Assembly: GCA_016779995.1 (NCBI GenBank)
Contig: JADHMO010000001.1
Location: 283,411-347,410, forward strand
Direction of reading: 5' to 3'
Source: Flavobacteriales bacterium
GTDB lineage: Bacteria > Bacteroidota > Bacteroidia > Flavobacteriales > UBA7312
DNA length: 64,000 bases
The notes below the pieces were generated by a model that did not search any database, had not been told where the DNA came from, and worked only from the letters and a program-made list of their open reading frames with translations. Positions 1-64,000 of the stretch are shown piece after piece. Every line of letters starts with the position of its first letter. Positions within the stretch are counted from its first letter, which is position 1. The translations under genes were made by a program, and so were the position numbers.

Positions 1-77
1 TGAAGGTTGGTGTTATCAGCTTGATAAAGTGACTGTAAGGCTAACTCTACAACTTTATGTAATTCTTGCTCTATCAT
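1..77 (-). CDS. 5' end of a gene that runs off the window (MIEQELHKVVELALQSLYQADNTNL...); possibly arginine--tRNA ligase
   Basis: The ATG at 75-77 on the minus strand overlaps the TGA stop (74-76) of the upstream ORF as ATGA. Only about 25 codons are visible. The N-terminal pattern resembles Bacteroidetes ArgS from memory only. Confidence 0.3.
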   Translation of the reverse strand, partial: MIEQELHKVVELALQSLYQADNTNL

Positions 78-1009
78 TTAGATTTGGGTAAAAATATTTC
101 TGCCATCATACATCTTGCACTACCACCACCACAAGCCTCTATGGTATCCAATGAGCTGTGAATTATTGGACAATGCTTTTCAATCTGACTAATTTGTTCT
201 GGGCTTAAACTGTTGTAGGCAGAATCTGACATTACTAAATAAGGCTTATCTCCCATAACCTGCAACATATTACCAGCAAAATGTTGTTTTTGCTCTTCTG
301 AAATTTCTATGATTTCTTTATCTGATTCTTCTAACATCTCTATGACGTGAGTACGCTCCTCTATTTCATCAATGGTATCTAGACAAACCACTGCAAAATT
401 ATCTGCTACACACATCATTACATTAGTATGATAAATCGCTAATCGTTCACCATTCACATCTTGATTGGCTGTAAAACAAACGGGTTTATAACCAAAAACA
501 TCGCAAAACTGAATTACTGCCTGTTCGTCTGTTCGTTCAGAAATAGCGGCATAACAATATTTATTTTCTCTATCTAGTATCATGCTACCAGTTCCCTCCA
601 GATACCTATCGTATTCTTCAAATTCGGTAAAGTCATGTATCTGCTCGATATGAAATCCATAATCATCAACCAAGATATCAAAAATATCTTCTCTACGTTC
701 TGTACGTCTATTTTCAGCACACATAGGGTATAATCCTACACCTCCATCTCGATGAAAAGACACCCAATTATTAGGGAAAATTGAGTCAGGCGTGTCAGGC
801 TCTTTAGTGTCAGGAACTACAATTACATTAACACCTTTAGAACGTAATTTATCAACAAAGGCATTAAACTCTGAAAGTGCTTTTTCTTGAGTGGCTTGAG
901 GTGACAAACCGTCTAATACTTTTTGATAGTAATTGTTTACAGCCGTTTGTTCGTTAAAACGAAAACTTACTGGCTGAATCATTAGTATGTGCTGTGTTAT
1001 TTGACTCAT
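74..1009 (-). CDS. guanidino-group-modifying enzyme superfamily protein (amidinotransferase / arginine-deiminase-type; CtlX-like citrulline utilisation hydrolase candidate)
   Basis: 311-aa ORF. The C-terminal motif GGGSARCMMAEI contains the catalytic Cys typical of this superfamily. It overlaps the upstream paralogue by 4 nt. Confidence 0.7.
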   Translation of the reverse strand: MSQITQHILMIQPVSFRFNEQTAVNNYYQKVLDGLSPQATQEKALSEFNAFVDKLRSKGVNVIVVPDTKEPDTPDSIFPNNWVSFHRDGGVGLYPMCAENRRTERREDIFDILVDDYGFHIEQIHDFTEFEEYDRYLEGTGSMILDRENKYCYAAISERTDEQAVIQFCDVFGYKPVCFTANQDVNGERLAIYHTNVMMCVADNFAVVCLDTIDEIEERTHVIEMLEESDKEIIEISEEQKQHFAGNMLQVMGDKPYLVMSDSAYNSLSPEQISQIEKHCPIIHSSLDTIEACGGGSARCMMAEIFLPKSK

Positions 1010-1920
1010 TTTCTTCTCAATGGTAATGTTGAACAGCGCAAAAGCCCCTCCATCTTTGCTATTTCAGCATAGGGCACTTCTTCTACTGTAATTCCTTTAT
1101 TTCTTAACTCTTTATTTAATCTTTCAAATCCTTTTTCTGATATCACAACTTGAGGAGAAATAGAAAATATATTAGAATTCATTTGATACATTTCATCTCT
1201 ACTAATAAATATGATGTTATCTTCTCCAAAATAACTAATTAAAAAATCTACATCTGATTGGTTTTTGAAACCCGCTTTGTACATAATAGCATAGTGTTGA
1301 CCAACAGGCTGAAAACAACAATCCAAATGCAAGGCATTATCTTTAGGATTGTCATCTGATTTTTTGAGTTCAAAGCCTTTTACTTTTTTATGAGGAAAAG
1401 AATGCTGTAAAAATTCAACTGCACTTCTGTTAGTTCTTGCCACTTGATACTTCTGAAAATCGGCTTCTTCTGAATAACCCACAAAAATAAAGTCGTCACA
1501 CAACATTACATCGCCACCTTCGACTCTTACATCAATAGGCATTGAAATGATATCTTCAGCTCTTATATTTTCTATTAATGTGTCTATGGCTGAAACTTCT
1601 TCCTTTCTATCGTCAATGATATTAGGCAAAATAAATTTGTTGTCAATAACAAAAGCTATATCCCTTGAAAAAATTTGATTTAAACCTTCAATATTCCTTG
1701 GTCGAAAAACCTCTACACCATACTTTAAAAGTACAGATTTGACCGCATTCATTTCGTTAATAACATTTTGCTGTGTAGGAAAAGTGCCTTTCAAAACGTG
1801 TTCTCTAGACTTTGGATCATAGCAATCTTCAATCTTAGGTGTACCACCAAAACTATCTGGCAAACCTAGAACAACAGCCTCTAAAGGATTGGTTTCGTTG
1901 TGTAAATTTAGTGCTATCAT
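1006..1920 (-). CDS. dimethylarginine dimethylaminohydrolase / amidinotransferase-family protein
   Basis: 304-aa ORF. It has a C-terminal EGLLRCSTLPL Cys motif and an internal LHLDCCF motif typical of DDAH/ADI-like enzymes. Confidence 0.65.
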   Translation of the reverse strand: MIALNLHNETNPLEAVVLGLPDSFGGTPKIEDCYDPKSREHVLKGTFPTQQNVINEMNAVKSVLLKYGVEVFRPRNIEGLNQIFSRDIAFVIDNKFILPNIIDDRKEEVSAIDTLIENIRAEDIISMPIDVRVEGGDVMLCDDFIFVGYSEEADFQKYQVARTNRSAVEFLQHSFPHKKVKGFELKKSDDNPKDNALHLDCCFQPVGQHYAIMYKAGFKNQSDVDFLISYFGEDNIIFISRDEMYQMNSNIFSISPQVVISEKGFERLNKELRNKGITVEEVPYAEIAKMEGLLRCSTLPLRRK

Positions 1921-2006
1921 CTTTTCTCAATGAATCGCAAATTTAACTATACTTTAGGGTTTAATAAAATCTTAATGATGATATTATTTGCACCCATAAA
2001 TTTGAA

Positions 2007-2014
2007 TATATTTG
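2007..2014 (+). promoter_or_regulatory. Bacteroidetes-type -7 box TATATTTG (TAnnTTTG), with TTTG at 1987-1990 as a possible -33 element
   Basis: Perfect match to TAnnTTTG, 19 nt upstream of the ATG at 2034. Confidence 0.45.
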
Positions 2015-2033
2015 AAGAGCATTTCAATCCAAA

Positions 2034-2813
2034 ATGAAAGATAAATTTGTATCATACCATTGCGAAAATAGAATTGGCTTTATCACTATGGATAGAGCTG
2101 AAAAAAGAAATGCTCTAAATCCTCAGCTTGTTCAAGAGTTAAAAATTGCTTTTGGAACTGCCGAAAAAGATGAAACATGTAAAGTGATTGTATTACAAGC
2201 ACAAGGCCAAGCATTTTGCGCTGGTGCCGATTTGAAATACTTGCAATCCTTACAATCTTTTTCTCACCAAGAAAATGTTGCCGATTCGTCAAGTCTAATG
2301 CAGTTGTTCAAACAAGTTTATTCCTTAGAAAAGGTAGTCATCGCAAAAATAAAAGGACACGCCATAGCAGGTGGTTGTGGTTTGGCTAGTGTTTGTGACT
2401 TATCGGTTGCATCAGATGATGCTAAATTAGGCTATTCTGAAGTTAAAATTGGATTTATCCCTGCTATAGTCAGTGTGTTTTTACTCAAAAAAATCGGCGA
2501 AAGTAAAACTAAAGAATTACTACTTACTGGAAAAACTATATCAGCTACAGAAGCGGCTAGTATTGGATTGATAAACCAAGTGGTTGGCAAGGATATTTTA
2601 GATGATACAGTACAAAACATAGCCGAAAAGCTGTGTCATCAAGCCTCACAACAATCCCTAGCAAGTACTAAGAAATTGATAGCCCATCTGCAAAGCATGT
2701 CGTTAGAAGATGGTCTTAATTTTGCCGTAGAAGAAAATGCAAAAGCTAGAGCTAATGAAGACTGCAAAAAAGGTATTAAATCCTTTCTCAATAAAGAAGA
2801 AATAAATTGGTAG
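2034..2813 (+). CDS. enoyl-CoA hydratase/isomerase (crotonase) family protein
   Basis: 259 aa. Motifs FCAGADLK and AIAGGCGLA form the crotonase oxyanion-hole signature. Confidence 0.85.
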   Translation: MKDKFVSYHCENRIGFITMDRAEKRNALNPQLVQELKIAFGTAEKDETCKVIVLQAQGQAFCAGADLKYLQSLQSFSHQENVADSSSLMQLFKQVYSLEKVVIAKIKGHAIAGGCGLASVCDLSVASDDAKLGYSEVKIGFIPAIVSVFLLKKIGESKTKELLLTGKTISATEAASIGLINQVVGKDILDDTVQNIAEKLCHQASQQSLASTKKLIAHLQSMSLEDGLNFAVEENAKARANEDCKKGIKSFLNKEEINW

Positions 2814-2825
2814 AATTCCTATTGA

Positions 2826-5162
2826 ATGAAAAAGAAAAATACAAAAGAAAACATTTTTAAACGTCTCATACAAAAGTTTAAAATTGAAGATGATAGAACG
2901 AAAAAGATATTTGGTTTTATATTTTTATTTTTATCAATCTACGTATTTGTGGTTTTTGTCTCCTACCTCCTAAACGGAAATATTGACCAAGACAAGACAG
3001 GTAAGCTAACTAATGACATTAGTAATATTGGTGGAGTGTTTGGAAATACTTTGTCGCATTTATTTTTGCGTCATTATTTTGGTATTTCTTCTTTCATTTT
3101 TCCTCTATTGTTTTTCAATTGGGGCTTATCACTCGTCTTTGACAAGACATTATTTTCTATAAAAAAAGGCTTTTCACTTGGTATTCTTGCTGTAGTTTGG
3201 ATTTCTTTATTCTTTGGCTTTTTCACATCTCCTTCAATTTTAGGTGGAGTATTTGGCAGTGAAATGAACGAATTTCTAGCCTTGAGAATAGGAAAAATTG
3301 GAAATGGATTTTTTATTTTTCTATCCTTATTAACTTTCATAATTATACGATTTAATCCAAAATTTAAATTCACCAAAAGCAGTGATGATAAGCAAGAATT
3401 GCCAGAAAATAATGAAATAGCTGATGAAGAATTTAGCTTATCCAACGAATTAGATTTTCAGGAGGAAGAACAAGAACCAATTATCGAGCCGATTAGTCAA
3501 ATAGTTAATCCGCAAACAGAAGATAATAAAGAAGAAATTACACCAAACATAAAACAAGAAGAAAGTAATGATTTAGGAATTGAGGTTCACGTCAACGAAG
3601 AAGATATTTTAAGTCAAAAAGACATCAAAACAAAACTCGAAGAACTCGGAGATTATGATCCTAAGCTTGATCTTTCTAATTATAAAATACCTGCAGTAAA
3701 CTTATTAAATGACTATGGCTCAGGTAAAATAGAAATAGATAAAAGTGAATTGGAGGCTAATAAAAATAGAATTGTCGAAACACTTGCAAATTACAAAATA
3801 GGTATATCTTCTATTAGTGCAACTATTGGACCAACCATAACGCTTTATGAAATTGTTCCAGAAGCTGGTATTCGAATCTCTAAAATCAAAAACTTAGAAG
3901 ATGATATTGCACTTAGTTTATCAGCCCTAGGTATTCGTATCATTGCTCCTATCCCTGGCAAAGGAACTATCGGAATTGAAGTGCCCAATCAAAAACCAAC
4001 GACAGTCTCTATGAAAGCTGTAATTTCTTCCGATAAGTTTCAAAATTCTGAAATGGAATTACCTGTTGCTTTTGGTAAAACTATTTCAAACGAAACCTTT
4101 GTCGCTGACTTAGCTAAAATGCCTCACCTTCTAATGGCAGGAGCTACTGGTCAAGGTAAATCTGTTGGGTTGAACGCCATATTAGCATCATTACTCTATA
4201 AAAAACACCCTGCTCAAGTCAAATTTGTATTGGTAGATCCAAAGAAAGTGGAACTCACATTATTCAATAAAATAGAAAGACACTTCCTAGCCAAACTACC
4301 AGACTCCGAAGAGGCAATCATTACTGACACCAAGAAAGTAATTAATACCCTCAATTCCTTATGTATTGAGATGGATCAACGCTATGATTTACTTCAAAAT
4401 GCTCAATGTAGAAACATTGTTGAATACAACAAGAAGTTTATTGCTAGAAAATTAAACCCTAATGACGGGCATAAATACTTACCCTATATTGTCTTGGTTA
4501 TTGACGAATTTGCTGACCTTATAATGACAGCCGGTAAGGAAGTAGAAACGCCAATTGCTCGACTGGCTCAACTTGCTAGAGCTATTGGAATACATCTAAT
4601 AGTAGCTACTCAACGCCCTTCAGTAAATGTTATTACAGGTATCATTAAAGCCAATTTCCCTGCACGTGTAGCTTTTAGAGTTACCTCAAAAATTGACTCT
4701 AGAACAATTCTAGATGCTGGAGGTGCCGACCAATTGATTGGTCGTGGTGATATGCTTATCTCTCTAGGTAGTGACTTAATACGATTGCAATGTGCATTTA
4801 TCGACACTCCAGAAGTAGAAAAAATCACCGATTTCATTGGCAATCAAAGAGCCTATCCCGAAGCCTTTTTACTACCTGAATACATTGGAGATGCCGAGGG
4901 TGGCACTAGCGATGCTGACCTCGATGACAGAGATGTCATGTTTGAACAAGCAGCACGAGTTGTCGTACAACATCAGTCTGGCTCTACTTCACTCATACAA
5001 CGTAAATTAAAACTAGGCTACAATAGAGCTGGAAGAATCATTGACCAACTGGAAACAGCTAGAATTGTAGGTCCTTTTGAAGGAAGTAAAGCCCGTCAAG
5101 TACTAATTCGTGATGAAATGGCGTTAGAAGAAGTATTAAATGAATTAAACAACCCAAATTAA
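2826..5162 (+). CDS. ftsK: DNA translocase FtsK/SpoIIIE
   Basis: 778 aa. It has N-terminal transmembrane helices, an acidic linker, the Walker A motif GATGQGKS, VIDEFADL, and a C-terminal winged-helix gamma domain (LIQRKLKLGYNRAGRIIDQLE). Confidence 0.95.
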   Translation: MKKKNTKENIFKRLIQKFKIEDDRTKKIFGFIFLFLSIYVFVVFVSYLLNGNIDQDKTGKLTNDISNIGGVFGNTLSHLFLRHYFGISSFIFPLLFFNWGLSLVFDKTLFSIKKGFSLGILAVVWISLFFGFFTSPSILGGVFGSEMNEFLALRIGKIGNGFFIFLSLLTFIIIRFNPKFKFTKSSDDKQELPENNEIADEEFSLSNELDFQEEEQEPIIEPISQIVNPQTEDNKEEITPNIKQEESNDLGIEVHVNEEDILSQKDIKTKLEELGDYDPKLDLSNYKIPAVNLLNDYGSGKIEIDKSELEANKNRIVETLANYKIGISSISATIGPTITLYEIVPEAGIRISKIKNLEDDIALSLSALGIRIIAPIPGKGTIGIEVPNQKPTTVSMKAVISSDKFQNSEMELPVAFGKTISNETFVADLAKMPHLLMAGATGQGKSVGLNAILASLLYKKHPAQVKFVLVDPKKVELTLFNKIERHFLAKLPDSEEAIITDTKKVINTLNSLCIEMDQRYDLLQNAQCRNIVEYNKKFIARKLNPNDGHKYLPYIVLVIDEFADLIMTAGKEVETPIARLAQLARAIGIHLIVATQRPSVNVITGIIKANFPARVAFRVTSKIDSRTILDAGGADQLIGRGDMLISLGSDLIRLQCAFIDTPEVEKITDFIGNQRAYPEAFLLPEYIGDAEGGTSDADLDDRDVMFEQAARVVVQHQSGSTSLIQRKLKLGYNRAGRIIDQLETARIVGPFEGSKARQVLIRDEMALEEVLNELNNPN

Positions 5163-5165
5163 ATT

Positions 5166-5783
5166 ATGAAAAAGCTATTATTAATCCTCACTGTCTTTCC
5201 TTGTATAATTTTTGCACAAGACCAAAAAGCCAAAAGTATTTTAGATAAACTAAGTGATAAGACTAAATCTTATACCTCGATAGAGGCAAAATTTACTAAT
5301 ACATTTACTAGTACGGTAACAGATATTAGTGAGTCACAAAGTGGAACATTATATCTTAAAGACGATTCATATAGACTAGAGATGGAATCACAAACAATTA
5401 TTTGTGATGGAGAAACAAATTGGATTTACCTTGCAGATGATGATGAAGTAAATATTACAGAAGTTGATGATGAAGAAAATGAATTAAATCCATCTAAAAT
5501 TTTCACCATTTATGAAAATGGCTACAAGTATAAATTTGTGAAAGAAGACGGTAAAAACTACCATATCGATTTATTTCCTAAAGAAAGTGGTCCTTTTACG
5601 AAAGTGGAGTTATTCATTAATAAATCTAAGATGCAAATTAGCTCGTTTACTATGATTGACAAACAAGGTAGCCATTTTAAATACGTTATTGATTCATTTG
5701 TAACAAATAAAGAAATGAATAATGATTTTTTTGTGTTTAAAATAGCTGACTACCCTAACGTAGATGTTATTGATTTAAGATAG
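5166..5783 (+). CDS. lolA: LolA-like outer-membrane lipoprotein carrier protein
   Basis: 205 aa with a signal peptide. The conserved ftsK-lolA adjacency and the typical LolA N-terminal pattern (ILDKL...K.Y.SIEAKF) support the call. Confidence 0.7.
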   Translation: MKKLLLILTVFPCIIFAQDQKAKSILDKLSDKTKSYTSIEAKFTNTFTSTVTDISESQSGTLYLKDDSYRLEMESQTIICDGETNWIYLADDDEVNITEVDDEENELNPSKIFTIYENGYKYKFVKEDGKNYHIDLFPKESGPFTKVELFINKSKMQISSFTMIDKQGSHFKYVIDSFVTNKEMNNDFFVFKIADYPNVDVIDLR

Positions 5784-6845
5784 TTATCTCATCAAAGTAA
5801 CCTCACCTATTTGCCTAGTCTGCTTACCTAATTCATCTTTAATACGAACAGACCATAAATAAGTGCCTGGCATTGCTAAATTTCCAACTTGGTTCTCGCC
5901 ATTCCACCATTGATTGATATCATCTACAGAATATATAATTTCGCCCCATCTATTGGTTATTACCATAGAAAACTCTTGTACCCTATCGATATTGTATCCT
6001 TTTAAGCCAAATTCATCGTTTATGCCATCACCATCTGGCGTAAAAGATGTAGGCAAGTAAAAAATAAGCTCACTTTCAACTAATAAACTCTTCGTAATAG
6101 AGTCTGAGCAACCGTTTTCATCTTCTAAGGTCAATTGCACATCGTACCAAGCTGCCGAATCAAAATAATGAATTGGTTGCCATTCATTAGAGTAAAAGCC
6201 ATCTCCAAAATCCCAACTAACGAAACCCTCAGTTGATAAATTTACAAACTCTACCATAGGGTTTAGAGTGGTAATTTTCTCAGGATAATGATAAAAATCA
6301 GCAATTGGTTTATCAGAAATCTTAAATGTTAGAGACTCCATATCAGAACACCCTAAATTACTGACAACAGACAATTCTATAAGGTACTCTCCTTCCTCGT
6401 TAAAGGTATAATTCAAATCAATAGCATCGATTATATCATCACCAACACGCCAGATAGAAGATTGTAGACCATCACTAGAAATAGAGGTATTGATAAATTT
6501 TACGGAATCGTAAATACACACCTCATCACTGAAAAAACTAGCTAAAGGATTAGGCCTTACCAAAATATTCATTTCTACTGCATTAAAACAATTGGTTGAA
6601 CCGAACTCTCGCAATTGTAAAATATAATCTCCAGGGTTGGAAAAAAGAACACTTATACTATCCGAAAATTGCCCCTCGACAATTTCTGCACCATCACCAT
6701 AAACAAACTCCCATTCAAGCGAATTTGTTGCTGAGCTTGGTACAACAGAAAAGTATTCTAGGCTATCGCTAAGACAGATTTGAAGGTTTTGACAATATCC
6801 TAGAACACTCAACTTTAAAAAGAAAAGTATAAGTACTCTATGCAT
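5784..6845 (-). CDS. secreted PKD-like repeat protein with a T9SS type-B (gliding-motility-associated, CHU_C-like) C-terminal sorting domain
   Basis: 353 aa with a signal peptide. The C-terminus FTPDGDGINDEF...ITNRWGE...WNG...PGTYLW matches the type-B CTD pattern. It is a paralogue of the C-terminal third of the 9294-13748 gene. Confidence 0.8.
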   Translation of the reverse strand: MHRVLILFFLKLSVLGYCQNLQICLSDSLEYFSVVPSSATNSLEWEFVYGDGAEIVEGQFSDSISVLFSNPGDYILQLREFGSTNCFNAVEMNILVRPNPLASFFSDEVCIYDSVKFINTSISSDGLQSSIWRVGDDIIDAIDLNYTFNEEGEYLIELSVVSNLGCSDMESLTFKISDKPIADFYHYPEKITTLNPMVEFVNLSTEGFVSWDFGDGFYSNEWQPIHYFDSAAWYDVQLTLEDENGCSDSITKSLLVESELIFYLPTSFTPDGDGINDEFGLKGYNIDRVQEFSMVITNRWGEIIYSVDDINQWWNGENQVGNLAMPGTYLWSVRIKDELGKQTRQIGEVTLMR

Positions 6846-6850
6846 TCTAA

Positions 6851-7882
6851 TTAGTTAAAAATAATTGGACCTGGGTTAGGTAAATTATTAATCGTAATGT
6901 TAATGGTATCAACAGATTGACAACCCTCTGAATCAGTTGATGTCACTGTATATGATGTTTCAGAAGTGTTTTGAGGAACATAGTTACCATTATCACCAAT
7001 TACCACAGCAGGAACCCATACATAAGAACTAAATCCATCAGTAGCATCAAGAGAGATAGTTTCTCCTAAACAGATAGTAGTGGTTTCAGCTCCGTTAACT
7101 AGTAGCTCAATAGGGCTAATTTGATTAATTGTTAAAGTAACATCATCTGACGCTTCACAGCCATTAGCATCGGTAATACTTACGCTGTATTCGGTATCGA
7201 CCAAAGTAGGTGTTAAAGTAGTTTGATCACTGGAAAGAGATGAATTAGTCCAAGTATAAGAAGTAAACCCTGAAGTAGCATTAACAGTGATAGACTCTCC
7301 TAAACAAATGGTACTATCAGAAAGTGAAACCTCAACTGAAGGAAGTTCAAAAATTTCTATTTCAATACTTTCCGTTGTAGAACAACCTCCCTCACCGATG
7401 ACCTCAACCTCAAAAGTATCATCAGTAATAGCATTTGGAGTGTACGTAGATGAAGCACCAGAGAGTGATGAAGGAGTCCAATTGTAGCTATCATAACCAG
7501 CATCAGCAGATAATATTACTGATTCACCTAAACAAATAGACAGGTCTGAAGCAGATAAATTAGGTATAGGATTATCTAATATTTCTACACTCAAGGTCTG
7601 GTCGGCCTCACAACCGTTAAGTTCTTCGGTCAGTGTAATAGCATTATTTATTATACCTAAAGGCGCATTAGACCAATCTACTTGAATGGAAGTGCCAGTA
7701 CTAGAGCCTATTATAACTCCACCACCAGAAACACTCCAAGAATAAGTAGAACCTGCGTTAGGTGTAATAGAATAGTTTTCAAGAGTAGAACCAAAACATA
7801 AGGTATCAATTTGAGCGTAAGAGGCCATTGAAACCGTAAATGATAGAAAAGCTGTTAATAGAGTTTTAATACAATTTTTCAT
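6851..7882 (-). CDS. secreted Ig/PKD-like repeat protein (adhesin-like) with no recognisable T9SS CTD
   Basis: 343 aa with a signal peptide. It contains four or so repeats of the ICLGES...GY.SY.WTP...C module also found in the middle of the 9294-13748 gene. Confidence 0.7.
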   Translation of the reverse strand: MKNCIKTLLTAFLSFTVSMASYAQIDTLCFGSTLENYSITPNAGSTYSWSVSGGGVIIGSSTGTSIQVDWSNAPLGIINNAITLTEELNGCEADQTLSVEILDNPIPNLSASDLSICLGESVILSADAGYDSYNWTPSSLSGASSTYTPNAITDDTFEVEVIGEGGCSTTESIEIEIFELPSVEVSLSDSTICLGESITVNATSGFTSYTWTNSSLSSDQTTLTPTLVDTEYSVSITDANGCEASDDVTLTINQISPIELLVNGAETTTICLGETISLDATDGFSSYVWVPAVVIGDNGNYVPQNTSETSYTVTSTDSEGCQSVDTINITINNLPNPGPIIFN

Positions 7883-7914
7883 AATGAAATAGTTTAGTTA
7901 AGTAGTTTTAATTT

Positions 7915-9195
7915 TTAGTTCGTAACAATTGGTGGTGGAATAACTTCAATGACGTTAACATTAACTTGAGATTGATACGTATCACACTCCCCTGTAATGG
8001 TGTACGTATAAGCTCCTGAAAGGTTTGCTGACGGATCAAAATAACCTAAATAGTTTGCATTCAAAGTAGGTGACCAAACACCATTTGTATCTGGATTGCC
8101 GATTAATTCATACAAGTTAACTGCGGAATCATCAATGCATATTTCAAGCTCATAGTCACTACCAGCATTGATATTTTCTTCAATTAATGAAACATCCAAA
8201 GGATAACTTTGTTGGCAACCATTTTCATTAAAGACAGTATAAGTGTATAAACCTGTCTGTTGTACTTGAGGGTTAAAAAACCCTTGATAACCAAAGTATA
8301 AATTAGAAGTTCCTTGCCATACACCTGAAGTGTTATTCAGGTTTAGAGCACTGTATAAACTTACGTATGTATTGTTATCACAAAATTGTAATTCAACTGT
8401 AGGCTGACTTTCTATATTATCCAAATTCAAAAAGACACTAGATGACTCCGTATTACATTCATCTGAAACAGTATAGATATACTCTTGTGGGGTATTGACT
8501 AAAGGATTAAACTGACCTAAATAACCTTGAGCAAGTGACGGGGTCCAAAAGCCACCATTTTGAACGTCATCACCTAAAAAATCAAATAAATTAAACGCAC
8601 TAGATTCTTGACAATATATGATAGTAGTGTCAGATCCAGAATTTAAATTTGAATAGACAAAAAGTGAATCATCATAATTTACTAATGCTATATCAGAGCA
8701 ACAATCTCCATTATTCCAACCTCCGGTTTGACAATCTCCATATACATTAATACTGATGTAAAGATCTTCTGGAAAACAAGATTCAGCAACAGTAACTTGA
8801 AAAGAAAAAGATAATGGACCAGTAGATGAAGAACCCCAGTTTGGAAGTCCTGTTGTATTTATAAATCTAAAGCCTGGTCCAAATTCTAATCCGCTAGGAA
8901 AAGTATTTTGCAAATCCCAAATCCAATATCCAGATCCATAGTAATTATTGATATTTGAATTTACCGGCGTTGATATGGGGCTCAGATTAGACCAACCACT
9001 ACCAAGATTAATTTGAAAAGCGATTACCCAATTGATATTTAGCTGATAAAAACTATTTAAAGTATAGTCTACTGTCACAACATCACCAATTTCATAGGGA
9101 CCTACGGGACTTAAAGAATACGATTCTTCCACAACACATTGAGCGTTAGAATATATGTATAAGAAAAGAAAGGATATGACAAATAAATACCTCAA
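7915..9195 (-). CDS. secreted repeat protein (adhesin-like) with no recognisable T9SS CTD
   Basis: 426 aa with a signal peptide. Three copies of the G.W.P.L..GYLG.F(N/D)P....Y.YTV..EC module match residues ~440-510 of the 9294-13748 gene. Confidence 0.65.
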   Translation of the reverse strand: MRYLFVISFLFLYIYSNAQCVVEESYSLSPVGPYEIGDVVTVDYTLNSFYQLNINWVIAFQINLGSGWSNLSPISTPVNSNINNYYGSGYWIWDLQNTFPSGLEFGPGFRFINTTGLPNWGSSSTGPLSFSFQVTVAESCFPEDLYISINVYGDCQTGGWNNGDCCSDIALVNYDDSLFVYSNLNSGSDTTIIYCQESSAFNLFDFLGDDVQNGGFWTPSLAQGYLGQFNPLVNTPQEYIYTVSDECNTESSSVFLNLDNIESQPTVELQFCDNNTYVSLYSALNLNNTSGVWQGTSNLYFGYQGFFNPQVQQTGLYTYTVFNENGCQQSYPLDVSLIEENINAGSDYELEICIDDSAVNLYELIGNPDTNGVWSPTLNANYLGYFDPSANLSGAYTYTITGECDTYQSQVNVNVIEVIPPPIVTN

Positions 9196-9293
9196 AACAA
9201 CTAGTTATAGGTTAAATAGCAAAGTAAATAATTTAAACAAACACAACACTTGTATACGTAGATATAATAATTATGTTTCAAATTTTTTTTTAA

Positions 9294-12200
9294 CTACCTC
9301 ATCAAAGTGAAATCACCAAATTTTCTCGTCACTTTTCCTAGTTCATCGACTATACGAACTGACCATAAATAACTACCGGGCATAGCATCATTGCCTTGAG
9401 ATGTTTTGCCATTCCACTTTGCGTTAACATCTTCAGAATAAAAGACAATTTCACCCCATCTATTGGTAATTTGGAATTGGTAATTTTGAATTTTATCAAT
9501 TCTAAATCCATTCACTCCAAAGTCATCGTTTAATCCATCACCATCTGGTGTAAATGAACTTGGAAAATAGTAAATCAGGTTATTTTCTACTAACAATTGT
9601 TTTGAAATAGAATCAGCGCACCCTTTATTATTTTGAACTTTCAAAATAACTTCAAACCATCCCAAGGAATCGTAGGTATGAATGGGCTCCCATTCATCTG
9701 AAGTTTGATTATCACCAAAATCCCATAAAATAGTATCGTCATTCGAGGATAGATTTACAAAAGAAACCTCAGGATTAAGAATTGTAATTTTCTCAGGCTC
9801 AAAATAAAAATCAACATAAGGACGATCTGAAGGAACAAAACTTGTGGATAATGAAGAAGAACAATTTAATACATCAACAATGGTAAGCTCAAAAACTTTA
9901 CTATCATTATCTAGCGGATAGGATAAGTTGTAACTATCAAAACTTAAGTCATCTACCGACCATAAGACGCTTTGAATCGTTGTATCAACACTAGAGTTAT
10001 TAGTGAAAAGTACAGAGTCCTTGTAACAATCTTCCACATAGCTAACGTTAAGAACAGGATTAGGGTTTACTTTTACTTCAATTTGTTGAGGAGTAAAGCA
10101 ATTTTGAGAACCATACTCTCTGAATTCTAAAATATAATCTTCAACAATTGGAAAAGAGACTGCCAATTCTGAAGTATTTTGACCATTTTCTATAATAGCT
10201 CCATTGCCATTGATAAAAACCCATTCTACAGGATTATCAGGACTACTAATATTAGACGAAAATTTAATATCTGAAACACCCGCACAAAGGTTAATGCTTT
10301 GTGGCATTGTTTGTACGCTATCTGAAAATACTGATATTAGACTTGGAGTTGGAATACTATTGATAGTAATATTTAAAGCAGATGTTGAATTACAGCCGAA
10401 TTGGTTGGTGCCTATTACTGAAAATTGATTATCACTCAGGTCAGTAGGCACATAAGTTGTTTGATTGGATAATACATTAGGAATTGACCAAGTATATGTA
10501 TCAAAACCTAAAGAAGCAACTAAGTCTAATTCTTCTCCGATACAAATTGTAGTGGTGTTATTTCCATTAACTGTTAAGTCAATTGGTGTTGACTGATTAA
10601 TAACAAGATTGGCATCATCAGTAGATTGACAACCATTGACATCCGTTACTTCAACAAAATAATTTGTTTCTGTTAAATCAGGTGTTATTTGATTTGTAGT
10701 ATTTAAAATAGTTGGTATCCAATCGTAACTCACGTATCCAGAGGTGGAATTAACAGCTATGGACTCACCAAAGCAAATCACACTATCAGAGAGTGAAACT
10801 TCAACAATAGGTAAATCAAAAATTGTAAGCTCTAAAGAGTCTGAAGACGTACAACCACCATCTCCAGTAATCGTTACTGAGATTTGATTATCTGTTAAGG
10901 ATGTAGGAGTATACATATCTGTATTAGAAGATATGCTCGAGGGTGACCAATCGTAGTTATTATATCCTGCGTTAGTATTTAGGCTTATTGATTCCCCAAT
11001 ACAGATTTCTGAATTATCAACACTTAAGTTTACAATAGGTAAATCATAAACAACAATTGCTAACGAATCCGAACTTGTACAACCACCTTCTCCTGTAACT
11101 GTTAAAGAAATCATATCAACTGATGATGAAGTTGGGAAATAGACATCCGTATTACCAGAAATACTTGAGGGTGTCCAAGAGTAATTGTCATAGCCCGAAT
11201 TTGAACTGACCACTAAGGATTCACCCATACACAGATCGTTATCATCAATTGATAGATTTACAATAGGCAAATCATAAATTGTAAAATCAATAGTTTCTGT
11301 TGATGAACACCCAAAGTCAGAGGTAACTGTTACAGAAATTTGATTGTCTGTCAAAGAAGTAGGCACATAGGTATCTGTATTCGAAGATATTGCTGAAGGT
11401 GTCCAATCGTAATTATTATACCCTGGATTAGTATTTACAATAAGAGATTCTCCTAAACATATTTCAGAATTGTCAATAGTGAGGTTGACAACAGGTAAAT
11501 CATTTATAACTATTTCAAGAGAATCAGTACTTGTACATCCACCCTCTCCAGTAACAGTAAGAAAAATCATATCTTCTGATGAAGAAGAAGGATAATAGAC
11601 ATCTGTGTTTCCTGTTATAGTAGCTGGTGTCCATGAATAATCGTTATAGCCCGGATTTGAAGTAAGCGTCAATGAATCAGTAATGCATATTTCAGAAACT
11701 TCAGCAGAGAGATTCACTATTGGGCTATCATAAATTGTAAAGTCAATAGACTCAGTTGTAGAGCAACCCTCATCGACAGTAATAGTAACAGATATTTGAT
11801 TGTCTGAGGTTGAGTTTGGAGTATATACATTAGAGTTTTGTAAATCGGCAGGAGTCCAAACATAATTGTTATAAGCTTGACTGACACTAACAGTAATAGA
11901 ATCCCCCAAACAAATTTCAGTATTATCAATGTTTAGTGCAGGTATTGGGTTGGCAATGATGGTAGCATCCAATGAGGAAGTATTGCTACAGCCATTAAAA
12001 CTTTCTGTAATTACTACGGCGTTAGAAATTGTACTTACTGGAGTTGCTGACCAATCTACCTGTATGGAGTTAGTTGTTGAAGAACCTACTATGTTTCCTC
12101 CGTTCACAGACCACGAATAATTTGAGCCTTGATTGGCAGGAACGGAATAAGTAACTAACGAAGAAGATCCAAAACAAATAAAGTCTTCGCTTGAAGTAAT

Positions 12201-13748
12201 TTGAGGAGGTGCTACATCTATTACAGTTATTGGTATAGTAGCAAAATCTGTCAAACATTCTCCTGTAACAGTATAGATGTAATCATCACTTGTATTGGTT
12301 TGTGGATTAAATGTCCCAAGATAACCTCCTGAAAGAGTTGGTGACCAAGTACCAGCTTGATTTACATTATTGCCTAAAAAATTAAATAAATTTATTGGAG
12401 GATCATCATAGCATAATGTGTAACCCTGAATATCATTACCTGCATTTACATACTCTGTGATGACAGTAAAAGAAATAATAGCTTCATTTACATAGGATTC
12501 CCATGTTCCTCCACCCCAATTAGGACTATTTATAAAGACTTGAATTGAATATCCAGCATAAACATTAATATCAGTATTTATTGTATTGGTGAAGTTCTGA
12601 TAAGTATTAATAGTCAAATTATTTCCAATTACTGCAATATTTTGAACAAATGCACCAAAATTGTCATACAATGCAATTGTAGCATTATTGACATTAAAAT
12701 TTATGTTACCCCATCCATGACTATGCCAGTTGATATCATAATATAACTCATTGATAACTCCATTTTCTGTAATATCGATGGTAAGGTAATTTATGTTTGT
12801 TTCTAAAAATTGACTAGCTACTTGTTCTCCTGATTCAGAATCACAATACACCACTTCGCAATCATCAACTGTTAAAGGCGTGTAAAAGCAACTACCATCG
12901 TCTTCATTTGCATCAGGTTCAAAATTACAGGCTTCAGGATCTGTACAACCTTCAACATCACAATCTCCAATAGTTTGATCAACAGTTAAATGATTTCCAG
13001 AAAAGATAGTAACTCCAGAGTTATTGACAAGGTTGTAAGAACATTCATATTCCCATAGACCACCGTCTGTAAATGATATATCCAAACAATCTGTTGGATC
13101 TAAACAAATTGTATAAGAAAAAAAGGTTCCTGTAGTAAAATCATATCCACCATAATCTACTCCATTAATAGTCACCAAATGCCCAGAACCATGATCCCAA
13201 CCATCACCAAAAGAGTCAAATAAATTAAGAGTATATTGTTCTTCTCCTTCATCACAATCAGCTTGACAGGTGAAATCAATAGACCACGAATTTAGTGACC
13301 CTGATATAATCCAATCATCATCTCTTATTTGCAAGCGCCATAATCCATTTGCATTCTGACCAATAAGAGCCGATAAATTACCCTCAGGCACATAATCTCC
13401 AGTAAATGGGGCGAATCCTGCAGTTATATTAGTAGTTGCATCCATAGTAAAACAAGTACCTGTATAATTGTCCCCTGAACCACCATTATCAGTAGATAAA
13501 TAAACAATAGTTCCAGAGGGAGAAATTAATCTAATATCAAGATCAGCTGTGTAATTATGTGAAATATTTATGCATACCTTTATATCGCAATTAATTGTAC
13601 CAACAGAATTTACATTGAGATAAAAGTTAGTCCATGCTGATGGTCCAAAAAATGTAGCATCAGGGATATTACCACCACCACCTGTAAAAACTTGAGCCTT
13701 TGAAAAAGAAATACAAAAAAATAAAGCAATTAAAATTAAATACCTCAA
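9294..13748 (-). CDS. giant T9SS cargo/adhesin-like protein: proprotein-convertase P-domain, Ig-like repeats, PKD-like domains and a type-B CTD
   Basis: 1484 aa with a signal peptide. It has a P-domain-like N-terminus (HNYTADLDIRLISPSGT...GLWRLQIRDD), tandem ~76-aa repeats, and the C-terminus FTPDGDGLNDDF...ITNRWGE...WNG...PGSYLW. Confidence 0.85.
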   Translation of the reverse strand: MRYLILIALFFCISFSKAQVFTGGGGNIPDATFFGPSAWTNFYLNVNSVGTINCDIKVCINISHNYTADLDIRLISPSGTIVYLSTDNGGSGDNYTGTCFTMDATTNITAGFAPFTGDYVPEGNLSALIGQNANGLWRLQIRDDDWIISGSLNSWSIDFTCQADCDEGEEQYTLNLFDSFGDGWDHGSGHLVTINGVDYGGYDFTTGTFFSYTICLDPTDCLDISFTDGGLWEYECSYNLVNNSGVTIFSGNHLTVDQTIGDCDVEGCTDPEACNFEPDANEDDGSCFYTPLTVDDCEVVYCDSESGEQVASQFLETNINYLTIDITENGVINELYYDINWHSHGWGNINFNVNNATIALYDNFGAFVQNIAVIGNNLTINTYQNFTNTINTDINVYAGYSIQVFINSPNWGGGTWESYVNEAIISFTVITEYVNAGNDIQGYTLCYDDPPINLFNFLGNNVNQAGTWSPTLSGGYLGTFNPQTNTSDDYIYTVTGECLTDFATIPITVIDVAPPQITSSEDFICFGSSSLVTYSVPANQGSNYSWSVNGGNIVGSSTTNSIQVDWSATPVSTISNAVVITESFNGCSNTSSLDATIIANPIPALNIDNTEICLGDSITVSVSQAYNNYVWTPADLQNSNVYTPNSTSDNQISVTITVDEGCSTTESIDFTIYDSPIVNLSAEVSEICITDSLTLTSNPGYNDYSWTPATITGNTDVYYPSSSSEDMIFLTVTGEGGCTSTDSLEIVINDLPVVNLTIDNSEICLGESLIVNTNPGYNNYDWTPSAISSNTDTYVPTSLTDNQISVTVTSDFGCSSTETIDFTIYDLPIVNLSIDDNDLCMGESLVVSSNSGYDNYSWTPSSISGNTDVYFPTSSSVDMISLTVTGEGGCTSSDSLAIVVYDLPIVNLSVDNSEICIGESISLNTNAGYNNYDWSPSSISSNTDMYTPTSLTDNQISVTITGDGGCTSSDSLELTIFDLPIVEVSLSDSVICFGESIAVNSTSGYVSYDWIPTILNTTNQITPDLTETNYFVEVTDVNGCQSTDDANLVINQSTPIDLTVNGNNTTTICIGEELDLVASLGFDTYTWSIPNVLSNQTTYVPTDLSDNQFSVIGTNQFGCNSTSALNITINSIPTPSLISVFSDSVQTMPQSINLCAGVSDIKFSSNISSPDNPVEWVFINGNGAIIENGQNTSELAVSFPIVEDYILEFREYGSQNCFTPQQIEVKVNPNPVLNVSYVEDCYKDSVLFTNNSSVDTTIQSVLWSVDDLSFDSYNLSYPLDNDSKVFELTIVDVLNCSSSLSTSFVPSDRPYVDFYFEPEKITILNPEVSFVNLSSNDDTILWDFGDNQTSDEWEPIHTYDSLGWFEVILKVQNNKGCADSISKQLLVENNLIYYFPSSFTPDGDGLNDDFGVNGFRIDKIQNYQFQITNRWGEIVFYSEDVNAKWNGKTSQGNDAMPGSYLWSVRIVDELGKVTRKFGDFTLMR
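10803..11935 (-). repeat. in-frame tandem coding repeats of about 228 bp, alternating as A-B-A-B-A, inside the giant adhesin gene
   Basis: Type A units carry GYNNYDWTPS.ISSNTD.Y.PTSLTDNQISVT. Type B units carry GY(N/D)(D/N)YSWTP..I.GNTDVY.P.SSS.DMI.LTVTGEGGCTS.DSL. Boundaries are approximate. Confidence 0.8.
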
Positions 13749-13775
13749 TGTCGTACTTGTTAAGTTTTATGTGTA

Positions 13776-13783
13776 CAAATATA
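13776..13783 (-). promoter_or_regulatory. -7 box TATATTTG upstream of the giant adhesin gene
   Basis: The reverse complement of caaatata matches TAnnTTTG, 27 nt upstream of the ATG at 13748. Confidence 0.4.
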
Positions 13784-13821
13784 ACAAATAGAACCTTAAC
13801 AAGGTTATCTAAGGAAAAGAG

Positions 13822-15231
13822 CTATTGCACTATAAGTCGCTCAAAATCGGCGAATCGAATTATATTAAATTTGGTGTTGGATTTAAAAGAAGTATTTGGA
13901 AAAGTTTCAAAATCGAGAAGACCTTTGAATTCACTAGATAAGAAGTATAGACACTGTTGATAAGCTGAATAAGCATACTTCTCTGGATAAGAGAAGTACC
14001 TTTGATAATAATTATTAACGAAATCTGAGTAAAACTGACTGTTATCGTTCATAAAGATTGACGGTAAATGAACATTTAGATTCACCAAATCATAATAATC
14101 TAAATTATCGAACCTATTCCATGTATTGAGCCCATAAATAGTAAACACTGTATCCTCCATACTTCCTAAAGTAGGTAGCAACCTACTGACAAACGAGCGG
14201 TCATTTGAAGGGATAATCATAATATTTTTATCCGATTTTAATTTACTTTTTAATAAATCCCTATCAGACAATTGGTTTTCATCGAAAGTAAATACCTGAC
14301 ATCTTCTATTCATTATTTGCAAACTCAATTTCTTTTTAGCATAAGAAAAAAGGTCATCTTCTCCGTCCTGTCCCAGTAATATTAATTCATCGCTAGTATT
14401 ATTAAGCAAAAGATAATCAATCAATGCGTCAATTTGAACGTAAGACAAAGGAACCGATTGATAAATATTCAAATACTTATTTTTTACACTCATGTAAGAC
14501 AAAGGAGAAATGAGTTTCTTTTTGGTATCATATCCATAAAATTTGGCTAATTCTTCGAACTGCCTAATGTATATTGGTCCAAAAATATATTCCCTATCAT
14601 ACAATACGTTAGAGGTAAGTATGGATTCAAAAACAGAGTCATTTGGTACATCTAACACCATCAAGTCAATATTGTATCCCAATTCAGTTAAACTATCTAT
14701 AGCTAGTTGAAAACCAAAATAAAAATCTAAAGCTACTTTTGACTTGGGATAAACCAAATTCTTATTGTTATTATTAACTTTTAGAGAATCGTTTAAATCC
14801 AAATAAAAAGGTAACAACAAAGCCACTTTAATTTTTGTAGTATCTAGCTCATAAGTTGGGAGATTTGAAATCTGAAAATCCGCATTATTTATGATTTTTT
14901 TGGAAAGAGTTTCCGAACTGATAGGCTTTGTTGACTGTGATACTGTGTTATTATCAATTGGTTTTACTATGGTGTGACGTAAAGGAACTAATAATTTGAA
15001 ACCAACATGCAAACCTTGAATAACCGCTGGATTAGATATTACTAAATCATTTAATTCAGCATTGTATTGTCTCGAAATGCCATATAGCGTTTCTCTAGGT
15101 TGAACAACATGTATAGCAAAAGGTTTATTGTCAATAATTGTATCCTGCTGAGCCTCAGCAAAAAAAGTGCTAAAGACACTGAATAAAACTATACAAATTG
15201 CCGACTTAGTCATAAATAATTTAACTTTCAA
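13822..15231 (-). CDS. LysM domain protein with a periplasmic-binding-protein-like C-terminal region
   Basis: 469 aa with a signal peptide. The LysM motif is HVVQPRETLYGISRQYNAELNDLVISNP. Confidence 0.7.
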   Translation of the reverse strand: MKVKLFMTKSAICIVLFSVFSTFFAEAQQDTIIDNKPFAIHVVQPRETLYGISRQYNAELNDLVISNPAVIQGLHVGFKLLVPLRHTIVKPIDNNTVSQSTKPISSETLSKKIINNADFQISNLPTYELDTTKIKVALLLPFYLDLNDSLKVNNNNKNLVYPKSKVALDFYFGFQLAIDSLTELGYNIDLMVLDVPNDSVFESILTSNVLYDREYIFGPIYIRQFEELAKFYGYDTKKKLISPLSYMSVKNKYLNIYQSVPLSYVQIDALIDYLLLNNTSDELILLGQDGEDDLFSYAKKKLSLQIMNRRCQVFTFDENQLSDRDLLKSKLKSDKNIMIIPSNDRSFVSRLLPTLGSMEDTVFTIYGLNTWNRFDNLDYYDLVNLNVHLPSIFMNDNSQFYSDFVNNYYQRYFSYPEKYAYSAYQQCLYFLSSEFKGLLDFETFPNTSFKSNTKFNIIRFADFERLIVQ

Positions 15232-15243
15232 AATCTCTTTTTA

Positions 15244-16779
15244 TTATTCCCATTCTATTGTAGCTGGTGGCTTAGAGCTGATATCATAAACCACTCTGTT
15301 AATACCTTTGACTTTATTGATAATGTCGTTAGATACTTTCGCTAAAAACTCATAGGGCAAATGAACCCAATCGGCTGTCATTCCATCTGTGGATTCTACA
15401 GCTCTCAAAGCTACTGCATTTTCATAGGTTCTTTCATCACCCATTACCCCAACCGATTGTACAGGTAAGAAGATAGCACCAGCTTGCCAAACCTTATCGT
15501 ACAGACCTTCTGAAATTAGTGAGGATATAAAAATATGATCAACTTCTTGTAAAATTCTAACTTTCTCTTTAGTTACGTCTCCTAGAATACGAATAGCCAA
15601 ACCAGGACCAGGAAAAGGGTGTCTTCCTAAAAGAGATTCATCAATATCCATAGAACGACCTATTCTCCTTACTTCATCTTTAAATAATGTATTTAAGGGC
15701 TCAACCACTTTCAACTTCATAAAATCTGGAAGTCCACCTACATTATGATGAGATTTGATAGTAGCTGAAGGCCCTCCAGTAGCAGATACAGATTCTATAA
15801 CATCAGGATATATTGTTCCTTGTGCCAACCATTTAACATCTTCAATTAGGTGTGCTTCATCATCAAAAATATCTATGAACTTGTTGCCAATAGCTTTTCG
15901 TTTAGCTTCGGGATCACTTAGGCCATCTAGAACCTCATAAAAGCGTTCTTTAGAATCAACACCTTTGACATTTAGACCCATACCCTTGTATTGTTCCAAT
16001 ACATTTTCGAATTCATTTTTGCGAAGTAAACCGTTGTCAACAAATATGCAGTATAAATTAGCACCAATGGCCTTGTGTAATAGCACACCAGCAACAGTTG
16101 AATCCACTCCTCCAGACAATCCTAAAACCACTTTATCGTTACCTAATTTGGCTTTCAAATCTTCAACTGTTCGTTGCACAAATGATTCTGCCGTCCAGTC
16201 TTGAGCACACTCACAAATGTTAACTAAAAAATTTGAAAGCAACTGTTTTCCGTCTGTTGAATGATAGACTTCAGGATGAAATTGAATAGCAAATGTTTTT
16301 TCTTTAGTTATTTGGTAACCAGCTACTTGCACGTCTTTAGTTGAAGTGATTATTTCAAACCCTTCAGGCAAGGTTGTTATGGTGTCTCCATGGCTCATCC
16401 ATACTTGTGAACCTTCAGAAATACCTTCCAAAAGCGGATTAGATGAATGGACAAAAGAAAGATTGGCTCTACCATATTCTCTAATTTTTGAGGGCAATAC
16501 TTCTCCCCCGCTGACCTTAGCTAAATGTTGTGCGCCATAACAAACTCCAAGTAATGGAAGTACGCCTTTTATACCTTCTAAATTTGGGATAGGTGCATGC
16601 TCATCACGCACAGAAAAAGGACTTCCTGAAAGGATTACACCTTTAATATTATCAGTCAATTCAGGTATTTTATTGTATGGATGTATTTCACAATAGATGT
16701 TTAATTCTCTTACCCTCCTAGCGATGAGCTGAGTATATTGTGAACCAAAATCTAGAATAAGAATTTTTTCTTGAGCCAT
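15244..16779 (-). CDS. guaA: GMP synthase (glutamine-hydrolysing)
   Basis: 511 aa. It has the N-terminal [20 protein letters not shown] motif, the GATase Cys (GVCYGAQ), the PP-loop SGGVDSTV, and the C-terminal PATIEWE. Confidence 0.97.
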
Positions 16780-16789
16780 TTATAAATTA

Positions 16790-18313
16790 TTAAAGCGGTA
16801 AAACTACAAAATTAGTATCTAGTGGATTAAGCTCTTCCTTCAACTTTTTTATAAAGTTATCACCATACTTTAGGTAATATGGAATAAAGTTATTGTAACG
16901 CTCTTGTAAAATTCGGTTTGGGAAAAAACTCATTTTAATTTTAGAAATTTGAGATAAAGCTACTTCATGCTTTTGCTTTTCTACTTTGTGTAGTTTTTTA
17001 CTTAAATTTTCAAGAGATTTCTTTTGCCTTTGATGTTCGGCATCTATCATAGACTGATATGCTTTATCGTCAAATTTATCCTTGATAGAATGAAACATTT
17101 CGCTCAAAGACTCCACTTGACTTTCTAGTGATACATTAGCCTGATTTTGAACATATTTCTTGTGTAAATCGGATTCTGAACTAAAGAAATCTTCAAATGA
17201 AAAACCTAAGTGATTTATTTTATCTATCTGAGATGGTGTAGTTAAGATGACTGAATTTCTCAAAACCAAGATAGGAAATGGTATGTGTTCAGACTCAAAA
17301 GCTGTTTTCAACTGCATCCAATAGGACAATTCGGCACCACCCCCAATATAAGCTAGGTTAGGGAGTACCATCTCCTGAAACAAGGGACGTAATAATACGT
17401 TAGGACTAAATTTCTCAGGATTGGATTCAATTACTTTAGCATCTAATCTGTCTAAGACCCTTTTTCTACTACCCTGCTCTAATTGGAAAAAATTACACTC
17501 TCTAACATAAGCCTGTGCTTTGTAATTTTCACTGAGCTTTTCCGATTGTGAAGCAATAAGAGGATAAAATGAATGGTCTTGTATGTCTTTCTTCATAATA
17601 GCCACAAAGGACTTTTTTAGCTGAATATCATCACCGTCAATGATAACAAGTCCATCGTCTTTAAATAATTCATTTATCAAAACACGTGTGGCTTGGGCTA
17701 GATTAGCTGAAGAATAGGCTTTATGAAAAATAGCTTTTAACCGCTCAGCATTTTCACCCTTACCCATAAGTAAGTTTATATCTTCAAGAACACTTGAGAA
17801 GTCAGATAAGTTCATTCTACCAACTGCCCCACTCTGACTGCTATCCCATCGAATAGTCTGACCAAATAAATGGATGTGATTTATCTCATCAAAATCATGA
17901 TCTTCACTAGCTAACCAAAATACTGGCACAAAATGTTTAGAAGGGTATTTTTCCTTTAAAGCAAGACTTAAATTAATAGTAGAAACGATTTTATACAGGA
18001 AATACAAAGGCCCCGTAAAAATACACAACTGATGGCCTGTAGTTATTGTAAAAGTGTCTTTAGATTCTAGTGATTCTATGTTAGATTGTGTCAAATCCGA
18101 TATATCAATAGCTTGGTTTTGTTTTTTCAAAACATCAACTAAAGTCATTCTATCAATAGGGAATTGGCTTTTTTCTTCCATCTGATTATGAAAGCTATCA
18201 ATAGTATTGTAACGGCCATAAAAAGAAGATAATTCGGTACTTTCAGACAAATAGTCTTGTACCAAAGGACTTAAAAAGTTAATTTTACGATATGGTATTT
18301 TAATAGAACTCAC
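16790..18313 (-). CDS. bshC: bacillithiol biosynthesis cysteine-adding enzyme BshC
   Basis: 507 aa. Length and N-terminal pattern (L.QDYL....L..FY) are typical of BshC, and a bshB1 homologue lies at 55445-56152 in the same window. Confidence 0.75.
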   Translation of the reverse strand: MSSIKIPYRKINFLSPLVQDYLSESTELSSFYGRYNTIDSFHNQMEEKSQFPIDRMTLVDVLKKQNQAIDISDLTQSNIESLESKDTFTITTGHQLCIFTGPLYFLYKIVSTINLSLALKEKYPSKHFVPVFWLASEDHDFDEINHIHLFGQTIRWDSSQSGAVGRMNLSDFSSVLEDINLLMGKGENAERLKAIFHKAYSSANLAQATRVLINELFKDDGLVIIDGDDIQLKKSFVAIMKKDIQDHSFYPLIASQSEKLSENYKAQAYVRECNFFQLEQGSRKRVLDRLDAKVIESNPEKFSPNVLLRPLFQEMVLPNLAYIGGGAELSYWMQLKTAFESEHIPFPILVLRNSVILTTPSQIDKINHLGFSFEDFFSSESDLHKKYVQNQANVSLESQVESLSEMFHSIKDKFDDKAYQSMIDAEHQRQKKSLENLSKKLHKVEKQKHEVALSQISKIKMSFFPNRILQERYNNFIPYYLKYGDNFIKKLKEELNPLDTNFVVLPL

Positions 18314-18388
18314 TTAGCGCAAAAGTAAGTAAAAAGTAATTTTTATTTACCTAATAAAATAAGTGATGAACCAAATCGTTTTTAAATC

Positions 18389-18949
18389 ATGAAAATAAAT
18401 CTCTTACTTCATTTAATTCTTTTCTCTGCAATAGTCCATGCTCAAGATGTTGTCGATAATTATGATTATAGTCAATCCGACAAAATCAGCGAACAAACCA
18501 TAACCATAGAACCTTATTTACAACTAAGTAATGGTGCATTTTTCACTTCTCTGACACTAGTTTCCGACAATCCCTACGTAGATTATGTAAAAGGCTTTGA
18601 CTTTAATTGGGGGATTCGATATCAACTCAAAGTAAAAGAACGCATTTTTGCTATGCCACCAGAAGACATGTCAGATAGAGAATTCGAGCTTATAGAAGTG
18701 CTTTTACAGACACCAGCCAAAGATAACTTCGAGATGATACTAATCAACGAATTTTATCTCTCTGAACCCAAAGGAGAATCGATTTCAAAACTTAAAGCAG
18801 GACGATATCGCTATCATGACGAAATGGAATTTAATGTACCGCCTAAGCTTCGTGCAGAATTTGACAGAAAGATGAAAAAGAAAAGCTATTGCAAAGGTTA
18901 TTTTGGATTCGATAAAGACGATAACATTATCTTGTTAAAAATAGAATAA
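18389..18949 (+). CDS. secreted hypothetical protein (possibly DUF4377-like)
   Basis: 186 aa with a signal peptide. The motif GFDFNWGIRYQLKV...PPEDMSDREFELIEVL recalls DUF4377 from memory only. Confidence 0.4.
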   Translation: MKINLLLHLILFSAIVHAQDVVDNYDYSQSDKISEQTITIEPYLQLSNGAFFTSLTLVSDNPYVDYVKGFDFNWGIRYQLKVKERIFAMPPEDMSDREFELIEVLLQTPAKDNFEMILINEFYLSEPKGESISKLKAGRYRYHDEMEFNVPPKLRAEFDRKMKKKSYCKGYFGFDKDDNIILLKIE

Positions 18950-19105
18950 ACTAAAAATCGCTATGAAAAAACTAATCGTATTAATACTCATCTCCAACGT
19001 ACTGTTTGCATAGGAATACTCTAATTCAGCTCTGTCTTTCTCATACATACCTCGTATTAGAATTCTAGACCATAAGTACGAAGGAAGTAATGACATTTAG
19101 ATTAA

Positions 19106-19135
19106 TTTGTAGGTTAAAATAAATTGATACCTTTG
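19106..19135 (+). promoter_or_regulatory. candidate promoter: -33 TTTG (19106-19109), 18-nt spacer, -7 TACCTTTG (19128-19135)
   Basis: Both consensus elements are present, and the ATG at 19158 lies 22 nt downstream. Confidence 0.5.
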
Positions 19136-19157
19136 CTTAACTTAAAAAATTTGAACC

Positions 19158-19565
19158 ATGAAATATTTAACTTTACTCTCTTTGATCTTTATCCTTTTTT
19201 CTTGCGACCCAGAAGAAAAAGCAGTTACTCCAGACCCTAGCATAACACCTCCTGAATGGATTCGAGGCAGTTGGACTTATACAGACTCTAGCAATTATAC
19301 TGAAAACCTCATTATTTCAGAAGACGATATTGTTCACGAACGTTTATTAAGTACAGGTAAAAAATCTACAAGCTACATGGATTCGTGTAAAGAGTATAGC
19401 ATATCAGTAAACCAAGAAATCAAATACAACAGTTATTTTCATATTAAATTTACCGATAAAAACGATAGCATTAATCTACTTTATCTAGCAAAAATAGCAG
19501 GAGATGAAATTAGAGCAATCGACGAAATAAGCCCTACACCTAAGTCTTATACTAGAGTGAATTAG
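19158..19565 (+). CDS. hypothetical lipoprotein (tandem paralogue 1)
   Basis: 135 aa with the lipobox LFSC. It shares the PPEWIRGSWTY motif with the next gene. Confidence 0.6.
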   Translation: MKYLTLLSLIFILFSCDPEEKAVTPDPSITPPEWIRGSWTYTDSSNYTENLIISEDDIVHERLLSTGKKSTSYMDSCKEYSISVNQEIKYNSYFHIKFTDKNDSINLLYLAKIAGDEIRAIDEISPTPKSYTRVN

Positions 19566-19567
19566 GC

Positions 19568-20002
19568 ATGAGAATATTTTTGTTAATACCATTGACTTTA
19601 ATTTTACATTCCTGTGTTCCAGAAGAGGATAATTCTCCACAAATTATAGAAGAATTTTATCATATTAATCCGCCAAATTGGCTTTATGGAAGCTGGACTA
19701 GTGGTGTGGATAGTAATAAAGTTATATTACATATTAGCGAACATAACATTGAAGATGTTCAAGAAAATAGTTCTTATAACTTAAAAGATAGCTGCATCAT
19801 TAATAATTGGGAAACAGAAGAGAGTTTTATAATTTCAACAAAATATATTCTAAACATACCAAATTTTGGAGAGGACAAATCGTATAAGATGACTTTTAAT
19901 TACTTATCTAATACTGAATTTGAATTAGAACAAAACCTTATAATTTTTTCTGGAAATACAACAACAACTTTTGATACTACAAATATTTATAAAAGACAGT
20001 AA
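19568..20002 (+). CDS. hypothetical lipoprotein (tandem paralogue 2)
   Basis: 144 aa with the lipobox LHSC, the motif PPNWLYGSWTS, and a 2-nt gap to the previous gene. Confidence 0.6.
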   Translation: MRIFLLIPLTLILHSCVPEEDNSPQIIEEFYHINPPNWLYGSWTSGVDSNKVILHISEHNIEDVQENSSYNLKDSCIINNWETEESFIISTKYILNIPNFGEDKSYKMTFNYLSNTEFELEQNLIIFSGNTTTTFDTTNIYKRQ

Positions 20003-20449
20003 TATAAGGCCACCAAAAATTTGGCAAGGTCATTTTTATAGCTTTTTATGCTGGAGGGGGCATAACGTTGTAAACGAAGTTTTACTTCAAAGTCGGAAAG
20101 TAGCTTGTTGGTGTTGAAACACATAACATTCGCTTTAAGGAAATTAAAATACGCTATTAATAAAGCTTAACTTATTGATTTTCAAAAGAATACCAAAAGA
20201 ATACTAAAATGGATATACGACACTCATAATGATTGGATTTACGTAATGCATATATTTAGGTGTTGTACACAAGCTGATCCAGCCGCATATTTTAGCACAT
20301 TTACAAATCGCTCAAGCCAGCCCATATTCCAAATTTGTAAAAGAGTGCAACCCCCTATCCACTCTCGAAAACGGAGTATACTTTTATATTTGTAGAAGCC
20401 CTACTTAAAAATAATTTTAATATTTTCTTGGTAATTTAGATATTATTCG

Positions 20450-20457
20450 TATATTTG
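20450..20457 (+). promoter_or_regulatory. -7 box TATATTTG, candidate promoter of the seven-gene type I R-M operon
   Basis: Perfect TAnnTTTG match. It overlaps the TTG start proposed by the ORF track, which suggests the real start is the in-frame TTG at 20491. Confidence 0.35.
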
Positions 20458-21048
20458 TACTCGTTGTACTTAAATATAAATACTCATAGATTGAAAAAGG
20501 AACTAAAACATATTACCAAAATTCAAACAGGAGTCTTCGCTAAGACTGTTGCAAAAGGCGATATAACTTATCTGCAACCTAAGTATTTTGACGAACTAGG
20601 TAAGCTTACCGTAAACTTGGAGCCTGACTTAAATTCAGTTGGCGTCTCAGAGAAGCATATCCTAAAACAGGGAGATATAATATTTGCTGCTAAAGGCTCA
20701 AAAAACTTTGCCTTTCATTTTAAACTGCAAGAGCTAGCTGCAGCTGCATCCACTTCATTTTTTGTTATCAAAATACATGATGAATCTGTTCTTCCAGAAT
20801 ATTTAACCTGGTACCTGAACCATCAAAACACAATGAAGTATTTAAAGTCATTTGCTAGAGGGACTTCTATCCCCTCTATATCTAAAGATGTACTTAATAA
20901 CCTAGAAATCATGATACCCGCAATCGAAAAACAAAAACTCATTTATAAGATAGACAACCTACGATCTAAAGAGAGACAAATAACAATGGATATTCTTTCG
21001 CTCAAGCAAGCACTGAATCAACAACAACTTTTTAACGAAATAAAATAA
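20455..21048 (+). CDS. hsdS: type I restriction-modification specificity subunit, half-size (single target-recognition domain)
   Basis: 197 aa or fewer. It has one TRD followed by one conserved helical region (IPAIEKQKLIYKIDNLRSKERQI). The start is non-ATG and uncertain (20455 or 20491). There is a 5-nt gap to hsdM. Confidence 0.65.
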   Translation: MYSLYLNINTHRLKKELKHITKIQTGVFAKTVAKGDITYLQPKYFDELGKLTVNLEPDLNSVGVSEKHILKQGDIIFAAKGSKNFAFHFKLQELAAAASTSFFVIKIHDESVLPEYLTWYLNHQNTMKYLKSFARGTSIPSISKDVLNNLEIMIPAIEKQKLIYKIDNLRSKERQITMDILSLKQALNQQQLFNEIK

Positions 21049-21053
21049 TCACA

Positions 21054-22625
21054 ATGGATAAGACGATAACTCAAAAAGACATCAATAATGCCGTGTGGAA
21101 AGCCTGCGACACCTTTAGAGGCAGCATAGACCCTAGCGTCTATAAAGACTATGTACTTACTATGCTCTTCATAAAATACTTAAGTGATGTGCATGATGAT
21201 AAGTATAAAGCGTACTTAGAGAAATACAACGGAGACGCTGAGCGAGCTTCGCGCGCCATGCGTCACGAACGATTCGTAGTACCAGAACACAGTCACTTTA
21301 AATTTCTGTACGATAGTCGGAACGAATCCAATATAGGAGAACTCATCAACATTGCTTTGACCGATTTAGAGGAAGCTAACCGAGAAAAACTATACAGTGA
21401 AGACGGTGCTGGGATCTTCCAAAACATTGACTTCAACAACAGCAAACTAGGTGAGCCAAAAGACAAAAACACACGTCTTAAAAACCTGCTTTTAGATTTT
21501 AATTCCGAGAAGTTGGATCTACGCCCATCACACCTAGATGGTAACGATATTATTGGTGGTGCTTACGAATACCTAATTGCAAATTTCGCCAGTGATGCTG
21601 GTAAAAAAGCGGGTGAATTTTTTACGCCAGCCGAAGTCTCTACCCTACTTGCTAAGCTTACCAAGTCTAAACCAGGTTCTCGTATAGCAGATATTACATG
21701 TGGCTCGGGATCACTACTTATTAAAGCTGGACAAGAAGTTGGCTCACCTAACTTTTCTCTATATGGACAAGAAGCCAATGGTAGTACATGGGCACTTGCC
21801 GTTATGAATATGTTCTTGCATGGATTCGACAATGCGACAATTCGTTGGGGAGACACTATACGTAACCCCAAACTAAAGGAAGGTGATGAGCTCATGAAGT
21901 TCGACACGGTAGTTGGGAATCCGCCCTTTTCTTTGGATAAATGGGGAAAGACTGATGACAAAGAAGAAGATAAAGCAGCCGACAGCTTTGATCCAGAAAC
22001 TGATCAATACAACAGATTCTGGAGAGGTGTTCCACCTAAAAGTAAAGGAGATTGGGCTTTTATAACCCATATGATTGAAACCACCTATGAAGGCACAGGT
22101 AAAGTGGGCGTAGTAGTACCGCATGGTGTTTTGTTTAGAGGGGCAAGCGAAGGAAAGATCAGAAAAAAACTCATTGAAGAAAATCTGCTTGAAGCGGTAA
22201 TTGGCTTACCAGCCAACCTATTTTTTGGAACGGGTATACCAGCTGCCATTTTAATTTTTAATCGTGGAAAAGGAGACAATACACATGTGCTATTTGTGGA
22301 CGCAAGCGAATGCTATGAATCCGCTAAAAACCAAAACAGGCTGCGTTTGGAAGAAGACATTACTCCTATTGTCGAAACCTATGAGCAATTTAACAAAGGG
22401 CAATTACAACCAGGTGTAGCTAAAGAGAAATATAGCTATGTAGCCACATTTGATGAAATAGCCGAAAACGACTTTAACCTCAATATACCACGATATGTTG
22501 ACACTTTTGAGGAAGAGGCTGAAGTAGATATTGCTTCAGTGCAAAAAGAGATTATTGAACTAGAAGGTGAATTGAAAACAGTTCAAGAGGATATCAATAG
22601 ACATCTAAATCAGTTAGCACAATGA
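21054..22625 (+). CDS. hsdM: type I R-M N6-adenine DNA methyltransferase subunit M
   Basis: 523 aa. It has an HsdM N-terminal domain, the AdoMet motif DITCGSGSLL, and the catalytic motif GNPPFS. Confidence 0.95.
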   Translation: MDKTITQKDINNAVWKACDTFRGSIDPSVYKDYVLTMLFIKYLSDVHDDKYKAYLEKYNGDAERASRAMRHERFVVPEHSHFKFLYDSRNESNIGELINIALTDLEEANREKLYSEDGAGIFQNIDFNNSKLGEPKDKNTRLKNLLLDFNSEKLDLRPSHLDGNDIIGGAYEYLIANFASDAGKKAGEFFTPAEVSTLLAKLTKSKPGSRIADITCGSGSLLIKAGQEVGSPNFSLYGQEANGSTWALAVMNMFLHGFDNATIRWGDTIRNPKLKEGDELMKFDTVVGNPPFSLDKWGKTDDKEEDKAADSFDPETDQYNRFWRGVPPKSKGDWAFITHMIETTYEGTGKVGVVVPHGVLFRGASEGKIRKKLIEENLLEAVIGLPANLFFGTGIPAAILIFNRGKGDNTHVLFVDASECYESAKNQNRLRLEEDITPIVETYEQFNKGQLQPGVAKEKYSYVATFDEIAENDFNLNIPRYVDTFEEEAEVDIASVQKEIIELEGELKTVQEDINRHLNQLAQ

Positions 22626-23767
22626 TGAATCGTGAAATTCCTTCAGATTGGAGCTATAAAAAATTAGGTGATATTGTCAAATTTCTTGACGGAAAAAGAA
22701 AGCCGATAAAAGAAGCTGATCGTCAAAAAATGAAAGGACCTTACCCTTATTATGGTGCTTCTGGCATCATTGATTATGTAAACGATTACATATTTGATGA
22801 TGATTTAATCTTACTCGGAGAGGATGGAGCTAACATTCTAAGCAGAAGTACGCCACTAGCCTTTAAAATATCTGGAAAAACTTGGGTAAATAATCATGCC
22901 CATGTCCTTAAGCCAATCAACGGAACGGTTCTAGGTTATTTGGTGGAATACCTCGAAAGTATAAGGTATGAAAAATACAATACGGGGCCGGCACAACCTA
23001 AGTTGAACAAAGCAGTTTGTGAAACTATCCCAGTTTTATATCCACCTATTTCCGAACAATTAGCCATAGCCAAGGCCTCCGAGACAATGGACAAAGCCAT
23101 AAACGGCAACAACCAACTCATAGCGCAAAAAGAGTTGCGTAAAAAATGGCTGATGCAAAATTTGCTCACAGGTAAAAAACGTTTGAAGGGTTTTCGTGGT
23201 GATTGGAAAGAGTATCAATTAGGCCAAATGTTTGCGGAGAGAAATGAACGTAACAATGATGGATTTGCGCTTTTATCTATTGGACAGAATGGAGTTTATC
23301 CGCAAGAAGATTCTATTAAAAAAGATACTTCCAACTCTGACAAATCGAAATACAAAAAGATCTGTATCGGTGACATCGGCTACAACACTATGCGCATGTG
23401 GCAAGGTCGAAGTGCTTTGTCAAATTTAGAAGGAATTGTAAGTCCTGCATATACCATTCTAAAACCAAGAGAGAATGCAGACGCATTGTTCTTTTCATAC
23501 CTATTCAAAACACCTAAGCTTGTCAACTTATTTTGGAGAAACTCTCAAGGTTTGGTTGGTGATACCCTTAACTGTAAGTACAAAGATTTCTCAATAGTAA
23601 AAACCATGCTGCCTCTAAAGGACGAGCAGATTGCTATCGCTCAAATCTTACAAACAACAGACAGGGAACTTGATCTGCTCAGGGCAAAAACCGACAAGCT
23701 TAAAGAACAGAAAAAAGGAATGATGCAGGTATTGCTGAGTGGTAAAAAACGACTAAAAATTAATTAA
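22622..23767 (+). CDS. hsdS: type I R-M specificity subunit S (two TRDs)
   Basis: 381 aa. The conserved regions are duplicated (ISEQLAIA...LLTGKKRLKGF and KDEQIAIA...LLSGKKRLKIN). It overlaps hsdM as ATGA. Confidence 0.9.
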   Translation: MMNREIPSDWSYKKLGDIVKFLDGKRKPIKEADRQKMKGPYPYYGASGIIDYVNDYIFDDDLILLGEDGANILSRSTPLAFKISGKTWVNNHAHVLKPINGTVLGYLVEYLESIRYEKYNTGPAQPKLNKAVCETIPVLYPPISEQLAIAKASETMDKAINGNNQLIAQKELRKKWLMQNLLTGKKRLKGFRGDWKEYQLGQMFAERNERNNDGFALLSIGQNGVYPQEDSIKKDTSNSDKSKYKKICIGDIGYNTMRMWQGRSALSNLEGIVSPAYTILKPRENADALFFSYLFKTPKLVNLFWRNSQGLVGDTLNCKYKDFSIVKTMLPLKDEQIAIAQILQTTDRELDLLRAKTDKLKEQKKGMMQVLLSGKKRLKIN

Positions 23768-24223
23768 ATGAAAATACTCGGAATAAGAAACTCACCTAAG
23801 GTCATACGGTTTTGCATCTTAGATGGAAATGCAACCAGCTTCTCTTTTTCAAATGCAAACGGAGAAAATAAAATAGATCTACCTAAATCCTTGAAGACTG
23901 AAGCTGAAATCTATCAATGGGTTAAAAGTGAATTCAACCGTTTGTTTGATAAATATGGGCCTTTTGACCATATGGCAATAAAGCAAAATGAAAATGTACC
24001 CACTAGGTACAGCAGTGTAAAGCCTGTCATGTTTCTAGATTGTATTGCCTGTCTAGTGGCAATAGACAATAACACGCCTTTTTCGTCTCATTTATACACC
24101 TCATTGGGTACAAAGAGTAAAGAAGTAGTAAAACATATTGAATCACAAGTTTCAAAGAGCAACACCCATTGGGACAGCAAAATGGCTGACGCAGTTGTAG
24201 CAGCAATAAAAAATATACAATAG
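23768..24223 (+). CDS. hypothetical 151-aa protein; by eye a RuvC/RNase H-like fold lacking most catalytic acidic residues
   Basis: The ATG directly abuts the hsdS TAA stop. A by-eye alignment to E. coli RuvC pairs ILGIRNS with ILGIDPG, MAIKQ with AIEQ, and [10 protein letters not shown] with DAADALAIAI. No signal peptide or transmembrane segment. Confidence 0.35.
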   Translation: [151 protein letters not shown]

Positions 24224-25288
24224 ATGAGTTTTAAAGCAGGAGATAACATATACAAATTCACTCTAATTAAGAAGTTAGGCGGCAATTTTGGTGAGGTTTG
24301 GCATGCGAAAGACAACAGCATTAATAAAGAAATTGCTCTTAAGATTCTTGAACCTGCTTTTGAACCCATTGCCAAATTATTAGACGAAGCGAGGATTGGA
24401 AACAAATTCAATCATCGTAACCTTCTTCCGATTCACTATGCTGATGTGGCATCTGTTGGCCCGAAGACTTACACACTAATTTCTCAAGAGTACTATCCAA
24501 ATGGGGATATCACTAATCAATTGAACACCCACAACTTTTTACCACTACCACAAGTGATGAGTGCTCTTCAAGATATTCTGTTTGGCTTGGAATATCTTCA
24601 TAATAGCGGGTTCTATCATAACGATATAAAGCCTGGTAATATATTGATGGACGATCAACAATCAGCAGTTCTTGCTGATTATGGAATTGCTGGATTTTCT
24701 CCAAGTATTACCCCAGTTACCCCTAAGAACTCGTATAAGGTTCATAGAGCACCTGAAACAAATGGCAGCTCTGCGAAAATCAGTATTCAATCCGACATCT
24801 TTCAGGTTGGCTGCACAGCGTATAGACTACTTAATGGCGTAAGTACTTTAAAAAATGAATTTATCACTCTTGGTGCTTCGGACTATGAAAATAAAAAAGC
24901 GAATGGAAAAATTCCAGATAGAAAATCGTACCAACCATTTGTTCCGAAGAAACTAAAAACCATCATCAACAAAGCGCTGAATGTTAATCCTGGTGACAGA
25001 TTCAATTCAGCCTTAGAGATGAGACGAAAACTAGAAAAACTTCACTTTCCGGGTTATTGGACAGCTGATAAAAAATCGAACCTAATTGGTGTTGGGAAAA
25101 AGTACTTATATCAATTTGTGGTAGTAGCACTACCTAAAGACCTTTTCAATTTCACGGCTACAAAAACCAATCAAAAAACAGGAAAAACAACGAAAATCGG
25201 TCAGTTCACTGTTAAGAAGAAGAGTGAGTTAGAAATGAATAAAATAAGAACTCAATTCATTGAATGGGTTGTAGAAAATGCAAGTTAA
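24224..25288 (+). CDS. Hanks-type (eukaryotic-like) Ser/Thr protein kinase with an ~80-aa C-terminal extension
   Basis: 354 aa. Motifs seen: Gly loop LGGNFGEV, the VAIK-like Lys in IALK (K40), catalytic loop HNDIKPGN (D134, N139), DYG in place of DFG (D152), APE (HRAPE), and DIFQVGC (subdomain IX). Confidence 0.85.
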   Translation: MSFKAGDNIYKFTLIKKLGGNFGEVWHAKDNSINKEIALKILEPAFEPIAKLLDEARIGNKFNHRNLLPIHYADVASVGPKTYTLISQEYYPNGDITNQLNTHNFLPLPQVMSALQDILFGLEYLHNSGFYHNDIKPGNILMDDQQSAVLADYGIAGFSPSITPVTPKNSYKVHRAPETNGSSAKISIQSDIFQVGCTAYRLLNGVSTLKNEFITLGASDYENKKANGKIPDRKSYQPFVPKKLKTIINKALNVNPGDRFNSALEMRRKLEKLHFPGYWTADKKSNLIGVGKKYLYQFVVVALPKDLFNFTATKTNQKTGKTTKIGQFTVKKKSELEMNKIRTQFIEWVVENAS

Positions 25289-28200
25289 TATGGATACACC
25301 TAGCTTTAAAGAAGACCATATCAGCCAGATTCCTGCTTTACAATTATTGCAAAATTTAGGCTACAAATACCTCACTCCAGATGAGGCCATGCAATACAGA
25401 GGCGGTAAAGCAACTCAGGTGATACTTGAGGATATTTTACGCAAGCAGCTAAAAGAAATCAACTCCATCAAAATTGGTAGTAAAAGAGAAGAACGGTTCT
25501 CTTCTGGTAATATAGAAATGGGTATTCGCGCATTAAAAGAACTCCCCATGAATGAAGGTTACATTAATGCCTGTGAAACAACCTACAACCTTCTTACCCT
25601 GGGCAAAGCGCTTGAGCAAAGTATTGATGGTGACAAGAAAAGTCATACGCTGCGCTATGTAGATTGGGAAAACATTGAAAATAACGTGTTCCATGTAACG
25701 GAAGAGTATAGTGTGATGCGCAGTACCAGCAAAGACCACTACCGCCCAGATTTGGTGTTATTTGTTAACGGTATTCCTATTTCAATTATTGAATGTAAAC
25801 GTCCTGATATGAAAGAGCCTTTAAAACAGGCCATCAGTCAGCACCTCAGAAACCAACAAGCAGATGGAATTAGAGGTTTATATGTCTATTCTCAACTATC
25901 CTTAAGTATTGCAACCCAAGAAGCTTCGTATGCCACAAATGCAACTCCCGAAAAGTTTTGGTCTAAATGGCAAGAAAAATTTGATTCGGAATCTGAAGAA
26001 AATGAATACAACAGGAAATTATTGGAGCTGAAGAACCAACCACTATCAACTGATGAAAAGGACAAACTATTCTCTGATCGGTTTAGATATGTGAGACAAT
26101 ATTTTGATGCACTTGAAAAGGAAGAAATCCTTCCAACAATTCAAGATCAGTACCTCTACGGTCTATGCCGTCCTGAGCGATTAATGGATCTAATTTTCAA
26201 TTTTATACTTTTCGATAATGGCACTAAGAAAGTAGCTCGCTATCAACAATATTTTGCCATCAAAAAATCGACAAAGCGTATTCAGCACTTAGAAGGTGGC
26301 AGCAGACAAGGAGGTGTAATTTGGCATACACAAGGAAGCGGAAAATCACTTACCATGGTGATGCTTGCTCAGGCTATAGCTATGGATAAAAGCATCCGCA
26401 ACCCTAAAATTATTCTGGTAACGGATAGAACCGATTTGGACAGACAAATTACTGGGACATTTAGAAAATGTGGTCGCTTTGTAGAGAATGCTTCTACTGG
26501 ACAACGGCTTGTGGAGTTGCTAGAAAGCAAAAGTGATGCAGTTTTAACCACTATCATCAACAAGTTTGTGGCTGCAATGAAAAAGATCAGAAAACCTCTT
26601 GATAGCCATGATATTTTTGTATTAGTAGATGAAGGTCACAGATCGCAAAACGGAACTTTCAATATTGAAATGCAAAAGACATTACCAAATGCATGTTTTA
26701 TTGCTTTAACCGGAACTCCCCTATTCAAAAAGGATAAAAGCACAGCTGCTAAGTTTGGAGGAATTATTGACGCCTATACAGTAGATCAAGCTGTAAAAGA
26801 CAAGGCCGTTGTGCCACTTTTATATGAGGGTCGTTTGGCAAAACAAACGGTAAATGCTAGTCCTTTAGATACTTTTTTTGAGATGGTTTCAGAACCATTA
26901 ACAGAATATCAGAAAGCTGATTTTAAGAAAAAATTTAGTCGTGCTGATCAATTGAACAGTGCGGAACAAAAGATATATGCCGTTGCATGGAATATTAGTC
27001 TTCATTTCAAAGAAAACTGGCAAGGGACTCCCTTCAAGGCACAGCTAGTTTGTGATAAAAAGATTAATGCGGTTCGATATAAAGAGTTTCTTGATGAAAT
27101 TGGAATAGTTACAAGCGAAGTTCTCATATCCGCTCCAGATGATCGTGAAGGGGAAGACAGTGCTTTTGGGAAATCACCTGAAAAAGTAAATCAATTCTGG
27201 AAACGGATGCTAGATGAACATGGCAATTCGAAAACTTACGAGAAGAATGTCATTAGTCGATTTCAAAACCAAGAAAACCCAGAGATTATTATTGTAGTGG
27301 ATAAACTATTAACTGGTTTTGATGAACCAAAGAATACGGTTCTTTATTTGACCCGAAACCTGCATAGTCATAAGCTTCTACAAGCCATTGCCCGTGTTAA
27401 TCGAGTTTATCCTGATAAAGAGTTTGGCTACATCATTGATTACTACGGAGTAATTGAAAACCTAGATGATGCGCTAACAATGTACTCATCTTTTGAGGAT
27501 TTTGATGCAGACGATTTAGAAGGCACCCTAATCAATATCAGCGAAGAAATTCAAAAGCTTCCTCAAAAGTATTCCGAGTTATGGGATATTTTCAAGACTA
27601 TAGCTAACAAACGTGATGCAGAAGCCTATCAGCTATTGTTAAAAGATAAAGCTATAAGAGTTGTATTCTACGATAAGCTTGCCGCCTTTGCAAAAGGGCT
27701 AAAACTAGCCTTATCAACGATGCAATTCCATAAAGAGGTAGACGAAAAAACAATTGATCGCTATAAAGAAGACTTGGCGATGTTCATGAAGTTAAGGATG
27801 GCAGTTGTGGAGCGATACTCAGACACAATTGATTACAAACAATACGAAGGGCAAATTCAAAAACTCATTGATACGCATATCACCACAGAAAAGGTAGAAG
27901 TTATAACTGAACTCGTAAATATTTTTGATAAAGAGAAATTCCAGCAAGAAGTAGAGAACACAACTGGAAAAGCAGCTAAAGCGGATAAAATTGCAAGTAG
28001 AACTGCAAAGCACATTTCCGAGAAAATGGATGAAGATCCTGCTTTCTACAAGAAGTTTTCTCAAATGTTATCAGAGACAATTGCAGAATACGAAGAAAAG
28101 AGAATCAATGAGGCTCAATATTTGAGTAAAGTCCAAGAAATAATGGAAAATGTACTCGCGCATACTGATAGCGACATACCTGAAAGTTTGCAGCAAAGGG

Positions 28201-28514
28201 AAGTTGCTAAAGCGTTCTATGGCCTAACAATTGAAGCACTTATTGACAAAGTACAAGATTCAGTTGTAAGAAGAGAAGTTGCCGTTCAATCGGCTTTACG
28301 TATAGATGATTTGATAAGAGAATCGGTATTGGATACAGAAAAACCGATTATTGATTGGCAACAGAAATCCAATATCACAGGCAAGTTACTTATTGAAATA
28401 GGAGATTACCTTATTGATGAGGTTAGAGATAAATACAACGTTTCATTGACTTTTGGTGAGATGGATCAAATAGCCAACAACTTTATTGAAGTTGCAAAAC
28501 TGCGCTACAAATGA
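25278..28514 (+). CDS. hsdR: type I restriction enzyme R subunit (helicase/endonuclease)
   Basis: 1078 aa. It has a PD-(D/E)xK nuclease motif (PDLVLFVNGIPISIIECK), Walker A motif QGSGKS, and DEAH-like VDEGHRSQ. An alternative ATG at 25290 lies 1 nt after the kinase stop. Confidence 0.95.
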   Translation: MQVNMDTPSFKEDHISQIPALQLLQNLGYKYLTPDEAMQYRGGKATQVILEDILRKQLKEINSIKIGSKREERFSSGNIEMGIRALKELPMNEGYINACETTYNLLTLGKALEQSIDGDKKSHTLRYVDWENIENNVFHVTEEYSVMRSTSKDHYRPDLVLFVNGIPISIIECKRPDMKEPLKQAISQHLRNQQADGIRGLYVYSQLSLSIATQEASYATNATPEKFWSKWQEKFDSESEENEYNRKLLELKNQPLSTDEKDKLFSDRFRYVRQYFDALEKEEILPTIQDQYLYGLCRPERLMDLIFNFILFDNGTKKVARYQQYFAIKKSTKRIQHLEGGSRQGGVIWHTQGSGKSLTMVMLAQAIAMDKSIRNPKIILVTDRTDLDRQITGTFRKCGRFVENASTGQRLVELLESKSDAVLTTIINKFVAAMKKIRKPLDSHDIFVLVDEGHRSQNGTFNIEMQKTLPNACFIALTGTPLFKKDKSTAAKFGGIIDAYTVDQAVKDKAVVPLLYEGRLAKQTVNASPLDTFFEMVSEPLTEYQKADFKKKFSRADQLNSAEQKIYAVAWNISLHFKENWQGTPFKAQLVCDKKINAVRYKEFLDEIGIVTSEVLISAPDDREGEDSAFGKSPEKVNQFWKRMLDEHGNSKTYEKNVISRFQNQENPEIIIVVDKLLTGFDEPKNTVLYLTRNLHSHKLLQAIARVNRVYPDKEFGYIIDYYGVIENLDDALTMYSSFEDFDADDLEGTLINISEEIQKLPQKYSELWDIFKTIANKRDAEAYQLLLKDKAIRVVFYDKLAAFAKGLKLALSTMQFHKEVDEKTIDRYKEDLAMFMKLRMAVVERYSDTIDYKQYEGQIQKLIDTHITTEKVEVITELVNIFDKEKFQQEVENTTGKAAKADKIASRTAKHISEKMDEDPAFYKKFSQMLSETIAEYEEKRINEAQYLSKVQEIMENVLAHTDSDIPESLQQREVAKAFYGLTIEALIDKVQDSVVRREVAVQSALRIDDLIRESVLDTEKPIIDWQQKSNITGKLLIEIGDYLIDEVRDKYNVSLTFGEMDQIANNFIEVAKLRYK

Positions 28515-29209
28515 TGATGGCTTCTATTCAATTCGGCTCAAAACAAATTGACTATCAGATTGAATATTCTGTTCGAAAGACTTTGGGAATTACTGTCACT
28601 CCAGACATGGACGTTTTAGTTAAAGCTCCAAAAGATAGCCCTATTTCAAAAATTGAAGAAAATCTTCAGAAGAAAGCTCCCTGGATAATTAAACAACAAA
28701 GTTTCTTCTTGGCCTATCATCCTAAAACAACTGAAAGGAAGTATATCTCAGGAGAAACACATTTATATCTCGGTAGACAATACCTACTTAAAGTGGAAGA
28801 AGAAAAAATAGAATCGGTTAAGCTGAAAGGGAAATACATTCAGGTTAAAACTCCTGATAGGTCAAGAACGAAAAAACTGCTTAATGAATGGTACTTGAAT
28901 CATGCCAAGTCAAAATTCTATTCAACCGCACTCCCTCTGATTGAAAAATTCAAGAAATACAATGTTGAACCAAGTTCCATTGTTCTACGGGAAATGCCGA
29001 CACGCTGGGGAAGCTGTACACCTAAAGGCAAAATCATTTTAAATCCTGAATTGATTAAAGCTCCAAAGGGTTGCATCGAATATGTCATCATACATGAATT
29101 GTGTCATTTGATTCATCACGATCACACAAGAAAATTTATCGAATTACAAACGAAAGAAATGAAGGATTGGGAAAAATGGAAAACGAAATTGGAAAAATTG
29201 TTAGCATGA
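28511..29209 (+). CDS. YgjP/DUF45-like (M48-related) zinc metallohydrolase
   Basis: 232 aa with an HExxH motif in IHELCHLIHHDH. It overlaps the hsdR stop as ATGA. Confidence 0.75.
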   Translation: MMMASIQFGSKQIDYQIEYSVRKTLGITVTPDMDVLVKAPKDSPISKIEENLQKKAPWIIKQQSFFLAYHPKTTERKYISGETHLYLGRQYLLKVEEEKIESVKLKGKYIQVKTPDRSRTKKLLNEWYLNHAKSKFYSTALPLIEKFKKYNVEPSSIVLREMPTRWGSCTPKGKIILNPELIKAPKGCIEYVIIHELCHLIHHDHTRKFIELQTKEMKDWEKWKTKLEKLLA

Positions 29210-29391
29210 CTAAGTCAACCCAATTTGCAAGTACATTGCCAAAGCCGCACATGCCCACGCTACGCCCTAAGCTTTGTCAAATAGCTAGCAAAGCCAACCC
29301 GAACAGAATATGTATATTAATAAAAATAAAAAGCCAGCATACAACAACACCTATACGCAATACCCTTCGGGATACTGCGCATAGCCAAACC

Positions 29392-30705
29392 TTATAAAGC
29401 TAAAAGTCCATATAAATCGTAATGGTCAGCGTGGGTTATTTTAACTTGGGCAAAATCACCCATTCTTACGTAAACATCTGAAGCTTTGACTAAAACTTCG
29501 TTATCAACATCTGGAGAGTCAAATTCTGTTCTGCCAATAAAGTACTCCCCTTCTTTTCTATCAAACAGTACTTTGAAGGTCTGACCTACTTTTTCTTGAT
29601 TCAAACGGTATGAGATATCGCTTTGCAATTCCATTATCTCCTCAGCCCTTTGGTGTTTTACTTCTTCTGGCACATCATCTTCTAACAAATGAGCATGTGT
29701 GTTTTCTTCGTGTGAGTATGTAAATACACCCAACCGGTCAAAAGCGGTATCGTTTACCCATTGTTTGAGCTCTTGAAAATCTTCTTCAGTTTCACCCGGA
29801 TAACCTACAATTAAAGATGTACGGATAGCTATTCCCGGAACTTCTTGCCTAAACTTGCGCAACAAAGCATCGGTTTTTTCATGAGTAGTGCCTCTACGCA
29901 TAGATTTCAATACAGCATCACTAATGTGTTGCAAAGGAATGTCAATATAATTGCACACCTTAGGGTTGGTTCTAATGACTTCTAAGACATCTTCTGGAAA
30001 ACCTGTTGGGAAAGCGTAGTGCAAACGTATCCACTCTATTCCTTCCACTTCTGATAATGCCCTCAATAAATCAGCTAAACGTCTTGATTTGTACAAATCC
30101 AATCCGTAATAAGTCAAATCTTGAGCAATAAGAATAAGCTCTTTAACGCCGTCCTTAGCTAATTTTGTAGCCTCTGTAACTAAATCCTCCATAGACTTAG
30201 ACTTGTGCTTACCTCTCATCAAAGGAATGGCACAAAAGGAACAAGGACGGTCACAACCTTCTGCTATCTTTAAAAAAGCATAGTGCTTAGGCGTTGTTGT
30301 TAAACGCTCACCTATAAGCTCATGCTTATAATCTGCTCCTAATGCTTGTAATAATTTAGGTAAATCAGTCGTCCCAAAATATTCGTCTACATTAGGAATT
30401 TCCTTTTCTAAATCGGGCTTGTAGCGTTCGGACAAACAACCAGTAACAAATAACTTGTCTATTTTACCATCAGACTTTCGTTCTGCTTGTTCAATAATAG
30501 TATTAATAGACTCTTCTTTGGCGTTGTCAATAAAGCCACAGGTATTGATAACCACAACATTAGCATCATCTTTATCCGATTCATGCTCCACATCCATATC
30601 ATTGGCTTTCAATTGCCCCATCAACACTTCTGAATCGTAAATATTTTTGGAACACCCTAGAGTGATAACATTGATTTTATTATTCTTTAACGACTTTGTT
30701 CTCAT
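29392..30705 (-). CDS. rimO: ribosomal protein S12 methylthiotransferase RimO
   Basis: 437 aa. It has an N-terminal UPF0004 domain (ITLGCSKN), the radical-SAM motif CDRPCSFC, and a TRAM C-terminus. Confidence 0.9.
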   Translation of the reverse strand: MRTKSLKNNKINVITLGCSKNIYDSEVLMGQLKANDMDVEHESDKDDANVVVINTCGFIDNAKEESINTIIEQAERKSDGKIDKLFVTGCLSERYKPDLEKEIPNVDEYFGTTDLPKLLQALGADYKHELIGERLTTTPKHYAFLKIAEGCDRPCSFCAIPLMRGKHKSKSMEDLVTEATKLAKDGVKELILIAQDLTYYGLDLYKSRRLADLLRALSEVEGIEWIRLHYAFPTGFPEDVLEVIRTNPKVCNYIDIPLQHISDAVLKSMRRGTTHEKTDALLRKFRQEVPGIAIRTSLIVGYPGETEEDFQELKQWVNDTAFDRLGVFTYSHEENTHAHLLEDDVPEEVKHQRAEEIMELQSDISYRLNQEKVGQTFKVLFDRKEGEYFIGRTEFDSPDVDNEVLVKASDVYVRMGDFAQVKITHADHYDLYGLLAL

Positions 30706-30706
30706 A

Positions 30707-31657
30707 TTAGTTGAATAAAGAATCTACAAACTCTTTCATATTGAATACTTGTAAATCTTCAATTCCCTCACCAACACCGATGTAGCGAACGGGAATTTTG
30801 AATTGGTCAGATATACCAATGACTACGCCACCTTTGGCTGTACCATCTAATTTACTAAGAGCCAAAGAGTCCACTTTAGTTGCTAAAGTAAATTGCTTGG
30901 CTTGTTCTATTGCATTTTGCCCCGTAGAAGCATCTAAAACTAACATTACATCGTGAGGAGCATCAGGAATGACTTTAGACATGACGTTTCTAATCTTAGT
31001 CAACTCATTCATAAGATTGACTTTATTGTGTAAACGACCTGCCGTATCAATAATAACCACATCAGCCCCTTTATTTTTAGCCGACTGAACAGTATCAAAA
31101 GCTACTGATGCAGGGTCAGAGCCCATCTCTTGTTTTACGATATCTACTCCTACTCTTTCAGACCAAATAACCAATTGGTCAACGGCAGCTGCTCTAAACG
31201 TATCCGCCGCTCCAAGTACTACCTTTTTACCAGCTTGTTTGAATTGATGAGCTAATTTTCCAATGGTAGTAGTTTTACCCACTCCATTCACTCCTACCAC
31301 CATAATGACATAGGGTCCGTCAGTTTGAGGAACTACAAATTCTACCTCATCCGAATTATTACTTTCTTCAAGTAAAAGACTCATTTCCTCTTTAAGAAAG
31401 GTGTTCAACTCTTTAGCGTCAAGGTATTTGTCCTTCGCTACCCTTTCTTCTAGTCTTTCAATAATTTTTAGAGTCGTTTCAACACCAATATCGGAAGTAA
31501 TTAAGGCTTCTTCAATGTCATCTAGAGCATCTTCATCAACTTTAGACTTACCTCCAACAGCACGAGAAAGTTTTCCGAAAACATTTTCTTTAGTCTTTTC
31601 TAAACCTTTGTCTAGCTTGTCTTTTTTATCTTTTGAAAAAAAACCAAATATTCCCAT
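30707..31657 (-). CDS. ftsY: signal recognition particle receptor FtsY
   Basis: It has [15 protein letters not shown] and DTAGR motifs. The start is moved to [12 protein letters not shown] (31657), because the 17-codon 5' extension in the ORF track looks spurious. Confidence 0.9.
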
Positions 31658-31733
31658 AGTTAATGATGTGTTTCTAAACAGAAAAAGCTCCTTTTTCAAG
31701 AAGCTCAAATCTGTTAAATTATAAAGTTAAGGC

Positions 31734-31889
31734 TTACTTTTTAGCCAAATATTCGTTCACTTTATCCTGTGGAACGATTTCTGATTTAAAACCATAAGAA
31801 CCCGTCTTCTCAGACTTGGTCATCTTAATTACTTTTGTAAAATCTTTTGCTCCTCTTTTCTGTAAAGATGCTACTGCCTTCTTTGCCAT
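31734..31889 (-). CDS. small conserved protein (DUF4295-like) downstream of rpmG, below the ORF-track length cutoff
   Basis: Hand translation gives MAKKAVASLQKRGAKDFTKVIKMTKSEKTGSYGFKSEIVPQDKVNEYLAKK (51 aa). It occupies the usual rpmG-DUF4295-ftsY position seen in Bacteroidetes. Confidence 0.7.
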   Translation of the reverse strand: MAKKAVASLQKRGAKDFTKVIKMTKSEKTGSYGFKSEIVPQDKVNEYLAKK

Positions 31890-31910
31890 AGTATATCAGC
31901 TTTTAATTGC

Positions 31911-32093
31911 TTACTTAATTTCTTTATGCACCGTCATTTTCTTTAGAATAGGATTGAATTTTTTCAATTCCATTCTATCTGGTGTATTCTTTTTGTTCTT
32001 AGTAGTAACGTAACGAGAAGTACCTGGCTGACCAGATGCTTTATGCTCTGTACATTCTAATATCACTTGAACTCTATTTCCTTTCTTAGCCAT
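31911..32093 (-). CDS. rpmG: 50S ribosomal protein L33
   Basis: 60 aa: [18 protein letters not shown]...[21 protein letters not shown]. Confidence 0.95.
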
Positions 32094-32115
32094 TTGCTTA
32101 AAAATTATTGGGTTG

Positions 32116-32123
32116 CAAATTTA
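32116..32123 (-). promoter_or_regulatory. -7 box TAAATTTG upstream of rpmG, followed by a leader GCAACCCAATAATT shared with rpmB
   Basis: The reverse complement of caaattta matches TAnnTTTG, 22 nt from the ATG. Confidence 0.5.
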
Positions 32124-32148
32124 ATTAAACTATTGTTATCTACAAATA

Positions 32149-33786
32149 CTATTGAAGCTTTTTAACATCTATCATAAATAAATGATTAGCTATCTGAAAA
32201 TCCTTCTTCCAAATGGATAAATCCAACTCTTTCCATTCACTTTTAGGATAAATCCAATCAAATACACCCTTTTCTAATGTCACTTTTAAAGGCATATCAA
32301 AGCCATCAATAGCGTTCCACTTGTATTTTAAGGTTTTTCGCTTACCCCAACCAGATAATTTATATTCAAATTGAGGCAATTTTGGCGTATATAAATACTG
32401 CTCATATAATTTATCAAAATTACGAGCACTTTTTTCATTAATATAATCTAGAACTTCTCTACCATCTACGGTTTGGTGTTTAAAATGATTAGTCATAGAT
32501 TTTAATAAATCAAACCATAAGGTATCGTTATCAACAACACTTCTCAAAGTATGTATAAAAGCACTTCCCTTAGCATACATATCACCACTACCCTTATGAT
32601 GCACATCCGGAGTTCCTACTATTGCTCGTCTATTTTGAGCCATAGACATCTGATTTTTCACATATTCTATCATAGCATCGTAACCATAGGTACATTCTAC
32701 AAATAAAACTTCAGAATAAGTGCAGAAGGTCTCTTGTATCCACATATCAGAAATGTCATTTGCCGTAATACTATTGCCCCACCACTCGTGAGCACTTTCG
32801 TGAACAACGATAAAATCAAAACCCAAACCAGCCGTAAAACGTGTATTGCCTAAATAACCTAGTCTAAACTTATTACCATACGCAATAGCACTCTGGTGTT
32901 CCATCCCTAAATATGGTGTTTCGACCAAAGCAAAACCATCATTCCAAAAAGGGTATGGCCCCAAATATTTTTCAAAACAATCAAGCATAGGCTTAACGAC
33001 CTCAAATTGCTCTTTGGCTTTCTCAAGGTTATAAGGCAGTACGTAGTAATCCAAATCTAGTGTATCAGTACCACTTATATACTTGTCCCCAAAATGAACA
33101 TAATTACCAATATTTAGAGTTACATCATAATTGTTGATTGGATAGGACACAAACCAATGGTATGTGTTATATAACTTTGTGGACTTGCGTAAATCATGAA
33201 AACGCATATTGCCATTTGAAATGCATTGCAAACCTGCTGGAACTTGACAGCTAATAAGCATACTATCTGGCTCATCGGATTGATGGTCTTTATTGGGCCA
33301 CCACGAACTAGCTCCTAAACCCTGACAAGATACGCCCACCCAATCATTACCATTAGCGTCTTTATCCCATGAAAAACCGCCGTCCCAAGGTGGATTGACA
33401 GCTACTCTTGGATTACCAGCGTAATATACCCTTATGAAGGTCTTTTCTCCGCTTTTTACAAGCCTATCAAAATTCACGAAAACAGCGTTAAATTCTCGAG
33501 AATATTCTTGTGCTCTGCCTTCAAACTGAATTTCAGAAATTTTCATGTTCTCAAATAAATCAATTTGAATAAGTTCAAAATCAGACTGAGCCTCAAAATG
33601 TATTTCAGAATAACCTTTAATGAATTTTTCTTTTGGGTCAACAGAGATTTTTAGATGATAATAACTAACATCATAACATAGCCTTTCTGGAGATAGATAA
33701 CCTCTGAGACTATCTTTTCTACCAAATTCTTGGGAATAGGAAAATAAGGGTTGAAAAAAAATAAATAATAAAATGAGTTTTTTCAT
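32149..33786 (-). CDS. M1-family zinc metallopeptidase (aminopeptidase N-like)
   Basis: 545 aa with a signal peptide. It has the HESAHEWWGN motif followed by Glu 18 residues on (HExxH-X18-E). Confidence 0.85.
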   Translation of the reverse strand: MKKLILLFIFFQPLFSYSQEFGRKDSLRGYLSPERLCYDVSYYHLKISVDPKEKFIKGYSEIHFEAQSDFELIQIDLFENMKISEIQFEGRAQEYSREFNAVFVNFDRLVKSGEKTFIRVYYAGNPRVAVNPPWDGGFSWDKDANGNDWVGVSCQGLGASSWWPNKDHQSDEPDSMLISCQVPAGLQCISNGNMRFHDLRKSTKLYNTYHWFVSYPINNYDVTLNIGNYVHFGDKYISGTDTLDLDYYVLPYNLEKAKEQFEVVKPMLDCFEKYLGPYPFWNDGFALVETPYLGMEHQSAIAYGNKFRLGYLGNTRFTAGLGFDFIVVHESAHEWWGNSITANDISDMWIQETFCTYSEVLFVECTYGYDAMIEYVKNQMSMAQNRRAIVGTPDVHHKGSGDMYAKGSAFIHTLRSVVDNDTLWFDLLKSMTNHFKHQTVDGREVLDYINEKSARNFDKLYEQYLYTPKLPQFEYKLSGWGKRKTLKYKWNAIDGFDMPLKVTLEKGVFDWIYPKSEWKELDLSIWKKDFQIANHLFMIDVKKLQ

Positions 33787-33803
33787 AGTCTTTTAGTATC
33801 AAT

Positions 33804-34415
33804 TTATTCGATAAGAGTAAGCGTTAAAGTACAATTTTCTGTTAAAAGAGTAACGGTTGCCGTAATATTAATTAGGGCTGTAGTTTCTGACTGCAGAAAA
33901 CCTGTTCCTGATATTTGAGTAAATCCTGTCGGATCTTCACCACTAACAGAAATATTACCATTATTATCGATAGTGCCTTCTAGAGTAAATAGACCAAAAT
34001 CTACTACTAAATCACCTTCATTTTCACCTTCTTCAATAGTGATTTCACTAGCACCAACATCTATAAGTTGAGACATTATAAAACCGTCACAATTAGACTC
34101 AACCGCCCAATTATTTACCATTAATTGAGACGCATATACACAACTTCCATCATCAATAGTTGCTTCAGAGTCAAAATTGAAAGCTAACTCATCTGTACAT
34201 CCATAGCAAGAGTAGTTGCACGATTCGTTATCGACATTGGCTAAATTGTTATAGTTACAAGCCGTATCTACCATACAACCAAAAACAGTTTCAACATTAT
34301 TGCCTCCTCCATTTGGATTAATATCATTATTGATGTTATCATCTTCTTTTTTACAAGAGGCAATTACTAGAGAAGTTAAAATACAAATTGCTAAAATTCT
34401 AAAGCTAAATTTCAT
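33804..34415 (-). CDS. hypothetical lipoprotein with Cys-rich ACNY/DDGSC motifs
   Basis: 203 aa with the lipobox IASC. It has two Cys-rich motifs (TACNYNNLANVDNESCNY and CTDELAFNFDSEATIDDGSCVY). Confidence 0.55.
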   Translation of the reverse strand: MKFSFRILAICILTSLVIASCKKEDDNINNDINPNGGGNNVETVFGCMVDTACNYNNLANVDNESCNYSCYGCTDELAFNFDSEATIDDGSCVYASQLMVNNWAVESNCDGFIMSQLIDVGASEITIEEGENEGDLVVDFGLFTLEGTIDNNGNISVSGEDPTGFTQISGTGFLQSETTALINITATVTLLTENCTLTLTLIE

Positions 34416-34434
34416 AAATGTTGAATGTTAGGTT

Positions 34435-34465
34435 AAAAAAAAAGTTGTTACCAAATGTAACAACT
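34435..34465 (-). terminator. rho-independent terminator of rpmB
   Basis: 9-bp stem agttgttac/gtaacaact with a 5-nt loop, followed on the minus strand by a run of nine T. Confidence 0.75.
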
Positions 34466-34493
34466 TTATTTTAAATCTATAATGTATTGTTTT

Positions 34494-34733
34494 TTACAAC
34501 AATATGTTATCGTTTTCTAATGCTTTTTTCAATACAGAAGTGATACCGTTTTTATCGATAGTTCTTAAGGCACTAGCAGAAACCTTTAAAGTAACCCACT
34601 CACCAGATTCAGGAATAAAAAACTTTTTAGTTTGTAAGTTTGGATAAAACTTTCTCTTAGTCTTTCTGTTAGAGTGAGAAACATTGTTTCCAACCATTAC
34701 TTTTTTGCCCGTTATGTCGCAAATTCTTGCCAT
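34494..34733 (-). CDS. rpmB: 50S ribosomal protein L28
   Basis: 79 aa: [34 protein letters not shown]. Confidence 0.95.
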
Positions 34734-34761
34734 CTCTATATTGTTTAATTATTTTGGGTTG

Positions 34762-34769
34762 CAAATATA
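34762..34769 (-). promoter_or_regulatory. -7 box TATATTTG upstream of rpmB, followed by a leader GCAACCCAAAATAATT
   Basis: The reverse complement of caaatata matches TAnnTTTG, 28 nt from the ATG. Confidence 0.5.
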
Positions 34770-34796
34770 AACTTATTTATTAAAAAAACTACCCTT

Positions 34797-36029
34797 TTAT
34801 TTTTCTGCTACACTAATCAAAAAATTGAGTGCTGCATTTGACGCTCTAATGATATTTGTATCTCTATCAGTATTGTATGCTATTGTCTGAGAATATACAT
34901 TTAAAGGTGTGGCAACTGCTATACAAATTGTACCTCCTTTTACACCCTCACTGTCGTTCAATTCTGCTAATCCTGAGGTAGATATTGCAAAATCACTGTT
35001 GAATAATTTTTGAGAACATTGTGCCATTTCTCTAACAACTTCCTCGCTAACAACTCCATATTTAGAAATTGTTTCAGCTTTTACACCAAGAATATCTTCT
35101 TTAATAGCTTTGGAATAAGCTACCACAGAGCCATTGAAATAGGAAGAACTGCCTGAAACAGAAGTTATCATCTTAGCAATATTACCACCAGTACAACTTT
35201 CAGCTGCTGAAAGAGTAGAATTGGTATCTTTCATTATTTGCCCAACGACTTCTTCATTCAAACGCATTTGATATTTTGAAAAATAAGGGCCTATTAAAGA
35301 TTTTAGAGTACTAATATTTTTGTTTATCAGATTTTCCAAATACTGTCTGTCCGAACCTCTAGCCGTAAATCGTAACATCAAACAACTGGCAGAGGGCAAA
35401 TAAGCCAATTTTATTTCTTGAGGTAAATCATTCTCCCAGTCAACAATTAGCTCTGCTAAATGAGATTCAATAATTCCTCTAGTATAAACTGTTTTATGTA
35501 CAATTTCCAATAGATTAAATTGTTCCTTAAGTTTATGTAGGACTAATTGCATCATGGACTTCATCTCATAAGGAACACCGGGCATTGAAACGACTATTTT
35601 ACCATCATGTTCAAACCACATTCCTGGTGCTGTTCCTTTTCTGTTTCTAATGACTTTGCATTTAGAAGGCACAAAAGCTTGTGATTCTGTAAACTTATTT
35701 ATAGTTCTTTTTCTCAACTCAAAATATTCTGTAATATCATCTAATACGGTTTGACTTAAAATCAATTCATCGTGGAAATATTCACAAAGTGTTTGCTTTG
35801 TGATATCGTCTTTAGTAGGACCTAAACCACCAGTAATCAAAACTATGTCTGAACGTTCAAGAGATTGAGAAAGTGAAGAGATAATGTGGTCTTTTTTATC
35901 TGAAATGGCACTTATTTCTACAACATGTACTCCATTTTTTTCCAAAAAATCCCCCATCCACGCGGAATTGGTATCAATGGTTTGACCAATCAATATCTCA
36001 TCACCAATGGTAATAATATCTGCTTTCAT
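34797..36029 (-). CDS. cinA: competence/damage-inducible protein CinA (MoCF-binding domain plus nicotinamide-nucleotide amidase domain)
   Basis: 410 aa. The N-terminus is ADIITIGDEILIGQTIDTNS, and the C-terminus is PncC-like (ESCTGG). Confidence 0.9.
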   Translation of the reverse strand: MKADIITIGDEILIGQTIDTNSAWMGDFLEKNGVHVVEISAISDKKDHIISSLSQSLERSDIVLITGGLGPTKDDITKQTLCEYFHDELILSQTVLDDITEYFELRKRTINKFTESQAFVPSKCKVIRNRKGTAPGMWFEHDGKIVVSMPGVPYEMKSMMQLVLHKLKEQFNLLEIVHKTVYTRGIIESHLAELIVDWENDLPQEIKLAYLPSASCLMLRFTARGSDRQYLENLINKNISTLKSLIGPYFSKYQMRLNEEVVGQIMKDTNSTLSAAESCTGGNIAKMITSVSGSSSYFNGSVVAYSKAIKEDILGVKAETISKYGVVSEEVVREMAQCSQKLFNSDFAISTSGLAELNDSEGVKGGTICIAVATPLNVYSQTIAYNTDRDTNIIRASNAALNFLISVAEK

Positions 36030-36053
36030 ATAGAGGAGCTAAGCAGAAACTAA

Positions 36054-36452
36054 TTACTCAATAATGTAAAAAGTGTTTTTCTGAGAAGTTTCCTCACCAT
36101 CAACATCTTGCAAAGTAATTGTTAGCTCATATCTACCAGGCTCTAAATCTGGATAAGGCAAAGCGATTTGAAGAGTGTCTTTTACAGAGGTTCCGCTAAG
36201 ATTATAATCTTTCTCGTAATTCCAAGGAGCTGATTGTAATCTTGCATCTACAAAATTATCAAGAACAGAAACTCTAAATTGATTCAAACCATTATCATCA
36301 GAAAATTCATAGATAAACTCTAAAACAGCACCGTCTGCTTTTTGAATGTTAGTGTTTACAATAGTTAATGAGTTAATAGTTGGAGCATCATTATCAGGCT
36401 GACATGATGCCATAAGAATCAACACAATGGATAAAGCGAAAAAATTTTTCAT
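36054..36452 (-). CDS. hypothetical small lipoprotein
   Basis: 132 aa with the lipobox MASC. No recognisable catalytic motif. Confidence 0.5.
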   Translation of the reverse strand: MKNFFALSIVLILMASCQPDNDAPTINSLTIVNTNIQKADGAVLEFIYEFSDDNGLNQFRVSVLDNFVDARLQSAPWNYEKDYNLSGTSVKDTLQIALPYPDLEPGRYELTITLQDVDGEETSQKNTFYIIE

Positions 36453-36462
36453 AGTAGTAAGT

Positions 36463-37824
36463 TTATTTAATTGTTAATATTAATTGTTCAAAGGTCATAT
36501 TTTTTTGTGAACCATCAAACATATTTTTGACAGTTATTGTATTGGTTTTCATTTCATTTTCACCAACAAGCAACACATACTCAACGTTTTTTCTATCGGC
36601 GTATTGCATTTGTTTTTTCATTTTGGCTGCACTAGGGTAAATCTCCGATTTTATTCCTTCTGATCTCAACTTCTTTAAAAGATTTAAACAGTAATTTGCT
36701 TCGCTTTCGCCAAAATTAACGAATAAAACTTGAGTACCCTTTTCAGTAAACTTAGGGAACAAATCTAATGCCTCAAGTACAATACAGATTCTATCAAAGC
36801 CAAAAGATATACCGACACCGGACATATTTTCAAAGCCAAAAATACCAGTCAAATCATCGTATCTGCCACCACCACCAATACTTCCTATGCTAAGATCTTT
36901 AGCCTCAACTTCAAAAATTGCACCTGTATAATAGTTTAAACCTCTAGCTAGTGTTACATCTATATCCAAACTTGCACATTTAAGTTGAATTTCTTCTAGC
37001 TGATTAACGACTTGACTTAGTTCATCTACACCTTCCAAACCAATTTTTGAGTTTTTAAGAAAATCTTTAAGACTGCTTATTTTAAATGAATTAGTACCGT
37101 CAAGATTGAAAAGAATGTCCATTTTAGCTACAGACTCTTTAGATATCCCTTTTTCGTACATTTCCTCTTTAACTTTAACCTCTCCAATTTTATCCAGCTT
37201 ATCTAATGCAACCGTTATATCAATAATTTTATCTTCTTCGCCAACTACTTGGGCTATGCCACTAAGAATTTTCCTATTGTTTATTTTAATGGATATATTT
37301 TTTAGACCTAAGGAGTCAAATACTTCGTCATACAGTTGAACTAATTCTATTTCAGCTATAAGAGAAGTAGTGCCTATGATATCTGCATCGCATTGATAAA
37401 ACTCTCTAAACCTACCCTTTTGAGGGCGATCGGCTCTCCAAACATTTTGCATCTGAAACCTTCTAAAAGGAAAGGCAATATCGTTTCTATTTTGAGCTAC
37501 ATATCTAGCAAATGGCACAGTTAAATCATATCTGAGTGCTTTGTCTGAGATTTGTGGAGTTAAAGATTTAGAAGTTGAAGACTTGTCGAATTGAGTTTTA
37601 GATAGGAAATCACCAGATTTTAATATCTTAAAAATCAACTGATCACCTTCATCTCCATATTTACCAGTTAACGTTTCTAGCTTTTCCATAGAAGGAGTTT
37701 CGATTTGTTCAAAACCGAAGACACCAAAAGTTGTTTTCATCTTTTGGAACACATAGTTTCTTTTTCTCATCGTTTGAGGAGAAAAATCTCTGGTGCCCTT
37801 AGGAATACTAGCTTTATTATTCAT
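36463..37824 (-). CDS. hisS: histidine--tRNA ligase
   Basis: Class II aaRS motifs are present (PKGTRDF, FRYERPQ-like RADRPQKGRFREFYQCD, GGGRYDDL). The start is moved to MNNKASIPKGTRDF (37824). Confidence 0.93.
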   Translation of the reverse strand: MNNKASIPKGTRDFSPQTMRKRNYVFQKMKTTFGVFGFEQIETPSMEKLETLTGKYGDEGDQLIFKILKSGDFLSKTQFDKSSTSKSLTPQISDKALRYDLTVPFARYVAQNRNDIAFPFRRFQMQNVWRADRPQKGRFREFYQCDADIIGTTSLIAEIELVQLYDEVFDSLGLKNISIKINNRKILSGIAQVVGEEDKIIDITVALDKLDKIGEVKVKEEMYEKGISKESVAKMDILFNLDGTNSFKISSLKDFLKNSKIGLEGVDELSQVVNQLEEIQLKCASLDIDVTLARGLNYYTGAIFEVEAKDLSIGSIGGGGRYDDLTGIFGFENMSGVGISFGFDRICIVLEALDLFPKFTEKGTQVLFVNFGESEANYCLNLLKKLRSEGIKSEIYPSAAKMKKQMQYADRKNVEYVLLVGENEMKTNTITVKNMFDGSQKNMTFEQLILTIK

Positions 37825-37987
37825 TGTTTTAATCTTAAAATCAAGCAAATATCTGAAAAATTACTCTTGTAAATAATTAAGTCATTAGATATTTAAAATA
37901 AATTTTTACAAAAAAGTATTGTGAGATGATAAGATTTATAAGATATTTGCAAAATATTATTAATCTATTTTATCAAAAAAAAGAATT

Positions 37988-38404
37988 ATGAAAAAAATGC
38001 TTTTAACTGCAGCTATCGCTTTTACAAGTTTAATGGCTTCTGCACAATTTATGGTTACTGCTGATATCGATATCGAAGATTTCGATACTGATAGTATTAG
38101 CGAAACTACAGACTTCGGATTTGGTTACATGATCAATGACACTTGGACTGTAGGTGCTACTATCCCAGCTGGTGATGACGAAGACTTTAGAGTTTTTGCT
38201 CGTTACTACTGGAATGAGTCTATCTACTTAACAGCTAACACAACTGCTGAGGACTTCTCTGACAACCTACGTATAGGTGCAGGTTACAGCTTCGCTGCTT
38301 ACGGAAGTTTCTATGTTGAGCCTAACTACACTTTCAACGTATCAGAAGATGATAACAATGAAAGAAATGGTAAATTAAAATTAGGTTTAGCTTACAGATT
38401 CTAA
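37988..38404 (+). CDS. small outer-membrane beta-barrel protein
   Basis: 138 aa with a signal peptide and alternating aromatic beta-strand pattern. The C-terminus ends LAYRF, with the terminal Phe typical of OMPs. Confidence 0.55.
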   Translation: MKKMLLTAAIAFTSLMASAQFMVTADIDIEDFDTDSISETTDFGFGYMINDTWTVGATIPAGDDEDFRVFARYYWNESIYLTANTTAEDFSDNLRIGAGYSFAAYGSFYVEPNYTFNVSEDDNNERNGKLKLGLAYRF

Positions 38405-38424
38405 GCAAACAACTAAATTTAAAG

Positions 38425-38457
38425 AAAAGTGTATCGTAAATGATACACTTTTTTTTT
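38425..38457 (+). terminator. rho-independent terminator
   Basis: Stem aaaagtgtatc/gatacactttt with loop gtaaat, followed by a T-run. Confidence 0.8.
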
Positions 38458-38510
38458 GCTCTAATTCTGACTTATTCCTTAAATTTGTACTCTTATTTAA
38501 AACAAGATTT

Positions 38511-39200
38511 ATGATTTGGTTAATTATTATATTTTTTATGATTGTTGGTGGCATTGTTAGTAGCCGACTTAAAAATAAATTCAAAAAATACTCTCTAGTT
38601 CCCTTGTCTAATGGTATGACAGGTAAAGATGTTGCTGAGAAAATGTTAGCAGACCACGGTATCAGAGATGTGAAAGTGGTTTCAGTTCCTGGTAGACTAA
38701 CAGACCATTATAACCCAGCAGATAAAACGGTTAATCTAAGTCCCGATGTTTATAACAAATGTAGCGTAGCTTCTGCAGCTGTAGCGGCACATGAATGTGG
38801 TCATGCTGTACAACATGCAACGGCCTACTCTTGGCTACAAATGCGCTCAGCTATGGTGCCTGCAGTAGCATTCAGTAGTAAAATGTTAAATTTTATTTTT
38901 ATAATGATGTTTTTAGGTGCTGGTTTTTTAGGCTGGTTTGGTATAGATACTGCCTTATTAGTAGTCATCGTTTTTCAATCTGCAATAACCTTATTTACAC
39001 TAGTTACTTTACCGGTTGAGTTTGACGCAAGTAATAGAGCATTAGTTTGGCTAAACAGAAAAAATATTACCAATCAACAAAACCACCCTCTTGCTGTTGA
39101 TGCTTTGAAATGGGCGGCTGGAACTTATATGGTGGCTGCTTTAGCTTCTCTTACACAGTTGGCATATTACATTATGCTTTATTTGGATAACAGAGATTAA
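38511..39200 (+). CDS. YugP-like membrane zinc metallopeptidase
   Basis: 229 aa with an N-terminal TM helix, the HExxH motif AAHECGHAVQH, and C-terminal TM helices. Confidence 0.8.
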   Translation: MIWLIIIFFMIVGGIVSSRLKNKFKKYSLVPLSNGMTGKDVAEKMLADHGIRDVKVVSVPGRLTDHYNPADKTVNLSPDVYNKCSVASAAVAAHECGHAVQHATAYSWLQMRSAMVPAVAFSSKMLNFIFIMMFLGAGFLGWFGIDTALLVVIVFQSAITLFTLVTLPVEFDASNRALVWLNRKNITNQQNHPLAVDALKWAAGTYMVAALASLTQLAYYIMLYLDNRD

Positions 39201-39222
39201 AAACATACCCAAATTTAATACA

Positions 39223-39254
39223 ACCTTACTCTGAATGAGTAAGGTTTTTTTTTA
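39223..39254 (+). terminator. rho-independent terminator
   Basis: Stem accttactc/gagtaaggt with loop tgaat, followed by a run of nine T. Confidence 0.8.
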
Positions 39255-39316
39255 TTTGGTTTTTTAAGACAAATTAATTGCTGAAATTTGTACCTCATTT
39301 AAATATATTGCTTTTT

Positions 39317-42300
39317 ATGTCCAAGTCGTTTTGTTTTTCATTAATTTTTCTATTCTCAACAATTTATTCTTTCGCTCAAAAAAATTGGGCGCAAGACATT
39401 CACAACGAAGAAAAATCCTTATATGAAATTCAAGAAGCTTTTGAAAACTATTGGGAGAATAAAACCATAGGCAAAGGAAAAGGCTGGAAACCGTTTAAAA
39501 GAAGAGAGGCTTTTATGGAACCTAGAGTATATCCTTCAGGCTTTTTTCCATACGAACAATTATATACTGAATATAACAAGCTAATGAATCAGCCTAAAAG
39601 CACTTCTCAAGCTCCTTTTGAGGCCAATTGGCAAGCTTATGGTCCTACTCAAGTGCCATTACAAAATAATGGAAGAAAAAGAGGAGTTGGTAGAATTAAT
39701 AATGTGACTTTCAATCCAAATGACGATAATATACTCTGGGCGGGCTCCCCTTCTGGCGGCTTATGGAAATCAATAGATGGTGGTCAAAATTGGACATCTA
39801 ATACTGATTTATTACCTAATTTGGGTGTCTCTGATATTGCTATTGACCCCACAAATACAGACATAATGTATATCATTACTGGCGATAGAGATGCCGATGA
39901 CACCTACGCCTACGGACTAATGAAATCTACAGATGGAGGCGAAAGTTGGAATACAACAGGGCTATCCTTTAATATCAATAGTGCTTATAGAGGCAATCGC
40001 ATACTTATAAATCCTAACAACACCAATATTTTAATCGTTTCTACTAGAAAATCTGGATATGGCGAAACTTTTCGCTCTACTGATGGCGGTCAAAATTGGG
40101 AACTTGTTCTTCAAGGTCCAAACTTGATTTCTATGGAATTTAACCCAACAAATTCTAATCATATATATGCTGTTACAACCGGAACAAGTAAATACTACCG
40201 TTCCTATGACAATGGTGTAACATGGAACAATGTCACTAATGATTCTGGACTTCCAAATTCAGGAAACACTAGAGCCGTTGTAGCTGTAACACCTGCCAAC
40301 CCTAATGTTGTTTATATACTTTACAGTGCTGGTGGCGGTGGATTTGGTGGTCTTTATAAATCTACAGATGGGGGTTATAATTTCACATTACAATCTAACA
40401 GCCCTAATATTTTGAGCTGGGAGGTTGATGGCTCGGGAGCAGATGGACAAGGTTCCTACGATTTAGCTCTTGCAGTATCTCCCACTAATGAGGATATCGT
40501 TTTTACAGGTGGAATTAACATTTGGAAATCTACCAATGGCGGTGTTGATTTCAATATAAGCAGTCATTGGTATGGTGCTGATGACACTGAATATGTTCAC
40601 GCTGACCAACATATACTGAAATATAATCCTTCAAATGGAATACTCTACTCTGGAAATGATGGCGGTCTTTATAAATCAGAGGATAATGGGATAATCTGGA
40701 CAGATATAAGTGATGACTTACAGATTACTCAATTCTACAAAATAGGAATATCACAATCCAATTATGGATTATTAATAGGTGGCACACAAGATAATGGAAC
40801 CTTAAGATGTAATAGCGAAAATGATTGGGATGCTGTGAGAGGTGGTGACGGAATGGAATGTGCTATTGACCCCACTGACCCATCAATTATGTACTCAGAG
40901 GTTTACTATGGTGCTATTTCAATTTCAACAGACGGAGGTCAAAGCTGGAACGATATAGCACCTGATACAGATGGTGCTTGGATAACACCTTATGAAATTG
41001 ATCAAAATAACCCAAGTAGAATTGTTATTGGCTATGACAACGTTTATGAAAGTCTAGATTATGGCTCTAATTGGGAGATGATTTCTGGTACTTTTAATAA
41101 TTCAGGAAATATAGACGTCATTGCTCTCTCTACAAATTCTGATGTCATATATATTTCAGAAACAGAAGAAATTTATAAAACCATTGATGGAGGTGAAAAT
41201 TGGACTAACATAAGTTCAAGTTTGCCTAATAATACCGTTACTGATATTGCAATACACCCTACTGACGAAAATAGAGTTTGGATAACATTCTCAGGATATT
41301 CCAGCGGAAACAAAGTGTTTTATTCTAATGATGGGGGAACAAGCTGGGCTAATATTTCAGATGACTTACCTAACCTACCGGCTAATTGTATTTTGTTTTA
41401 TCCCCCTAACGAAACACTATTTGCAGGGACTGATATTGGTGTTTTCTATAAAGACAGCTCAATGACAAATTGGGAGTATTTTAATCAAGGATTACCCAAT
41501 GTAATTGTTACCGAATTAGAATATCATATCAATAGTAACAGTTTATTTGCTGGAACTTATGGCAGAGGTGTTTGGGCTACTAATTTACCATCTACAGCTC
41601 CCCCTGTGGCGTCCTTTAATTATTCTATCGTTGATGAATGCTCTGGCTTGGTATCATTTAATAATACTTCTTCAAACTCTAGCTCTGTTGAATGGAATTT
41701 CGGAGACAATAATAGCTCTAGCGAAGAAAATAGCACTCATCAATACCTAAATGACGGCACATACCAAGTAAAACTAGTTGCTACCAACAGTTTAGGAACA
41801 GATACTATTTATCAAAATATTACTATTGATATATTGGATATGCCAATTGCTTCAGATAATGAAAGTTGCACTCCTTCTTCATTAGAACTAACCGCAACAT
41901 CTAACAACCCTAATGCAGAAATTAATTGGTACGATAGTCCATTAAATGGTAATTTACTTGCTACTGGAGAAAATTACACTACAGAAGTTCTTAACGCTAC
42001 AACAGTATTTTATGTTTCTACTACAGAAGTTCTAAACTTTGGAAATATAGGACCGACTGAACACGAAGGGAATAATGAATACAGCAGCTCTGCATCTAGT
42101 GTAGGTTCTTTAGTATTTAGTGCTTATGAAAGTTTTATTCTTGAATCAGTCGATGTTTTCACTAACCAAGCGGGAGAAAGAAAAATTGTACTACTTGATG
42201 AAAACGATAATGTCCTTTTAGAACATACCGAAAATGTGCCTGTTGCTGACAACAATCCTCACACTATAGTTCTCGATTTCATGATAAATCCAGGCTTGAA

Positions 42301-43456
42301 TTATAAATTGGCAACAGATAATGCTGTAAGTATTGCTAATTTTGGAGGAGAAAATCCGCAGTTTAAAAGAACAGGTAACGCTGTACCTCTTTATTTCCCT
42401 TACAATTATGACAATACCCTAAGTATCACTAGTTCTTATTGGGGTAACGAAACCTTAACAGATTATTATTATTATTTCTACAACTGGAGAGTCAAAGAGA
42501 TATGCTCTAGTCCGTGTTTAGCAGTTGAAGCAAAAATAGGTAGTAATGAGGTTTTGACAATAAACACAAGCGAATGCCCATATGATAGCGTAATTCTAAA
42601 TGCTTCAGGCAATTTTACCTCTTTCGAATGGAGTAATCAATCTTCTAATCCAAATTTAACGGTTTATGAAAGTGGCGAATATAGTGTAAGTGCTTACGAT
42701 TCTGCTGGATGTATAGCCACAGAAAGCATAAATATTCCATTGATACAATCTTTCGACATAAATTCTAATGAAGTCTTATGTGAAGGCAGCTCTATATTTT
42801 TACAATGTTTATCTGGCTTAGACTCATACACTTGGAATACAGGAGAAAGCACCAACGTTATTTCTGTAAGTAGTAGTGGCATATATTCTGTAATTGCAAC
42901 AGATGCTAATGGTTGTGAGCTAAACGATGAAATTGAAATTAACTCAATAGAGCCAATTCAAGCAGTTATTCAAACAGAAATGGATTCTCTTATCGTATGT
43001 AAAGGTTCTGAATTCTCATTTAATATCGCTTCAACATTCTCTAGTGCAGTATGGAATGAAAGCTTTTCCGCTTTGCTTTATACTGGTACAGCATCAAGTT
43101 TAGGTGATAATATTATTTCTGTATTAGCTCAAGATGAAAATGGCTGTTACTCGAATGACTCTATTATCTTAAAAGTTGTTGATTGCGCTTCCTTAGAAGA
43201 ATACCTAGCAAATACAACACTTTATCCCAACCCTACAACTAGCGAATTTATCATTCAACATCAGTCATTGAATAATGATATTCAATTTATTGAAGTATTG
43301 GATTTACAAGGCAGGATTGTTGAACAAAGAAAAGCTGATTACACTAATGGCATTCTGTTTGAAAAGTTTGACTTAAGCGAATTAAGTTCTGGAATTTATC
43401 TTGTCGAGTTAATGGGTAAAAAAGGTAAGACAGTTAAGAAAGTAATTTTAGACTAA
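39317..43456 (+). CDS. large T9SS cargo protein: BNR/sortilin-like beta-propeller repeats, PKD domain, Ig-like domains and a type-A (Por) C-terminal sorting domain
   Basis: It has many S.DGG.(S/N)W repeats, a PKD motif (VEWNFGDNNSS), and the C-terminus TLYPNPTTSEFII...LSSGIYLVEL. The start is moved to the ATG at 39317, because a near-consensus -7 box (tgaaatttg, 39282-39290) overlaps the TTG start in the ORF track. Confidence 0.85.
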   Translation: MSKSFCFSLIFLFSTIYSFAQKNWAQDIHNEEKSLYEIQEAFENYWENKTIGKGKGWKPFKRREAFMEPRVYPSGFFPYEQLYTEYNKLMNQPKSTSQAPFEANWQAYGPTQVPLQNNGRKRGVGRINNVTFNPNDDNILWAGSPSGGLWKSIDGGQNWTSNTDLLPNLGVSDIAIDPTNTDIMYIITGDRDADDTYAYGLMKSTDGGESWNTTGLSFNINSAYRGNRILINPNNTNILIVSTRKSGYGETFRSTDGGQNWELVLQGPNLISMEFNPTNSNHIYAVTTGTSKYYRSYDNGVTWNNVTNDSGLPNSGNTRAVVAVTPANPNVVYILYSAGGGGFGGLYKSTDGGYNFTLQSNSPNILSWEVDGSGADGQGSYDLALAVSPTNEDIVFTGGINIWKSTNGGVDFNISSHWYGADDTEYVHADQHILKYNPSNGILYSGNDGGLYKSEDNGIIWTDISDDLQITQFYKIGISQSNYGLLIGGTQDNGTLRCNSENDWDAVRGGDGMECAIDPTDPSIMYSEVYYGAISISTDGGQSWNDIAPDTDGAWITPYEIDQNNPSRIVIGYDNVYESLDYGSNWEMISGTFNNSGNIDVIALSTNSDVIYISETEEIYKTIDGGENWTNISSSLPNNTVTDIAIHPTDENRVWITFSGYSSGNKVFYSNDGGTSWANISDDLPNLPANCILFYPPNETLFAGTDIGVFYKDSSMTNWEYFNQGLPNVIVTELEYHINSNSLFAGTYGRGVWATNLPSTAPPVASFNYSIVDECSGLVSFNNTSSNSSSVEWNFGDNNSSSEENSTHQYLNDGTYQVKLVATNSLGTDTIYQNITIDILDMPIASDNESCTPSSLELTATSNNPNAEINWYDSPLNGNLLATGENYTTEVLNATTVFYVSTTEVLNFGNIGPTEHEGNNEYSSSASSVGSLVFSAYESFILESVDVFTNQAGERKIVLLDENDNVLLEHTENVPVADNNPHTIVLDFMINPGLNYKLATDNAVSIANFGGENPQFKRTGNAVPLYFPYNYDNTLSITSSYWGNETLTDYYYYFYNWRVKEICSSPCLAVEAKIGSNEVLTINTSECPYDSVILNASGNFTSFEWSNQSSNPNLTVYESGEYSVSAYDSAGCIATESINIPLIQSFDINSNEVLCEGSSIFLQCLSGLDSYTWNTGESTNVISVSSSGIYSVIATDANGCELNDEIEINSIEPIQAVIQTEMDSLIVCKGSEFSFNIASTFSSAVWNESFSALLYTGTASSLGDNIISVLAQDENGCYSNDSIILKVVDCASLEEYLANTTLYPNPTTSEFIIQHQSLNNDIQFIEVLDLQGRIVEQRKADYTNGILFEKFDLSELSSGIYLVELMGKKGKTVKKVILD

Positions 43457-43457
43457 T

Positions 43458-44864
43458 CTATACAAACACTTTTTTAGGATTAAGAATACCTTTAGGGTCA
43501 AATATGGATTTTATACCTTTTTGAATGGCAATATTTTCTTCAGAAAATGCAATATCCATATAGCCTTTTTGGACTAATCCTATGCCGTGTTCACCACTAA
43601 TCGTACCACCAAGACTAACTGTTAATTCAAAAATTTCTCTAATGCCTTTTGACAAATCTTCGTTCCAAGCTTTGTCACTCATATCTCCTTTAATGATATT
43701 AATATGCAAGTTGCCGTCACCAGCATGTCCATAGCATACAGATTTAAAACCGTGCTTTTTGCCAATAGACTTAACCCCTTTTAGTAACTGAGGTAATTCT
43801 GCTCTAGGAACAACTGTATCTTCTTCTTTGTAAACGCTATTACTTTTGACCGCTTCTCCTACTGCTCTTCTCATTTTCCATAACTGTTCCTTTTGTAATG
43901 AGGAGTCAGCAAATAATATTTCGTCACAATCGTATTGCTCCATCACCTCCGTAATTTTTTCGCAATCTTTAAAAAGCATATCCATATCATTGCCATCGAC
44001 CTCAACCAACAAGTGAGCTTGAATATCTTCGTTGATTGGCACATTCATATCTGTAAATTTCAGAGTCCAATCGATAGCATCTCTTTCCATAAATTCGAGT
44101 GCCGAAGGTGTAATACCTGCTCTAAAGACAGCAGAAACAGCCTCACAGGCCTTTTCTGCAGAACGAAAAGGTACTAAAAGCGTTAGGTCATGTGATGGGT
44201 GAGGAATTAGCTTGAAAACAATTTTTGTAATAACGCCAAGGGTTCCTTCACTACCGACCATCAGTTGAGTTAAATTATAACCCGTGGAATTTTTCAAAAC
44301 ATTAGCTCCTGTCCAAATGATATCTCCCGAAGGTAATACCACTTCTAAATTTAAAACATAATCTTTAGTCACCCCATACTTGAGAGCTTTAGGACCACCA
44401 GAATTTTCAGCTAAATTACCTCCAAGGAAACTACTCCCCTTACTTGCAGGGTCGGGAGGATAAAACAATCCTTTAGCTTGTACAGCATCTTTAAAAACTT
44501 GATTGATTACACCTGGCTCAACAGTGGCTTGTAAGTTACGCTCGTCAATTTCTATTATTTTATTAAAACGCTCCATACTCATAGCTACACCACCACAAAC
44601 AGGCAATGAACCCCCACTCAGACCTGTTCTAGCACCACATGGAGTTACTGCTATATTTTGTTCGTTGCAATACTTCATTATCTTAGAAATATCTTCAGTA
44701 TGGCTGGGTTTTAAAACAATTTCAGGGAAAAACTTTAAATCTTCAGTCTCGTCGTGAGAATAATCATTAATACTTTCATCATCAGAAAATATTCCTTTTT
44801 CATCTAAAAAAGAATTGAAAAAATCTAAATCTTCTGCGCTTATCTTCTTATATCCTGTTTCCAT
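43458..44864 (-). CDS. FAD-linked oxidase (GlcD / D-lactate dehydrogenase family)
   Basis: It has an FAD-binding PCMH domain (VTPCGARTGLSGG) and the C-terminus GTISGEHGIG. The start is moved to METGYKK (44864), because the longer ORF would overlap the divergent DPP-IV start. Confidence 0.85.
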   Translation of the reverse strand: METGYKKISAEDLDFFNSFLDEKGIFSDDESINDYSHDETEDLKFFPEIVLKPSHTEDISKIMKYCNEQNIAVTPCGARTGLSGGSLPVCGGVAMSMERFNKIIEIDERNLQATVEPGVINQVFKDAVQAKGLFYPPDPASKGSSFLGGNLAENSGGPKALKYGVTKDYVLNLEVVLPSGDIIWTGANVLKNSTGYNLTQLMVGSEGTLGVITKIVFKLIPHPSHDLTLLVPFRSAEKACEAVSAVFRAGITPSALEFMERDAIDWTLKFTDMNVPINEDIQAHLLVEVDGNDMDMLFKDCEKITEVMEQYDCDEILFADSSLQKEQLWKMRRAVGEAVKSNSVYKEEDTVVPRAELPQLLKGVKSIGKKHGFKSVCYGHAGDGNLHINIIKGDMSDKAWNEDLSKGIREIFELTVSLGGTISGEHGIGLVQKGYMDIAFSEENIAIQKGIKSIFDPKGILNPKKVFV

Positions 44865-44914
44865 AATTTTAACAAAATTAAGTAAATTCGCCATACTAAA
44901 AACATAAAAAATAC

Positions 44915-47065
44915 ATGAGAAAGATATATCTAATATTAATGTTCCCCATTGTTTTATTGGCTCAGAAAAAAGAGATAACACTTGAAAACATTTGGGAAAC
45001 CTACGATTTCTATCCCAAATCAGTGAGTGGTTTTAACTCTATGCAAGATGGAAACTACTATAGTAAATTAGATAAAAAAGGAGATAATTCACAAATCAAC
45101 AAGTATAGTTTTCGTACGGGTCAGAAGACTCGCACACTTGTAGATTCTAAAAATATTGAAATCGATATCAGTAACTACACTTTTTCAAAAGATGAAAAGA
45201 AAGTCCTTTTCGCCAATGAGACTGAAAAAATTTATCGATACAGTTCAAAATCAATTTACCACATCTACAACTTGAAAACTAATAAACTAGAAAAGTTAAG
45301 TGATGATAAAGTAATGTATGCTGACTTCTCACCCTCTGGAGACAAAGTAGCTTATGTCAATTCAAATAACCTTTTTGTCAAAGATTTATCCAACGGCAAG
45401 ACCATTCAGATAACTACAGATGGAGAGCTAAACCAAATTATCAATGGAGCCACCGACTGGGTATATGAAGAAGAGTTTGGTTTAACACAAGCTTTCTTTT
45501 GGTCACCTGACGGAAATAAAATAGCCTTTTATAAATTCGATGAACGTGAAGTTAAAGAATTTTCTATGGATATGTTCAATGCTGAACTTTACCCAAGTCA
45601 ATACCAATTCAAATATCCTAAAGCCGGAGAAGACAATTCAAAATTAAGTTTACATATTTATAATATTGATGATGAAGAAACCACAACGATTTCTTTAAAT
45701 AAATCTTATGAATATATACCAAGAATGAATTGGACTAAGTCCAACGACCTGCTTTATATCCTTGCAATGAACAGACATCAAAATGAGCTAGACTTTATTC
45801 TTTACAATACCACTAATTCTACATCTGAAATTCTATTCTCGGAAAAAGACAAATATTATATCGACGTTCACGACAACACTACCTTTACCGATGACGGCCA
45901 AAGTCTAATTTGGACTTCAGAAAAAAGTGGCTTCAACCATATCTACATAGTAAATCTAGAAAATGGGCAAAGTCAGCAAGTCACGACTGGAAATTGGGAG
46001 GTTACCAAATACCATGGCATGAACCAAGATGACAACAAAGTTTTCTACACTTCAAACGAAGAAGGTGCTATTAACAAAAGTCTATATTGCATTAACTTGG
46101 ATGGTAGTGATAAAACAAAACTGTCAGAAGATTTAGGAACACATTCAAGTACATTCAGTAATGGCATGAAATACTATTCCAACACCTACTCTACTGCTGA
46201 CACTCCACCTTACATTAGCCTTCATAACCATACTGGAAAAGAAATAAGAGTATTGGAGGATAATGCAGACTTAAGTAATAAAATGGAAGAGTTTGATTTG
46301 ACAAAAAAGGAGTTCTTTTCATTTACAACCTCTGAAGATATAGAACTTAATGGGTGGATGATTAAACCATCGGACTTTGACCCCAATAAACAATACCCCG
46401 TTTTTATGTTTTTATATGGAGGACCTGGCTCACAACAAGTGGTTAACTCATGGGGTTGGTTTAATTACTTTTGGTATCAACACCTAGCCCAAAAAGGATA
46501 TATCGTAGCATGTGTAGATAATCGAGGTACTGGTGGTAGAGGTGCTGAATTCAAAAAGATGACCTATCTTCAACTAGGAAAGTACGAAACCATTGACCAA
46601 ATAGAAGCCAATAGATATTTAGCTAAACTACCCTATGTTGATGAAAATAGAATAGGTATCCAAGGGTGGAGTTATGGAGGCTATATGTCTTCATTAGCCA
46701 TTACTAAAGGTGCTGATGTGTTTAAAACAGCTATTGCGGTTGCGCCAGTAACAAATTGGCGATATTACGACAATATATATACCGAAAGATATATGCGTAC
46801 CCCACAAGAAAATGCTTCGGGCTATGATGATAACTCCCCTATCAATCACGTTGATAGTCTCAAAGGCAATTATTTACTTATTCATGGAACTGCTGACGAT
46901 AATGTACATGTTCAAAACACCTATGAAATGGTTTCTGCACTTATTAAAGCCAATAAACAATTTGATTTGTTCGTATATCCTGATAAAAATCATGGAATTT
47001 ATGGTGGTAATACTAGGTTACATTTATATAAGCTGATGACAGACTATATTTTAGAGAAATTATAA
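44915..47065 (+). CDS. S9B-family dipeptidyl-peptidase IV
   Basis: 716 aa. It has an N-terminal DPP-IV beta-propeller (DWVYEEEF), the catalytic Ser in GWSYGG, and HGTADDNVH. Confidence 0.9.
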   Translation: MRKIYLILMFPIVLLAQKKEITLENIWETYDFYPKSVSGFNSMQDGNYYSKLDKKGDNSQINKYSFRTGQKTRTLVDSKNIEIDISNYTFSKDEKKVLFANETEKIYRYSSKSIYHIYNLKTNKLEKLSDDKVMYADFSPSGDKVAYVNSNNLFVKDLSNGKTIQITTDGELNQIINGATDWVYEEEFGLTQAFFWSPDGNKIAFYKFDEREVKEFSMDMFNAELYPSQYQFKYPKAGEDNSKLSLHIYNIDDEETTTISLNKSYEYIPRMNWTKSNDLLYILAMNRHQNELDFILYNTTNSTSEILFSEKDKYYIDVHDNTTFTDDGQSLIWTSEKSGFNHIYIVNLENGQSQQVTTGNWEVTKYHGMNQDDNKVFYTSNEEGAINKSLYCINLDGSDKTKLSEDLGTHSSTFSNGMKYYSNTYSTADTPPYISLHNHTGKEIRVLEDNADLSNKMEEFDLTKKEFFSFTTSEDIELNGWMIKPSDFDPNKQYPVFMFLYGGPGSQQVVNSWGWFNYFWYQHLAQKGYIVACVDNRGTGGRGAEFKKMTYLQLGKYETIDQIEANRYLAKLPYVDENRIGIQGWSYGGYMSSLAITKGADVFKTAIAVAPVTNWRYYDNIYTERYMRTPQENASGYDDNSPINHVDSLKGNYLLIHGTADDNVHVQNTYEMVSALIKANKQFDLFVYPDKNHGIYGGNTRLHLYKLMTDYILEKL

Positions 47066-47113
47066 GTCAAGAAATTAGTATATTCGACCTTTTAATTTAA
47101 AAAAACATAAATT

Positions 47114-48712
47114 ATGCTTCAGATTATTTCATACGTTGTTTTTACAATACTTATTTTACTAATTGCCAAAACATACTTAGACAAGAAAGGACATCCCAAA
47201 GGATTATTTTATTTATTTTTTGCTGAAATGTGGGAAAGGTTTTCATTCTACGGAATGCGAGCATTATTAACCCTTTATCTTATTAAAGATTATTACTCTC
47301 ATCTTGAAAACAATGAAGAAGTAGCATATGGTATATACGCCGCCTATGGAGCATTAGTTTATTTAACACCATTGATTGGTGGCTATCTAGCAGATAAATT
47401 TATAGGCTATAGAAAATCCATTCTTTATGGTGGAATATTAATGGCATTAGGTCATTTCTTTATGGCATTTCCTACCGATTTTTTCTTTTACGGAGCTTTA
47501 GGTTTACTTATTATGGGTAATGGTTTTTTTAAGCCTAATATTTCTACACTAGTAGGCTCTTTGTATGAAGAAGGAGACATCAAAAGAGATGGTGGATTTA
47601 CAATATTTTATATGGGAATAAATCTAGGTGCAATGATTGCCCCATTATTCTGTGGTTATCTTGGAGAGGTTTATGGTTGGCATTATGGGTTTGGAGCTGC
47701 TGGTATTGGAATGTTGGCTGGTTTAGTTGTTTTCTGGAAAGGTATTAGCAGTAATGTCTTAGGCGACAAAGGGCTTCAACCCAAAGAATACATTAACAAA
47801 AAAATATCTGGAATTTCAGTAGCAAATTTAATCTATATACTTGGTTTTGTGGCTGTTCCTGTTTTTGCGTATTTAATCGTTCTAGACACACAATCCTCAG
47901 TTTTAGGTGATGTTCTATCAGTAGTAGGTGCAGTTGTATTAATATATCTCGCCTATATTATTTACGACTATAAAGTTAAACAAAACGATAAAGTCAGTGG
48001 CGACAGACTAATTGCAATACTTATTCTATCTGTATTTTTAACAATATTTTGGGCTTGTTTCGAACAAGCTGGAAGCTCAGTAACAGTATGGATTGACAAG
48101 TGTGTCAACCTAGTTGGAATGACTGCTTCGCAAACCAATGCAATAAATCCTTTTTACATTGTACTACTAGCTATACCATTTAGTCTTCTGTGGACTAAAT
48201 TAGGAGCAATGAACAAAAATCCTAATACTCCTATTAAATTTGCTTTAGGTATTTTTCAACTTGGACTCGGATTTTTAATTTTTGCAGCTACTGCACATTT
48301 TATCGGCGACAATGGAAAAGTGCCATTTTTATTTGTATTCCTTGGATATTTCCTAATTACTACTGGAGAGTTATTTTTGTCACCTATTGGTTTATCTAAA
48401 GTGACTGAATTATCTCCTAAAAAAATGGTAGGGTTTATGATGGGTGTATGGTTCTTATCTTCCACATTTGCTCATTATATCTCTGGAATTCTTGCTAAAC
48501 TTACAACAACTGGAAGTAGTGCCGAAAGCAATTGGCTATCAAATCTAGGAAATTGGTTTATGGGCAATCCTGATTTATCATCTGAACCTGTAGCAACACT
48601 GATGCAATACAATAGTATTTATGCTCAAATAGGTTTTGTCACAATATTTATCTCAATTTTCGTTATGATAATATCACCATTTATTAAAAAATTGATGCAT
48701 GGTGTTCACTAA
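47114..48712 (+). CDS. POT/PTR2-family proton-dependent oligopeptide transporter
   Basis: 532 aa. It has the PTR2 signature FAEMWERFSFYGMRALL and multiple TM helices. Confidence 0.9.
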   Translation: MLQIISYVVFTILILLIAKTYLDKKGHPKGLFYLFFAEMWERFSFYGMRALLTLYLIKDYYSHLENNEEVAYGIYAAYGALVYLTPLIGGYLADKFIGYRKSILYGGILMALGHFFMAFPTDFFFYGALGLLIMGNGFFKPNISTLVGSLYEEGDIKRDGGFTIFYMGINLGAMIAPLFCGYLGEVYGWHYGFGAAGIGMLAGLVVFWKGISSNVLGDKGLQPKEYINKKISGISVANLIYILGFVAVPVFAYLIVLDTQSSVLGDVLSVVGAVVLIYLAYIIYDYKVKQNDKVSGDRLIAILILSVFLTIFWACFEQAGSSVTVWIDKCVNLVGMTASQTNAINPFYIVLLAIPFSLLWTKLGAMNKNPNTPIKFALGIFQLGLGFLIFAATAHFIGDNGKVPFLFVFLGYFLITTGELFLSPIGLSKVTELSPKKMVGFMMGVWFLSSTFAHYISGILAKLTTTGSSAESNWLSNLGNWFMGNPDLSSEPVATLMQYNSIYAQIGFVTIFISIFVMIISPFIKKLMHGVH

Positions 48713-48725
48713 AAAATATAATGAT

Positions 48726-49190
48726 ATGAAAAACACCCTTTTAATTTGTGCCCTTTTAATTGGCTCTTTAAACCTCTATTCTCAAGAAAAAAACGATGGT
48801 TGGCTACTAAATTTTGACGAAGCAGCAGAACTATCCATGAAAACTGGAAAACCTATTCTTGCTAACTTTACAGGTAGTGATTGGTGCGGTTGGTGTATTA
48901 GACTAAAAAAAGAAGTCTTTGTAACCCCTGCCTTTAAAAAATGGGCTAAAGAAAATGTTATTCTTCTTGAACTTGACTACCCTAGACGAGTACCACAAAC
49001 TGAAGAAATCAAAAAACAAAATCGAGAGCTTCAACAATTCTTTAAAGTAAGAGGTTATCCGACACTACATATGTTCAATGTTGGAGTAGCAGACGGAAAA
49101 ACTCAAATTACTGCTTTAGGTAAAATGGGTTATTTAGCTGGTGGACCAACACCTTGGATTGCCAATGCAAATAATTATCTTAAAAAATAA
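48726..49190 (+). CDS. secreted thioredoxin-fold protein (CxxC = CGWC)
   Basis: It has a signal peptide and the motif FTGSDWCGWCIRLKKEVF. The start is moved to MKNTLL (48726), clear of the upstream stop. Confidence 0.75.
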   Translation: MKNTLLICALLIGSLNLYSQEKNDGWLLNFDEAAELSMKTGKPILANFTGSDWCGWCIRLKKEVFVTPAFKKWAKENVILLELDYPRRVPQTEEIKKQNRELQQFFKVRGYPTLHMFNVGVADGKTQITALGKMGYLAGGPTPWIANANNYLKK

Positions 49191-49193
49191 ATA

Positions 49194-49751
49194 ATGAAAC
49201 AACTCTTATTCACTTTAATGGTTTTCATTTTGCCATTTGTAGTAGTTTCTTGCAATGAAAATACTGCTAATCAAGTAAAAAAAGAAACCGACCTTAAACA
49301 AATCATTCAGTCAAATAATGCTTATTCAGCTATTAAATGGATATCATTAGAAGAACTTGAAAATAAAATGAAAAAGTCACCTCGTAAAGTGATATTATTA
49401 TTTACCAAAAAAGGTTGTCCATACTGTAAGGAGATGAAAGAAACTACTCTTATTGACCCAGAAGTAATTAAATTAATTAATGAAAATTATTATGCAGTTA
49501 CTCTAGATGGCAAATCTAAGGAAGCTATTACTTTCAAAGGTGTAACCTATACCAATGATGCTTCAATTGAAGAAGACCCAAAATCAACGTGGAGACATAA
49601 TTTATTTGCCGAATTGGTAGAGCCATATAATGGCGGTTATTATTGGCCTTCCACAGTAATACTCGACACCAATCTTGATTTGATTAAAAGTTTTCCTGGC
49701 TCACAAAAACCTCCTCAGTTTAAGCGATTGCTGATGAACTATATGAGATAA
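49194..49751 (+). CDS. secreted/lipoprotein thioredoxin-fold protein (CxxC = CPYC)
   Basis: 185 aa with the lipobox-like VVSC and the motif FTKKGCPYCKEMKE. Confidence 0.7.
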   Translation: MKQLLFTLMVFILPFVVVSCNENTANQVKKETDLKQIIQSNNAYSAIKWISLEELENKMKKSPRKVILLFTKKGCPYCKEMKETTLIDPEVIKLINENYYAVTLDGKSKEAITFKGVTYTNDASIEEDPKSTWRHNLFAELVEPYNGGYYWPSTVILDTNLDLIKSFPGSQKPPQFKRLLMNYMR

Positions 49752-49772
49752 AAATCTCGTGAAAAATCTAAT

Positions 49773-49806
49773 AAAAAAAAGGTCTTGCAAATGCAAGACC
49801 TTTTTT
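49773..49806. terminator. bidirectional rho-independent terminator between the thioredoxin-like gene (+) and tRNA-His (-)
   Basis: A-run of 8, stem ggtcttgc/gcaagacc with loop aaat, then a T-run of 6. Confidence 0.8.
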
Positions 49807-49810
49807 GTTG

Positions 49811-49885
49811 GGTGGATGATGGGATTCGAACCCACGACCCTCGGTACCACAAACCGATGCTCTAACCAACTGAGCTACAACCACC
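49811..49885 (-). tRNA. tRNA-His (anticodon GTG) with a genome-encoded G-1
   Basis: Hand-folded cloverleaf: GGTGGTTG-TA-GCTC-AGTTGGTTA-GAGC-A-TCGGT-TTGTGGT-ACCGA-GGGTC-GTGGG-TTCGAAT-CCCAT-CATCCAC-C. There is one U:U mismatch in the acceptor stem, and CCA is not fully encoded. Confidence 0.85.
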
Positions 49886-49944
49886 GTTGGGACGGCAAAT
49901 ATATAAATTTAGAAAAAATATTAGCCTAATTTTATATAAAAAAC

Positions 49945-49952
49945 TACCTTTG
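49945..49952 (+). promoter_or_regulatory. -7 box TACCTTTG immediately upstream of the P-type ATPase gene
   Basis: Perfect TAnnTTTG match, only 8 nt before the ATG at 49961. Confidence 0.4.
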
Positions 49953-49960
49953 ATAATACC

Positions 49961-52063
49961 ATGGCCACAACTAAAAAATATCAGAGTCTTAATATTTCTG
50001 GAATGACTTGTGCTAATTGTGCAAAAGGAATCGAAAAACACCTCACTAAAAAAGGATTTAAAGAAGTAAAAGTCGATTTTGCTAATGCTGAAGCTCATTT
50101 TTTATCTAAAAACATAGAGATAGATGATGTCATTAAAGAAATTGAATCTATTGGTTTTCAAGCCAATACTGAAGAAATTGAGGAGGATAATACAGTAGAA
50201 AAATTATTTGCGTTTTGTCTCATTCTGACTATTCCTTTGTTTAGTCATATGTTTTTAAATGAAAATCATATTCTACATAATCCTATTATTCAGTTTTTTT
50301 TGGCTTTACCTGTTTACATTGTTGGTTGCTACTATTTTGGTACAAGTGCTTGGAATTCACTAAAATCAAAAGTACCAAACATGGACGTTTTGATAATGAT
50401 GGGCACTACGGCAGCATTTTTCTATAGCGTAACAGGAACTTTAATATTTTGGGGTACTCCAGAAGCTCATAATTTTTTGTTTTTTGAAACAACAGCTACT
50501 ATAATAACTCTAGTCCTTTTAGGCAATGTTTTAGAGCATCGCTCGGTAAAACAGACTACCACAGCGATAAAGGAACTCAGCTCAATTCAAAACCTAGAAG
50601 CGAAAAGGGAGAGAAAAGATGGCTCAATAGAAATTATTTCTTTCAAAAACATCATTAAAGATGATGTCCTACTAGTTAATTCTGGAGATAAAGTGCCAAC
50701 AGATGGTATTATCATATCAGGAGAAGGTTTTTTTGATGAATCCATGATGACTGGTGAAAGCCATTCTATTCTTAAAAAAAGTAATGAAGAAGTAATTGGA
50801 GGCACACTGTTACTTGATGGTAACATTAAAATGATTGCCAAAAAAGTGGGTGAAGAAACTGTTTTATCTCACATCATTAAATTGGTTAAAAGTGCCCAAA
50901 ATAATAAGCCTAACATACAACGCCTCGGTGACAAGGTCAGTGGTATTTTTGTGCCTCTTGTTTTATTTATATCTCTATTTACTTTCATACTAAATCATTA
51001 CGCCTTTGACATCAGCCTATCAGATTCTGTTATGCGAGCAATAGCGGTATTAGTTATTTCATGTCCTTGTGCGATGGGCTTAGCAACACCAACAGCCGTA
51101 ATGGTAGGTTTAGGACGAGCAGCTAAAAATGGAATTCTAATTAAAGGTGGTAATACTTTAGAAGAGTTTGCAAAAGTCAAAAATATAGTCTTTGACAAAA
51201 CAGGGACACTAACAACAGGTGACTTTAAAATAGATAATCTAGTTTGTAAAGAGAGTGACAACGAAGATGTAACAAACTTAATATATACCTTAGAAATGCA
51301 TTCTTCCCACCCTATTGCTAAGTCATTTATCAAAGAACTAGAGGAAAAGGCTGAGCTGTTAGAATTAGAAGAAATCCAAGAAGTCAAAGGGCAAGGTATT
51401 CAAGCAAAGTGGAAAGGAAATTTTTACCAATTGGGCTCAGCTAAGTTTGTCAATCATGAAGACCAAACTCATCAAATTTACCTTTATAAAAATAATAGTT
51501 TTTTTGCAGGAGTAAATTGCTCTGATGAGATAAAACACGATTTAAAAGAAACTATTTCAAAGCTTAAACAACAAGGATTAACAACTACAATATTAAGTGG
51601 AGATAAAGTTAGTAAATGTGAATTTGTGGGTCAAGCTATAGGAATAAATAACATTTATGGTGAGCACTTACCTCATGAAAAATTAGAAAAGATTGATGAG
51701 CTAAATAAAAATGGTCTTACAGCTATGGTAGGAGACGGCATCAACGATGCACCCGCTTTAGCAAAAGCACATGTTGGAATTTCATTAGGAGGAAGCACCG
51801 AAGTAGCCATAGAATCAGCACAAGTTGTATTATTAAATACGGATAATTTAAAACAAATAGATACAGCCTACAAAATCAGTAAGCATACTCTAAAGACTAT
51901 CAAACAAAATTTATTTTGGGCATTTTCTTATAACATCGTAGCTATACCAATCGCTGCCTTAGGATTTCTAAACCCTATGTGGGGCGCTTTGTTTATGGCG
52001 TTCTCGGATGTTATTGTGATTGGAAATTCTCTCAGACTGAAGAAGAAGAATATAAATAATTAA
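49961..52063 (+). CDS. copA: heavy-metal (copper-type) translocating P1B-type ATPase
   Basis: 700 aa. It has an N-terminal HMA motif GMTCANCA, the transmembrane CPC motif (SCPCAMGLATP), DKTGTLT and GDGINDAP. Confidence 0.9.
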   Translation: MATTKKYQSLNISGMTCANCAKGIEKHLTKKGFKEVKVDFANAEAHFLSKNIEIDDVIKEIESIGFQANTEEIEEDNTVEKLFAFCLILTIPLFSHMFLNENHILHNPIIQFFLALPVYIVGCYYFGTSAWNSLKSKVPNMDVLIMMGTTAAFFYSVTGTLIFWGTPEAHNFLFFETTATIITLVLLGNVLEHRSVKQTTTAIKELSSIQNLEAKRERKDGSIEIISFKNIIKDDVLLVNSGDKVPTDGIIISGEGFFDESMMTGESHSILKKSNEEVIGGTLLLDGNIKMIAKKVGEETVLSHIIKLVKSAQNNKPNIQRLGDKVSGIFVPLVLFISLFTFILNHYAFDISLSDSVMRAIAVLVISCPCAMGLATPTAVMVGLGRAAKNGILIKGGNTLEEFAKVKNIVFDKTGTLTTGDFKIDNLVCKESDNEDVTNLIYTLEMHSSHPIAKSFIKELEEKAELLELEEIQEVKGQGIQAKWKGNFYQLGSAKFVNHEDQTHQIYLYKNNSFFAGVNCSDEIKHDLKETISKLKQQGLTTTILSGDKVSKCEFVGQAIGINNIYGEHLPHEKLEKIDELNKNGLTAMVGDGINDAPALAKAHVGISLGGSTEVAIESAQVVLLNTDNLKQIDTAYKISKHTLKTIKQNLFWAFSYNIVAIPIAALGFLNPMWGALFMAFSDVIVIGNSLRLKKKNINN

Positions 52064-52066
52064 AAA

Positions 52067-55000
52067 ATGCGACTAATAATCACTTTCCTTTTAATATTTC
52101 TTAGTATTAACCTAATAGCTCAAGACAAGTTTGTCGCTCACGACTATATCAATGGCAATATACTTTCATACAAGCCAACATTTCAAGAATCATTTCCAAA
52201 ATGGGCAAAGTTATTGTACGAAAATGATGCTAATTTTTATGACATACAACAAAACTATAGCCTTTGGAAATTAGATAATTCAAAAAAAGAATTCAAAGCC
52301 GTAGAACGGTATTACAAGATATGGTCTAGACATATAATTCCATATGTTTCTGAAGATGGCAGCATAATTATCCCTAATCATTCAACAGATGTTGAAAGTC
52401 AAAATGTGCCAAATAGTGTTTCTGATAATAACTGGGAATTTTTAGGTCCTAAAGAAACTTTTTTTCTCAATGAAACTGGTGGTGAAATAGCAATGGCTAG
52501 TTGCCCGTGGCAGGTAAATGTTTACTCCTTTGATGTCTCAAAAAGTAATAATAATGTATTGTATTGTGGTACAGAAACCGGATTTGTCAATAAATCTATA
52601 GATAATGGAGATAGTTGGACAATGTTGGCTAAAGAATATAGTTTTAACGGAGGAATAACCGCCTTAGCTATTGACCCTCAGGACGAACAAACTGTCTATC
52701 TAAGTGCCAATTCACAAATCCATAAAACAACTGATGGAGGACAAAATTGGAATCCCATACTAGCTAATGATGGGCTATTTAGTTCTGATAAAATCATAAT
52801 TGACGAAAATAACTCCAATACAATAATTTCTGCGGGTTCTTCTGGAATTCACCGTTCAATTGATGGTGGGCAAAATTGGTCTAATCCATCACAATTACAA
52901 ACCTATGATATTCACTTCAAAAGCGATGATGCATCGACCGTTTATGCCATAGCTACATTAAATGGTTATTTTAAATTTCTTATTTCAACAAATGGAGGAC
53001 AAACTTTTACAGAATCCAATTCATTCCCTACTGACATAGAAGATGAGTCAGGAGCATTAATAGCAGTAAGTCAAGATGATACGGAACATGTTTTTGCTTT
53101 ACTTTTAAGTTCTGATGACACCCCTATTCTCTACAAAGGTAATCCTCAAAGTAATAGTTGGGAATTATTAGCAACAGGACAAACGGATAATTTTCCACTT
53201 GATAATTGGCAAGGTTTCTATGACCTTGTTTTTGAAGTATCACCTGATAACTCAGACGTAATTTTTGCAGGTACAGCCAGTCTATACAAGTCAAGCGATG
53301 GTGGTGAGACCTTTAACATTGTTGGTGGATATGGAGGTAGTTTTTCTATTCATCCAGATGCTCAATGTATGGTACTTCTAGATAACAATAGAGCATGGTT
53401 GGCAACAGATGGAGGCTTGACCTATTCTTCAGATAATTTTACGCAAACAAATAATGCTCAATCTAAAAACAATCTAATAGTCGGTTCTGATATGTGGGGC
53501 TTTGACCAAGGTTGGAATGAAGATATTGTTGTTGGAGGAAGATACCATAACGGAAATACGGCGATTGCTGACTTTTATGAGCCAAAAGCCTTGAGAATGG
53601 GTGGTGCTGAATCTCCAACGGGTTGGGTTATGAAAGGTAAAAGTAGGCATGTTGCTTTTAATGATTTAGGACCTGGCTGGATATTACCTACTTCAGCAGA
53701 ATCTTCACCAGAAGGAAGATTTCCTTTTTCTAAATATCCAAATATGGACGAATATGGTGGTAGAAGAGGAAATATGGTTTTCCACCCCAATTATTACGAA
53801 GTTATTTATTTAGGAGAAGGTGATGGATTTTGGAAAAGTAATGATATGGGACTTAGTTTTGAATTATTGCATGATTTTGGTCAAAGGGTGAAATACATTC
53901 AAATCGCCTTTAACGAGCCAAATATAATCTATGCTGATGTTGTCAATTTAGGCTTACATAAATCTGAAGATGGTGGTTATACTTGGACAGCTAAACCGAA
54001 TTTAACTAATGCACAAAATGGAGGAAACTATTGGAAAGGAAAACTACATTTTGATATATCGCCAAACGATGCTAATACGATATACGCTTGTCAACAAAAT
54101 GGAATTTGGTCTTCAGATTTAGGAAAGATTTTCAAATCTACCGATGGTGGTGACAGTTGGACAGACTGGACGGCAAACCTTAATCCTTATGCTAAATCAA
54201 TAGTCGTACAAGCCGATGAATTAGGTAATGATATTGTCTATTTATTCACCTCAAACATCAACAATCAAGATGCTCAATGCTACATTAGAAGAGATGGGGA
54301 AAATGAATGGTCAATATATGGTAATGGATTTCCAGTTGGCACTGACCCCAATCACGCACTAGCATTTTTTAGAGATAGTAAGTTAAGAGTTGCTGGGACA
54401 TCAGGCGTCTGGGAAATCGACTTAGATCAAGTAAATTTTTTACCAATTATTCAGCCTTGGGTAAATCGTCCTGTTATCGATTGTATAAATGATACTATTC
54501 AGCTAGAAGACCATTCTATCCTAAATCATGAAAATTGCAGTTGGACATGGAGCATTGACCCTGAACCTTTGTATATTGAAAACACAAACATTAGAAATCC
54601 AAAAGTTGTATTAGGCGAGGTGGGTAATTACTCTATTACTTTAACTGTTACCAAAGATGGCACCACATACTCTAAAACCATAGACAATATGGTTTATGCA
54701 AGTGAATGTCCATCGGTAGAAAACTGCAACAATCCAGCCTTAGTTTCAAAGGAGGATTGGAGTTTAACCTATGTTGATAGTGAAGAAATCAACTACCCAG
54801 GATATGCTACTATGGCTTTTGATGGAGATGCAAGTACTATTTGGCATACTCAGTGGAGTACAGGTGATATACCCTATCCTCATGAAATGCAAATTGACTT
54901 AAATAATGAGTATAAAATTTTTGAGTTTACCTACCAAACAAGGCAAGATGGGCAAAATGGTCGAATTAAAAATATGGAATTGTATTTCAGTAACGACTCT

Positions 55001-55441
55001 AATGATTTTGGCACGGCCGATACCATCATTCAATTTGAAAATACATCAGCACCACAAACCATCATTTTCCAAAATCCTAAAATAGGAAGTCATATGAAAA
55101 TTGTAGCTCTCTCAGAAGTTAATGGAGGGCCATGGTCGTCTGCTGCTGAATTTGATTTAAAAGCATGTTATAATACGTCAAGAGTTGAAACAAAAGATTT
55201 TGAATTTCTTAATGCTTATCCTATTCCAACAAGTGGCCCATTAAAAGTGTCTTTACCTTCAATTGGAAGCTATCAATATGCCATCTATACGGTTGACGGA
55301 AAATATCTTACAGGAAATTCGTTTAATGGAAATACCGATTACATAGAGTTAGATTTATCTAACTATGAAGACGGTGTATATGTTATTGAAGTTATTTCTA
55401 ACAATAACAGAAAATACCTCATTAAATCTATTAAAAAGTAA
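52067..55441 (+). CDS. large T9SS cargo protein: BNR/sortilin-like repeats, PKD-like domain, F5/8 type C (discoidin) domain and a type-A CTD
   Basis: It has S.DGG.(S/N)W repeats, a discoidin-like region (AFDGDASTIWHTQWS...IKNMELYFSND), and the C-terminus YPIPTSGPL...YEDGVYVIEV. Confidence 0.85.
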   Translation: MRLIITFLLIFLSINLIAQDKFVAHDYINGNILSYKPTFQESFPKWAKLLYENDANFYDIQQNYSLWKLDNSKKEFKAVERYYKIWSRHIIPYVSEDGSIIIPNHSTDVESQNVPNSVSDNNWEFLGPKETFFLNETGGEIAMASCPWQVNVYSFDVSKSNNNVLYCGTETGFVNKSIDNGDSWTMLAKEYSFNGGITALAIDPQDEQTVYLSANSQIHKTTDGGQNWNPILANDGLFSSDKIIIDENNSNTIISAGSSGIHRSIDGGQNWSNPSQLQTYDIHFKSDDASTVYAIATLNGYFKFLISTNGGQTFTESNSFPTDIEDESGALIAVSQDDTEHVFALLLSSDDTPILYKGNPQSNSWELLATGQTDNFPLDNWQGFYDLVFEVSPDNSDVIFAGTASLYKSSDGGETFNIVGGYGGSFSIHPDAQCMVLLDNNRAWLATDGGLTYSSDNFTQTNNAQSKNNLIVGSDMWGFDQGWNEDIVVGGRYHNGNTAIADFYEPKALRMGGAESPTGWVMKGKSRHVAFNDLGPGWILPTSAESSPEGRFPFSKYPNMDEYGGRRGNMVFHPNYYEVIYLGEGDGFWKSNDMGLSFELLHDFGQRVKYIQIAFNEPNIIYADVVNLGLHKSEDGGYTWTAKPNLTNAQNGGNYWKGKLHFDISPNDANTIYACQQNGIWSSDLGKIFKSTDGGDSWTDWTANLNPYAKSIVVQADELGNDIVYLFTSNINNQDAQCYIRRDGENEWSIYGNGFPVGTDPNHALAFFRDSKLRVAGTSGVWEIDLDQVNFLPIIQPWVNRPVIDCINDTIQLEDHSILNHENCSWTWSIDPEPLYIENTNIRNPKVVLGEVGNYSITLTVTKDGTTYSKTIDNMVYASECPSVENCNNPALVSKEDWSLTYVDSEEINYPGYATMAFDGDASTIWHTQWSTGDIPYPHEMQIDLNNEYKIFEFTYQTRQDGQNGRIKNMELYFSNDSNDFGTADTIIQFENTSAPQTIIFQNPKIGSHMKIVALSEVNGGPWSSAAEFDLKACYNTSRVETKDFEFLNAYPIPTSGPLKVSLPSIGSYQYAIYTVDGKYLTGNSFNGNTDYIELDLSNYEDGVYVIEVISNNNRKYLIKSIKK

Positions 55442-55444
55442 GCC

Positions 55445-56152
55445 TTATTTTAAACTTGTTAAGCTTTCAGAAACTAATAATTTCTCCGTTGTAAAGCCCT
55501 CTGCATATTTTACTCTTGATAGTCGCCCCAAGTTAGCCGCACGATAATGCACACTATCTAAAAACCCTTGACTAGAGATGATTGTTTCAGGTTCTTTAGA
55601 ACTTGCGTCAAAAAATTGGGAACTAAATGCCTTTACAGCCTCCATTTTAATAGACATAAAATCGCTAACATCTACAACGAAATTTGGTTCTATTTCTTCA
55701 AATTGTATATAGTGATAAACCACATCTGGTCGCCAAGCTTCTTGTCCTGTTTCTATCTTGGGCAATCCTGACAAAAAACAAGCAGTAGAAACCAAGTCAG
55801 AGCCTTTTTTGTGGTCGGGATGTCTATCACTTATAGCATTGGCTAATACAATACGTGGTCTATATTCTCGGATTATTTTCACAAGCTCCATTTGATGCAC
55901 CTCATCATTTTGAAAAAAACCATCTTTAAAACCCATATTGTGACGAAACTCAACACCCAATATTTGAGCCGCCAAAGCAGCTTCTTTATCTCTTATTTCA
56001 GCACTACCTCTTGTCCCTAATTCACCCCTTGTAAGGTCAACTATGCCAATCTTACTGCCCAAATTAACTTGTTTTGCTATTGTTCCTCCACAACCTAACT
56101 CTACATCATCGGGGTGAGCTCCAAAAGCTAATATATCTAGCTGTTTATCCAT
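55445..56152 (-). CDS. bshB1: bacillithiol biosynthesis deacetylase BshB1 (LmbE/PIG-L family)
   Basis: It has the motif LAFGAHPDDVELGCGGT and a downstream HPDH. The start is moved to MDKQLDIL (56152). Confidence 0.8.
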   Translation of the reverse strand: MDKQLDILAFGAHPDDVELGCGGTIAKQVNLGSKIGIVDLTRGELGTRGSAEIRDKEAALAAQILGVEFRHNMGFKDGFFQNDEVHQMELVKIIREYRPRIVLANAISDRHPDHKKGSDLVSTACFLSGLPKIETGQEAWRPDVVYHYIQFEEIEPNFVVDVSDFMSIKMEAVKAFSSQFFDASSKEPETIISSQGFLDSVHYRAANLGRLSRVKYAEGFTTEKLLVSESLTSLK

Positions 56153-56712
56153 TTTATTATTTTTTTTGATTTTGGACTTGTTGTCGGTAAAAAATAATCT
56201 ACCCACTGACCATTTTCATCGATAATGAATTTTTGAAAATTCCACAAAACCGAAACATTCTTTTTACCATTTTTATTTTTCTCTGTCAACCATTGATAAA
56301 TGGAATGTTTAGATTTTCCTTTGACCGATACTTTTTCAAAAATAGGAAAAGTTACGCCATAATTTTTTTGACAGAAAGAGGATATCTTTTGACTATCGCT
56401 ATATTCTTGATTGGCAAAGTCAGAAGAAGGGAATGCTAAAACTGTAAAGTTTTGATTTTTATACTCATTATATAATTCTTCTAATTGCTTGTATTGGGGT
56501 GTCAATCCACACTTAGAAGCTACATTGACAACTAATAACTTCTTACCTTTCAATGTAGACAAATCAAAATCTTTTCCATCAATGGTTTTCACCTTAATGT
56601 CGTAAAAAGATAAATTCTCCTCATAATTGTAACTATTCATACAACTCAGTAATAAGGTTATTAGAAATACAAATGAGTATTTCTTTAGTTTCTTAATTGT
56701 TTTTGTCTCCAT
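56137..56712 (-). CDS. glutathione-peroxidase-family thiol peroxidase, probably a lipoprotein
   Basis: 191 aa with the lipobox LLSC and the GPx active-site region VVNVASKCGLTPQY (Cys form). The 3' end overlaps the bshB1 start by 16 nt. Confidence 0.8.
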   Translation of the reverse strand: METKTIKKLKKYSFVFLITLLLSCMNSYNYEENLSFYDIKVKTIDGKDFDLSTLKGKKLLVVNVASKCGLTPQYKQLEELYNEYKNQNFTVLAFPSSDFANQEYSDSQKISSFCQKNYGVTFPIFEKVSVKGKSKHSIYQWLTEKNKNGKKNVSVLWNFQKFIIDENGQWVDYFLPTTSPKSKKIIKWINS

Positions 56713-59700
56713 TTAGCTAATACTGCAACAAGAGTAACTATAACGATAGAATAATAAACAAATGAAGGAATAGGCATTGGATCACCTTTAGCGTAAGAAT
56801 GTAAACCTGAAAGGTAGAAGTTTACTCCAAAATAGGTCATGATAATTGAACTATAAGCTACTATTGAAGCTAAGTTAAATGCAAATATTCCCTTGATTTT
56901 TGGTATGAAACGCATGTGCAAAACAAAAATATAAATTAGCATACTAGCCAAAGCCCAAGTTTCTTTAGGGTCCCAGCCCCAATATCTACCCCAAGATTCA
57001 TTAGCCCATACACCACCTAAAAAAGTACCTACGGACAACATAAATAAACCTGTTGTAATACTCATTTCATTAATAAATGTCAACTCCTTTAAACTAGCTG
57101 CTATTCTACTTTTATTCGTTGAACTTTGAATGACCATTAAGATTAAATTGAGAAATCCTAACAAGGCCCCAAGTGCCAAAAATCCATAACTAGCAGTTAT
57201 GATAGCTACATGAATGATAAGCCAATACGAATCTAAAACAGGCACTAAATTGGTAATTTCGGGGTCTAACCAATTCAAAGCCGCAACTATTAGTAATAAG
57301 GAAGATAGAATAGCTGTTGCTGCTACAGTCATTAAACTTTTTCTCGAAAAAATGAATCCAGCTAATATGGTTGCCCAAGCTATGTAAATAACACTTTCAT
57401 AAGCATTACTCCATGGTGCATGTCCAGAAATAAACCATCTGCCCATAAGACCAATTGTATGAGCTAAGAAGCCAATTCCTACTAGTACAAGAGCAAATTT
57501 TATTATATAATTACGCCATTTTCTTTCCTTTAAAATTTGCTGAATGAGTAGTAAAATCATTATTAAACCTACAATAGCATAGTAGTATGATAAGCGATTA
57601 AAAACTTTAAGCTCATTATAAAATACTTCAGATTCTATTTTCATATCCGATGGATAAACAGCAGAACCAAATTTCAATTGATAGTTTTTTATTGCGGTTA
57701 AGGTATTATTTGGCACTTCATAATCTCCGTCATTTAAGGCTTGTTGTAAACTCTTGTAATAAATAGGGAGAATATTATTCACAAATAAAGAATCATCACC
57801 CATCAGTAAACCTTGATTCATAGATGGTGATATCCATTTGTTGTTCACATCATCAGGGATTGGGAAAAAGCGCATGAAAGAACCGTTATAGACCATATAA
57901 CAAATGTTTACTCTTTCATCAACATTCATTACCTCCTTGTCATACTTACTTCTTTCGGCTGGTTTTTTAGCGTAGGCTATCTCAACATCATTTGTTAAGA
58001 CATATTTAGCCTCATCACTAAAAAATGATAAGAAGGATGTATATTTTTCTTCTAAACCTAGTTTTTCCTGTAACTCATCATTATTTACTTTTATCATTGG
58101 TGCTAACTGCCACAAATAAGGATTCTGTAACATACCCAATACCACTTGATTAGAGCTTAAACCTTTATACTCACTCTTCCTACTTACTTTTCTAAGAACT
58201 TCAGAAGTTGTTGTGCTAAAAGGTTTCAAGCGACCACCATCATCTTGAACAACTAATCTGCCAAATTTGTCAGCGTGATTTTTATCTATAGCATTGGCTT
58301 GAATAAGTGAATCCACTGATGATGAACTTTGAGCTAAAATAGAAGATGAAAGGGAAACAAAAAGCAAAAGTGAAAGCGCCCTTTTGAGCCTTAAATCATC
58401 TAGTTTTTTTCTCAATGAAGCAAAACGTGTTTTCTTAGAAAACATAGTAGCTACCATTCCCACAGTCATCATCAAATAACCTAAATAACTTATCCAAGTA
58501 CCCCAAAAATCGTGATTGACAGAAAGAACTGTTCCCAATTCGTCTTGGTCATAAGAAGATTGAAAAAAACGATAGCCTTGATAATCCAAAACGTTATTCA
58601 TAAAGATTCGATGATTGGTCTTTTCTTCACCATCTATTAGAGTCACCTCACTAGCAAAAGAAGCTGGACTATTTGAACCTGGATAACGCTCAAGCTGAAA
58701 ATCGTTCAAGCCTATGAAAAAAGGTGTTTGGTAATATTTAGAACCATAGGAAAGGGAAAAGTTTAGCCCTCCTAACTGAAACTGATTTCTATTACTAACA
58801 AAGCCCTTGTCACCAAATAACTCAATAAGCTGTTCTTCACCATTACTTCTAACCATTACCTTTAGTAAGTCTTCCATTTCTTGACCTTCAGGATTTACTC
58901 CTGCATAATGTGTCAGAGTAGCTTTTTCATTCAAAACGGGAATTACAAAATTTTGACCATCAACCATGTACAAGGAACGTAGCATTAGGGGTTGAATGCT
59001 ATCTTTTTTGACACTGCCTTGAAAACGATCTGCCATACGCATGAACTCTCCATCTGAAGGAAGTTGAACCATCAACTCATCGTTTTGATAAAAGAAATTG
59101 ACATGACCTGGCAAGGGTGTTCCAAAAGAAAAGTTTAAACCCAAATAGCGTTTTGCCCTACCCTCTTGTAAATAATAGGTTTCTCTACCATTAGCACCTG
59201 CCAAAACAATGGTAAGTGTTGGAATACCTTCACCAACAACTAAAGTATCTACGGCATTAGGAATATAATCGACGTAATCTACAGAAATATCGTTATCTAA
59301 AAACTTCACGTCTTGACTAAAATTATTGGATTTTAAAAACTCTAATGGCCCCTCATAATTGTGTAACAACAAAGGCTTATCATAACTATACTGATAAGCG
59401 TTATCATGAACATTTATCTGTAAAAAAGTACGATCAGATACAATTAGGTTAGATTGCTCACCTTCACGAATTGACATCATACCTTCAAAACTTATGTAAC
59501 GAGTAATACCTGCACCAATAACAATCATAATAAATGAAATGTGGAAAAGTAATACTGGCCATTTTTCTTTGCGCCAAAGTTTGTATCGATTGATATTCGC
59601 AATCATATTGACACTAAGAAGTACAATAATAATCTCAAACCAAGTTGTATTATATATGAGAGCTTTAGCTGTTTGAGTACCAAAATCATTTTCTATAAAA

Positions 59701-59789
59701 GTAGCATATCCGATAGCAACAAAAAACAAGAGTATCAAAATAGCCATCAGACGCATTGAAAATAAAAAGGCAATAAATTTATCTAACAT
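56685..59789 (-). CDS. ccsBA: fused cytochrome c biogenesis protein CcsBA (ResB-like plus CcsA domains, System II)
   Basis: 1034 aa. The N-terminal part is ResB-like and membrane/periplasmic. The C-terminal CcsA part carries the WWD heme-handling motif WGRYWGWDPKETW. Confidence 0.85.
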   Translation of the reverse strand: MLDKFIAFLFSMRLMAILILLFFVAIGYATFIENDFGTQTAKALIYNTTWFEIIIVLLSVNMIANINRYKLWRKEKWPVLLFHISFIMIVIGAGITRYISFEGMMSIREGEQSNLIVSDRTFLQINVHDNAYQYSYDKPLLLHNYEGPLEFLKSNNFSQDVKFLDNDISVDYVDYIPNAVDTLVVGEGIPTLTIVLAGANGRETYYLQEGRAKRYLGLNFSFGTPLPGHVNFFYQNDELMVQLPSDGEFMRMADRFQGSVKKDSIQPLMLRSLYMVDGQNFVIPVLNEKATLTHYAGVNPEGQEMEDLLKVMVRSNGEEQLIELFGDKGFVSNRNQFQLGGLNFSLSYGSKYYQTPFFIGLNDFQLERYPGSNSPASFASEVTLIDGEEKTNHRIFMNNVLDYQGYRFFQSSYDQDELGTVLSVNHDFWGTWISYLGYLMMTVGMVATMFSKKTRFASLRKKLDDLRLKRALSLLLFVSLSSSILAQSSSSVDSLIQANAIDKNHADKFGRLVVQDDGGRLKPFSTTTSEVLRKVSRKSEYKGLSSNQVVLGMLQNPYLWQLAPMIKVNNDELQEKLGLEEKYTSFLSFFSDEAKYVLTNDVEIAYAKKPAERSKYDKEVMNVDERVNICYMVYNGSFMRFFPIPDDVNNKWISPSMNQGLLMGDDSLFVNNILPIYYKSLQQALNDGDYEVPNNTLTAIKNYQLKFGSAVYPSDMKIESEVFYNELKVFNRLSYYYAIVGLIMILLLIQQILKERKWRNYIIKFALVLVGIGFLAHTIGLMGRWFISGHAPWSNAYESVIYIAWATILAGFIFSRKSLMTVAATAILSSLLLIVAALNWLDPEITNLVPVLDSYWLIIHVAIITASYGFLALGALLGFLNLILMVIQSSTNKSRIAASLKELTFINEMSITTGLFMLSVGTFLGGVWANESWGRYWGWDPKETWALASMLIYIFVLHMRFIPKIKGIFAFNLASIVAYSSIIMTYFGVNFYLSGLHSYAKGDPMPIPSFVYYSIVIVTLVAVLAKWRQKQLRN

Positions 59790-59820
59790 AAAGGTTTAAA
59801 TTTGGAAGTACAAAATTACT

Positions 59821-59828
59821 TAATTTTG
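59821..59828 (+). promoter_or_regulatory. -7 box TAATTTTG, with TTTG at 59801-59804 as a possible -33 element
   Basis: Perfect TAnnTTTG match, 33 nt upstream of the ATG at 59862. Confidence 0.4.
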
Positions 59829-59861
59829 TGGTGATTTTATCTCAATTAACTACATTTCAGT

Positions 59862-60608
59862 ATGACAAAAATAACAATGATAGGCGCAGGAAATTTAGCA
59901 ACTCATTTGTGCCGTGCATTGATAAACGCAGGTCATGAAATAATTCAGATATACAGCAGAACCGTAGAATCGGCTTCTACTCTTGCTAATGAGATAAATG
60001 TACCTTATACCACGGACACTAAAGCTATCATAAGTTCAGATTTAGCCATTATCGCAGTTAATGACGATAGTATTCAAGATATCGAAAAGCATATTACTTT
60101 CCCAAAAGTACATACTTCAGGAACAAAAGCACTATCTAACTTAAATGGAAAAAATATTGGAGTCTTTTATCCTTTACAAACCTTCAATAAAAATATAGAG
60201 GTTAACTTTAAGTCCATTCCAGTGTGTATAGAATCATCAAATAGTGATTTATTACAAACACTAAAAAACATAGCTCAATCAATTTCTGATAAAGTTTTAG
60301 AATTAAACAGCGAACAAAGAAAAAATTTGCACCTTGCTGCCGTAATTAGTTGTAACTTCAGCAATATGCTTTACCGTCTCTCTGAAGAAGTATGTCAAAA
60401 AGAAGGTATCCCTTTTGACATCTTGCATCCGTTAATTTTAGAAACAGCACAAAAGATTAAGCATACAACTCCCTCTAATGCTCAAACAGGACCAGCTAAA
60501 AGAGGTGATTTTGAAACAATAGAAAAACATTTAGTGCTTTTGCAGAATGATGAGGAAAAAAAAGAAATATATCAATTACTAACGGCAAGTATTAAAAAAC
60601 GTCAATGA
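59862..60608 (+). CDS. Rossmann-fold NAD(P)-binding protein (DUF2520-like)
   Basis: 248 aa with the N-terminal dinucleotide-binding motif MIGAGNLATHL. Confidence 0.6.
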   Translation: MTKITMIGAGNLATHLCRALINAGHEIIQIYSRTVESASTLANEINVPYTTDTKAIISSDLAIIAVNDDSIQDIEKHITFPKVHTSGTKALSNLNGKNIGVFYPLQTFNKNIEVNFKSIPVCIESSNSDLLQTLKNIAQSISDKVLELNSEQRKNLHLAAVISCNFSNMLYRLSEEVCQKEGIPFDILHPLILETAQKIKHTTPSNAQTGPAKRGDFETIEKHLVLLQNDEEKKEIYQLLTASIKKRQ

Positions 60609-61105
60609 ATTATAAAGAAAAACTAAATCACATTAAAACATTCATTTTTGATGTAGATGGTGTGCTTACAGATGGGAAAATATTACTTCACCCATCAGGA
60701 GAGCAAATGAGGAGTATGAGTGTTAAAGATGGAATGGCAATAAGAGAAGCTATTAAAAAAGGATATTTAGTTGCTATAATTTCTGGAGGAAAAAGTCAAG
60801 GCCTTACAGAACGTTTCAAACATCTTAAAATTAACGATGTATACCTTGCTTGTGACGACAAAAAAGATGCTCTTAGTGATTTAATGCATATTCACGAACT
60901 AGATTCACAATCAATTCTTTACATGGGAGATGACATCAATGATTGGGAAGTTATGAAAGAAGTAGGCTTAAGCTCATGCCCTCAAGATGCAGTACCAGAA
61001 ATAAAAGCTATTGCTGACTACATTTCACATAAAAATGGTGGTCAAGGTTGCGTCAGAGATGTAATAGAACAAACACTTAAAGTACAAGGAAAATGGTCAA
61101 ACTAA
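60605..61105 (+). CDS. kdsC: HAD-IIIA hydrolase, KDO-8-phosphate phosphatase-like
   Basis: 166 aa with the motifs FIFDVDGVLTDG and MGDDINDW. Confidence 0.8.
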   Translation: MNYKEKLNHIKTFIFDVDGVLTDGKILLHPSGEQMRSMSVKDGMAIREAIKKGYLVAIISGGKSQGLTERFKHLKINDVYLACDDKKDALSDLMHIHELDSQSILYMGDDINDWEVMKEVGLSSCPQDAVPEIKAIADYISHKNGGQGCVRDVIEQTLKVQGKWSN

Positions 61106-61998
61106 TCGATTTTTTCAGACTGATAAGAACAAAGAATCTTTTAATTATAGTTATTAGTCAATACCTAATTCGCTATGCTATAATTATACCAATGACTGAT
61201 AGTAAGAGTCTTAGTGATTTACAATTTTTCTATCTAGTATTGTCAACGATTTTTATTGCCGCTGCAGGCTATATCATTAATGACTACTTTGACACTAGAG
61301 TTGATAGACTTAACAATAGAAAATTAATAATAGACCACACTATTAAAAGACGTGAAGCTATTTTGTTACACTTTGTATTCAGCGGAATAGGTGTATTTCT
61401 AGGTTTTTTTCTAGGATGGAGAGTAGGTATTATAAATCTTGGCTTTATAAATTTATTCTGTTCCAGTGCATTATGGTTTTACTCTACTCATTTTAAACGC
61501 GCTTATTTAAGTGGTAATCTACTTATTAGCTTATTAGCTGCTTTAGTTTTACTTATTGTTCCGTTGTATGAAATAATACCCAATCCAGACACTAATAGTG
61601 AGAACGCTTTTTATATAATCTGTGGTTATGCCATTTTTGCTTTTATTACAACTTTTATTAGAGAAATAATTAAAGATTTCGAAGATGCCAGTGGAGATAA
61701 AAAAATGGGCTACACTACCTTTGCTATAGTTTCAGCTAAAACAGCTAAAAATATAGTTCAATCTTTAAGTTTAATATTAATATCTATCATTGGAGTTGTT
61801 GCCTACTTTCAACTTATGTATCCAGCATATTTAGCTGCGGCATACGTTATCTTGATAGTTGAAGTACCATTTATTTACTTTTTCATAAAGTTATTTAGTG
61901 TAAGTGATAAAAAAGGATATCACCACCTCAGCCAAACTATAAAATTAATAATGCTAACAGGAACTTTATCTATGTTAGTCTTTACACTTTTGTTTTAA
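61093..61998 (+). CDS. UbiA-family membrane prenyltransferase
   Basis: 301 aa. It has the NDYFD Asp-rich motif, a second motif KDFEDASGD, and about 8 TM helices. Confidence 0.8.
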   Translation: MVKLIDFFRLIRTKNLLIIVISQYLIRYAIIIPMTDSKSLSDLQFFYLVLSTIFIAAAGYIINDYFDTRVDRLNNRKLIIDHTIKRREAILLHFVFSGIGVFLGFFLGWRVGIINLGFINLFCSSALWFYSTHFKRAYLSGNLLISLLAALVLLIVPLYEIIPNPDTNSENAFYIICGYAIFAFITTFIREIIKDFEDASGDKKMGYTTFAIVSAKTAKNIVQSLSLILISIIGVVAYFQLMYPAYLAAAYVILIVEVPFIYFFIKLFSVSDKKGYHHLSQTIKLIMLTGTLSMLVFTLLF

Positions 61999-62007
61999 AG
62001 CTATTTT

Positions 62008-62580
62008 ATGTTAAATAACCTTAACACCAAGACTATAATATTGGCTTCCCAATCTCCTAGAAGGCAAGACTTACTTTCTGATTTAGGTATTATTTTTGAA
62101 GTAAAAACAAAACCCATAGAAGAAGATTTTCCGTCAGAGATGAACCCTCATTTAATTGCTGAATATCTAGCCAATAAGAAAAGTTCAGCATTCCATCCAA
62201 AAGGAGAAGAAATTGTAATTACAGCTGATACCATAGTAATTCATAACAATAAAGTACTAAACAAGCCCAAGAACAAGGAAGAAGCAAAAGAAATGCTCAG
62301 CAACTTATCAGGTTCAACACATGAAGTTGTTACTGGAGTTTGTATTCATCAAGAAAATAATCAATTTAGTTTTTCTGAATTAACGAAGGTACAATTCAAA
62401 GCACTCTCCGAATGGGAAATAGACTACTATGTGAACAACTACAACCCTAGTGATAAAGCAGGTGCGTATGGCATACAAGATTGGATTGGCAAAATTGGAA
62501 TAAAGTCAATTGACGGCTGCTATTACAATGTTATGGGACTTCCTTTACAAACATTATACGGTTATCTGATAAAACTTTAG
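62008..62580 (+). CDS. maf: Maf-like nucleoside triphosphate pyrophosphatase
   Basis: 190 aa with the motifs ILASQSPRR, ITADTIV and DKAGAYGIQ. Confidence 0.9.
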   Translation: MLNNLNTKTIILASQSPRRQDLLSDLGIIFEVKTKPIEEDFPSEMNPHLIAEYLANKKSSAFHPKGEEIVITADTIVIHNNKVLNKPKNKEEAKEMLSNLSGSTHEVVTGVCIHQENNQFSFSELTKVQFKALSEWEIDYYVNNYNPSDKAGAYGIQDWIGKIGIKSIDGCYYNVMGLPLQTLYGYLIKL

Positions 62581-62588
62581 TACTTTTG
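62581..62588 (+). promoter_or_regulatory. -7 box TACTTTTG upstream of the polysaccharide export genes
   Basis: Perfect TAnnTTTG match directly after the maf stop, 25 nt before the ATG at 62614. Confidence 0.4.
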
Positions 62589-62613
62589 TATTGAGTAAAT
62601 AACAAGATTTATT

Positions 62614-63369
62614 ATGAAATTTCCTTTATACATATCAATCATTTCAATGTTACTTGTATCGTGTTCGTCAATGAATAAAGTCGTATTACTTGACCAAGAC
62701 TTGGATAAAAATTCAAAAATCACAACTGCCAATTATCCAAAGCATAAACTACAAGAAGGAGATATCTTACATGTTAAAATTATAGGAGTTCAAGAAGAAT
62801 CTTTTAATATTTTCAATATTGAAAATAACGCTAACAATAGTCAAACCACCTCAGCAAACCTTTTTCTTAATGGTTTTACTATGGATAGCCAAGGCAATAT
62901 TGAAATTCCAATTCTTGGAAAAATTAATCTCAAAAACTTAACTGTTGAAGAAGCGAAAGAAAAGATTCAAACAAGAGCTAATGATTTTTTAGTTAACTCA
63001 ACGGTGATAGTCAAGCATATCAATTTTGAAATTACCATACTAGGAGAAGTCAATCGCCCTGGAACTTATACGGTTTACAAAGATAACATCACAATACTAG
63101 AAGCTTTGGGACTTTCTGGGGATTTATCAGATTATGCCAATAGAAAGAAAATCAAACTCATAAGAGACAACAATATTATCTATGTAGATTTAACCAAAAT
63201 AGAGACGCTATATTCACAAAATTTTGTGTTAAAATCTGATGATGTCATTTATGTCGAACCATTGAGAAATGTTCGTATGAGAAGCTCAAATGCTCAAATA
63301 TATATTTCTGCTATATCTAGTATTGCTCTTGTTGCAAACATTGTTTTTGGTATTTTAAACTCTAACTAA
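62614..63369 (+). CDS. wza: polysaccharide export outer-membrane protein (Wza-like)
   Basis: 251 aa with the lipobox LVSC, a Poly_export-like motif (LQEGDILHVKI), and an SLBB-like segment (VNRPGTY). Confidence 0.8.
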   Translation: MKFPLYISIISMLLVSCSSMNKVVLLDQDLDKNSKITTANYPKHKLQEGDILHVKIIGVQEESFNIFNIENNANNSQTTSANLFLNGFTMDSQGNIEIPILGKINLKNLTVEEAKEKIQTRANDFLVNSTVIVKHINFEITILGEVNRPGTYTVYKDNITILEALGLSGDLSDYANRKKIKLIRDNNIIYVDLTKIETLYSQNFVLKSDDVIYVEPLRNVRMRSSNAQIYISAISSIALVANIVFGILNSN

Positions 63370-63378
63370 AAGTTGTTC

Positions 63379-64000
63379 ATGAATCATTCGCAAGCAAATA
63401 ACGAAGAGAAAATAGACCTTAAAATTTTCATAGAAAGGTACCTTATTTTCTGGAAACAAATTCTCCTTTCCATTGTGATGTTTCTTATTGTTGGATTTAT
63501 ATACAATAGGTATTCAACAAAAATCTATAAATCTTCAACAACACTACTTATTAAGGAAGAAAGTAACGCCAGTCTAGGCTCAGATGATGTTTTTGAAGGT
63601 TTAGATTTATTCGGGGGACAAAAGAACATTAAAAATGAAATAGGTATTTTAGAATCTTTTTCATTAACAAAAAAGACATTAGAAAAACTCAATTTTAGAA
63701 TTTCATACTTTCACTCTGGTAGTTTTAAATCGGATGATATTTATAAAAAAACACCATTTATTATTACCATTGATGAATATCAACCTCAATCAATAAATCA
63801 AAAGTTCTTTATTAAGCTAATCTCTGATAACGAGTTCATCTTAACCGCAAAATTCAATAATACTAAACTATTTGATGTAAGTACAGAGACATTTATTTCA
63901 AATAAAGAGTATGATTTTAACTACGAGGGTTCACACAAGTTTGATGAAAAAATAAACACTGACTTCTTCAGTTTTACCATTTCTAAAAATGACTTATCGC
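63379..64000 (+). CDS. wzc: polysaccharide chain-length determinant / tyrosine autokinase (Wzc-like), 5' partial that runs off the window
   Basis: The frame from the ATG at 63379 stays open to the window end (hand-translated). It has an N-terminal TM helix followed by a Wzz-like pattern (STTLLIKEE...NEIGILESFSL). It is missing from the ORF track because no stop lies within the window. Confidence 0.7.
   Translation, partial: MNHSQANNEEKIDLKIFIERYLIFWKQILLSIVMFLIVGFIYNRYSTKIYKSSTTLLIKEESNASLGSDDVFEGLDLFGGQKNIKNEIGILESFSLTKKTLEKLNFRISYFHSGSFKSDDIYKKTPFIITIDEYQPQSINQKFFIKLISDNEFILTAKFNNTKLFDVSTETFISNKEYDFNYEGSHKFDEKINTDFFSFTISKNDLS

Follow-up and report, generated by a model that had tools for sequence, protein, structure and literature searches.

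We describe here a two-gene cassette in which a 151-aa protein with a predicted RuvC fold and a remodelled catalytic site (P0001; 23768..24223, forward strand, in the 64,000-nucleotide stretch of Flavobacteriales DNA that was analysed and is called the window below) is encoded directly upstream of a Hanks-type protein kinase of 354 aa (P0002; 24224..25288, forward strand), its obligate neighbour and predicted binding partner. We suggest that P0001 is probably a RuvC-fold subunit without catalytic activity in a kinase module of two proteins, which most likely works as an abortive-infection or exclusion switch. Its most likely place in such a module is that of the subunit which regulates, or senses for, an abortive-infection kinase of the Stk type.

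The open reading frame of P0001 is a real, conserved gene. Its ATG directly abuts the stop codon of hsdS (TAAATG) and its TAG directly abuts the ATG of the kinase (TAGATG). The protein has 77 relatives at E≤1e-3 (clusters of 90% identity), nearly all of them 151 aa long, and the relatives form 118 clusters at 50% identity, which rules out a chance ORF. The gene is under selection. A second trivial explanation, namely that P0001 is the cell's own RuvC, is ruled out by the canonical RuvC encoded on another contig of the same genome (G000:C26); thus P0001 is not the housekeeping enzyme. The gene is accessory, being present in 1 of the 21 genomes of the taxonomic family, and the proteins of the P0001 family are moderately basic, with a median pI of 8.7. 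Short contigs that are 100% identical to parts of the locus occur in two metatranscriptome runs from different studies. They cover regions of hsdS, of the RuvC-like gene, of its junction with the kinase gene (24156-24306) and of the kinase gene itself, and they originate from RNA libraries that may contain DNA.

The AlphaFold2 model of P0001 (pLDDT 91.7, pTM 0.88) has its elements in the order b1-b2-b3-a1-b4-a2-b5-...-aC, and the predicted fold is RuvC/RNase H-like with the RuvC topology. When the model is compared with the PDB by Foldseek, ranks 1-12 are all RuvC entries (best rows: 7xhj with 9e-10; 1hjr with TMq 0.80 and rmsd 2.5), and the TM-score to E. coli RuvC is 0.80. VIA-align gives Z 17.2 for 4ld0, with 145 aligned residues and rmsd 2.7, and Z 17.0 for 6lw3, while other junction resolvases form the next group at Z about 13. 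RuvC structures cover 143-145 of the 151 residues of P0001. Hence, the RuvC/RNase H-like fold, which had first been proposed in a sequence-only reading of this DNA, is well supported by the model and by both structural comparisons.

In sequence searches P0001 gives no match in Pfam, NCBIfam and PADLOC, and the protein and its family alignment (A1) give chance-level matches only against the sequences of PDB chains. The RuvC profile PF02075 does not match P0001 at E≤1, and it matches 1 of 35 relatives with E 0.0019, below the cut-off. RuvC is a full-length match to P0001 in fold, with homology seen at the profile level; the local motifs in common are ILGI-x, AI-x-Q and the C-terminal xADA helix. 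The gene of P0001 is coupled to that of a kinase and not to ruvAB. DUF3010 (PF11215), a resolvase-clade RNase H-like family, came up as an Atlas feature lead (score 0.93) and was rejected, as Pfam gave it no support: in the Pfam search PF11215 does not match P0001, and the 3 of 35 relatives that it does match reach an E of 0.03 at best. When 301 genomes of the phylum were searched for PF11215, none turned up; the control genomes also gave none, which makes this search uninformative.

Further down the VIA-align results for the P0001 model are TEFM (Z 12.3), Cas12k (Z 10.9), Spt6 (Z 10.7) and Tex (Z 10.2). The C-terminal domain of TEFM, the YqgF-like domains of Spt6 and Tex and the RuvC domain of Cas12k are non-catalytic. 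Like P0001 in the reading preferred here, they are resolvase folds reused without cleavage; however, they have no specific sequence relation to P0001 and none of them is a stand-alone kinase subunit.

The catalytic site of P0001 is modified in a consistent way across its family. Alignment by hhalign of 91 family members with 12 genuine RuvC proteins from the same genome and its relatives (Prob 77%, E 2e-5) places ILGIR on ILGID, so that R7 corresponds to D7 of RuvC, and AIKQ on ALEA, so that K72 corresponds to E66. The by-eye register of the sequence-only reading had made the same pairing, and its statement that D7 and E66 are swapped for basic residues holds for the family as a whole: position 7 is basic in 88 of the 91 members (R in 79, K in 9), position 72 is K in 90, and the strand-4 acid position is Lys or Arg throughout the family and in the phage versions discussed below. 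Since R7 and K72 are conserved across 91 diverse relatives, the site is remodelled and not left to decay. In RNase H-like active sites the Asp of strand 1 belongs to the catalytic core, and inactive members of the superfamily have incomplete sites (Majorek et al. 2014, PMC3985635). With the metal-binding strand-1 Asp and strand-4 Glu fixed as Arg and Lys, canonical two-metal DNA cleavage by P0001 is therefore very unlikely.

At the C-terminal helix D138 of RuvC had been read as replaced by Lys, with D141 retained. The second part of this claim agrees with the family, in which 79 of the 91 members carry D and 4 carry E at position 141, while the first part is ambiguous. A gapless motif match equates K138 with D138 and D141 with D141 of RuvC; the global hhalign alignment, which has low confidence in this helix, puts D136 on the first Asp instead. 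Position 138 is not conserved (Q in 37, K in 25 and E in 7 of the 91), and position 136 is D in 60 and N in 24. The acidic tetrad of RuvC (D7, E66, D138 and D141 in E. coli) is absent in P0001, only D141 being kept. Further conserved acids, E75 (89/91) and D/E91 (82/91), are found close to the old site. The most conserved residues of the family are R7, R14, K72, E75 and D141, which in this respect exceed most of the residues of the predicted interface with the kinase. We note that the conserved basic residues seem to form a cluster at the former metal site; this cluster and the moderately basic pI are the only hints toward binding of nucleic acid or junctions by P0001.

The partner kinase has intact catalytic motifs (K40, E55, H132-N-D134-x-K136, N139, D152-Y-G154 and A176-P-E178), and its catalytic residues are invariant among relatives. 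It ends in a conserved beta-rich domain of about 80 aa. An Atlas search with residues 272-354 gave no usable match, and the Foldseek list obtained with the whole of P0002 is filled by kinase domains and does not reveal the fold of this C-terminal domain. A Hanks kinase of about 350 aa lies directly downstream of the P0001 gene in 52 of 52 loci, which span at least eight phyla (Bacteroidota, Alphaproteobacteria, Acidobacteriota, Planctomycetota, Chloroflexota, Thermodesulfobacteriota, Armatimonadota and Lactobacillales).

Prediction of the complex of P0001 with P0002 gives an ipSAE of 0.62 (0.65, 0.58 and 0.62 in the individual runs), the best control being at 0.00. The mark of 0.62 is reached by 58 of 80 solved complexes and by 2 of 110 mismatched pairs, a calibration which holds only roughly, as the complex prediction was run on alignments made in this analysis. 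The runs agree in at least 90% of the contacts, and the partner pLDDT is at least 87. Thus, the tie of P0001 to the adjacent kinase, suspected earlier, is borne out by the synteny and by a prediction that passes its controls. P0001 is predicted to bind the kinase physically, and the modelled interface involves its b3-a1 loop with the invariant P39 and its helix a1 with R58, which contact the C-lobe of the kinase from behind, at its aC-b4 loop, its helix aE and residues 271-274. The C-terminal domain of the kinase (residues 274-354), which had been favoured as the contact site, is not where the prediction places the contact. The kinase residues at the interface (HxN motif, helix aE) are conserved in most Hanks kinases; therefore, their conservation does not support this particular interface specifically.

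In PADLOC P0002 matches mad6 (4.4e-42) and models of PD-T4-6 (down to 2.6e-36) across the kinase domain. PD-T4-6 of E. coli, Stk2 of staphylococci and MAD6 of the MADS system all belong to the Hanks kinases and have been linked to phage defence (PMC9519451; bioRxiv 10.1101/2023.03.30.534895). All three systems are defined without a RuvC-fold partner, PD-T4-6 as a single-gene kinase system; the cassette kinase is accompanied by such a partner in every one of the 52 loci. P0002 scores 111.9 bits against the NCBIfam model of MAD6 (NF047741), the cut-off of which is 460, and none of the MADS-specific genes (MAD3, MAD4, MAD7, MAD8) is present in the operon, which consists of hsdS-short, hsdM, hsdS, P0001, the kinase gene, hsdR and ygjP only. 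CapK/CapS (PMC13373217) was also considered and rejected, being a different pair of an anti-sigma-type kinase and a STAS protein and a conceptual analogue only.

The kinase is also related to Stk of the Stx phages, with 28.5% identity and E 3e-23 over residues 3-273 in tblastn and with 4.6e-45 against phrog_2361 (Stk). In Min27 and 933W the ORF that overlaps the start of stk belongs to phrog_3875, 'RuvC-like' (7.8e-91); in Min27 (L069) this ORF occupies 2034-2495 and stk 2489-3535. The HMM of the P0001 family aligns with the whole of the Min27 ORF, at 25.6 bits and a conditional E of 5e-10. With the ORFs of Min27 and SPbetaL7 placed in the 91-sequence P0001 alignment by MAFFT --add, the residues common to the family and the phage ORFs are G5, R7, P39, K/R72, E75, D/E91, Y110 and D/E141, while the phage ORFs do not have R14, N29, E55 and W135 of the bacterial family. 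P0001 alone matches phrog_3875 weakly, with E 0.012 and over no more than residues 1-43; among 35 relatives, 4 match it with a best value of 0.0025. The link rests on the family profile and on synteny, and the relation of P0001 to phrog_3875 appears to be kinship at the superfamily level and not membership of the phrog. A tblastn search of the phage collection with P0001 found nothing; the phage link emerged only via the kinase and the annotation of its neighbour.

The pair of 933W, Min27 and phi24B has the same architecture as the cassette, the end of an ORF of about 150 aa with the RuvC fold overlapping the start of a Hanks kinase of about 350 aa. In these phages phrog_3875 carries the label 'RuvC-like Holliday junction resolvase' next to Stk (phrog_2361). 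The name 'resolvase' in RefSeq is probably misleading, as the protein lacks the catalytic Asp and Glu. The two pairs are very distant in sequence, and they differ in that the phage one adjoins cI in the prophage immunity region, whereas the P0001 pair is in a restriction-modification (R-M) operon. Also, the match between Stk and P0002 covers the kinase domain only, the C-terminal domains being different or diverged beyond detection. Two papers that cite Friedman et al. 2011 state that Stk is activated by HK97 infection and aborts infection (PMC3681748, PMC3564112). In the papers that were searched, the upstream partner ORF is not discussed.

Such an arrangement could also belong to a pure antitoxin-like inhibitor, an explanation which we consider credible but unlikely. 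P0001 would then bind a toxic kinase stoichiometrically, in the manner of type II toxin-antitoxin pairs, with the RuvC fold as a scaffold only and the old cleft without a ligand, and the kinase would be freed once a shut-off of host expression caused P0001 to be lost or turned over. A small gene upstream of a larger enzyme, stop and start codons that abut or overlap and predicted binding away from the cleft are all consistent with it. Two MAG copies, in which a stop codon interrupts the RuvC-like gene and the kinase frame is open, count weakly in the same direction, as they may be assembly errors; an open kinase gene in this situation would be tolerated only if another control exists. However, an idle cleft is hard to reconcile with R7, R14, K72, E75 and D141 being the most conserved residues, unless they make purely structural salt bridges, and the kinase is predicted to be contacted behind its C-lobe, with neither its active site nor its substrate groove covered.

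The window carries the cassette inside a type I R-M operon on the forward strand. A short single-domain HsdS-like gene (20455..21048; Methylase_S 2e-10) precedes hsdM for the type I methyltransferase (21054..22625; N6_Mtase 6e-97, HsdM_N 8e-24) and hsdS for the two-domain specificity subunit of the host operon (22622..23767; Methylase_S 5.8e-26). Downstream of the kinase gene are hsdR for the type I restriction subunit (25278..28514; SWI2_SNF2 3e-78, HSDR_N 2.5e-37), the start of which overlaps the kinase stop by 11 nt, and a trailing gene for a YgjP-like (SprT/WLM-like) metallopeptidase (28511..29209; YgjP-like 5e-54). hsdS is context and lies outside the P0001-kinase cassette. The YgjP-like gene is found in nearly all type I operons with the cassette, and a copy on a Methylocystis plasmid has the same layout, with the short HsdS-like gene ahead of hsdM.

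As at the locus studied here, 38 of the 52 copies are located between hsdS and hsdR of type I operons. One copy is between mod and res of a type III system. A DUF4917 gene (DUF4917/PDC-S21) comes after three others, and the remaining ten have no recognisable R-M genes within the fetched flanks. With 14 of the 52 copies outside type I operons, the pair is not dependent on Hsd genes. The earlier proposal of a non-catalytic module for the adjacent kinase is supported in part, namely by the replaced acids and the complete kinase synteny. The tree needs at least five changes of context, interleaves R-M-embedded and free copies and contains cases of near-identity across phyla. The P0001-kinase pair is a mobile cassette moving between contexts, and at this locus it is a horizontally acquired guest in the hsdS/hsdR slot. 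In our literature search, which covered RuvC-like partners of defence kinases, kinases within type I operons and PDC-S21, no description turned up.

A similar position is known for another guest: prrC in EcoprrI also sits between homologues of hsdS and hsdR. PrrC is a defence gene of non-R-M type inside the type I locus EcoprrI and responds to R-M inhibition (PMC12707154). Its product, an anticodon nuclease that carries an ABC-type ATPase domain, is unrelated to the P0001 and P0002 proteins, and the cassette also occurs without R-M genes, which argues that control by R-M is not obligatory. This precedent would nevertheless suit a P0001 that adapts the kinase to the restriction enzyme and tunes restriction or senses R-M inhibition as PrrC does. 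P0001 would attach to branched or recombination DNA, or else to the Hsd complex, and steer phosphorylation towards HsdR, HsdM or the YgjP-like protease, for example alleviating restriction when unmodified host sites arise. The accumulation of most copies in one slot of one type I lineage with its trailing YgjP-like gene, the copy in the equivalent mod/res slot and the tight junctions of the cassette with hsdS and hsdR point the same way. Still, we regard this role as improbable, as no R-M gene is present in the fetched flanks of 13 of the 52 copies, the prophage versions adjoin cI and not R-M genes, and the interleaving of embedded and free copies in the tree means that the pair must work alone.

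Finally, it is highly improbable that P0001 has nuclease activity at a non-canonical site (E75, D/E91, D141 and perhaps K72, as in nuclease sites that contain Lys) and serves as an effector switched on by the kinase: the conservation of these acids near the former site across the clade, phage versions included, the moderately basic character and the fold shared with DNA junction endonucleases are in its favour, but the core strand-1 Asp is Arg/Lys in all except three of the 91 members, the strand-4 acid is likewise lost throughout, and the non-catalytic structural matches TEFM and Spt6/Tex lack these residues.

For the exclusion switch preferred here, we infer the part in defence, the direction of regulation and the trigger as follows. 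Both genes are homologous to the cI-linked pair of 933W/Min27, and for this reason an abortive-infection or exclusion switch is the most likely function. P0001 would be made from the same tightly coupled transcript as the Hanks kinase and would dock via the b3-a1 loop and helix a1 on the back of the C-lobe, leaving its remodelled cleft free. The kinase would be the effector, and the RuvC-like subunit would hold or tune it until a phage-derived cue is sensed, which may be either a protein or, in the old cleft, a DNA structure. Since the hsdS/hsdR slot matches the position of PrrC in EcoprrI, a cassette inserted there would act beside or behind restriction.

A more specific version of this mechanism, which we put forward only tentatively and hold to be rather unlikely, is that the cleft recognises a DNA structure arising from phage replication or recombination, such as a four-way junction, a fork or a flap, and thereby switches the kinase on. 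Arg and Lys would then replace the metal ions at the scissile phosphate, and the signal would reach the aC-b4/aE hub of the kinase through helix a1.

Last but not least, kinase-based phage exclusion is known from 933W Stk, Stk2 and PD-T4-6, and to our knowledge the way in which these kinases sense infection is mostly unclear. The present analysis indicates that a large, cross-phylum branch of exclusion kinases, including the 933W prototype, carries an obligate partner that has been overlooked. If P0001 is a sensor or gate, this would give a direct handle on the trigger and would correct the database label 'Holliday junction resolvase' of a protein that probably cannot cleave. It would also define a two-gene cassette for which PADLOC has no model and provide a well-populated case of guest modules in the hsdS/hsdR and mod/res slots. 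If the gating by DNA structure is true, the module would be a DNA-structure-gated Hanks kinase in bacterial immunity, and P0001-like proteins would be the missing sensor of 933W Stk exclusion, which has so far been treated as a single-gene kinase system.

P0001, the 151-aa product of a + strand gene at 23768–24223, has a RuvC fold without the canonical site and is obligately coupled to an intact Hanks kinase; the pair is mobile among defence contexts and is kin to the pair that includes the kinase Stk in Stx phage 933W. The gene lies in a co-directional + strand run, whose junctions abut or overlap. The run starts with a short, single-domain hsdS-like gene (20455–21048; Methylase_S 2e-10) located 5′ of hsdM (21054–22625), and proceeds via hsdS (22622–23767), the P0001 gene, the gene of the 354-aa kinase (24224–25288) and hsdR (25278–28514) to a YgjP-like metallopeptidase gene (28511–29209), which overlaps the hsdR stop. 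A short single-domain HsdS-like gene is likewise found 5′ of hsdM on the Methylocystis parvus plasmid pMpar-1 (L068:2763–3341), where a GIY-YIG nuclease gene separates hsdM from the long hsdS. Short contigs in two metatranscriptome runs are identical to parts of the P0001 gene and to the P0001/kinase junction, which is not proof of transcription. Metagenome contigs from seawater and algae (runs X2 and X5) contain a copy of approximately 95–96% identity that starts at 23085, inside hsdS, spans both the RuvC-like gene and the kinase gene, and reaches past 25288. On the 5′ side of 23085 these contigs are unrelated to the window and the end is loose in both runs; it looks like the first target-recognition domain of hsdS was swapped in a close relative.

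No match to P0001 is found in Pfam, NCBIfam or PADLOC, nor by sequence in the PDB, and its relatives in RefSeq are annotated as 'hypothetical protein'. The 90%-identity clusters contain 77 relatives, of which almost all have exactly 151 aa, and the family comprises 118 clusters at 50% identity. In the AlphaFold2 model (28 sequences; pLDDT 91.7, pTM 0.88), strands and helices are ordered as in the RNase H-like fold. RuvC structures occupy ranks 1–12 of the Foldseek search against the PDB (best E 9e-10), with E. coli RuvC (1hjr) at TMq 0.80 and rmsd 2.5; searches of the viral and ESM Atlas libraries are in agreement. With an independent all-against-all aligner, RuvC of T. thermophilus scores Z 17.2 (145 residues, rmsd 2.7) and that of P. 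aeruginosa 17.0, followed by Z 12–13 for other junction resolvases and 10–12 for Cas9/Cas12/IscB RuvC domains, TEFM, Spt6 and Tex. The 91-sequence family alignment also matches 12 genuine RuvC proteins, drawn from this genome and its relatives, in hhalign (Prob 77%, E 2e-5). P0001 is thus real and RuvC-like, as the sequence-only reading had proposed from an alignment by eye to E. coli RuvC. The genome has its normal RuvC separately, on another contig.

The tie to the adjacent kinase, also part of that reading, is supported by gene order and by a predicted complex. Of 52 loci, 50 were taken from species-representative genomes and two from assemblies; tblastn with proteins of the window locates the kinase gene directly 3′ of the RuvC-like gene in all 52. 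The kinase family keeps all catalytic motifs (K40, E55, HND134-x-K, N139, DYG154 and APE178) and has a conserved C-terminal domain of about 80 aa; the modelled kinase structure (pLDDT 92.5) resembles PknB and CaMKK-type kinases. With paired alignments of 35 rows each, the P0001–kinase complex is predicted at ipSAE 0.62 (runs 0.65, 0.58 and 0.62) versus 0.00 for the best of three controls. The ipSAE mark is reached by 58 of 80 solved complexes versus 2 of 110 mismatched pairs, a calibration that is only rough with our own alignments. At least 90% of contacts agree between runs with partner pLDDT of at least 87, and no solved RuvC–kinase complex is known to us from which the model could have memorised the arrangement. 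On the P0001 side, the predicted interface is formed by the β3–α1 loop (37, 39–41; P39 is invariant) and helix α1 (54, 58, 61–62), and on the kinase side by residues 64–65 (αC–β4 loop), 109–127 (helix αE) and 271–274. These residues would place P0001 on the back of the kinase C-lobe, outside the substrate groove and away from the kinase C-terminal domain, which had been considered as the contact. The αC–β4/αE region of kinases is a common allosteric hub. A plain antitoxin-like inhibitor remains an alternative role for P0001. Two of 50 copies of the RuvC-like gene, both in MAGs, have an internal stop, with the kinase frame open: TAA at codon 15 in L042:8001–8453 and TAG at the alignment position of Q73 in L046:137–565. 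These copies could be pseudogenes or assembly errors.

In 38 of the 52 loci the pair occupies the same slot of a type I operon as in the window, and the trailing YgjP-like gene accompanies hsdR in most such operons, across phyla. One copy, in a Planctomycetota SAG (L033:1714–12833), has the corresponding position in another type of R-M system: it is flanked by the methyltransferase (PADLOC 1e-220) and the restriction subunit (1.4e-178) of a type III system, and follows a DrmD-like SNF2 helicase. Three alphaproteobacterial copies have the kinase gene overlapped by a 360-aa DUF4917 gene (L036:9529–10611, L038:9535–10617 and L046:1662–2744). The first matches candidate PDC-S21 (2.6e-121; the only one of the three scanned with PADLOC) and the third is weakly similar to SIR2_2, which hints at a variant of three genes whose effector may be directed at NAD. 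In the flanks retrieved for the remaining 10 copies, R-M genes could not be recognised. A maximum-likelihood tree of the concatenated pair requires the context to have changed at least five times and contains cross-phylum near-identity, e.g., between a Paludibacteraceae and an Anaerolineaceae copy; the P0001 gene was found in 1 of 21 genomes of the window's own taxonomic family. Hence, the pair is a self-contained mobile cassette, which strongly prefers a place in R-M operons between the restriction gene and the genes for modification or specificity. That P0001 is an adaptor to the R-M enzyme remains as a further alternative. In five type I operons (L018, L019, L031, L045 and L053) the kinase gene and hsdR are separated by an additional 1–2 kb, and the slot apparently carries other cargo as well.

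The catalytic site of P0001 is remodelled. In the hhalign register, which is the same as that of the alignment made by eye, ILGIR falls on ILGID and AIKQ on ALEA, thus putting R7 at RuvC D7 and K72 at E66. Over 91 divergent relatives, position 7 is R in 79 and K in 9, position 14 is R in 88, position 72 is K in 90, position 75 is E in 89, position 91 is D in 59 and E in 23, and position 141 is D in 79 and E in 4; G5, N29, P39, W51, E55 and W135 are also near-invariant. These are conserved residues, not random losses. The proposed replacement of catalytic acids by basic residues therefore holds for D7 and E66, and is ambiguous for D138: the gapless motif match points to the non-conserved K138, and the global alignment, which is of low confidence, to D136 (D or N in 84 of 91). 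The exchange of both strand-borne two-metal acids for a conserved basic cluster, with some nearby acids kept, argues against canonical cleavage and also speaks for a cleft whose function has been kept under selection. This function could lie in a network of salt bridges that stands in for the metals, or in binding of a phosphate or another ligand. By the defining catalytic residues and by the curated model P0001 falls outside the RuvC enzyme family; a cryptic nuclease remains a third alternative. The family pI is moderately basic (median 8.7 versus 9.5 for true RuvC) and the kinase C-terminal domain is basic (pI 9.5), which is compatible with putative nucleic-acid binding but no proof of it.

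The kinase is similar to Stk of Stx phages (28.5% identity, E 3e-23), to a kinase of SPbeta-like phages and to the phage kinase family phrog_2361 (4.6e-45). Directly upstream of stk in phage Min27, and overlapping its start, is a 153-aa ORF labelled 'RuvC-like Holliday junction resolvase' in RefSeq, belonging to phrog_3875 (7.8e-91) and present also in 933W itself; a 167-aa ORF of SPbetaL7 has the same position and family (3.6e-22). The HMM of the bacterial family aligns end-to-end with the Min27 ORF (25.6 bits, conditional E 5e-10). Both phage ORFs, when added to the family alignment, share G5, R7, P39, K/R72, E75, D/E91, Y110 and D/E141 with it, so that the acid replacement is ancestral to the whole kinase-associated clade. 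P0001 belongs, as a distant member, to this clade of partners of Stk kinases, whose phage representative is phrog_3875. A DUF3024 gene separates cI from the RuvC-like/stk pair in Min27 (L069:1625–1966). As summarised in accounts citing Friedman et al. 2011 (PMC3681748, PMC3564112), Stk is co-transcribed with cI and becomes active upon infection by HK97, an infection that it aborts. We found no mention of its upstream partner in searchable literature.

We suggest that P0001 is a regulatory or sensing subunit of the kinase, with which it would form a stable complex via helix α1 and the αC–β4/αE region. An abortive-infection or exclusion response would have the kinase as its effector, and the cue may be either a protein of the phage or a DNA structure recognised in the remodelled cleft. 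The sequence-only interpretation is thus partly retained, namely in the non-catalytic RuvC fold and the kinase partner. Kinase-based phage exclusion is known, and P0001 would be an undescribed obligate subunit of it.
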